Source of the DNA: a virus | Taxonomy: Duplodnaviria > Heunggongvirae > Uroviricota > Caudoviricetes | IMG/VR virus record: IMGVR_UViG_2547132488_000016 | Direction: 5' to 3' (one strand) | Length of the DNA stretch: 6,282 bases | Notes under the pieces: model-generated | Told to the model about the DNA's origin: nothing | What the model saw: the letters and a program-made list of their open reading frames with translations, nothing else | Database searches by the model: none | Shown: positions 1 to 6,282 of the stretch, in pieces | Numbering within the stretch: the stretch's first letter is position 1 | Layout of the letters: every line of letters starts with the position of its first letter | Made by a program: the position numbers and the translations under genes

Positions 1-254
1 GCATCGATAAAGCAGCGGGTGCCTTCATCTGCAAGATCTTTAGAATAACGGGTAAAGTCATCGATGCTGGCAGTGGAAAGCGCACCACGGAAACGGAAAC
101 GATTTAAATTAAATTTTTCCAGATCATGAATGCGGAAATTCTCAGGCAATGCCACAGCATCGGCACCAATCTTACTGATAATTTCATTAACACCCTGAGC
201 AGAAATAAGGGCATGGATTTGATTAATTGCGGTTGCGTCTAAGTTCTGAGACAT
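1..254 (-). CDS. Phage early-left protein of unknown function, N-terminal 84 codons only (gene continues past window start)
   Basis: Minus-strand ATG at 254..252 preceded by GAGGA 6 nt upstream (minus strand reads ATAGTGAGGACTTATT-ATG). Frame stays open to position 1 ([48 protein letters not shown]...). Absent from the ORF track only because no stop falls inside the window. Possibly a DUF2303/YfdQ-like prophage protein, but that is from memory and unverified. Confidence 0.6.
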
Positions 255-319
255 AATAAGTCCTCACTATATTAAGATATTCAGTGATGAGATAAATAAT
301 CAGTTAATTAAGAACGATA

Positions 320-682
320 TTAATGACCTGCTGCGCGGAGTTTTCCGTCAGGCTCACCGGCAAGAGTCAGTAATTGTCCCTGGTCTTCCTGCAGAATAGT
401 CAGGCGACCACCGCGATTGACATACATCGGCGTTTCGGTGGTGTCTTCTTCGGAAATTTTCCCGCGGTTAGTCGGGCGAACATATGAGAGTTTGTGTTTG
501 ATTTTCACACGGTTCTCATCAAATGGTTCGATTTCCAGGTTGAGTGAGACCTTACCTTTGGTTTTCGTGTTCATCACACCTGAAGCGACTTCACTGAGAA
601 CTGCGCCGATTTTGGTTTCAAATACGCCGCCGTCCAGCTCCCCGATAAATGCCTGCACATCAGTACTACGTTCGCTAGCCAT
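320..682 (-). CDS. Hypothetical phage protein, 120 aa
   Basis: Minus-strand ORF with TAA stop at 322..320. ATG at 682 is preceded by GAGGAG 8 nt upstream (minus strand ATGATGAGGAGCAGCAAA-ATG). The ORF track extends it to 1000, but the extra 106 codons are Arg/Cys/His/Pro-rich low-complexity sequence in the GC-rich hairpin region, so 682 is taken as the start (in-frame ATG at 700 is an alternative). No family recognised. Confidence 0.65.
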   Translation of the reverse strand: MASERSTDVQAFIGELDGGVFETKIGAVLSEVASGVMNTKTKGKVSLNLEIEPFDENRVKIKHKLSYVRPTNRGKISEEDTTETPMYVNRGGRLTILQEDQGQLLTLAGEPDGKLRAAGH

Positions 683-730
683 TTTGCTGCTCCTCATCAT
701 ATCGACCCTGCAAGGTCGGTTGGTTTCTCC

Positions 731-819
731 ACAAAACAGAGAAGAACACCTGCGGTGGCAGCCGCCCGGATGGATTGGGTTATGAGCCCGTCGTCCGGTG
801 ATGCTCTTCTCTGTTTTGT
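731..819. repeat. Perfect 15-bp inverted repeat (ACAAAACAGAGAAGA / TCTTCTCTGTTTTGT) flanking a 59-bp spacer; hairpin-forming
   Basis: Read directly: 731..745 is the exact reverse complement of 805..819. Both arms end in TTTTGT, so either transcript would carry a stem followed by a short U-tract. Lies in a 437-bp stretch (683..1119) with no convincing ORF. Confidence 0.6.
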
Positions 820-1119
820 AAAAAGGACGGTACCAGCCGGAAGCAAGGGTACAAACTGGTACCGCCAGGACTACACACAGCATAAAGTTGTGGTGCCGGG
901 TGCCTCCCGGTGCCTGGCGAAGGTTGCACACCAGACGGGTGGGTATCCACAGAAGGTCGACTGTCAGCCTCAACCTTAACCCGCGTGCGCTGAGCCGCAT
1001 TCACCACAACGCTAAGGATTCTCTTTGGTTGAAAATACTTAGCTGTTATGTGCCTGTCTTTTCACCACTTCAGGCTCGGTGGTATCCTTTTAAGCCCGTA
1101 TACATAAAAGGAAAATCAA

Positions 1120-1365
1120 ATGACTTTTGATGAAAAAGAACTTGATAATGCAATTAATAAAATCATCGTAACGTCGCTCTTTTCCTGTCTCAGCGACACT
1201 CAGCAGAAACAGTTCTACGAATCGGCTTTCAACATGATCGAGCGTTGTTGTTTCTGCGATGCCGACGAGTTACCTGAAAAAATCAGGAAACAGTTGGCTG
1301 ATGCTCTTCGAGTGCGACTTTCTGACCAATTTTCTGAAATGTGCTCTCCGAATTTGGACAAATAG
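1120..1365 (+). CDS. Hypothetical small protein, 81 aa (AT-rich accessory ORF)
   Basis: ATG at 1120 preceded by AAAGGAAAA (core AAGGA about 7 nt upstream); TAG stop at 1363..1365. Helix-like C-terminal half (PEKIRKQLADALRVRLSDQFSEM), Cys-rich centre (CCFCDAD). Lower GC than flanks. Its 3' end overlaps the convergent minus-strand ORF by 83 nt, so only one of the pair may be real over the overlap. Confidence 0.45.
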   Translation: MTFDEKELDNAINKIIVTSLFSCLSDTQQKQFYESAFNMIERCCFCDADELPEKIRKQLADALRVRLSDQFSEMCSPNLDK

Positions 1366-1579
1366 AAAAAGGCCATTTCCATTCAGGGTCTGATGGAAAT
1401 ACTTCAGCCTGTTCCAAAGCACGGCGTAAAGAGAACACAACTCCAGCCATAATCTGATGTTTCCCATTGGTCCAGCTATCGCCGCTCTGATCTACAGGGG
1501 CGGCTATGTCGTATGACCAAACGACTTCACAGTTATTGTTTAAAATCTGGACTTTCATTTCATACACCTGCTTTAACAT
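1283..1579 (-). CDS. Hypothetical small protein, 91-98 aa; first ORF downstream of the PL-like promoter
   Basis: Minus-strand ORF with stop at 1285..1283. ATG at 1579 has only a weak AGG upstream; the in-frame ATG at 1558 has AGGTG 6 nt upstream (minus strand AAGCAGGTGTATGAA-ATG) and may be the true start. Not Arg-rich, so not an obvious N-type antiterminator. Overlaps the 3' end of the plus-strand ORF 1120..1365. Confidence 0.4.
   Translation of the reverse strand: MLKQVYEMKVQILNNNCEVVWSYDIAAPVDQSGDSWTNGKHQIMAGVVFSLRRALEQAEVFPSDPEWKWPFSICPNSESTFQKIGQKVALEEHQPTVS
1359..1400 (-). terminator. Possible weak intrinsic terminator (minus strand): 8-bp AT-rich stem, 10-nt loop, then GGCC + TTTTTCTATT
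   Basis: ATTTCCAT (1375..1382) is the exact reverse complement of ATGGAAAT (1393..1400). On the minus strand the hairpin is followed by GGCCTTTTTCTATT. The stem is short and AT-rich with a 4-nt gap before the T-run, and it sits inside the minus-strand ORF, hence low confidence. Confidence 0.25.
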
Positions 1580-1683
1580 GAGTGCCTAGTGGCACAACAT
1601 GACTCAACGAATCATCCTGGACTTCATATGCCCCAGGCGGCTACTTCGTGGGCGTCCTGCCTGTTCGTTACTGCAACATCTTT

Positions 1684-1730
1684 AAGTTGTAATCTAGTTG
1701 TTGTTTTGGTTGTTGTCAACAACTTTATGT
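1684..1730 (-). promoter_or_regulatory. PL-like leftward early promoter with overlapping operator repeats (OL-like)
   Basis: Minus strand reads TTGACA (plus 1714..1719) - 17 nt - TAGATT (plus 1691..1696). A perfect 7-1-7 palindrome GTTGTTG-T-CAACAAC (1709..1723) overlaps the -35, and the same AAGTTGT/ACAACTT half-site motif found between cI and cro recurs at 1684..1690 and 1697..1704. Confidence 0.5.
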
Positions 1731-1913
1731 GGTTTTAACGGATGTGAAATGAGGGCTAGGGTTATCAAAAAAGGAGGTTGTATGGACGATGCGCTTTTAA
1801 TTGCACAATGGACACTTTCCTTCCGTGATTGGAAACTCTCAAATCACGGGAGGAAGATTGAAAAGGCGGGTAATAATGGTAACTAAATTTCTGAAGGAAT
1901 GTTTTTTGATGCA

Positions 1914-2600
1914 TTACCAAGTGCGCGATGACCAGAATACTCTACCTATAACGTGAATTCTGGAACGCCTATCTTCGAAGGTGAGTATTTCATCTGGATA
2001 CTCATCTTTATTGAAACTTCTTAGAATCAGACCACCGTCAGGTAAATTGATCAATATCTTAACTCTAAGTAATACGCCATCACGTATAGCATAAAGATCC
2101 CCATCACGAATAGGAACTGTTTGGGAAACATCAACAGCAACAAAATCTCCATTGTTAAGTACAGGTAGTAAACTATTACCCCAAATTTTTACGATCTTTG
2201 CATTGGAGACACATACACCAGCTTTCCTTAAATCAATCCTTCTTAGCGGGAACCAGTCTACAGTTGATTCAACTATTTCAGCCAAACATCCATTACCCGC
2301 TGATAACTCGACATCTAGGACAGGAATGTTTGCAAAAATGTCAGGATCTAATGTTGTACTTTCAGCCTCCTTTACAACAAGGTTTGGGAAAGACGCGTTA
2401 TCCTCAATGCCCAATTGCAACCACTTTTGAGAAACCCCTAACACTTTAGCAATCTCTTTAATTTTCCGAGGCTGTTGAGTTTCTCCATTCTCGATTTTTG
2501 CTACGGATTGTTGTGAAAGCCCAATCTTTTCAGCTAGTTGCGCCTGACTCATTCCTGCTTTTTCTCTTTCGCTTTTTAGTCTTTCTGCCAATGTTTTCAC
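1914..2600 (-). CDS. CI-like prophage repressor (HTH_XRE N-terminal domain + LexA/S24 autopeptidase C-terminal domain), 228 aa
   Basis: GTG start at 2600 with GAGGGGGA 6 nt upstream on the minus strand. N-terminal HTH (MSQAQLAEKIGLSQQSVAKIENGE), candidate Ala-Gly autocleavage site (ELSAGNG), Ser in GNSLLP and Lys in LRVKIL about 40 residues apart (S24 Ser/Lys dyad). Divergent from a Cro-like gene across an operator region. Confidence 0.9.
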   Translation of the reverse strand: MKTLAERLKSEREKAGMSQAQLAEKIGLSQQSVAKIENGETQQPRKIKEIAKVLGVSQKWLQLGIEDNASFPNLVVKEAESTTLDPDIFANIPVLDVELSAGNGCLAEIVESTVDWFPLRRIDLRKAGVCVSNAKIVKIWGNSLLPVLNNGDFVAVDVSQTVPIRDGDLYAIRDGVLLRVKILINLPDGGLILRSFNKDEYPDEILTFEDRRSRIHVIGRVFWSSRTW

Positions 2601-2737
2601 AACATATCCCCCTCGTTTTTATTGAGGTTACAACTTTATGTTTTAGCTTTCCAACATCTAAAAGTTGTGATAAAAGTTGTTATAGTTGTATAATCGAAGT
2701 TATCAACAACTTTACTACTTACAGATAGGAGAAAGCT
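2601..2737. promoter_or_regulatory. OR-like divergent operator/promoter region between cI and cro (PR-like promoter: TTGTGA 2665..2670, TATAAT 2689..2694)
   Basis: Repeated half-sites AAGTTGT (2662..2668, 2674..2680, variant 2685..2691) and ACAACTT/CAACAAC (2630..2637, 2704..2710); outer inverted repeat AAGTTGTT...AACAACTT brackets the consensus -10 TATAAT. -35 TTGTGA with 18-nt spacer. cro SD GGAG 6 nt before ATG 2738. The PRM-like cI promoter could not be placed confidently. Confidence 0.55.
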
Positions 2738-2986
2738 ATGACACCTGAGCAATTAGCCTTATCAGAGGCAATCGCTCTGGCTGGTGGTCAATCAGAATTG
2801 GCTCGGAAGCTCACAGCCAGCAGTGGTCGTTTAGTAAAGCAACAACATGTCTGGAACTGGTTGAACAGAGAAAAGCGTCCCCCTGCAAAGCTCTCGATAT
2901 TCATTGAAATGACCACTGGCGTATCAAAAGAAAAATTACGTCCAGATATTTTTCAAAAGATTAAAGACTTATCAGATGGAAAGTAA
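2738..2986 (+). CDS. Cro-like / YdaS-like small HTH regulator, 82 aa
   Basis: ATG 2738 with AGGAG upstream; TAA stop 2984..2986. Small HTH protein (ALAGGQSELARKLTASSGRLVKQQHVWNWL) immediately rightward of the operator and divergent from cI, the canonical cro position. Resembles the YdaS (Cro analogue) family by motif memory only. Confidence 0.85.
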   Translation: MTPEQLALSEAIALAGGQSELARKLTASSGRLVKQQHVWNWLNREKRPPAKLSIFIEMTTGVSKEKLRPDIFQKIKDLSDGK

Positions 2987-3008
2987 CCACAGTTTTAAGG
3001 AGATAGCC

Positions 3009-3566
3009 GTGGGTAAGCATCACTGGAAAGTAGAAAAACAGCCTGAGTGGTACGTGAAAGCTGTCAGAAAAACTATCGCGGCGTTGCCGGGTGGTTACGC
3101 TGAAGCAGCTGAGTGGCTGGATGTAACAGAGAACGCTTTATTCAACCGCCTTCGTGCAGATGGCGATCAGATTTTCCCGCTGGGATGGGCAATGATTTTA
3201 CAACGTGCTGGTGGAACTCACTTCATTGCTGACGCTGTGGCGCAGTCTGCAAATGGCGTCTTTGTGTCTCTTCCTGACGTCGAGGATGTGGACAACGCCG
3301 ATATTAACCAGCGTCTGCTGGAAGTAATTGAACAGATCGGCAGTTATTCCAGACAGATTCGTTCGGCAATCGAAGATGGGGTAGTGGAGCCACACGAGCA
3401 GACAGCAATTAATGATGAGTTGTATCTGTCAATTTCGAAGCTCCAGGAGCATGCAGCACTGGTCTACAAAATCTTCTGCGCTCCAGAAAAGAGTAACGCC
3501 CGCGAGTGTGCAGCTCCGGGCGTCGTGGCGTCGATTGCTTCTGGTTGTGGAGAAACTAACGCATGA
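3009..3566 (+). CDS. YdaT-like / CII-analogue early regulator, about 185 aa
   Basis: Open frame 2976..3566. GTG at 3009 has a perfect AAGGAG 6 nt upstream (2997..3002), whereas the ATG at 2976 has no SD and overlaps the cro stop, so 3009 is preferred (2976 is the alternative). Occupies the cII position after cro. Stop TGA 3564..3566 overlaps the next ATG (ATGA), indicating translational coupling. YdaT-family assignment is from memory, unverified. Confidence 0.75.
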
Positions 3567-3921
3567 ACAGTTTAACAACACACTACCGTCGCTCGCAACT
3601 GATTGCGCTTCCGGTACCGGGTGGAAAAGCGAAGGTGGAGTATTGCTATGCAGTGAATGTACCAGGTGACAGGGAAATTGTAACCCACAGCTTTGCAGAG
3701 TGGGCTGTGGGTGATTTCAACCGGCAGAAGGAGACAGTCCTTTGCGACAAGTTAACCGCTGGTTCAAAGATCACTACGGAGTGCCCGTCAGAGTCATTCG
3801 TTGGGAGCCGGAAACACAACGGGTTATCTACCTCCGTGAAGGCTATGAACATGAATGCTTCAGCCCGCTCGAACAGTTTCGTCGTAAATTCAGGGAAATA
3901 GAGGTCGGTCATGAGCACTAA
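3563..3921 (+). pseudogene. Small early gene with a broken reading frame: N-terminal part in one frame (3563..about 3750), C-terminal part in the -1 frame (about 3715..3921)
   Basis: ATG 3563 (ATGA overlap with upstream stop) opens a frame with good codon usage for about 60 codons ([53 protein letters not shown]). Beyond about 3750 that frame becomes Ser/Asn-rich with rare codons, while the -1 frame, open from 3715 to TAA 3919..3921, reads protein-like with common codons ([58 protein letters not shown]) and ends 11 nt inside the next gene. Alternative: a separate 59-codon gene from TTG 3742, which has AAGGAG 7 nt upstream. Confidence 0.5.
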
Positions 3922-4867
3922 ATTAACCGGCTATGTATGGGATGGTTGCGCTGCGTCAGGCATGAAGTTATCCAGCGTGGCAATTATGGCCCGCCTGGCT
4001 GATTTCAGTAATGACGAAGGTGTATGCTGGCCATCAATTGAAACCATTGCCCGCCAGATTGGCGCGGGGATGAGTACCGTCAGAACGGCTATCGCACGGC
4101 TGGAAGCAGAAGGCTGGTTAACGCGTAAGGCGCGTCGCCAGGGTAACCGCAATGCGTCGAATGTTTATCAGCTTAACGTTGCGAAGCTTCAGGCAGCGGC
4201 ATTTTCTCAACTGTCAGATTCTGACCCGTCAAAATCTGACGCATCAAAATCTGACGCATCAAAATCTGACCCGTCAAAATTTGATGCGTCGAAATCTGGC
4301 AAAAAAGCGGGTTTTCACCCGTCAGAATCTGGCGGGGATCCGTCAGTAAAATCAAAACATGATCCGTCAGATAAAAAAACTTCTCGTCCGGACGCTTCGC
4401 AACCGGACACGCAGACGGATGAACAGGATTTTTTAACTCGCCATCCTGATGCGGTTGTATTCAGCCCTAAAAAGCGCCAGTGGGGGACGCAGGATGATTT
4501 GACCTGCGCACAGTGGCTCTGGAAAAAAATCATCGCCTTGTACGAGCAGGCCGCCGAATGTGACGGCGAGGGGGTTCGTCCCAAAGAACCTAACTGGACA
4601 GCCTGGGCAAACGAAATTCGCCTGATGTGTGTGCAGGATGGTCGTACTCACAAACAAATCTGCGAGATGTACAGCCGCGTCAGCCGCGATCCGTTCTGGT
4701 GCCGTAACGTGCTCAGCCCGTCGAAGTTGCGGGAAAAATGGGATGAGCTTTCCCTGCGATTATCGCCGTCCGTCAGCACGTACACCGAAAAACGCGAAGA
4801 CCCGTATTTCAAAGCCAGTTACGACAACGTGGACTACAGCCAGATCCCGGCAGGATTCAGGGGGTGA
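3911..4867 (+). CDS. Phage replication initiator (lambda O-like role): N-terminal winged-HTH DNA-binding domain, repeat-rich acidic linker, C-terminal domain; 318 aa
   Basis: ATG 3911 with GAGG 6 nt upstream; TGA stop 4865..4867. N-terminal HTH-like segment (SSVAIMARLADFSNDEGVCWPSIETIARQIGAGMSTVRTAIARLEAEGWLTRK). The gene contains tandem 15-bp iterons that encode an SKSDASKSDASKSDPSKFDASKS repeat, as in lambda O, where ori lies inside the gene. Position after cro/cII-like genes fits. Confidence 0.8.
   Translation: MSTKLTGYVWDGCAASGMKLSSVAIMARLADFSNDEGVCWPSIETIARQIGAGMSTVRTAIARLEAEGWLTRKARRQGNRNASNVYQLNVAKLQAAAFSQLSDSDPSKSDASKSDASKSDPSKFDASKSGKKAGFHPSESGGDPSVKSKHDPSDKKTSRPDASQPDTQTDEQDFLTRHPDAVVFSPKKRQWGTQDDLTCAQWLWKKIIALYEQAAECDGEGVRPKEPNWTAWANEIRLMCVQDGRTHKQICEMYSRVSRDPFWCRNVLSPSKLREKWDELSLRLSPSVSTYTEKREDPYFKASYDNVDYSQIPAGFRG
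4213..4380. repeat. Probable replication origin: five to six tandem 15-bp iterons (TCAAAATCTGACGCA and variants, 4214..4303), degenerate copies to about 4336, then an A-rich tract (4371..4379)
   Basis: Read directly: 4229..4243 and 4244..4258 are identical; 4259..4273, 4274..4288 and 4289..4303 are 1- to 4-mismatch variants; 4214..4228 is a degenerate copy containing the palindrome GTCAGA-T-TCTGAC. Two GATC sites (4337..4340, 4361..4364) and an A-rich tract follow. The layout mirrors lambda ori (iterons plus an AT-rich region inside O). Confidence 0.7.
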
Positions 4868-4869
4868 TC

Positions 4870-5358
4870 ATGAGTCTTTTGAATGAAGTTCAGAAATTCA
4901 TTGAAGCCCATCCGGGGTGTACTTCCGGAGACATTGCGGATGCTTTTGCAGGTTACTCACGGCAGCGCGTTCTGCAGTCAGCAAGCAAGTTACGTCAGAG
5001 TGGGCGTGTGGCTCACCGTTGTGAAGGAGATACACGCAGACATTTCCCACGCCTGACTGAGAGAGCGCAGGAGCCGGAACCACAACCAGTTCGTGAAACC
5101 AGACCTGTGCGCAATTTCTATGTCGGCACTAACGATCCCCGGGTGATTTTGTGCCTGACCCGCCAGGCGGAAGAACTGGAGTCCAGGGGCTTATACCGTC
5201 GTGCTGCAACGGTGTGGATGGCGGCATTCCGTGAAAGCCACTCCCAGCCAGAACGAAACAATTTTCTGGCGCGTCGTGAGCAGTGTTTACGGAAAAGCAG
5301 CAAGCGCGCTGTATCGGGTGATGAGTGGTATCTGTCAGGGAATTACGTGGGGGCTTAA
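4870..5358 (+). CDS. Putative transcriptional regulator: N-terminal winged-helix-like domain plus C-terminal PerC/Pch-like motif; about 162 aa
   Basis: ATG 4870 with GGGGG 5 nt upstream (GTG 4864, overlapping the upstream TGA, is the alternative); TAA stop 5356..5358. The C-terminal segment AEELESRGLYRRAATVWMAAF matches the PerC-family hallmark (LE..GLWRRAA..W) by eye. N-terminus (LLNEVQKFIEAHPGCTSGDIADAFAGYSRQRVLQSASKLRQSGRV) looks like a small wHTH. Confidence 0.65.
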   Translation: MSLLNEVQKFIEAHPGCTSGDIADAFAGYSRQRVLQSASKLRQSGRVAHRCEGDTRRHFPRLTERAQEPEPQPVRETRPVRNFYVGTNDPRVILCLTRQAEELESRGLYRRAATVWMAAFRESHSQPERNNFLARREQCLRKSSKRAVSGDEWYLSGNYVGA

Positions 5359-6011
5359 TGAGTAATAAATATTGCCAGGCGCTGGTGGAACTGCGGAACA
5401 AACCAGCCCATGAACTGAAGGAAGTAGGTGATCAGTGGCGCACGCCGGACAACATTTTCTGGGGAATTAACACCCTGTTTGGCCCGTTTGTTCTGGATCT
5501 GTTCACTGACGGTGATAACGCCAAATGTGCTGCGTATTACACGGCGGAAGACAACGCGCTGGCGCATGACTGGTCAGAACGTCTTGCGGAGCTTAAAGGG
5601 GCTGCCTTTGGTAATCCCCCATACAGTCGCGCCAGTCAGCATGAGGGGCAATACATCACTGGCATGCGTTACATCATGAAACATGCCAGTGCCATGCGTG
5701 ATAAGGGTGGGCGCTATGTTTTCCTGATCAAAGCTGCCACCAGCGAAGTGTGGTGGCCGGAAGATGCGGACCATATTGCTTTTATTCGCGGACGTATTGG
5801 TTTTGAACTGCCTGCCTGGTTTATCCCGAAGGATGAGAAGCAGGTGCCGACAGGCGCTTTCTTCGCTGGTGCTATTGCTGTTTTCGATAAGACCTGGAAG
5901 GGACCGGCAATCAGCTACATCGGGCGCGATGAACTTGAGGCATGTGGTGAGGCGTTTCTGGCGCAGGTTCGCCAGCAGGCGGAAAAACTGGTCAGGGAGA
6001 TGGCGGCATGA
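5358..6011 (+). CDS. Phage-type DNA N6-adenine methyltransferase (Dam family, NPPY motif), 217 aa
   Basis: ATG 5358 overlaps the upstream TAA (TAATG), with GGGGG upstream; the ORF track's earlier start at 5325 is in the same frame and less likely. Contains the catalytic motif GNPPYS (AAFGNPPYSRA) and an upstream W-x-T-P motif (DQWRTPDNIF), typical of small phage orphan Dam-family methyltransferases. Stop TGA 6009..6011 overlaps the next ATG. Confidence 0.8.
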   Translation: MSNKYCQALVELRNKPAHELKEVGDQWRTPDNIFWGINTLFGPFVLDLFTDGDNAKCAAYYTAEDNALAHDWSERLAELKGAAFGNPPYSRASQHEGQYITGMRYIMKHASAMRDKGGRYVFLIKAATSEVWWPEDADHIAFIRGRIGFELPAWFIPKDEKQVPTGAFFAGAIAVFDKTWKGPAISYIGRDELEACGEAFLAQVRQQAEKLVREMAA

Positions 6012-6282
6012 CGACGTTAACTCAATGCCAGCAGCAGGTGCTGGATATGCTGATTTCTTATCAGAAAGAACGTGGCTTCCCGCCAACCAATCAGGAGGTG
6101 GCAACCATGCTGGGATACCGTTCAGTGAATGCAGCGGTGGAGCATCTTCGCGCACTGGAGAAAAAAGGCGTCATCACGATAAAGCGTGGCGTGGCCCGGG
6201 GGATAACGCTTCATACCGCGGTGAAGGACGACGACAGCGAGGCGGTCGGGATTATCCGCGCACTGCTTGCCGGGGAGGAAAA
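6008..6282 (+). CDS. LexA-like repressor (LexA-type N-terminal DNA-binding domain), 5' part only; continues past window end
   Basis: ATG 6008 in an ATGA overlap with the methyltransferase stop; GGGAGA 7 nt upstream. MTTLTQCQQQVLDMLISYQKERGFPPTNQEVATMLGYRSVNAAVEHLRALEKKGVITIKRGVARGITL aligns by eye with the LexA N-terminal domain (LT.RQ..V...I......G.PPT..E.A..LG.RS.NAA.EHL.AL..KGVI......ARGI.L). The final residues RALLAGEE resemble the LexA Ala-Gly cleavage region. Frame is open to the window edge. Confidence 0.7.
   Translation, partial: MTTLTQCQQQVLDMLISYQKERGFPPTNQEVATMLGYRSVNAAVEHLRALEKKGVITIKRGVARGITLHTAVKDDDSEAVGIIRALLAGEE

Follow-up and report, generated by a model that had tools for sequence, protein, structure and literature searches.

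The question raised by this locus is whether 437 bp of GC-rich DNA, placed within the leftward early operon of a prophage, encode a protein, a DNA-level site or a structured RNA. The window, i.e. the whole stretch of DNA analysed (6,282 nucleotides), corresponds to the immunity region of a lambdoid prophage and also encodes an O-like replication gene. The setting of the GC-rich stretch, positions 683-1119, is defined by the following features:

2600..1914, minus strand: cI-like S24 repressor, from annotation and profile matches
2738..2986: cro
2976..3566: CII-like gene
1691..1719, minus strand: predicted early-left promoter pL (-35 TTGACA, 17-nt spacer, -10 TAGATT; 10 of 12 consensus matches)
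1579..1283, minus strand: orf33, leftward of predicted pL
682..320, minus strand: yfdP, leftward of the module described below (RBS GAGGAG at 695..690, AUG at 682..680)

The leftward order is predicted pL, orf33, the GC-rich stretch and yfdP, and the initial annotation of this DNA was right to place the stretch inside the leftward early operon. The predicted promoter sits within operator-like repeats adjoining the cI-like gene and, judged from its sequence, would drive transcription through orf33 and then through the module. The stretch matches Shigella phage SfV at 99.3% identity and an E. coli prophage at 99.8%. Its GC content, correctly described at the outset as exceeding that of the AT-rich flanks, amounts to 0.55-0.57 over 601-1000 against 0.35-0.40 on both sides.

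Several other elements of the immunity region were recorded. The motifs CAACAACTTTA and ACAACTTTATG recur on both sides of the repressor gene (1690-1730 and 2620-2720) and are probably the OL and OR operators. The 15-nt unit TCTGACCCGTCAAAA is present in 5.3 tandem copies at 4220-4298, within the O-like replication gene; these repeats, probably origin iterons, are the cause of spurious mir-5880 matches in Rfam. The ORFs 1120-1365 (plus) and 1283-1579 (minus), assigned to phrog_3311 and phrog_3195 respectively, overlap by 83 nt on opposite strands, the same arrangement being displayed by ymfI/ymfJ of prophage e14, and the plus-strand ORF points against the early-left operon. The isrK and C4 antisense RNAs, found in SfV in the annotated "orf37 immunity region" (L155 27603-27791), are both absent from the window despite about 99% identity to SfV in the left arm. 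In another locus, L016, a DicF-like element, a core of the type described below, isrK and C4 occur in series.

A protein-coding gene, real or decayed, is the reading adopted by existing annotation. The interval 697..1007 (minus) is described by PGAP as a frameshifted hypothetical protein (pseudogene), and in the K-12 prophage e14 DNA 91% identical to the stretch is annotated as ymfH, an intact ORF of 103 codons. In PHROGs, too, ORFs from both strands of the stretch have families of their own. The following ORFs are classified as spurious by coding tests:

780..1007 and 697..846, minus strand: spurious ORFs
755..979 and 888..1130, plus strand: spurious ORFs

Substitutions relative to ymfH are distributed over the three codon positions as 10/11/11 in the window and 16/20/18 in ST64B, without third-position bias, and the indels (1, 1, 11, 5, 2 and 3 nt) do not come in multiples of three. 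The window is separated from e14 by two 1-nt indels, both located within hairpin loops. The longest ORF varies in length and frame between homologues, its frame is broken in the window, and no Pfam family matches any ORF of the stretch. The stretch had been described beforehand as lacking a convincing ORF, and this description holds, as its ORFs are not conserved, display no codon-position bias and have no Pfam match. Because of the missing codon-position bias and of the indel lengths, K-12 ymfH and the PGAP pseudogene are regarded as annotation artefacts; so are the PHROG families, which occur on both strands as automatic ORF calling on conserved non-coding DNA yields. An intact homologous ORF had been named as the observation that would speak for a decayed gene: K-12 ymfH is formally such an ORF, but it bears no sign of coding selection. 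A recombination or protein-binding site at the DNA level, also proposed initially and suggested by the TTTTGT that ends both arms of the long inverted repeat, is not supported; the compensatory changes and strand-specific G.U pairs described below indicate selection on RNA. A ymfH protein gene or a DNA-level site is, in our estimation, very unlikely to be what this locus holds.

This outcome bears on published phenotypes. Overexpression of a "ymfH" clone has been reported to trigger the retron-Sen2 toxin RcaT (10.1101/2020.06.22.160242). Since this clone (L003 3002-3313) would express most of the structured RNA, the triggering may be an RNA effect, and phenotypes of "ymfH" clones may more generally belong to an RNA, as the module is annotated as a hypothetical protein, a frameshifted pseudogene or ymfH.

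The inverted repeats on which the initial annotation was built were re-examined. The perfect 15-nt repeat 731..745 / 805..819 is present and extends to 731-755 / 795-819 (25 nt, 84% complementary); the perfect 9-nt arms 828-836 / 856-864 are equally real, the predicted fold extending their stem to 13 bp. The third hairpin, 892-914, can be drawn, but the conserved structure takes in only its inner 5 bp (896-900 / 906-910). A long-range repeat that had been overlooked, 887-895 / 1002-1010, closes the whole core. Positions 892-895 pair with 1002-1005 in this covarying closing helix, named P1 below. It follows that the conserved structure is a different one from the 9-bp plus-strand hairpin, whose four outermost positions are part of P1, and that the argument for a plus-strand RNA formerly drawn from this hairpin fails. 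The functional strand is the minus strand, i.e. leftward and in the sense of pL. Wherever the core or the long hairpin has a G.U pair, it is on the minus strand, and covariance model scores reach 148 bits on the sense strand against at most 19 bits on the reverse strand. One position of the long hairpin is U.G in 17 of 19 sequences, where the plus strand would have a C.A mismatch. Read on the minus strand, the stretch contains a mosaic module of about 395 nt (1085..693), composed as follows:

1043..1085, minus strand: 5' block AUACCACCGAGCCUGAAGUGGUGAAAAGACAGGCACAUAACAG, from conservation
884..1014, minus strand: STnc100-type core, a five-helix multibranch RNA, from Rfam, model R1 and covariation
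865..886, minus strand: single-stranded stretch UUUAUGCUGUGUGUAGUCCUGG, candidate seed, from conservation
820..866, minus strand: predicted intrinsic terminator at the 3' end of the small RNA, with a stem of 13 bp (866-854 / 838-826) and then CUUUUU (825-820)
731..819, minus strand: Y-shaped conserved RNA whose basal stem (20 bp) has UUUUGU at its end and carries two apical hairpins, one conserved (CCGGACGACGGGCUCAUAACCCAAUCCAUCCGG) and one variable
703..718, minus strand: small hairpin CGACCU/GGGUCG, from the fold, just upstream of the yfdP RBS

The 5' block is kept in e14, 118970_sal3, phiES15 and Klebsiella phages (about 96% over 43-46 nt) despite unrelated flanks. Wherever it occurs, a core lies downstream of it, 43-170 nt away in most relatives. 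The block is not a nut site, and no promoter is recognisable in it: a sigma-70 consensus scan returned none in the block or upstream of the core, and inspection of the block by eye yielded weak hexamers only. What the SfV authors called a "putative terminator" (window about 1100-1132) is a hairpin rich in A and T that lacks a U-run and precedes the module; it is not the terminator that matters here. In loci of the sal3 and phiNP types (L005 about 2820-2960, L041, L075, L007), an insert of about 85 nt separates the 5' block from the core. This insert contains two hairpins with canonical T-loops (UUCGAUU and UUCAAUU), whose stems covary, plus an anticodon-arm-like hairpin; no tRNA was called in it by ARAGORN.

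The identity of the core emerged from the Rfam covariance search that had been proposed in the initial annotation. Run in E-value mode, it returned one relevant match in the window, STnc100 (RF02076), which aligns over the full model to 1032..817 on the minus strand with 39.5 bits and an E-value of 4e-6, below the gathering cut-off of 47 bits. Sub-threshold matches on the leftward strand were also obtained in e14, ST64B, 118970_sal3, Cronobacter phiES15 and a Klebsiella phage, each in the non-coding gap left of the repressor, the scores of the early-left relatives all lying between 27 and 41 bits. A search of species-representative genomes for the invariant GTGAATGCGGCTNNGCGCACGCGG retrieved 21 loci, mostly from Escherichia, Shigella, Klebsiella, Raoultella, Citrobacter and Enterobacter, two of them being in metagenome bins labelled Veillonella and Collinsella. 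These loci are folded by RNAalifold into a five-helix junction:

P1, 1010-1002 / 895-887, minus strand: closing helix
P2: small UGCG/CGCA hairpin of the core
P3: core helix closing a variable insert
P4: core hairpin with a UGCAAC loop
P5, 910-906 / 900-896, minus strand: hairpin with an AGGCA loop, stacked directly on P1

A covariance model, R1, was trained on ten cores, all of the Qin, Klebsiella, Raoultella or Enterobacter type, with neither the window nor canonical STnc100 included. It matches the window with 76.3 bits (E 1e-23), e14 with 65 bits, the canonical STnc100 of a Stx2 phage with 64.9 bits (E 9e-20) and a divergent core in mEp460 with 21 bits. The core is related to STnc100, and the consensus fold common to both comprises the closing helix, the internal hairpins and a last hairpin stacked on the closing helix. 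In an alignment fitted to the R1 model, which favours the structure, 95.3% of the cells are paired against 28-43% in slid controls, 22 of the 33 pairs are changed on both sides and none of 500 shuffles is as good. The compensatory changes that had been suggested as a check are also visible in unfitted alignments. The P5 stem passes from CCGGG/CCCGG to CCUGG/CCAGG and to GGUGG/CCACC around an invariant AGGCA loop, P1 passes from GUUGUGGUG/CACCACAAC to GCAAUGCAGUG/CACUGCAUUGC, and the P4 stems are wholly different between relatives. The fold energy of the core alone is not significant when compared to shuffled sequence (z = -1.8) and was therefore left out as evidence, the support for the core being covariation.

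The shape of this junction brings in an alternative, in which the core would act as a tRNA-like punctuation mark, recognised by RNase P or RNase III in order to cut small RNAs or mRNAs from long phage transcripts. Its helix order (closing stem, small arm, long arm, extra arm and a last hairpin on the closing stem) is that of a class II tRNA, and the junction lengths point the same way, as do the invariance of the P5 loop while its stem covaries, the canonical T-loop hairpins found just upstream in sal3, phiNP and L075, and the true tRNA genes near canonical STnc100 copies. The likeness is however one of topology only: the P5 loop has 5 nt instead of 7, P1 has 9-20 bp instead of 7, and there is no CCA end. 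ARAGORN is negative in six related loci and the Rfam tRNA model has no match in the window at E <= 1. Punctuation of this kind is improbable.

Downstream of the core, the central 14 nt of the single strand, UGCUGUGUGUAGUC (882..869), hardly vary among six divergent phages, the exception being one A/U change in ST64B and sal3. Such a stretch could serve as the seed of a base-pairing RNA. The terminator hairpin (868..815) has a predicted energy of -20.5 kcal/mol (z = -3.9) and the long hairpin (823..725) one of -49.7 kcal/mol (z = -6.9), with 0 of 200 shuffles as good in either case. Neither was flagged by a simple terminator scan, because their loops exceed the limit of the scan. In ST64B and phiES15, the sequence of the terminator stem is replaced wholesale and the hairpin and U-run are kept. 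Among the three options offered initially, a structured noncoding RNA and a terminator region are those that find support.

The terminator stem, GGCGGUACCAG...CUGGUACCG, resembles the terminator of DicF. The DicF model itself (RF00039, cut-off 48 bits) has no match in the window at E <= 1, and weak matches are obtained with the terminator copy of e14 (28.5 bits) and with the L016 element (28.6 bits). A physical link is provided by the Qin prophage of K-12, where DicF (76.7 bits, Rfam) is immediately followed by an STnc100-like core (34.4 bits with Rfam, 144 bits with R1). This core (L012 5637-5895) fills the gap between the DicF terminator and the dicB RBS; its closing duplex, of about 20 bp, has the length that RNase III requires. 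In L016, from S. flexneri, the DicF position is occupied by AUUGCUGUGUGAAGU...GGCGG...CCGCCCUUUUU, i.e. the seed motif of the window on a DicF-like terminator, directly upstream of a core. No description of an STnc100-type core adjoining dicF was found in the literature, a recent Pas/STnc100 survey makes no mention of DicF, e14 or early operons, and an earlier BLAST search found no DicF relatives in phage genomes (PMC5069750). DicF arises only via processing of a polycistronic early-left-type transcript and has no internal promoter (10.1101/2023.04.14.536235). By analogy, the most economical reading of the window is that of a DicF-style small RNA with a different seed, which would be released from the pL transcript. 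Pairing of the seed with ftsZ (-80..+60) was no better than that of shuffled seeds, in a test that also missed the 5' part of DicF itself and is hence weak; the same was observed with the whole SfV genome, both strands included.

The long hairpin that follows is a conserved element as well. The terminator/hairpin junction was searched in viral contigs and found at no fewer than 120 loci; among the first 100, the core lies just upstream of the junction in 84 of 100 contigs. The 50 sequence variants of the hairpin found in viral contigs show the Y shape, the end of the basal stem, UUUUGU, being UUGUGU in some of them. With the structure set by hand, 93% of the cells pair against 39-49% with slid partners, and double changes affect 36 cells against 15 in shuffles. 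This element may be a second terminator and/or an RNase III-type processing site, or something else. In its apex (756-794), CCGGACGACGGGCUCAUAACCCAAUCCAUCCGG is nearly invariant across the 50 variants and the neighbouring apical hairpin is freely replaced; an invariant apical hairpin is a feature that a plain terminator would not need. The small hairpin near yfdP covaries, its position being occupied in relatives by GGCGG/CCGCC or GCCCC/GGGGC hairpins. It is also present in e14, where xisE follows instead of yfdP.

We consider it fairly probable that the module is an operon-embedded small RNA which also attenuates or processes the early-left transcript. The module would be read leftward within the pL transcript once the cI-like repressor is removed. 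The main product would be a small RNA of about 200 nt, composed of the STnc100-type scaffold (1014..884), the seed (886..865) and the terminator with its U-tail (866..820), which might require Hfq and act on targets in trans. As with DicF, RNase E might cut after the scaffold and so leave a shorter RNA of about 65 nt, limited to seed and terminator. The terminator, the Y-shaped hairpin (819..731) and the small hairpin (718..703) would in addition attenuate or process in cis the transcription that continues into yfdP, or, in e14, the run-on into xisE-intE. In K-12, DNA damage by AZT co-induces ymfJ, ymfH, xisE and intE of e14 in a manner that depends on LexA cleavage (PMC11228462), and these genes belong to one co-expressed set, the YmfT iModulon (PMC12132413). 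The module of e14 is therefore transcribed and at least partly read through.

The Qin-, Klebsiella- and Enterobacter-type loci, in which the core is followed by the start of an ORF without a terminator, imply that the core need not be a small-RNA scaffold. The main rival is accordingly a leader acting purely in cis, by attenuation, RNase III/E processing or mRNA stability, which would limit the expression of the downstream, often toxic, early-left genes and give rise to no trans-acting small RNA. In its favour, the distance from the end of the core to the start codon of dicB, of small membrane ORFs or of kil-region ORFs is 25-90 nt in Qin, Klebsiella, Raoultella and Enterobacter loci, with no intervening terminator; P1 in those loci is a perfect duplex of 19-20 bp, the length that RNase III requires, and no trans target was found in ftsZ or the SfV genome. 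Against such a leader speak the layout seen in the window, where a near-invariant single strand precedes a terminator and U-tail, the standard arrangement of a base-pairing small RNA, and the recurrence of the seed motif in the position of DicF. Moreover, STnc100, PasD and DicF, which share this layout, accumulate as discrete small RNAs (PMC5331693, PMC8550237, 10.1101/2023.04.14.536235). An exclusively cis-acting role is possible, if rather unlikely.

The location of the core, between pL and the first strong terminators, also recalls processive antitermination, in which an RNA modifies RNA polymerase so that downstream terminators are passed. The put RNA of phage HK022 consists of two adjacent stem-loops of about 70 nt and is present in one copy per early operon. 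No N-like protein is annotated in SfV-type phages, which do have Q, and none was recognised in profile searches. This would suit a put-like element, as would the co-induction in e14 of the genes downstream of the module (PMC11228462). The five-helix junction of the window is however different in architecture, the only level at which put was compared, from two adjacent stem-loops. Furthermore, the whole SfV genome contains a single copy of the core, no second one having been found in its pR or late operon, and elsewhere this core is found in late operons, where Q acts. A put-like function is highly improbable.

A broader reading regards the core as a portable tRNA-like scaffold, associated with swappable seed-plus-terminator cassettes or fronting toxic genes (dicB, kil-region ORFs), which would mark RNase P/III/E cut sites in long early and late transcripts and stabilise the products. 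It is doubtful, with a small chance of being correct. If true, a single modular system would have given rise to DicF, STnc100, PasD and the "ymfH" RNA, and it would be the RNA of the "ymfH" clone, rather than a protein, that triggers the retron toxin.

The module or part of it is present in 2,864 of 5,426 complete E. coli genomes, i.e. about half, and at least 80% of the module in 1,330 of them; it is also found in active phages of Shigella, Salmonella, Cronobacter, Citrobacter and Klebsiella. STnc100 and DicF are themselves known. The early-left composite reaches the Rfam cut-off of neither; its seed and its context differ, and annotation treats it as protein. One structured core connects two small-RNA families so far investigated apart from each other, DicF from early-left operons and STnc100/PasD from late ones, and, if the analogy holds, DicF-style small RNAs with a different seed would exist in inducible phages. 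Predicted positions of RNA ends, seed and terminators are thereby available for the classic model prophage e14.

Strong operon-internal hairpins are a familiar element of phages of the lambda type, in which they occur as tL terminators and as the RNase III hairpins of sib/tI. The window resembles these systems by its strong hairpins with U-runs, located within the pL operon upstream of recombination genes, and its long stem has a size that RNase III can cleave, as in sib/tI. It differs from them in that there is no sequence similarity and in that its long hairpin is Y-shaped with an invariant apical hairpin. Among the Pas RNAs of lambdoid and Stx prophages, PasD is a relative of STnc100 and was likened to the window by description only; its structural relation to STnc100 and its Hfq-dependent stability have been reported (PMC8550237; 10.64898/2026.05.13.724894). 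PasB, which belongs to a structural-gene operon, and PasA and PasC, which adjoin holin and esterase genes, were set aside on the basis of their described contexts.

STnc100, copies of which have been detected on Northern blots (PMC5331693), shares with the window the closing helix, the UGGUGAAU junction, the P4 hairpin with its UGYAAC loop and the CACCGGGAGGCACCCGGCACCA end. In both cases a scaffold, a single strand and a terminator amount to about 200 nt in the sense of a long phage operon, the 3' intrinsic terminator being placed after the single strand and segment 866..820 of the window aligning to the terminal hairpin of the model. The differences concern the score (39.5 bits against the 47-bit cut-off), P2, P3, the 3' single strand and the genomic context. 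STnc100 and PasD are located in the late region, next to Q, stx, an esterase gene or lysis genes, the canonical copy lying between stx2B and yjhS, whereas the copy of the window is located between the cI-like repressor and yfdP, in the early-left operon, and its relatives likewise precede yfdP or xis-int. DicF differs from the window by its seed (UUUCUGGUGACG against UGCUGUGUGUAGUC) and by the order of the elements, the core preceding the small RNA in the window and following DicF in Qin. Both are nevertheless embedded in sense orientation in an operon equivalent to the lambdoid early-left operon, both consist of a short 5' single strand followed by a GGCGG...CCGCC hairpin and a U-run, and both are physically linked to the same STnc100-type core.

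What the first reader, a model, noticed from the sequence alone, without database searches (positions are those of the whole stretch)
1120..1579. AT-rich accessory block beside the immunity region with two convergent small ORFs overlapping by 83 nt
ORFs 1120..1365 (+, 81 aa, good SD) and 1283..1579 (-, 91-98 aa) face each other and overlap at their 3' ends (1283..1365). Neither resembles a known family by eye. The block is visibly more AT-rich than the flanking phage genes (moron-like), and the minus-strand ORF is the first gene downstream of the PL-like promoter, the position occupied by N/rex/sieB-type functions in lambda. In lambdoid prophages this neighbourhood is a recurrent site for superinfection-exclusion and anti-phage cargo. 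A convergent overlapping pair could also be regulated by antisense transcription. This is a candidate accessory module, not a demonstrated one.
Basis: partly seen in the sequence, partly recalled or inferred. Interest (0 to 1): 0.6.

Follow-up and report, generated by a model that had tools for sequence, protein, structure and literature searches.

The report
Co-inherited convergent prophage gene pair
Two small face-to-face genes at the start of a prophage's early operon are both real and always travel together as a swappable cassette across enteric bacteria, but nothing yet shows what they do.

Summary
ORFs 1120-1365 (+, 81 aa) and 1283-1579 (-, 98 aa; true start almost certainly ATG 1558, 91 aa, = phage SfV orf33) exist and overlap by 83 nt. 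Both are genuine genes: against relatives about 30% diverged in DNA, substitutions pile up at third codon positions of each ORF's own frame. All 83 full-length ungapped E. coli-type copies keep both ORFs open. In all 11 diverged lineages examined, down to about 31-35% protein identity, both families occur together, convergent and 3'-overlapping, behind different repressors. About 40 nt (1304-1344) is truly dual-coding; the rest of the minus tail is unconstrained.

The pair is optional cargo. 425 of 5426 complete E. coli genomes carry it, whereas 1928 match the wider 1000-1950 query. SfII, Kati, ST64B, mEp237 and SPN3UB hold other genes or nothing there. A conserved left-end element (1000-1086) with promoter-like hexamers precedes the plus gene. 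It is repeated when two different pairs sit in tandem.

Function is unknown: no Pfam, NCBIfam, PADLOC, PDB or fold match. My model is inferred: a lytic-state product and a lysogen-state product, coupled and mutually silenced by convergent transcription.

Bonus: a covariation-supported, unannotated 65-nt leader RNA (1669-1606) follows PL.

The parts
1000..1086 (.). Left-end element of the cassette. It contains a conserved 40-nt core (1046-1086), an inverted repeat ACCAC/GTGGT (1064-1083) and promoter-like hexamers on the + strand: TTCACC 1061-1066, 16 nt, then TGgTATCCT 1080-1088.
   Evidence: The core lies about 31 nt upstream of the plus-ORF ATG in 9 lineages, whatever lies further upstream. 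Nearly identical core in L007, whose coding DNA is only about 67-70% identical to the window. The whole of 1000-1086 is duplicated in front of a second, different gene pair in L056. Recombination breakpoints occur at 1086. The promoter role is inferred: the match (8 of 12) is below the scan tool's threshold.
1120..1365 (+). Plus gene: an 81-aa acidic (pI 4.6) soluble protein, predicted three-helix bundle, with a conserved RCC(Y/F)C motif. PHROG 3311.
   Evidence: ORF. Codon-phase test. Homologues at 56-64% identity in Klebsiella, Salmonella and Yersinia and at about 31-50% in L101-L106. Model pLDDT 81.7. PHROG match. Properties.
1283..1558 (-). Minus gene (SfV orf33 family, PHROG 3195): 91 aa, acidic (pI 4.95) and soluble. 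The conserved core is residues 1-85. The upstream ATG at 1579 (98-aa form) is probably not used.
   Evidence: annotated as SfV orf33 and as PGAP WP_021563905. (family, including N-terminally extended forms of 170-198 aa). (purifying selection on codons 1 to about 85). (low-confidence model, pLDDT 61).
1304..1344 (.). The stretch constrained in both reading frames (true dual coding). 1283-1303 is an unconstrained minus-ORF tail, and 1345-1365 is the variable plus-ORF end.
   Evidence: Per-bin amino-acid identity in both frames across four lineages. Phase-specific divergence across six lineages. Minus-ORF length varies from 91 to 162 aa.
1606..1669 (-). Structured leader RNA at the 5' end of the PL transcript: closing stem P1, small P2, hairpin P3, and an invariant GCCCACGAAGUAGC stretch. 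It is context for the cassette, not part of it.
   Evidence: Conserved behind at least 8 different PL/operator sequences. Present in 57 phage records, where it is not annotated as an RNA or regulatory feature. Covariation: 93.4% of cells paired against 73.4% when shuffled, and 10 of 14 pairs with compensatory changes. Lies 120-170 nt after the repressor gene in ST64B, SPN3UB, ZF40 and pAEv1818. No Rfam family matches.
1691..1719 (-). PL-like promoter (TTGACA, 17 nt, TAGATT) within operator-like repeats that also occur at OR.
   Evidence: The repeated CAACAACTTTA motif at 1715-1728 and 2700-2712 is read.

Best explanation
Window 1000-1579 is a self-contained, horizontally exchanged two-gene cassette. 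It sits at the promoter-proximal end of the early-left (PL) operon of an SfV-like lambdoid prophage.

Shown:
- Both genes encode real, small, acidic, soluble proteins of two uncharacterised families.
- The two families occurred together in every lineage examined, convergent, with their 3' ends overlapping. The ATG-to-ATG span is nearly fixed (436-442 nt where the minus protein has no N-terminal extension).
- The minus gene is the first ORF of the PL transcript.
- The cassette is optional and is replaced by other cargo in sister phages.
- A conserved left-end element precedes the plus gene.

Inferred working model:
- The minus gene is silent in the lysogen, because cI represses PL. It is made immediately on induction or infection.
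- The plus gene is transcribed from its own weak promoter in the left-end element, towards PL.
- The two transcription units collide, and their mRNAs are complementary over at least 83 nt. Strong PL transcription therefore shuts the plus gene off, and plus transcription dampens leaky minus expression. The plus protein is then the lysogen-state product and the minus protein the lytic-state product.
- The strict co-inheritance implies that the two proteins act on the same process, most likely as an effector and its antagonist. The target would be a host or competing-phage function rather than the phage's own core regulation.
For: Gene reality:
- Third-position excess in each ORF's own frame (14/4/30 and 17/7/37).
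- Across six lineages, divergence at codon positions 1/2/3 is 0.22/0.12/0.45 in the plus region and 0.23/0.12/0.41 in the minus region, switching frame at about 1348-1365.
- Both ORFs are intact in 83 of 83 ungapped copies.

Coupling:
- Both families are present, convergent and overlapping by 83-231 nt in 11 of 11 lineages. These come from Escherichia, Klebsiella, Salmonella, Yersinia and unnamed hosts.
- They sit behind different repressors and next to different neighbours.

PL-proximal position.

Optional cargo:
- 425 genomes carry the module against 1928 that match the wider query 1000-1950, which spans the module and its flanks.
- There is different or no cargo in SfII, Kati, ST64B, mEp237 and SPN3UB, and none of it is homologous to the pair.

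Own promoter element: a conserved core at fixed distance from the plus ATG, regardless of upstream context, and duplicated with a second pair in tandem.

Not a core regulator: closely related phages lack the pair.
Against: - There are no transcript or translation data.
- The promoter match is weak (8 of 12 plus an extended TG) and fell below the scan threshold.
- The spacing between the arms of the inverted repeat varies (7-11 nt). That fits an RNA or DNA hairpin better than a fixed promoter spacer.
- No clear terminator for the plus transcript was found before it would run antisense into PL and cI.
- Synonymous sites of the plus ORF are not slowed in the overlap. Nothing in the sequence therefore demands a conserved RNA duplex.
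- Physical linkage alone could explain part of the co-occurrence.
- No domain, defence-system or fold match supports any effector/antagonist role.
Confidence: 0.4

Rival explanations
1. The two are independent accessory genes that merely lie tail to tail. The overlap is genome compaction plus a drifting stop codon. It has no regulatory meaning, and the proteins are not functionally linked.
For: - The minus ORF's tail after residue 85 is unconstrained, and its stop moves between lineages, giving 91-162 aa.
- Plus-ORF third positions diverge as fast inside the overlap as outside it.
- Tight linkage over 440 nt would by itself keep the two together.
Against: - Co-occurrence holds in 11 of 11 lineages, down to about 31-35% identity, while everything around the pair has been exchanged.
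- Recombination breakpoints are common at the cassette edges (1086, 1560) and within the minus ORF at 1488.
- The only relics that keep one gene without the other are truncated: an SfII-type N-terminal relic of the minus ORF and partial plus-ORF copies.
- Non-homologous cargo at the same site is also arranged as convergent pairs: SfII, Kati and pAEv1818.
Confidence: 0.3
2. The pair is a toxin-antidote or abortive-infection type module. One protein (probably the PL-driven minus protein) is harmful to the cell or to an incoming phage. The other neutralises it.
For: - Two small genes that are strictly co-inherited.
- Mobile and optional.
- The location is one where lambdoid prophages carry exclusion genes (established knowledge for lambda rex/sieB and HK022 nun).
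Against: - The genes are convergent, not co-transcribed as in type II systems.
- No antitoxin-like DNA-binding domain and no toxin domain was found.
- PADLOC, Pfam and NCBIfam gave no significant match, only sub-threshold chance-level hits.
- Neither protein has a membrane segment.
Confidence: 0.12
3. The minus ORF is an ordinary early regulator in the position of lambda N, cIII or Kil. The plus ORF is incidental.
For: The minus ORF is the first ORF after PL. A terminator-like end of an sRNA-like element lies downstream at about 817-870 on the same strand, so some read-through mechanism is needed.
Against: - It has no arginine-rich N-terminus (sequence) and no Pfam hit, including Lambda_Kil.
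- The gene is absent from closely related, viable phages such as ST64B, SfII and Kati.
- A structured leader RNA, present with or without the cassette, is a better candidate for read-through control.
- The plus ORF is clearly under selection.
Confidence: 0.06
4. Only one of the two ORFs is a gene. The other is an antisense shadow.
For: Annotators disagree. SfV and PGAP call only the minus ORF. RAST-type pipelines and most gene calls on relatives give only the plus ORF.
Against: Each ORF has a non-overlapping part of 163-193 nt with its own third-position excess, no stops and the highest amino-acid identity of all six frames. Both are intact in 83 of 83 copies.
Confidence: 0.02

Closest known systems
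SfV orf33 (GenBank AAL89435) and PHROG families 3195 and 3311
   Same: The minus ORF is 100% identical to SfV orf33 over 98 aa. Both ORFs match these PHROGs end to end.
   Different: Those entries say only 'unknown'. Neither the pairing, nor the reality of the plus gene in SfV, nor the cassette behaviour is recorded in the annotations seen.
Accessory ('moron'-type) and exclusion genes beside the lambdoid immunity region: lambda rexAB and sieB, and HK022 nun, which directly follows putL
   Same: Same neighbourhood. Optional among related phages. The minus gene directly follows a PL leader RNA, as nun follows putL in HK022 (gene order from established knowledge).
   Different: There is no sequence, domain or fold similarity. 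Both proteins are soluble and acidic, not membrane proteins. There are two convergent genes rather than one gene or a co-directional operon. Expression from the repressed prophage is not shown.
Convergent or antisense control in temperate phages: lambda cII/oop RNA, and coliphage 186 pR/pL face-to-face promoters
   Same: The geometry is the same: a strong lytic promoter whose transcript is overlapped at the 3' end of its first gene by an opposing transcription unit.
   Different: Here the opposing unit encodes a conserved protein rather than a small RNA or the repressor. Interference has not been measured.
HK022 put antiterminator RNAs (compared with the leader at 1669-1606, not with the ORFs)
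   Same: About 65-70 nt, structured, and immediately downstream of PL. It shares the short motifs CGAAC..GGC and CAGGAUGA with putL and putR.
   Different: - The BLAST hit sets of the two elements share no phage.
- A covariance model of the leader does not find putL or putR.
- There is only one copy per locus, with no putR-like copy.
- The architecture, a closing stem around two hairpins, differs from the two-stem V shape described for put (PMC9378689).

Membership tests
Lambda N-type antiterminator proteins | Arginine-rich RNA-binding motif at the N-terminus | tested here: not met
   The minus ORF starts MKVQILNNNCEVVWSYD, with no arginine in its first 44 residues. There is no Pfam match.
Lambda N-type antiterminator proteins | Needed by the phage, and so present in all close relatives that share the operon | tested here: not met
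   Absent from ST64B, SfII and Kati, which share the flanks. Present in 425 E. coli genomes, against 1928 that match the wider query spanning the module and its flanks.
Lambda Kil (PF06301) and other named early-left proteins | Match to the family profile | tested here: not met
   Pfam, NCBIfam and PHROGs gave only families of unknown function. In L100 a true Lambda_Kil gene lies elsewhere in the same operon.
Known anti-phage defence or exclusion systems (Rex, SieB, PADLOC catalogue) | Match to a defence-protein model, or the membrane topology typical of Rex/SieB | tested here: not met
   PADLOC gave nothing significant, with a best E-value of 0.035 to SspC over 24 residues. The maximum 19-residue hydropathy is 0.8-0.9, so there is no membrane helix.
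Type II toxin-antitoxin modules | Two small genes co-transcribed in one operon, with an antitoxin carrying a DNA-binding fold | tested here: not met
   The genes are convergent. No HTH, RHH or AbrB domain was found. The plus model is a plain three-helix bundle with no fold match.
Moron / accessory cassette of temperate phages | Present or absent among otherwise collinear phages | tested here: met
Moron / accessory cassette of temperate phages | Own promoter and terminator | tested here: inconclusive
   A conserved element with TTCACC, 16 nt, TGgTATCCT lies 31 nt upstream of the plus ATG, but it is below the scan threshold. No convincing terminator was found.
Moron / accessory cassette of temperate phages | Base composition distinct from neighbouring phage genes | tested here: inconclusive
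   The block is 42.4% GC. That is lower than the left flank and the replication genes, but equal to cI, cro and the PL region.
Moron / accessory cassette of temperate phages | Expressed from the repressed prophage | not testable with these tools
   This needs transcript or protein data from a lysogen.
HK022 put RNA family (for the leader at 1669-1606) | Sequence and structure similarity to putL/putR | tested here: not met
   Covariance model R1 gives no hit on HK022 at E-values up to 10 other than noise elsewhere. The BLAST hit sets do not overlap.
HK022 put RNA family (for the leader at 1669-1606) | Suppresses termination in cis without protein factors | not testable with these tools
   This needs a terminator read-through reporter assay.

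The most novel reading that the evidence does not exclude
The pair is one member of a class of swappable convergent-pair cassettes. Each cassette is headed by the same 87-nt element and they can be stacked in tandem at the start of the PL operon. Each would encode a lysogen-state protein and a lytic-state protein that antagonise each other, wired as a bistable switch by convergent transcription. One possible role is a prophage-borne guard that neutralises the first early protein of incoming relatives, or a defence/counter-defence pair.
Probability: 0.15. Interest if true: 0.75.

Novelty: new variant of a known kind. Interest (0 to 1): 0.5.

Why it matters
Prophage regions next to the immunity genes are a main source of exclusion and host-modifying functions, yet most of their small genes are unannotated or annotated inconsistently.

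Here two pipelines each call a different one of two real genes, so half of the module is missing from almost every genome record. The pair is obligate, mobile and found in about 8% of complete E. coli genomes. That gives a concrete, cheap experimental target: two 250-nt genes and one 87-nt control element.

If the proteins antagonise each other, or the convergent layout acts as a switch, it would add a new design to the known ways temperate phages separate lysogenic from lytic gene products.

The neighbouring leader RNA could separately explain how these N-less phages read through early terminators.

Tried and rejected
Searches that found nothing useful:
- Pfam, NCBIfam, PADLOC and PHROGs on both proteins, on distant family members, on N-terminally extended forms and on the alternative cargo gave only unknown-function PHROGs.
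- PDB sequence search found nothing.
- Foldseek of the plus model against PDB and BFVD gave a best E-value of 1.6-2.
- Foldseek of the minus model (pLDDT 61) against PDB gave nothing usable.
- The afdb50 library was not available.
- Two scans of species-representative genomes found no relative. One attempt failed for lack of a conserved stretch.
- Viral-contig scans with distant members added only one locus.
- The apparent 'distant' hits P0015, P0022, P0009, P0042 and P0044 turned out to be frameshifted or deleted copies, not diverged homologues.
- The SfV genome paper and the 2011 paper on put-like RNAs are not in the held library. The SfI paper says nothing on orf33.

Ideas considered and dropped:
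- I first suspected that the conserved hairpin at 1046-1086 belonged to the STnc100-like sRNA, as its promoter. I dropped this because the element follows the plus gene into loci whose upstream sequence is unrelated, and it is duplicated between two cassettes.
- The put-family reading of the leader was rejected on the covariance-model and BLAST evidence.
- Single-sequence folding of the leader is not significant (z = -0.6). The case for structure rests on covariation only.
- The apparent 41% similarity of SfII to the minus ORF is just a 22-codon N-terminal relic followed by a stop.

Full report
**Context.** The window is the immunity and early region of an SfV-like lambdoid prophage.
- Bases 1000-1669 are 99.6% identical to Shigella phage SfV, where the minus ORF is annotated orf33, 'unknown'.
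- To the right lie a cI-type repressor (1914-2600, minus strand; HTH_3 plus Peptidase_S24), a YdaS/Cro-type gene, a CII(CP76)-type gene and replication genes.
- A PL-like promoter faces left at 1719-1691.
- To the left lie an STnc100/PasD-like sRNA region and yfdP.

One search lists ORF 1120-1365 (+, 81 aa) and ORF 1283-1579 (-, 98 aa), which overlap by 83 nt. The minus gene most likely starts at ATG 1558, giving 91 aa.
- All homologues begin MKVQ.
- A Shine-Dalgarno sequence lies 6 nt upstream in the window, with equivalents in eight lineages.
- Recombination breakpoints fall at 1560.
- PGAP calls this form.

The claim of AT-richness is only partly right. The block is 42.4% GC, lower than the left flank and the replication genes but the same as cI, cro and the PL region.

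**Both ORFs are genes.** Annotators disagree. SfV and PGAP call only the minus ORF. RAST-type pipelines and most gene calls on relatives give only the plus ORF. Comparative data settle it.
- A relative about 30% diverged in DNA (L007) keeps both ORFs open.
- In the non-overlapping parts, differences by codon position are 14/4/30 for plus and 17/7/37 for minus. Synonymous and non-synonymous codon changes are about equal. Every other frame contains stops.
- Across six lineages aligned without a single indel over 439 nt, the divergence pattern follows the plus frame from 1120 to about 1347. It then switches to the minus frame from 1366 to 1558.
- Among 83 full-length ungapped copies of the E. coli type, both ORFs are intact in all.

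**What the overlap really is.** Per-codon identity divides the 83 nt into three parts.
- 1304-1344: both frames are moderately conserved. These are minus residues about 72-85, ending in the family-wide IALE motif, and plus residues about 62-75.
- 1283-1303: the last 7 codons of the minus ORF have only 14% pairwise identity.
- 1345-1365: the variable end of the plus ORF.

In other lineages the minus frame simply runs on through the antisense of the plus gene, giving proteins of 100-162 aa. The Cys/His-looking tail of those long forms lies opposite the conserved RCCYC codons of the plus gene. I take it to be a by-product. True dual coding is therefore about 40 nt, and the rest of the 83 nt is a drifting stop.

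**The two genes are inherited together.** Profile searches enlarged both families.
- The plus family has members at 56-64% identity in Klebsiella, Salmonella and Yersinia.
- The minus family reaches 35-47% identity and includes forms with an N-terminal extension of about 85 aa.
- In every one of the 11 diverged lineages whose DNA I could read, both families are present, convergent and overlapping by 83-231 nt. The ATG-to-ATG span is 436-442 nt wherever there is no N-terminal extension.
- Their surroundings differ: different repressor types, different downstream genes, and sometimes extra genes between PL and the pair.
- The minus gene is usually the first gene after the repressor and PL.

**It is optional, exchangeable cargo.**
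- 425 of 5426 complete E. coli genomes carry at least 80% of the module at 97.7% identity or more. By comparison, 1928 match the wider query 1000-1950, which spans the module and its flanks.
- Between the same flanks, SfII and Kati carry unrelated ORFs and ST64B carries no comparable ORF. mEp237 and SPN3UB carry Kil and/or a small zinc-finger gene.
- A profile search confirms that none of these is related to the pair.
- Breakpoints recur at 1086, 1488, 1560, 1606 and 1670.
- SfII keeps a 22-codon relic of the minus gene, ending in a stop.

**A left-end element belongs to the cassette.**
- A 40-nt core (1046-1086) is nearly identical in L007, although coding DNA there is only about 67-70% identical to the window. 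It is recognisable in eight further lineages.
- It lies about 31 nt upstream of the plus ATG in most of them, whatever lies further upstream.
- It contains an inverted repeat (ACCAC/GTGGT).
- On the plus strand it reads TTCACC, 16 nt, TGgTATCCT. This would start a transcript about 25 nt before the ATG.
- In L056, L058 and L045 an SfV-type pair and an SfII-type pair sit in tandem. In L056, which I examined in detail, each is preceded by its own copy of 1000-1086.
- I read the element as the promoter/operator of the rightward gene, but this is inference. The hexamers are weak. The distance between the repeat arms varies from 7 to 11 nt, which would suit a hairpin better.

**Function.** Nothing known matches.
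- Pfam, NCBIfam, PADLOC and PDB sequence searches gave no significant match. The PHROGs matched have no assigned function.
- The plus protein is predicted as a three-helix bundle (pLDDT 81.7) with no fold neighbour in PDB or BFVD.
- The minus model is poor (pLDDT 61) and matches nothing.
- Both proteins are acidic, soluble and without membrane segments. That argues against a Rex/SieB-type protein.
- The minus protein has no arginine-rich motif and is dispensable in sister phages. That argues against an N-type role.

**Working model (inferred).** PL drives the minus gene only when repression is lifted. The plus gene has its own promoter and points at PL. Convergent transcription and complementary 3' ends make the two products mutually exclusive. 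The obligate pairing suggests that they act on one process, probably antagonistically, on a host or rival-phage target.

The main rival is that they are simply two linked accessory genes with a compaction overlap. The lack of any slowdown at synonymous sites in the overlap fits that rival. Only transcript mapping and genetics can decide between them.

**Leader RNA (outside the finding, same transcript).**
- Between PL and the minus gene lies a 65-nt element (1669-1606, minus strand). It is conserved behind at least eight unrelated operator/promoter sequences.
- It is found in 57 phage records from Escherichia, Salmonella, Klebsiella, Yersinia, Pectobacterium, Aeromonas and a T5-like Providencia phage. 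None of the records listed annotates it as an RNA or regulatory feature.
- In the four temperate phages with an annotated repressor gene that I checked (ST64B, SPN3UB, ZF40, pAEv1818), it lies 120-170 nt after that gene.
- An alignment of 14 sequences supports a closing stem and a hairpin. Ten of 14 pairs show compensatory changes. 93.4% of cells are paired against 73.4% in shuffles and 22-41% when the partners are slid.
- It has no Rfam family.
- It is not detectably related to HK022 putL or putR, despite its put-like position and two shared short motifs.
- The cassette and the leader are independent. Several cassette-bearing loci lack the leader. In a Yersinia prophage the cassette lies upstream of it.

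**Verdict.** This is a real, previously half-annotated two-gene cassette of unknown function. It has an unusual, strictly conserved convergent layout and clear cargo behaviour. It is a new variant of the familiar prophage accessory module rather than a new kind of system. Interest is moderate, and would be higher if the antagonist/switch reading or the cassette-array reading proves true.

Noticed in passing
window 1606-1669, minus strand: A 65-nt structured leader RNA at the 5' end of the PL transcript. It has strong covariation (10 of 14 pairs compensatory) and is present in 57 phage records across several genera. It is not annotated as an RNA or regulatory feature, is not in Rfam and is not related to HK022 put by covariance model or BLAST. 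It is a candidate cis-acting read-through or stability element.
   Followed up: yes
window 817-1032, minus strand: Sub-threshold match to the prophage sRNA family STnc100 (39.5 bits against a gathering score of 47, E = 4e-6), ending in a terminator-like hairpin plus U-run near 817-870. A 2026 preprint links STnc100 to PasD sRNAs. PGAP's 'frameshifted hypothetical protein' here, and Kati's 226-aa extended YfdP, are probably mis-annotations of this RNA region.
   Followed up: partly
window 1812-1928, plus strand: A remnant of the C-terminal 46 residues (63% identity) of a 297-aa BRCT-domain protein. In related E. coli prophages (for example L006, 3474-4364) this gene lies between PL and the repressor gene and converges on it. 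The rest of the gene is deleted in this window.
   Followed up: partly
L056 2881-4368 (also L058, L045): An SfV-type pair and an SfII-type pair sit in tandem. In L056 each is preceded by its own copy of window 1000-1086. A small ClpX-type zinc-finger gene and the leader follow. The layout looks like an array of stackable cassettes.
   Followed up: partly
L006 3068-3271; L110 1731-1889; L111 1939-2100: A small C4 zinc-finger gene (52-73 aa, annotated as ClpX C4-type in L006) recurs as alternative or additional cargo just after the leader in E. coli prophages. Possibly related small zinc-finger genes occur in SPN3UB and mEp237.
   Followed up: no
L094 3847-3926 relative to 4001-4439: In a Yersinia enterocolitica prophage the gene pair lies between PL and the leader RNA rather than after the leader. 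The order of these two modules is therefore not fixed.
   Followed up: no
L114 1645-2229 (Aeromonas phage pAEv1818); L003 2622-2981; L004 2652-3279: Non-homologous cargo at the same PL-proximal site is also arranged as a leftward and a rightward small ORF converging with a short overlap. This hints that the convergent layout is a recurring design. The reality of these ORFs was not tested.
   Followed up: no
window 4200-4305: Direct repeats of about 15 nt (TCAAAATCTGACGCA-like) lie inside the replication-initiator gene. They encode SKSDA-type peptide repeats and caused spurious microRNA hits in Rfam. They are probably origin iterons.
   Followed up: no

Follow-up and report, generated by a model that had tools for sequence, protein, structure and literature searches.

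What occupies the gap between the repressor gene and the leftward promoter of this lambdoid prophage, where a 34-codon open reading frame (ORF) with a Shine-Dalgarno (SD) sequence is superimposed on a 15-bp stem-loop? The stretch of DNA that raises the question, 6,282 nt long and referred to here as the window, corresponds to the immunity region of an Escherichia coli lambdoid prophage, with a left arm that is SfV-like. Its cI-like repressor gene lies on the minus strand (1914-2600) and encodes a protein of 228 aa with HTH_3 and Peptidase_S24 domains according to Pfam, the counterpart of which is annotated in RefSeq relatives as an XRE family regulator. To the right of cI are a PR-like promoter (TTGTGA-18-TATAAT, 2665-2694), found by promoter scan, and a cro-like gene (2738-2986). 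On the other side of cI, the promoter scan gave a minus-strand PL-like promoter (1691-1719), composed of a -35 hexamer TTGACA at 1714-1719, a 17-nt spacer and a -10 hexamer TAGATT at 1691-1696, which is also found in two relatives (L001 and L037), and which is situated within a pair of blocks, 1675-1701 and 1714-1736, that bear operators and do not vary across the family in a 13-sequence alignment. The first-pass annotation, made from the letters alone, had set the ORF and stem between PL on one side and the 3' end of cI on the other, and that setting holds, as the PL-like promoter (1719-1691) and cI (1914-2600) are both on the minus strand and the 174-nt gap from PL to the cI stop contains the ORF and the hairpin; its coordinates for the SD, the ORF and the stem were likewise all exact on recheck. 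A DNA search of positions 1560-1960 against 50,697 phage records returned a block of the PL leader (1606-1670) as its sole match, with none for the spacer itself, and the fold of that conserved leader block was no better than those of its shuffles (z = -0.32). Elsewhere in the window, an STnc100-like sequence at 817-1032, scoring under the Rfam gathering score, was the sole notable Rfam match (E <= 1).

The ORF runs on the plus strand from the ATG at 1782 to a TAA at 1884-1886 (1782-1886 in all), its 34-residue product is MDDALLIAQWTLSFRDWKLSNHGRKIEKAGNNGN, and its SD, AAGGAGG (1771-1777), lies on the same strand 4 nt before the ATG. An in-frame ATG farther upstream, at 1749, opens a 45-residue form. 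Protein databases already list the peptide as a "hypothetical" or "uncharacterised" protein, with the 34-residue form on 247 contigs and the 45-residue form on 397, and in the RefSeq relatives examined the ORF was never called by NCBI PGAP. Searches of Pfam and PADLOC with the 34-residue peptide and the neighbouring small ORFs gave no match. Inside the ORF, the arm TTTCCTTCCGTGATT (1816-1830) pairs with AATCACGGGAGGAAG (1842-1856), the latter containing GGGAGGAAG, around an 11-nt loop, and the resulting stem-loop (1816-1856), which can form on either strand, comprises the codons of LSFRDWKLSNHGRK. On the plus strand the stem has 13 Watson-Crick and two G.U pairs, and on the minus strand those same two positions are C.A mismatches. 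That the hairpin is not random, as had been proposed at the outset, was borne out on both strands: at -23.0 kcal/mol for the plus strand (z = -4.07) and -18.4 kcal/mol for the minus strand (z = -3.44), it was matched by none of 200 dinucleotide shuffles in either case.

The ancestry of both features became apparent when the segment 1680-1960 was compared with 5,426 complete E. coli genomes, which yielded two classes of match. The first, the short form, consists of 25 records that have the whole segment, 24 of them at >=95% identity and the 25th, a CX04 plasmid (L003), only ~90% identical and with indels. The second consists of 48 E. coli records that match the 3' half of the spacer only, at 60-80% identity, and in these 48 records the matching sequence is part of a gene that adjoins XRE/cI and carries the annotation "BRCT domain-containing protein". 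In L001 (HB-Coli0) and L004 (TST3) the slot between PL and cI is filled by a plus-strand gene of 297 and 293 codons, respectively, which is convergent with cI, the two genes sharing 18 nt at the 3' end of cI. Wherever a fetched locus had a cI homologue (58-93% amino acid identity), the BRCT gene was in the same convergent and overlapping position. The SD at 1771-1777 in the window is the conserved ribosome site of this gene family (AAAAAAGGAGGyTGT ATG), and over 13 diverged loci it was, like the OL/PL blocks, invariant in alignment. Full-length BRCT genes also carry the hairpin, in the same codons.

This parent is a real conserved gene family, with 354 homologues at E < 1e-5 in Enterobacterales and beyond. 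Its protein has a helical N-terminal domain of ~180 residues followed by a C-terminal BRCT domain of ~85 residues; residues 206-290 match Pfam BRCT (PF00533), and an AlphaFold model (pLDDT 69.8) is helical in its N-terminal region, and its C-terminal domain superposes on the BRCT domain of RFC p140 (2k7f, rmsd 2.3 over 87 columns) and also on the BRCT domains of XRCC1 and LigA. A weak match of the full-length protein to the PADLOC candidate PDC-S48 (E = 2.4e-7) was the only defence-related signal. A more distant homologue, 33% identical over 95% of its length, is the BRCT domain-containing orf2 of Vibrio phage K139 (NP_536630.1), which also adjoins cI, in a lysogeny operon of the order cI-orf2-glo-int, but differs in being co-directional with cI, in belonging to a P2-like phage and in having a weak hairpin. 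The literature on BRCT in connection with prophages, defence or superinfection, and on K139 orf2, contained no functional data that we could find.

When set against the prophage BRCT protein of 293-300 aa, as exemplified by WP_000389078.1 of E. coli HB-Coli0, the window has the same slot, the same SD and first codons, the same overlap with cI and the same hairpin codons, but its equivalent span is 150 nt versus 891 nt in the parent gene, so that ~740 nt are missing, invariant residues have been substituted and the frame is closed by a premature TAA. At the 5' end, positions 1760-1807 match the BRCT gene from its ribosome site through its first codons: AAAAAAGGAGGTTGT ATG GAC GAT GCG CTT is the parent's ribosome site and start, with MDDAL in place of MEDAL. 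The relic of the start and first codons, as aligned with L001, extends over 1782-1807 on the plus strand, and within it CTTTTAATT(A/G)CACA corresponds to CTTTTAATTACACA of L001 codons 7-11, 7 nt of L001 (CTTTACG) being absent between GCTTT repeats. The 3' relic, defined by DNA alignment and translation, is the plus-strand segment 1809-1931, which represents parent codons ~250-296 (GTLSSRDWKFSSHGRKIEKA...ISEEMLFDALPSSR*) at 79% DNA identity and with deletions of 12 nt and 9 nt; of this, 1809-1883 equates to codons ~250-275, and the window translation TLSFRDWKLSNHGRKIEKA...ISEGMFFDALPSAR aligns to TLSSRDWKFSSHGRKIEKA...ISEEMLFDALPSSR of the parent. It is the second of the small deletions, that of 9 nt, that creates the TAA of the window. 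Past this TAA, at 1884, the ancestral frame runs on (ISEGMFFDALPSAR) to the old stop codon, TGA at 1929-1931, which overlaps the 3' end of cI by 18 nt, just as in the relatives.

The junction between the two relics falls at ~1807-1809, with breakpoints uncertain by a few nt because the nearest full-length relative is ~20% diverged; a scan of genome contigs with the family alignment brought up just 13 loci, none of them a closer full-length parent for the relic. In the commoner short-form allele, with A at 1803 and G at 1809, the junction reads CTTTTAATTACACA-A-GGGACACTTTCC, the left part of which is exactly parent codons 7-11 and the right part codons 250-253. Because that allele keeps a 14-nt exact match to the 5' end, the best reading of the deletion history would be a 7-nt slippage between the GCTTT repeats together with an interior deletion of ~713 nt that involved little or no microhomology. 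A single in-frame deletion of 720 nt was set aside in view of the 14-nt exact match to codons 7-11 in the commoner allele. The combined deletions happen to preserve the reading frame all the way to the old stop codon, a point that counts against a plain relic. The part that was lost includes the entire N-terminal helical domain and the greater part of the BRCT fold, less than a third of which is represented in the retained C-terminal fragment.

From these alignments, the ORF and hairpin are very probably what deletion has left of a BRCT-domain accessory gene, and the peptide would be without present function. The ancestral module, as the comparison with relatives shows, comprised OL/PL on the minus strand, a plus-strand gene of ~297 codons for a protein with a helical N-domain and a BRCT domain, and the convergent cI. 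Loss of ~720 nt of the gene's interior would have joined the ribosome site and the opening codons to the part that begins at codon ~250, after which the 12-nt and 9-nt deletions and the new TAA would have left the 34-codon frame. The SD and ATG would then be strong because they are the intact initiation region of a former gene, and the non-randomness of ORF and hairpin alike would stem from their homology to a larger gene; the suggestion that the ORF might have arisen by chance in a regulatory spacer gives way, on the same homology, to descent from that gene. The window shares the family's synteny, its AAGGAGG and its ME/MD-D start, which supports descent from the BRCT family rather than membership as a functional gene, and a frame of 34 codons does not have the full-length helical plus BRCT architecture. 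Nor does the window conform to the family motif (L252 S253 S254 R255 D256 W257 ... S261 H262 G263 ... K265-A269), as the invariant residues S254 and S261 and the near-invariant F259 have been replaced (S254F, S261N and F259L), all within 15 residues. S254F and S261N, presumably later substitutions, would merely happen to tighten the plus-strand pairing, and one recorded variant of the peptide retains the ancestral S254. The 34-residue product would be unable to form a BRCT fold and so functionless, and any plus-strand transcript would be residual.

The hairpin deserved separate scrutiny. It lies in the codons of the family motif LSSRDWKFSSHGRK (TCC CGT GAY TGG ... AGT CAC GGR AGG AAG), and the stem-loop exists because these codons are self-complementary. 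The two G.U pairs of the window had been taken in the first-pass annotation as a hint of selection on the plus strand, an idea that the relatives did not sustain: over 15 distinct sequences 81.5% of cells pair on the plus strand versus 81.9% on the minus strand, with A.C or G.U at differing positions on both. Compensatory changes in the stem, which had been suggested as a check, amounted to one double-changed pair, and that was the window's own; in a covariation analysis of the same number of distinct sequences, both the paired cells and the covariation score were within shuffle controls on both strands. A synonymous-site scan of the gene had no dip at the hairpin (diversity 0.542 over 14 codons versus a gene mean of 0.537). 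Unrestricted synonymous recoding had given an appearance of strong selection, with fractions mostly <= 0.03, that was undone by a third-position-only null; the unrestricted null permits TCN/AGY and CGN/AGR switches, which are rare in evolution. Third-position-only recoding of the motif already yields -10 to -13 kcal/mol, compared with a gene-wide window mean of ~-5 kcal/mol, and against it the natural sequences have plus-strand quantiles of 0.005-0.37 and minus-strand quantiles of 0.001-0.11. Most of the hairpin structure is thus a by-product of a conserved peptide and its codon families.

The range of those minus-strand quantiles is among the observations that favour a different explanation, namely that the hairpin is an exapted cis element that acts on the minus-strand cI transcript and was for that reason spared by the deletion, serving either as a mark or protection of the cI mRNA 3' end after Rho termination or as a block to PRM transcription before it runs into PL. 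We regard this as unlikely, even with several lines of evidence in its favour. On the minus strand between the cI stop and PL, no intrinsic terminator was found in the window or in the full-length relatives L001 and L037, while the annotation of SfV places a terminator in that interval, 13-37 nt past cI. In lambda, an intrinsic terminator, tIMM, lies downstream of cI. The stem in the window is like the SfV terminator and tIMM in being a stem-loop that comes after the repressor operon and before PL, and is unlike the SfV terminator in its distance from the cI stop (58-98 nt) and in lacking a minus-strand U-tract. The hairpin was itself considered as an intrinsic cI terminator and rejected, as the stem is followed on that strand by AGUGUCCAUUG, which is no U-tract. 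Between the cI stop and the hairpin, the untranslated trailer of the cI transcript (1857-1913, minus strand) is C-rich and G-poor, with a C/G ratio of 3.6 versus 0.7 inside cI, a composition that fits Rho loading, and from the missing intrinsic terminator and the C-rich trailer taken together we infer that the cI transcript is likely to end by Rho-dependent termination within the trailer. On the reading of ORF and hairpin as a relic, too, the cI transcript would probably end there via Rho, and the hairpin may limit its 3' trimming.

Comparisons among homologues also point, if faintly, to the minus strand. When ~505 windows of 42 nt in the BRCT and cI genes are ranked by stability in 12 diverged homologues, the hairpin comes first in 11 of them for the minus strand and in 8 for the plus strand. 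In a simulation of decay from the consensus, the minus-strand structure was more stable than expected under neutral decay (-20.7 kcal/mol observed versus -17.6 expected, fraction 0.006), a significance that is overstated because the simulation assumed a star phylogeny, with the consensus as ancestor, and the plus strand had no excess stability (fraction 0.14). In distant homologues lacking the convergent arrangement with this cI family, the hairpin is weak or absent, an association confounded with phylogeny, as presence of the hairpin tracks phylogeny as well as synteny. What emerges is a weak hint of maintenance of the hairpin on the minus, cI-sense strand, the opposite of what had been deduced from the G.U pairs. 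Weighing against an exapted element are the results given above, i.e., the lack of compensatory change and of paired cells in excess of shuffles, synonymous sites no more conserved than the rest of the gene, and a stem with no U-tract after it; in addition, the minus-strand stem of the window is weaker than the plus-strand one owing to its two C.A mismatches. It is accordingly doubtful that the LSSRDWKFSSHGRK hairpin segment is a cis element of the immunity module that has outlived its host gene. Were it so, it would explain both the sparing of the hairpin by the deletion and its place as the top local structure across diverged relatives, and the element would most plausibly be a structure that defines or stabilises the 3' end of the cI mRNA, more so than a palindrome comparable to the aba element of bstA considered below.

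Very improbable, in our estimation, is that the 34- or 45-residue peptide is translated from the retained ribosome site as a micro-protein that has acquired a function of its own. The earlier proposal of a small peptide gene was right insofar as the plus-strand SD and ATG are an initiation region, that of the BRCT family, but a role for the fusion relic, its invariant residues lost, was not supported. The SD is strong and well spaced, the peptide is on hundreds of E. coli contigs and is predicted by gene callers, and the ORF is intact in all eight short-form DNA copies, the window included. A search of viral contigs for the short form added just two more copies, and the peptide is confined to one narrow E. 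coli lineage, so the conservation in related prophages that had been proposed as a check came down to near-identical E. coli copies with many variants among them. The SD is intact in seven of the eight DNA copies and mutated to AAGTAGG in the other, and the seven copies besides the window have just two variable sites in the ORF, both of them non-synonymous. Database variants of the peptide include at least nine further single-residue changes and one truncation to 30 residues, and three different changes within the SD are present among short-form alleles. Such variants, truncation and SD mutations are not what would be expected of a small protein gene under purifying selection. The peptide belongs to no known family by the searches described, and its sequence is wholly explained by its ancestry as a relic.

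It is also hard to credit that the locus gives rise to a cis-antisense RNA, in which a plus-strand transcript from upstream of 1771 would extend into the 3' end of cI and modulate the cI mRNA. The convergent overlap with cI is ancestral, and the BRCT gene of the relatives must have a plus-strand promoter within the ~60 nt between the PL -35 and the SD. A putative position for this ancestral promoter is 1734-1762, on the plus strand upstream of the SD, where the relatives have two conserved blocks, -35-like and -10-like, with an intervening stretch that varies in sequence but not in length. In the family consensus the blocks read TTGATT and AAGGAT, the 17 nt between them end in TGC, and an operator-like block lies directly alongside. 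The window has the poorer hexamers TTTAAC and TAGGGT, without the TG, and its version of the putative promoter looks weaker; a strict promoter scan detected it in neither the window nor L001. Scans of the plus strand from 1720 to 1930 gave no consensus promoter and no terminator that could define a discrete RNA, there is no T-run after the stem on either strand, and Rfam had nothing at E <= 1 on either strand of 1700-1960. Just past the ancestral stop, within the last codons of cI, is an inverted repeat (CCAGAAT...ATTCTGG, plus strand, 1932-1963), the equivalent of which in L037 forms a hairpin of 12 pairs that resembles a terminator of the plus-strand gene; in the window no T-run follows it. 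In lambda, the OOP RNA starts at a strong promoter of its own and ends at an intrinsic terminator. With OOP-type cis-antisense RNAs the locus shares the idea of a short transcript convergent with the 3' end of a regulatory gene, but the window has no terminator after the stem, a putative promoter and a sequence derived from coding DNA. The antisense regulatory RNA put forward in the first-pass annotation thus found no backing in Rfam matches, T-runs, covariation among relatives or plus-strand bias.

A last comparison is with accessory genes next to the repressors of other prophages. In lambda, rexAB occupies the slot immediately downstream of the repressor gene. In BTP1, bstA is a lysogen-expressed accessory and defence gene downstream of cI, and its 63-bp aba element is made up of 29 bp upstream of the gene and the first 34 bp of the gene itself (PMC8585504). 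The BRCT gene shares with rexAB and bstA the repressor-adjacent slot of the immunity region, and differs from them in that the parent gene is convergent with cI where theirs are co-directional, in that its domain is BRCT rather than KilA-N or Rex, and in that the window holds a stub only. By analogy with aba, the hairpin palindrome or the SD and start region could act as a DNA self-immunity element that neutralises the BRCT protein, and a short-form phage might retain it to escape the BRCT protein in related lysogens, but both propositions verge on the implausible: that the relic retains exactly the start region and the palindrome, that the BRCT domains of RFC p140 and LigA bind DNA and that the full-length protein weakly matches PDC-S48 are offset by there being nothing to mark the BRCT protein as a defence protein, by a comparison with bstA that is one of position, no sequence similarity to BstA or aba having been seen, and by the fact that both gene ends would be retained regardless, because they abut OL/PL and overlap cI.

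With the ORF and hairpin read as the remains of a BRCT-domain gene, the "hypothetical protein" of 34 or 45 residues that recurs on E. coli contigs in the hundreds should be regarded as a pseudogene fragment and not as a candidate micro-protein or small RNA. The relic itself is ordinary gene decay; the parts worth follow-up are its parent family and the absent cI terminator. The helical plus BRCT family is widespread in the repressor-adjacent slot of enterobacterial lambdoid prophages, and because of the slot that it shares with rexAB and bstA and its cI-adjacent relative in K139, it is a reasonable candidate for a lysogen-expressed defence or exclusion function. In addition, this is a family of immunity modules without a recognisable intrinsic terminator after cI, so that the means by which PRM transcription is held back from the PL operon can be put to the test, with the conserved hairpin as the obvious candidate for the element responsible.

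The gene of which the 34-codon reading frame is read as a relic belongs to an uncharacterised family of 354 homologues, in which a helical N-domain is joined to a BRCT domain in a protein of about 295 residues. Full-length members lie at 1753-2643 in the E. coli HB-Coli0 locus, at 1751-2632 in the E. coli TST3 locus and at 2153-3058 in the locus of the Vibrio phage K139, where the gene is orf2. The family gene adjoins cI both in enterobacterial lambdoid prophages, in which the two are convergent, and in the K139 lysogenic operon, in which they are co-directional. In PADLOC, the family weakly matches the candidate PDC-S48, and functional data on it were not found in literature on BRCT proteins with prophage, defence or superinfection, or on K139 orf2.

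Directly after the ancestral BRCT stop codon, and within the last codons of cI, is an inverted repeat on the plus strand (CCAGAAT...ATTCTGG, 1932-1963), whose equivalent in L037, a relative with a full-length-type locus, is a terminator-like hairpin of 12 pairs followed by a T-rich tail (3892-3923). Lying within cI coding sequence, the L037 hairpin may serve to terminate the plus-strand gene. At the other end of the ancestral gene, an in-frame plus-strand ATG at 1749 (extension 1749-1781) yields a version of 45 residues, MRARVIKKGGC plus the 34, which is the one given by several annotation pipelines. The family alignment of 13 diverged loci shows this upstream ATG to be conserved, but it lacks a ribosome site of its own.

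To the right of cI, the replication-protein gene (3911-4867) contains plus-strand tandem repeats at 4200-4300, with a unit of about 15 nt resembling TCAAAATCTGACGCA and encoding the peptide repeats DPSKSD/DASKSD. These iteron-like repeats probably mark the origin inside the gene; they also produced the Rfam matches to mir-5880, which are spurious. Further right, a putative DNA adenine methylase-like gene (5358-6011) precedes a plus-strand reading frame that begins MTTLTQCQQQVLDMLISYQKERGFPPTNQEVATMLGY and runs off the window end (6009-6282); this frame appears to resemble the LexA N-terminal DNA-binding domain.

The OL (1675-1736) and OR (2625-2725) regions have in common, in the same orientation, the motifs CAACATCT(TT/AA)AAGTTGT and TCAACAACTTTA, which suggest ACAAC-N5/6-GTTGT as a candidate operator consensus. 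Across the 13 loci, whose cI proteins share only 58-93% identity, the OL blocks do not vary. Within the PL operon, 817-1032 on the minus strand, which has the yfdP-like gene on one side and the next reading frames on the other, gives a full-length match to the STnc100 sRNA family (RF02076), at 39.5 bits (E = 4e-6), below the Rfam gathering score of 47.

Just downstream of PL, a minus-strand leader block of about 65 nt (1606-1670) was found by phage DNA search, at 85-100% identity, in many phages with differing immunity regions, among them SfII, SfV, SfIV, ST64B, Kati, phiNP, YeP1-3 and Klebsiella phages, and is mostly without annotation in them. The block folds no better than its shuffles (z = -0.32). 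Collinearity between the window and its short-form relatives ends at about 1621-1627, so the block coincides with a mosaic junction. Its role could be that of a linker for recombination or of a leader element of the nut/put kind.

What the first reader, a model, noticed from the sequence alone, without database searches (positions are those of the whole stretch)
3563..3921. Reading-frame break in the small gene between the CII-like gene and the replication initiator
Codon usage and amino-acid composition are protein-like in one frame for 3563..about 3750 and in the -1 frame for about 3715..3921. Each frame degenerates in the other half (the original frame runs on as Ser/Asn-rich sequence with rare codons to TAG 3899..3901). 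I could not find an X-XXY-YYZ slippery heptamer in the overlap, so a programmed -1 frameshift is not supported. The options are a genuine frameshift mutation (pseudogene), a sequencing indel, or two genes, the second starting at TTG 3742, which has AAGGAG 7 nt upstream.
Basis: seen in the sequence. Interest (0 to 1): 0.45.

Follow-up and report, generated by a model that had tools for sequence, protein, structure and literature searches.

The report
Two overlapping prophage genes, not a frameshift
The apparent reading-frame break is the junction of two real, separately translated small prophage genes (the cell-division inhibitor gene ymfM and a nested DUF4222 gene) that overlap out of frame; this is an ordinary kind of arrangement, but it leaves unclear which product was responsible for the published "YmfM/SfiC" division block.

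Summary
Protein-coding signal runs in one frame for 3563-c.3741 and in the -1 frame for 3742-3921.

The window is the immunity/replication region of an e14-type lambdoid prophage of E. coli. Gene 1 is ymfM (3563-3901, 112 aa). Only its first ~58 codons are conserved as protein: 18 of 18 substitutions are synonymous across 86 loci. Many relatives encode this module as a standalone 59-68-aa protein. Gene 2 is a 59-aa DUF4222 protein (Pfam E 8.6e-19) with its own AAGGAG and TTG start; the start is ATG in most other lineages.

The two genes also occur apart: separated by a KilA-N gene, adjacent with a 4-nt overlap, or the N-module without DUF4222. No intact fused ORF exists, and there is no slippery site.

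One unexpected result: in 11 divergent lineages the ymfM frame stays open across the whole DUF4222 gene, although its residues there are not conserved (0 stops at 57 at-risk codons, P about 5e-9).

MG1655 annotates only ymfM, and PGAP annotates only DUF4222. The clones used to equate ymfM with SfiC carry both genes.

The parts
2976..3566 (+). ymfL (CII-like, Phage_CP76). Its TGA stop (3564-3566) overlaps the ymfM ATG (3563-3565) as ATGA.
   Evidence: Pfam PF06892 E 8.7e-14; annotated ymfL in RefSeq; sequence.
3563..3901 (+). ymfM ORF, 112 aa ('cell division inhibitor YmfM', b1148 type), as one open frame.
   Evidence: ORF list; full-length match to phrog_1170, E 7.7e-70; annotated as ymfM in MG1655 and in phage records.
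3563..3741 (+). N-module of ymfM (about 58 codons). This is the only part of ymfM conserved as protein. It is predicted to fold as three strands plus a helix.
   Evidence: 18 of 18 substitutions synonymous and the 58-aa sequence identical in 86 loci; standalone 59-68-aa homologues; phrog_20047; AlphaFold pLDDT about 80 for residues 11-66.
3712..3714 (+). TGA in the -1 (DUF4222) frame. It bounds that frame upstream and leaves only 3715-3741 for any hypothetical frameshift. It is polymorphic: T in 55 of 69 unique sequences.
   Evidence: Translation; variation table.
3728..3733 (+). Shine-Dalgarno AAGGAG for the DUF4222 gene, 8 nt upstream of TTG.
   Evidence: Sequence; GGAG-like motifs at the same place in the other lineages.
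3742..3921 (+). DUF4222 gene, 59 aa, TTG start, -1 frame relative to ymfM. 160 nt of it lie inside the ymfM ORF and its last 11 nt overlap the O-like gene.
   Evidence: Pfam PF13973 E 8.6e-19; PGAP CDS WP_001250269.1 at these coordinates; third-position periodicity; AlphaFold pLDDT 83.7 with an SH3/Tudor-like barrel.
3742..3898 (+). Tail of ymfM (codons 61-112), overprinted on DUF4222. It is Ser/Thr-rich, predicted disordered and not conserved in sequence, but kept free of stop codons.
   Evidence: 5 synonymous against 30 nonsynonymous changes; pLDDT below 50; 0 stops at 57 at-risk codons in 11 lineages, and P(open) 0.02-0.14 per lineage by synonymous resampling.
3899..3904 (+). ymfM stop TAG (3899-3901) overlapping the GAGG (3901-3904) that precedes the O-like start. 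The ymfM frame is the same as the O frame.
   Evidence: Sequence; frame-0 translation 'SGK*RSVMSTKL' and the same layout in 6 of 8 lineages.
3911..4867 (+). O-like replication initiator (HTH_36/DnaD_N-like). Its ATG 3911 lies 9 nt after the ymfM stop and inside the end of DUF4222.
   Evidence: Pfam; annotation.

Best explanation
Between the CII-like gene ymfL and the O-like replication gene of this e14-type prophage lie two independent small genes that overlap out of frame.

Gene 1 is ymfM. It starts at ATG 3563, coupled to the ymfL stop by an ATGA overlap. It encodes a conserved folded module of about 58 aa. In this clade the ORF lacks a stop at the end of that module and reads on for 52 more codons, ending at TAG 3899, 9 nt before the O-like ATG.

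Gene 2 is a 59-aa DUF4222 protein, an SH3/Tudor-like beta-barrel. It is translated from its own ribosome-binding site (AAGGAG 3728-3733, TTG 3742) in the -1 frame, and its stop lies just inside the O-like gene.

What is shown: both coding signals, the independence of the two genes, the conserved internal start, and the absence of any fused ancestor or slippery site.

What is statistically supported but mechanistically unexplained: the ymfM frame is kept stop-free across DUF4222 although its residues there drift freely.

What is inferred (about 35% likely as the reason): the frame is kept open so that ribosomes translating ymfM terminate on the Shine-Dalgarno sequence of the replication gene and couple its translation to the upstream operon. 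The alternative is that a disordered, composition-only C-terminal tail is needed by YmfM.

After the LexA-like repressor is cleaved in the SOS response, the operon is expressed and one of the two products (unresolved which) blocks FtsZ-ring formation, giving the SfiC phenotype.
For: Identity of the locus: 100% match to E. coli RM9088 and 96.5% to K-12 e14. MG1655 annotates ymfM b1148. PGAP annotates only DUF4222 at 3742-3921.

Coding signal switches frame: N half 18/18 synonymous; C half 23 synonymous and 15 nonsynonymous in the DUF4222 frame against 5 and 30 in the ymfM frame. A second clade replicates this.

Independence of the two genes:
- L265/L266: a 63-aa N-module gene is followed by DUF4222 with a 4-nt overlap.
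- L262 and L090: a KilA-N/ANT gene lies between them.
- L263/L264: N-module without DUF4222.
- The DUF4222 homologues listed are mostly 59-70 aa (range 43-102 aa including partials), and the only one carrying an N-module is the deletion variant P0008.
- Many N-module homologues are standalone at 59-67 aa.
- PHROGs keeps them as separate families.

Own start: a start codon plus a GGAG-like motif at the same position in 11 lineages; ATG in 165 loci, TTG in 270, GTG in 3.

Both products fold: YmfM residues 11-66 at pLDDT about 80 with the tail below 50; DUF4222 at pLDDT 83.7.

Open tail: P(open) is 0.02-0.14 per lineage. There are 0 stops at 57 at-risk codons, against 28.6% in flanking genes, so P is about 5e-9. 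The same frame of non-overlapped DUF4222 genes carries 4-5 stops. Of 438 loci, only 2 have a shortened tail (an indel and an in-frame deletion), whereas about 11 have a nonsense-truncated DUF4222 despite similar nonsense target sizes of 24 and 26.

Function: the ymfM ORF expressed from pBAD24 blocks Z-ring formation (bioRxiv 10.1101/2020.11.19.390815).
Against: - No direct evidence was found (ribosome profiling or mass spectrometry) that TTG 3742 is used or that either protein accumulates. A literature search for ymfM together with ribosome profiling returned nothing.
- TTG is a weak start codon.
- The 11 tail-type lineages descend from one ancestral junction, so they are not fully independent, although silent sites are close to saturation (synonymous-codon identity 0.2-0.6).
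- All stop-creating changes that are synonymous in DUF4222 are transversions, which lowers the power of the within-clade test.
- The coupling explanation for the open tail is untested. Three lineages manage without a tail.
Confidence: 0.88

Rival explanations
1. A genuine frameshift mutation has split an ancestral single gene of about 118 aa, so the locus is a pseudogene.
For: Two halves in different frames with no slippery site. One 118-aa protein (P0045) and one 102-aa protein carrying both an N-module and DUF4222 (P0008) exist in databases.
Against: P0045 follows the ymfM tail to residue ~94 before switching frame. P0008 is a deletion that removes the DUF4222 N-terminus. Each comes from a single contig. 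No other listed DUF4222 homologue carries an N-module. The two genes occur separately. Both halves are under purifying selection in 438 loci and 11 lineages.
Confidence: 0.02
2. A sequencing or assembly indel near 3715-3760 in this record creates an artificial frame break.
For: None beyond the appearance of a frame break.
Against: The stretch is identical or near-identical in 1,931 complete E. coli genomes and in many phage records. The same layout occurs in hundreds of independently assembled contigs.
Confidence: 0.01
3. Programmed -1 ribosomal frameshifting in 3715-3741 makes an N-module-DUF4222 fusion protein, with or without the separate products.
For: The -1 frame is open from 3715. A single-codon T_TTC site at 3715-3718 could in principle slip.
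Against: There is no in-frame X-XXY-YYZ heptamer in the window or at the junction of 7 other lineages. The junction RNA is no more stable than shuffles (z = -0.64). In relatives such as L091 and L096 a -1-frame stop lies between the GDF motif and the DUF4222 start. A conserved Shine-Dalgarno motif and start codon make slippage unnecessary.
Confidence: 0.04
4. Only DUF4222 is a gene and 3567-3741 is an untranslated spacer (the PGAP view).
For: PGAP annotation of complete genomes. No Pfam or NCBIfam model matches the N-module.
Against: 18 of 18 substitutions are synonymous and the 58-aa sequence is invariant in 86 loci. A family of standalone 59-68-aa homologues reaches down to 36-45% identity in Hafnia, Serratia and Gibbsiella. 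The start is ATGA-coupled to ymfL. The fold is confidently predicted.
Confidence: 0.02
5. Only the 112-aa YmfM is a gene and the DUF4222 ORF is a chance ORF inside it (the MG1655/EcoCyc view).
For: The MG1655 record lists only ymfM. The published phenotype is attributed to YmfM.
Against: Pfam E 8.6e-19. Third-position periodicity follows the DUF4222 frame and not the ymfM frame. Standalone DUF4222 genes exist across Enterobacteriaceae. The beta-barrel model is confident.
Confidence: 0.02

Closest known systems
ymfM (b1148) of the E. coli K-12 e14 prophage, 'cell division inhibitor YmfM' = SfiC (Ansari et al., bioRxiv 10.1101/2020.11.19.390815)
   Same: Same gene: 96.5% DNA identity over 601 bases including both ORFs. 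Same 112-aa ORF, same neighbours (ymfK, ymfT, ymfL upstream; an O-like gene downstream) and a full-length phrog_1170 match.
   Different: Nothing differs at the locus. What differs is the reading of it. The literature treats YmfM as one 112-aa protein. Here only residues 1-58 behave as conserved protein and the rest overlaps a conserved nested gene. The published clones (the ymfM ORF in pBAD24; clone D1-8E) also contain 53 of 59 codons, or all, of DUF4222.
Pfam PF13973 (DUF4222) / RefSeq WP_001250269.1 / phrog_1343
   Same: The -1-frame product is a full-length member (67.3 bits; profile positions 3-52 of 53). Its sequence is identical to the PGAP-annotated protein at these coordinates.
   Different: No function is known. 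Five papers mention DUF4222, each only once, and none has it in its title or abstract. In other prophages the gene stands alone. Here 160 of its 180 nt lie inside another ORF.
Embedded out-of-frame phage gene pairs such as lambda Rz/Rz1 (own knowledge, not tested here)
   Same: A small gene with its own ribosome-binding site lies in an alternative frame inside a larger ORF of a lambdoid phage, and both are translated from one mRNA.
   Different: In Rz/Rz1 both proteins are sequence-constrained across the overlap. Here only the inner gene is constrained at the amino-acid level, and the outer frame is merely kept open. The inner gene also runs 20 nt past the outer stop. There is no homology to Rz or Rz1.
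Small prophage-encoded FtsZ-ring inhibitors (lambda Kil, Rac KilR, Qin DicB, SulA)
   Same: A small protein (about 60 aa) expressed from a derepressed prophage early operon blocks Z-ring formation.
Programmed -1 frameshift sites (dnaX, IS elements, phage tail chaperones G/GT)
   Same: Two coding segments lie in the 0 and -1 frames with an overlap.
   Different: There is no slippery heptamer and no stimulatory structure. A stop lies in the -1 frame 18-30 nt upstream, and the second segment has its own conserved Shine-Dalgarno motif and start.

Membership tests
Pfam DUF4222 (PF13973) | Whole-protein score above the curated gathering threshold, with near full-length profile coverage. | tested here: met
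   67.3 bits against a cut-off of 27; E 8.6e-19; profile positions 3-52 of 53.
Pfam DUF4222 (PF13973) | A small standalone protein of about 60-70 aa in enterobacterial prophages. | tested here: met
   The homologues listed are mostly 59-70 aa (range 43-102 aa including partials and the P0008 deletion fusion). The window product is 59 aa with its own Shine-Dalgarno motif and start.
YmfM / SfiC (b1148; phrog_1170) | Sequence membership: a full-length match to the 112-aa family and synteny ymfL - ymfM - O-like gene. | tested here: met
   phrog_1170 E 7.7e-70 over positions 1-112. 96.5% DNA identity to K-12 e14. Synteny.
YmfM / SfiC (b1148; phrog_1170) | Expression inhibits FtsZ-ring formation and causes filamentation. 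| not testable with these tools
   Shown for the K-12 allele on a fragment that also carries most of DUF4222. Which product acts has not been resolved.
Programmed -1 ribosomal frameshift site | An in-frame slippery heptamer X-XXY-YYZ within the frame overlap. | tested here: not met
   The only XXXYYYZ in 3650-3800 is GGGAAAT at 3672, which is off-frame and upstream of the -1-frame stop. None occurs at the junction of 7 other lineages.
Programmed -1 ribosomal frameshift site | A downstream stimulatory RNA structure (stem-loop or pseudoknot). | tested here: not met
   3690-3800 folds at -33 kcal/mol, z = -0.64 against shuffles.
Pseudogene (disrupted ORF) | Intact single-ORF homologues exist, and the disrupted copy shows relaxed constraint. 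| tested here: not met
   There are no intact fused homologues. Both halves are under purifying selection.
Overlapping (dual-coding) gene pair | The second ORF lies in an alternative frame with its own conserved ribosome-binding site and start, and the arrangement is conserved in divergent relatives. | tested here: met
   11 lineages, 438 loci, start codon at +173 to +179 nt, GGAG-like motif upstream.
Overlapping (dual-coding) gene pair | Both frames are under amino-acid-level purifying selection within the overlap. | tested here: not met
   The DUF4222 frame is constrained (23 synonymous, 15 nonsynonymous). The ymfM frame is not (5 synonymous, 30 nonsynonymous). Only the openness of the ymfM frame is conserved.

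The most novel reading that the evidence does not exclude
The 52-codon tail of ymfM is an ORF maintained by selection for being translated rather than for what it encodes. Ribosomes that start at ymfM must run through the nested DUF4222 gene and terminate on the Shine-Dalgarno sequence of the replication-initiator gene, coupling replication-protein synthesis to the early operon. A linked possibility is that the real SfiC division inhibitor is the overlooked DUF4222 barrel, or requires both products, rather than the 112-aa 'YmfM'.
Probability: 0.3. Interest if true: 0.65.

Novelty: new member of a known kind. Interest (0 to 1): 0.45.

Why it matters
ymfM is the gene recently equated with SfiC, an SOS-associated cell-division inhibitor sought for 35 years. 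The two main annotation systems disagree about the locus. MG1655/EcoCyc lists only the 112-aa ymfM, and PGAP/RefSeq lists only DUF4222, so neither shows that both are coding. Every clone and deletion used so far affects both products, so the protein that blocks FtsZ-ring assembly has not been unambiguously identified.

Because the overlap is out of frame, single silent-in-one-frame mutations can separate the two products cleanly, which makes the question directly testable.

The conserved openness of an overprinted frame whose residues are free to drift is also a tidy natural case for studying selection on translation itself (coupling or polarity), as opposed to selection on a protein sequence.

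Tried and rejected
- **Intact fused ORF:** I searched with a word-indexed search, an exhaustive phmmer search of 1.84 billion representatives and a DUF4222 search. The only candidates were single-contig indel or deletion variants (P0008, P0045, P0058, P0065).
- **Slippery sites and stimulatory RNA structure:** none found.
- **Promoter and terminator scan of 3300-4100:** no promoter-like sites and two weak terminator-like hits at chance level, so there is no sign of a regulatory spacer.
- **NCBIfam:** no model for either product.
- **Giant proteins with repeated N-module-like stretches (P0050, P0066):** these are Listeria-Bacteroides repeat proteins, so I treated the matches as compositional and spurious.
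- **First at-risk codon table:** it wrongly included the terminal stop-forming codon.
- **First resampling script:** timed out.
- **Genome-contig scan with the N-module:** returned only 3 loci.
- **Burke 2013 and Mediati 2018 screens:** their insert boundaries do not separate the two products.
- **Literature on ymfM with ribosome profiling:** nothing found.

Full report
**What the window is**

The 6.3-kb window is the immunity/early-right region of an e14-type lambdoid prophage of E. coli. Its genes, in order, are:
- an S24-peptidase cI-like repressor (1914-2600, minus strand);
- a Cro/YdaS-like gene (2738-2986);
- the CII-like ymfL (2976-3566; Pfam Phage_CP76);
- the region in question;
- an O-like helix-turn-helix replication gene (3911-4867);
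- a PerC-like gene (4864-5358).

The stretch 3400-4000 is 100% identical to E. coli RM9088 and 96.5% identical to K-12 e14. At least 80% of it is present in 1,931 of 5,426 complete E. coli genomes and in phages such as SfII and SfIV.

**Checking the observation**

- The ATG 3563 ORF runs to TAG 3899-3901 (112 aa).
- The -1 frame is closed by TGA 3712-3714 and open from 3715. Its first start is TTG 3742, 8 nt after AAGGAG (3728-3733), and it ends at TAA 3919-3921.
- There is no in-frame slippery heptamer.

The frame switch is not a matter of impression. I aligned 86 related loci (69 unique sequences) from viral contigs.
- In 3563-3741, 12 of 13 variable sites are third positions of the first frame (p = 1.7e-5). 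The 13th is a synonymous CGG-to-AGG change. All 18 substitutions are synonymous and the 58-aa sequence is invariant.
- In 3742-3910, 23 of 37 variable sites are third positions of the -1 frame (p = 3e-4). Substitutions are 23 synonymous and 15 nonsynonymous in the -1 frame, against 5 and 30 in the first frame.
- The periodicity changes between 3736 and 3756.
- A second clade, about 60% identical in the N-terminal protein, shows the same switch.

**What the two halves are**

The -1-frame product is a full-length DUF4222 protein (PF13973; 67.3 bits against a cut-off of 27). PGAP annotates exactly this CDS (WP_001250269.1) in RM9088 and in K-12 derivatives, and leaves 3567-3741 empty.

The first-frame ORF is ymfM. 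The curated MG1655 record annotates it as b1148, 'cell division inhibitor YmfM', 112 aa, and has no DUF4222 gene. Older phage records do the same. The two annotation traditions are therefore mutually exclusive, and each is half right. PHROGs holds three separate families of unknown function: the 112-aa form (phrog_1170), a 63-aa short form of the N-terminal module (phrog_20047) and DUF4222 (phrog_1343).

**Are they one gene or two?**

An exhaustive phmmer search with the first 60 residues found 55 proteins. Many are standalone proteins of 59-68 aa, from Hafnia, Serratia, Gibbsiella and other genera. The DUF4222 homologues listed are mostly 59-70 aa. They range from 43 to 102 aa when partial sequences are included, and the only one that carries an N-module is the deletion variant P0008.

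Genomic contexts settle the matter.
- **L265/L266:** a 63-aa N-module gene is followed by a 62-aa DUF4222 gene with a 4-nt ATGA overlap, and that is followed by the O-like gene.
- **L262 and L090:** a KilA-N/ANT gene sits between the two.
- **L263/L264:** the N-module is followed by KilA-N and the O-like gene, with no DUF4222 at all.
- **L088 (Entomohabitans):** DUF4222 has suffered an in-frame internal deletion while the N-module persists.

The proteins that look like fusions are not intact ancestors. P0008 (102 aa) is a deletion. P0045 (118 aa) follows the ymfM tail to about residue 94 before switching frame. P0058 and P0065 carry further frame errors. Each comes from a single contig or a few.

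In all 11 lineages that share the window's layout, a start codon sits 173-179 nt after the N-module ATG, preceded by a GGAG-like motif. It is ATG in 165 loci, TTG in 270 and GTG in 3. The DUF4222 frame has a stop 18-30 nt upstream of that start.

Together these results refute the pseudogene, sequencing-indel and frameshifting readings, and support independent initiation at TTG 3742.

**The unexpected part: the tail is kept open**

I classified 507 loci retrieved through the N-module alone. They fall into 21 N-module clusters at 85% identity.
- 11 clusters have the window's 'tail' layout. In every one the N-module frame runs open for 111-117 codons, across the whole of DUF4222.
- 3 clusters have adjacent genes without a tail.
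- 5 clusters have KilA-N in between.
- 2 clusters lack DUF4222.

I then held each lineage's DUF4222 protein fixed and resampled synonymous codons using the codon usage of the neighbouring phage genes. The overlapping frame stays open in only 2-14% of samples per lineage.

The stops would arise at Val, Leu or Ile codons followed by a codon starting with A or G. At 57 such positions in the 11 lineages, none forms a stop, although third-base T/C exchanges do occur between lineages. The same codon context forms an out-of-frame stop in 28.6% of cases (171 of 598) in flanking genes, which gives P of about 5e-9. DUF4222 genes that are not overlapped (L265, L262, L090) carry 4-5 stops in that same frame, so the absence of stops is not a property of the family.

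Silent sites are close to saturation between lineages (synonymous-codon identity 0.2-0.6). This limits the concern about shared ancestry but does not remove it.

Among 438 tail-type loci, the N-module frame is shortened in only two, by an indel and by an in-frame deletion. DUF4222 is truncated by nonsense mutations in about 11 loci. The nonsense target sizes are similar, at 24 and 26 substitutions, although all 24 in the tail frame are transversions.

The tail's residues are clearly unconstrained (5 synonymous against 30 nonsynonymous), and AlphaFold predicts the tail to be disordered (pLDDT below 50). Residues 11-66 form a small three-stranded sheet plus a helix at pLDDT about 80.

**How it most likely works**

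Shown: ymfM starts at an ATGA overlap with ymfL. DUF4222 starts internally. The ymfM stop (TAG 3899-3901) overlaps the GAGG that precedes the O-like ATG at 3911. ymfM is in the same frame as the O-like gene in 6 of 8 lineages examined. DUF4222 ends 8 nt after that ATG, and in some variants it extends 30-75 nt further.

Inferred: the whole early-right operon is a chain of translationally coupled genes. In the tail clade, the ymfM ribosomes, rather than those translating the weakly initiated DUF4222 gene, deliver termination-reinitiation at the replication gene. That would select against premature stops without constraining residues. I put this at roughly 35%. The main alternative is a requirement for a disordered C-terminal extension that depends on composition only.

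**Relation to the literature**

Ansari et al. cloned 'the ymfM open reading frame' into pBAD24 and obtained filaments lacking Z-rings, independently of SulA, SlmA and MinC. They concluded that ymfM is sfiC. That fragment also contains the AAGGAG, the TTG and 53 of the 59 DUF4222 codons, which covers every predicted structural element. The earlier library clone D1-8E carries the whole of both genes. The ymfM deletion removes most of DUF4222 as well. None of the papers found mentions the nested gene. DUF4222 is mentioned in five papers, once in each and never in a title or abstract, and I read none of them. The identity of the active product is therefore open.

**Verdict**

The finding is real, and its explanation is an ordinary one: two overlapping genes, both already present in databases under different annotation schemes. 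It is not a frameshift, a pseudogene or an error.

It gains some interest from three points. The reference annotations are mutually exclusive. The SfiC assignment is ambiguous as a result. The outer reading frame is kept open without residue conservation. All three points can be tested with single mutations that are silent in one frame: T3753A, C3745T and T3742C.

Noticed in passing
window 4220-4298: A 15-bp unit (TCTGACCCGTCAAAA) is repeated 5.3 times inside the O-like replication gene, where it encodes the SDASK/SDPSK peptide repeats. It looks iteron-like and is probably the prophage replication origin, as in lambda, where ori lies inside the O gene.
   Followed up: partly
window 3532-3537: A 6-bp in-frame indel polymorphism (CGATTG present or absent) lies near the 3' end of ymfL, and is absent in 38 of 69 unique relatives. 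It explains the 595- versus 601-base matches.
   Followed up: partly
window about 3474-3486, about 3576 and about 3916: Mosaic breakpoints. Many phages match only up to about 3576, 13 nt into ymfM, and then carry Rha or antirepressor genes. Others match 3474-3916 only. The ymfM+DUF4222 pair therefore travels as one exchangeable module bounded by the ymfL 3' end and the O-like start.
   Followed up: partly
L010 (IMGVR_UViG_2534681940_000023), N-module at 1501: A variant with a recombinant DUF4222 3' end has lost the ymfM stop, so the ymfM frame runs on for 553 codons into the downstream gene.
   Followed up: no
L088/L089 (Entomohabitans teleogrylli) 3001-3237, and protein P0054: In-frame internal deletions remove most of DUF4222 but keep its start region and its last ~14 codons. 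They also keep the N-module frame ending at the usual place just before the O-like gene.
   Followed up: partly
window 3712: The T of the -1-frame TGA (3712-3714) is polymorphic: G in 12, A in 1 and C in 1 of 69 unique sequences. In those variants the DUF4222 frame is open further upstream, which may explain longer database versions such as the 86-aa P0085.
   Followed up: no
window 5325-6011: A 228-aa ORF follows the PerC-like gene. Relatives carry Dam or MT-A70 methyltransferase genes at this position, whereas RM9088, which is 100% identical across the 601 bases (3400-4000) that were compared, carries LexA-family and RusA genes instead. This indicates a further mosaic junction near 5350.
   Followed up: no
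proteins P0050, P0066, P0071, P0077: Giant proteins of 1,000-1,700 aa hit the N-module with up to 13 stretches. The two that could be characterised, P0050 and P0066, are Listeria-Bacteroides repeat (Flg_new) proteins, so the matches are probably compositional.
   Followed up: partly

Follow-up and report, generated by a model that had tools for sequence, protein, structure and literature searches.

A phage N6-adenine methyltransferase gene and an overlapping short LexA-like gene in a probable lambdoid prophage of E. coli

Background

The 6,282-nt stretch of Caudoviricetes DNA analysed here (the window) ends on its right side with two genes on the + strand, an adenine methyltransferase gene and a gene cut by the window edge whose product resembles the N-terminal part of LexA. 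The start of the second overlaps the stop codon of the first. This arrangement raises two questions. One is whether the truncated gene encodes a second self-cleaving repressor in addition to a CI-like repressor, as a preliminary description of this DNA had proposed. The other is whether the two genes work together, either as a coupled pair or within a restriction-modification or SOS-responsive module whose remainder lies past position 6282. Another possibility raised there, a methyltransferase that counters restriction and is followed by a regulator gene, comes close to the picture that is supported below.

Results and discussion

The methyltransferase gene

Profile searches were run with both proteins, as had been suggested, and matched TIGR01712 and PF05869 for the first and PF01726 and PHROG 362 for the second. 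The first gene is located at positions 5358..6011 (+) and encodes 217 aa, the length of annotated homologues, in a frame that has no interruption or frameshift. The match to Pfam Dam (PF05869) has an E value of 9.7e-46 and 156 bits (cutoff 28.1; profile positions 3–167 of 169). The match to NCBIfam TIGR01712, "phage N-6-adenine-methyltransferase", has 255.6 bits (cutoff 97.05) and extends over the entire profile (1–165 of 165), and the PADLOC model MTase_II PDLC03263 covers residues 1–217 of 217. The catalytic motif IV, Asn-Pro-Pro-Tyr (NPPY), is read at residues 86–89 (positions 5613..5624, +). The gene is a homologue of SfV dam/orf41 and of mEp460 gp45, and near-identical relatives carry the annotation "phage N-6-adenine-methyltransferase". 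These sequence comparisons bear out the NPPY adenine methyltransferase of the preliminary description and show the gene to encode a predicted complete orphan phage N6-adenine DNA methyltransferase.

Homologues are found in 587 phage records and in many kinds of phage; a sequence search of the PDB gave no solved structure. The orphan methylases of the PF05869/TIGR01712 type in phages are small single-domain m6A enzymes with an NPPY motif, encoded in the early region without a restriction partner, and the protein described here has the same properties. The family includes the "Dam" enzymes of phages T1, HP1 and VT2, which are reported to be GATC-specific. The window has 20 GATC sites where 31 are expected, a mild under-representation that is uninformative as a clue to specificity, and a literature search found no paper on the specificity of this methylase. 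Identity with M.EcoGII/GI was rejected, as these non-specific enzymes belong to a different, beta-class family, and identity with M.EcoGIX was rejected in view of its plasmid-borne location. The label "phosphoadenosine phosphosulfate reductase" that is found on the methylase is an over-annotation. An antisense open reading frame at 5574..6155 (193 aa) has no Pfam or PADLOC family match and is treated as spurious. A separate "DNA methylase" gene is present just before the lysis genes in the same prophage type.

Extent and domain content of the LexA-like gene

The LexA-like open reading frame begins at position 6008, and the window holds the first 91 of what are probably 108 codons (6008..6282, +). 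Judged by relatives, the window edge cuts the gene 52 nt (17 codons and the stop) before its end. E. coli ZH177 has 100% nucleotide identity to the part of the gene that is in the window, and its open reading frame (L001:9709-10035) is 108 aa. The same 327-nt gene is annotated in mEp460 and in E. coli C7. The frame stops at 108 aa in every near-identical relative inspected, the length being taken from relatives that are 97.6–100% identical over the 5358..6282 stretch. The codons past 6282 in the source of the window are expected to read ..NARLRATHWLHERDLKV or a close variant. Approximately 50 places in phages found by tblastn (≥95% identity) span residues 1–108 at most.

The protein matches the LexA DNA-binding domain PF01726 over the whole profile (1–65 of 65, E 1.9e-19) and 1LEA, the structure of the E. 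coli LexA DNA-binding domain, with E 6e-16. The proposed alignment of the downstream product with this domain is therefore well founded. In the full 108-aa protein PF01726 is the sole Pfam match, and Peptidase_S24 (PF00717) is absent at E ≤ 0.01. A comparison with the LexA equivalog model TIGR00498 gives 70.6 bits, below the cutoff of 110.95, and covers only model positions 1–91 of 203. By contrast, PHROG 362, a family of short phage LexA-domain proteins termed "transcriptional repressor", matches end to end, residues 1–108 against profile positions 1–106 of 106 with E 3.8e-59. Relatives of 105–135 aa occupy the same genomic slot.

These findings bear directly on the proposal of two SOS-cleavable repressors, in which the gene would encode a full LexA-like repressor with its S24 autocleavage domain past the window edge. 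The alignment of the N-terminal 90 residues with LexA runs through the Ala-Gly position, and several database records bear names such as "SOS-response repressor and protease LexA" and "RecA-mediated autopeptidases". However, the frame in relatives ends 17 codons past the edge with no S24 domain, the equivalog score falls short, and, as described below, the Ala-Gly is unconserved and the tail is predicted to be helical. The proposal has almost no chance of being correct. The one autocleavable-type repressor in the window is the CI-like prophage repressor at 1914..2600 (-), which had been recognized earlier and is confirmed here by matches to HTH_3 (PF01381, E 1.2e-15) and Peptidase_S24 (PF00717, E 1e-13). 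The "protease" names of the LexA-like protein are propagated annotation, and "LexA repressor", "SOS-response repressor and protease LexA" and "RecA-mediated autopeptidase" are over-annotations for the 108-aa protein.

Structure modeling of the LexA-like protein

An AlphaFold2 model of the 108-aa protein has a mean pLDDT of 82. The model displays helices at residues 6–22, 28–35 and 40–52 and strands at 56–58 and 66–68, then a low-confidence segment at 71–73 followed by two more helices (74–87 and 93–103) with pLDDT of about 88. A Foldseek search with the model finds the LexA N-terminal domains 1LEA and 3JSO, with an rmsd of 1.0–1.4 Å over 66–71 columns and 48–52% identity; for 1LEA the values are 1.2 Å, 68 columns and 51%. 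The tail matches nothing in the Foldseek search. The model thus shows a predicted LexA-type winged helix-turn-helix (1–70) that is joined by a short flexible linker to a C-terminal hairpin of two helices (74–87, 93–103), and the hairpin stands in the place of the S24 protease/dimerisation domain of LexA.

The recognition helix is SVNAAVEHLRALEK, residues 39–52 (positions 6122..6163, +), as determined from the LexA alignments and the predicted helix at 40–52. Of the LexA base-contact residues listed in PMC3091678, the protein retains Ser39, Asn41, Ala42 and Glu45 and has Val instead of Glu44. Across family members Ser39 and Asn41 show little or no variation. Throughout the family a non-acidic residue, Val or another, takes the place of Glu44, and distant members vary at Glu45.

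Ala88-Gly89, in the segment LLAGEE (positions 6269..6274, +), is aligned by both HMMER and BLASTP to Ala84-Gly85 in the VAAGE segment of LexA. The LexA-like Ala-Gly noted earlier is thus present as an alignment, and the significance attached to it is not supported. Family members have VG, AN, TG, AE, ER, DD and other pairs at this position, and in the model Ala88-Gly89 is found at the end of helix 74–87 and in the following turn, not in a strand-loop-strand. Because the pair is unconserved, lies at a predicted helix end and is accompanied by no protease domain, we do not regard it as a cleavage site. Lacking both a catalytic Ser/Lys domain and a conserved Ala-Gly, the protein cannot be a RecA-stimulated self-cleaving repressor.

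A comparison with E. coli LexA (1LEA, 1JHH, 3JSO; TIGR00498) shows a common winged helix-turn-helix fold, 43% identity over 90 residues by BLASTP and nearly identical recognition helices (SVNAAVEHLRAL vs SPNAAEEHLKAL). Unlike LexA, the phage protein lacks an S24 domain, Ser119/Lys156 and a conserved cleavage site; it has two helices after residue 70 instead of the cleavage-site strands, and Val in place of Glu44. It is roughly half as long as LexA, and its gene is part of a phage lytic operon and is not an autoregulated SOS gene. The LexA 1–84 autocleavage fragment likewise has the DNA-binding domain but lacks the dimerising protease domain. The isolated N-terminal fragment of LexA binds its operator specifically but weakly. 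In contrast to the fragment, the phage protein is genetically encoded in this form and has an extra conserved two-helix tail, which, in terms of the model, could restore the dimerisation that the fragment lacks.

That the open reading frame resembles the first 90 residues of LexA, Ala-Gly included, and that many truncated or frameshifted versions are present in databases would fit the decay of a captured lexA gene into a functionless fragment. Such an origin is very unlikely. Protein length, genomic position and the hydrophobic pattern of the tail are kept in family proteins of 105–135 aa, down to about 40% identity and in prophages from several assemblies. The tail consists of two confidently predicted helices, and the 106-position PHROG family matches from end to end.

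Distribution and gene neighbours

The methylase/LexA-like segment is found in 2656 of 5426 complete E. coli genomes and in 50 phage records, among them phages SfV (dam/orf42), mEp460, cdtI and Stx2c phages. It is 95–99.7% identical to sequence in about half of the complete E. coli genomes. The whole window, on the other hand, has a best match of 94.7% among these genomes, in two pieces, and is a mosaic. In SfV, dam (orf41), orf42 and orf43 (rusA) represent the same genes in the same order and with the same overlaps as the window pair. This trio is also present in mEp460 (gp45–47), cdtI, SfII, Stx2c/Stx2a converting phages and CPS-53-like E. coli prophages. Among these relatives the 108-aa protein is 96–100% identical and the DNA 97.6–99.7% identical. 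There is essentially no difference from 5358..6282, whereas the immunity and replication genes upstream in the window are a different mosaic. The product of SfV orf42 is annotated as "unknown", and a literature search found no study of the function of the short LexA-like protein.

In relatives the LexA-like gene is followed by rusA, KilA-N, DUF968, the Q antiterminator and then the lysis genes; rusA, DUF968 and Q are its constant neighbours. rusA is shortly downstream in most relatives inspected, SfIV and a Klebsiella phage being exceptions. The LexA-like protein resembles the small DNA-binding proteins of lambdoid nin regions, for example lambda NinH, in that it is small and is encoded between the replication genes and Q, beside a Holliday-junction resolvase gene. 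The fold is unrelated, and the apparent likeness is of position and size only.

The neighbours also bear on the suggestion that the methylase belongs to a restriction-modification system or another defence module, its nuclease partner lying past 6282. The best PADLOC matches of the methylase are "Type II methyltransferase" models, and DUF968, three genes downstream, has an HNH-type nuclease signature. However, DUF968 is retained in phages without the methylase and is therefore not a cognate partner. No restriction endonuclease is annotated next to the methylase among the neighbours in relatives, which are a PerC-like gene upstream and rusA to Q downstream, and TIGR01712 with its many phage homologues is a family of phage orphan methylases. 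A restriction-modification remainder past 6282 is highly improbable. What relatives reveal past the edge is a LexA-like frame that ends shortly, no S24 domain and no restriction enzyme, which is the kind of downstream sequence that the preliminary description itself had named as evidence against its reading.

Operon layout and translational coupling

The ATGA overlap that had been described is present at positions 6008..6011 (+) in GGCGGCATGACGACG, with ATG at 6008–6010 and TGA at 6009–6011. Upstream, a PerC/YfdN-like gene at 4864..5358 (+; PF06069, E 1e-09; relatives are annotated as PerC family or yfdN) shares a one-base overlap (TAATG) with the methylase start. Five of the six junctions between 2738 and 6282 are overlaps: 2976/2986, ATGA at 3563–3566, GTGA at 4864–4867, TAATG at 5356–5360 and ATGA at 6008–6011. 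The single non-overlapping junction, 3901/3911, has a 9-nt gap, and the junction of the LexA-like gene with rusA in relatives is ATGA as well. As nearly every junction of the rightward operon overlaps, the coupling of the methylase and LexA-like genes is not special to this pair.

A consensus scan finds a pR-like promoter at 2665..2694 (+), with 10 of 12 hexamer matches. No other sigma-70-like match is present on the + strand from 2400 to 6282, so this promoter is the probable source of a transcript that covers both genes. An Rfam scan of the window gave no family at the gathering score.

The LexA-like protein might nevertheless form a functional unit with the methylase, either by controlling it, as C proteins do in restriction-modification systems, or by directing it to DNA. 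The ATGA overlap gives coupled translation, the two genes are together in most close relatives and also in two with identities near 50%, and occasional gene calls fuse PF05869 and PF01726. The lengths of the fused calls are odd (132–185 aa), and most of these calls are singletons or fall in small clusters, as would be expected of frameshifts or truncations. At least five phages or prophages show the pair to be separable: SfIV, 2H10, mEp390, a Klebsiella phage and locus L009 have the LexA-like gene but no Dam methylase. In one relative Dam is accompanied by a second methylase, of the C5 type, upstream of the LexA-like gene. The slot upstream of that gene can hold none, one or two methylase genes. 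The supposed regulator is moreover downstream of its supposed target, and apart from the pR-like match the scan reveals no promoter-like site between the genes or upstream of them. Gene content therefore shows that the two are not an obligate pair, and their separability means that translational coupling does not mark a functional pair. The coupling reported earlier stands as an overlap and fails as a sign of joint function; a functional unit has a small chance of being right.

Search for operators and SOS boxes

A scan of the window for CTGT-N8-ACAG with one mismatch allowed gave 3 matches where 2.2 are expected. A scan with the 20-mer SOS consensus found no site in the window or in L003 and one chance-level site in L001, so that neither the window nor the flanks of the two closest relatives have an SOS-box-like site. 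Strong SOS boxes are present in mEp460 (L002:2254 and L002:11305) and in SfIV (L004:3265), where the box is directly downstream of the LexA-like gene. These strong boxes are absent from the window and were rejected as a target that would explain this locus. An inverted-repeat scan of the window shows only CI/Cro operator repeats, iterons and scattered short pairs, with no candidate operator.

These results are pertinent to another reading, in which the protein is an uncleavable mimic of LexA that acts on SOS boxes during lytic growth, once the LexA of the host is destroyed. This is unlikely, although it keeps appreciable weight, and the same grade applies to its supposed effect, the re-silencing of part of the SOS regulon or of LexA-controlled induction circuits of co-resident prophages. 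The protein shares 51% identity with the DNA-binding domain of E. coli LexA, and its rmsd to the best-matching chains is 1.0–1.2 Å. It keeps Ser39, Asn41, Ala42 and Glu45, has no cleavage domain, and related phages (mEp460, SfIV) have strong SOS boxes. On the other side, the family-wide replacement of Glu44 and the variation of Glu45 in distant members imply that specificity may differ, SOS boxes beyond chance level are absent from the window and from the L001 and L003 flanks, and the dimer that such a mimic would form is hypothetical, the model being of a monomer.

Proposed roles of the two genes

The explanation that we consider probable is that these are two independent, co-transcribed genes in the rightward early operon (nin-like region) of an SfV/mEp460/CPS-53-type lambdoid E. 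coli prophage. The CI-like repressor acting at pR would keep both genes silent in the lysogen, and both proteins would be made upon induction or infection. Related prophage methylases are reported to be transcriptionally silent in lysogens (PMC4659465). The methylase may modify replicating phage DNA, which would allow progeny to escape restriction in the next host. The helical tail, to go by the monomer model, may dimerise the LexA-like protein, and the dimer would bind an operator related to the SOS box. The operator is probably not identical to that box, since four of the five base-contact residues are kept and Glu44 is replaced. Because RecA* cannot inactivate the 108-aa protein, it would be a lytic-phase transcriptional regulator that is not switched off by DNA damage.

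Conclusion

The gene pair is already known from GenBank phage records (SfV dam/orf42), and the NCBI pipeline annotates it in thousands of genomes. The useful outcome of this analysis is a correction of the annotation of the 108-aa protein and of the methylase. What nevertheless deserves attention is that the lytic programme of a prophage type that is very frequent in E. coli includes a stand-alone LexA DNA-binding domain that is not cleavable. If the protein does imitate LexA, it would be a RecA-proof "mini-LexA" that dimerises through its tail and binds SOS boxes or a close variant. Such a protein would turn off some SOS functions, or would keep rival prophages in the same cell from using their LexA-controlled antirepressors and induction circuits. 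With the gene present in roughly every second sequenced E. coli genome, phages would thereby manipulate the SOS response in a widespread and so far unrecognised way.

The LexA-like protein

The open reading frame that starts at position 6008 overlaps the stop codon of the methyltransferase gene as ATGA (6008..6011). Its 91 codons up to the window edge match the LexA DNA-binding domain (PF01726, positions 1–65 of 65, E = 1.9e-19) and solved LexA structures (E about 1e-15). Both the HMMER and the BLASTP alignments reach a dipeptide near the edge, Ala88-Gly89 (nt 6269..6274), with 'LLAGE' opposite the 'VAAGE' of the LexA cleavage site. The preliminary description was correct on all of these points. 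It had also proposed that an S24 domain follows past 6282, such that the prophage would encode two autocleavable repressors, and this is refuted by the relatives. In the locus of E. coli ZH177, where the LexA-like part is base-for-base identical to the window sequence, the frame is 327 nt and encodes 108 aa (MTTLTQ...LLAGEENARLRATHWLHERDLKV); its stop codon overlaps the rusA ATG, also as ATGA. The arrangement is the same in phage mEp460 and in E. coli C7, the relative with the best match over the whole window, and in both rusA is followed by KilA-N, DUF968, the Q antiterminator and lysis genes. Extension through relatives thus gives a short frame that lacks an S24 domain and has no partner genes after it, the outcome that the preliminary description had itself set against its proposal.

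PF01726 is the only Pfam hit of the full-length protein, with no match to Peptidase_S24. The LexA equivalog model scores 70.6 bits vs a cutoff of 110.95 and is covered at positions 1–91 of 203 only. There is an end-to-end match to PHROG 362, whose label, 'transcriptional repressor', is not based on experiment. The fold and the recognition helix are LexA-like, but the phage protein lacks three features that define the LexA family: the S24 domain, a conserved site of cleavage and an equivalog score above the cutoff. The name LexA is therefore not warranted. Judged by its sequence, it is a stand-alone LexA-type DNA-binding protein that would be incapable of self-cleavage. No paper was found on what this short protein does.

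The Ala-Gly position varies in 16 close relatives (65–97% identical), e.g., LLVGE and LLANE. It is TG in mEp390 (44% identity), AE in a Klebsiella phage homologue, and ER, TR, SG, DD, AC, AE or AD in library representatives with identities down to about 40%. An AlphaFold2 model (27-sequence alignment, mean pLDDT 82) displays a LexA-type winged helix with helices at 6–22, 28–35 and 40–52 and strands at 56–58 and 66–68, a low-confidence linker (71–73), and two further helices (74–87 and 93–103) with pLDDT near 88. These helix positions place Ala88-Gly89 at a predicted helix end and the following turn. The LexA cleavage site lies in a strand-loop-strand, whereas the phage dipeptide is modeled outside any such structure. 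Foldseek matches only the first 66–71 residues to LexA N-terminal domains (rmsd 1.0–1.4 A, 48–52% identity) and finds no match for the two-helix tail. The tail is conserved as a hydrophobic pattern, V/A..I/L-I/L-R.L-L ...... A..A...W/F/Y-L...G, which would fit a packing or dimerisation surface.

The methyltransferase

The methyltransferase gene (5358..6011, plus strand) is complete and encodes 217 aa, with NPPY at residues 86–89 (nt 5613..5624), as had been described. The protein matches PF05869 (E 9.7e-46) and covers the whole NCBIfam equivalog model TIGR01712, 'phage N-6-adenine-methyltransferase', at 255.6 bits vs a cutoff of 97.05. It is a bona fide member of this family and, on sequence grounds, a complete orphan phage m6A methylase. 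Phage records with homologues number 587 and come from many hosts. M.EcoGI/GII are non-specific enzymes, and the window methylase belongs to a distinct family. A separate methylase gene is found near the lysis genes in the same kind of prophage.

Many RefSeq phage records (NC_019716, NC_049941, NC_009514, NC_021857 and others) name the methylase 'phosphoadenosine phosphosulfate reductase'. This looks like a propagated mis-annotation, apparently originating from PHROG 33262, a 495-position profile that the methylase matches at positions 283–492 only. The coding region also has a perfect 10-nt inverted repeat, CACTGGCATG (5657..5666) and CATGCCAGTG (5682..5691), with a 15-nt spacer, which may be due to chance.

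Gene organization and promoter

The ORF list and Pfam scan show that the 6282-base window covers the immunity, replication and early-right genes of an E. coli prophage, a lambdoid one of the SfV/mEp460/CPS-53 type. On the minus strand, 1914..2600 encodes a CI-like repressor that combines an HTH_3 and a Peptidase_S24 domain. It is followed by genes of the YdaS/Cro-like (2738..2986) and CII/CP76-like (2976..3566) kinds, a small ORF at 3563..3901, a replication-initiator-like gene with an HTH_36 domain (3911..4867), a PerC/YfdN-like gene (4864..5358), then the methyltransferase gene and the LexA-like ORF, which is open at the window end. Of the six gene junctions, five overlap, by 1 to 11 bases, and the sole gap is 9 nt (3901/3911). 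A consensus scan gave a single plus-strand sigma-70-like promoter, between the CI and Cro genes (2665..2694), and no further one from 2694 to 6282. The single promoter and overlapping junctions indicate that the methylase and LexA-like ORF close the visible part of one compact rightward operon.

The CI/Cro intergenic region carries repeated ACAACTTT/AAAGTTGT half-sites (2630..2714) and a 12-bp tandem unit, TAAAAGTTGTGA (2659..2684), which overlap the pR-like promoter and are probably operators of the CI-like repressor. Inside the replication gene, a 15-bp unit, TCTGACCCGTCAAAA, is present in 5.3 tandem copies (4220..4298) that encode 'SDASKSDASKSDPSK' repeats; it is accompanied by overlapping inverted repeats (arms 4196..4290). 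The array looks like iterons, i.e., an origin embedded in the initiator's own gene, like that in lambda O. No Rfam family matches the window.

Relationship between the two genes

The LexA-like gene occurs with and without the methylase. It is directly preceded by the PerC-like gene in SfIV and 2H10, which lack the methylase, and by the replication gene in mEp390; a Klebsiella phage and a further prophage locus (L009) have it without any PF05869 gene. The upstream slot holds an enlarged Dam of 392 aa in one relative (L008, 3826..5004); in another (L010, 2171..5004) it holds a Dam of 284 aa together with a protein of 660 aa that weakly matches cytosine-C5 methylases. Otherwise this slot, bounded by the replication/PerC genes on one side and the LexA-like gene on the other, is empty or holds a 217-aa Dam. 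It looks like a methylase insertion hotspot with optional genes. The LexA-like gene keeps a constant position: the replication genes precede it and DUF968 and Q closely follow, in most relatives with rusA in between (not annotated in SfIV and the Klebsiella phage). The evidence argues against a functional pair, and the ATGA overlap reflects overall compaction of the operon.

A restriction-modification or SOS-responsive module had also been considered, and is not borne out. None of the relatives has a restriction gene annotated near the locus. DUF968, with its HNH signature, is retained where the methylase is absent, and PADLOC recognises the methylase itself and nothing else. No SOS-box-like site is above chance in the window. 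What stands of the earlier interpretation is the gene identities and one listed alternative, an anti-restriction methyltransferase with a downstream regulator; the headline of two autocleavable repressors does not.

Strong SOS-box-like sites are present in relatives but not in the window: TACTGTTTTTACATACAGTA within the mEp460 repressor gene (position 2254 of that locus), TACTGTAAAAATAAACAGTG at the start of the mEp460 late-region 'DNA methylase' gene (11305), and TACTGTATTTATGAACAGTA in SfIV, in a stretch without annotation that directly follows the LexA-like gene (position 3265 of that locus). They are possible sites of action of host LexA or of the LexA-like protein of the phage.

Sequence 95–99.7% identical to the segment 5300..6282 is carried by 2656 of the 5426 complete E. 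coli genomes; the 50 phage records that also have the segment include Stx2c and Stx2a converting phages and mEp460, and tblastn with the LexA-like protein adds SfV, SfII and cdtI. The SfV dam/orf42/orf43 and mEp460 gp45-47 genes represent the same locus. The feature is very common and was already known. Over the whole window there is no close match among complete E. coli genomes; the best match is 94.7% identical in two or three pieces, with up to 99.7% identity in the 5300..6282 part. The window is a mosaic whose immunity and replication part is far less conserved than its nin-like part.

Possible functions

We propose that the methylase and LexA-like gene would be transcribed from pR only once the CI-like repressor is inactivated. 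This fits the reported transcriptional silence of prophage Dam-like methylases in lysogens (PMC4659465). The methylase would then modify replicating phage DNA and protect it against restriction, and the LexA-like protein would be a DNA-binding regulator in lytic growth. Of five listed LexA DNA-contact residues (PMC3091678), it keeps Ser39, Asn41, Ala42 and Glu45; Glu44 is replaced by Val and is never acidic across the short-protein family. This loss implies an operator that is probably related to the SOS half-site, not identical to it. As RecA* would be unable to inactivate it, the protein might in principle take the place of host LexA at some sites once the prophage is induced, which we consider unlikely.

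Many library proteins of 140–350 aa (P0129, P0131, P0148, P0152, P0153, P0155, P0156, P0160–P0162, P0164, P0168, P0187, P0213 and P0217) each have two separate matches to the LexA-like query. They may therefore carry tandem LexA-type DNA-binding domains in one chain, and could be covalent 'pseudo-dimers'. If so, they would represent another use of the LexA head that does without S24-mediated dimerisation.
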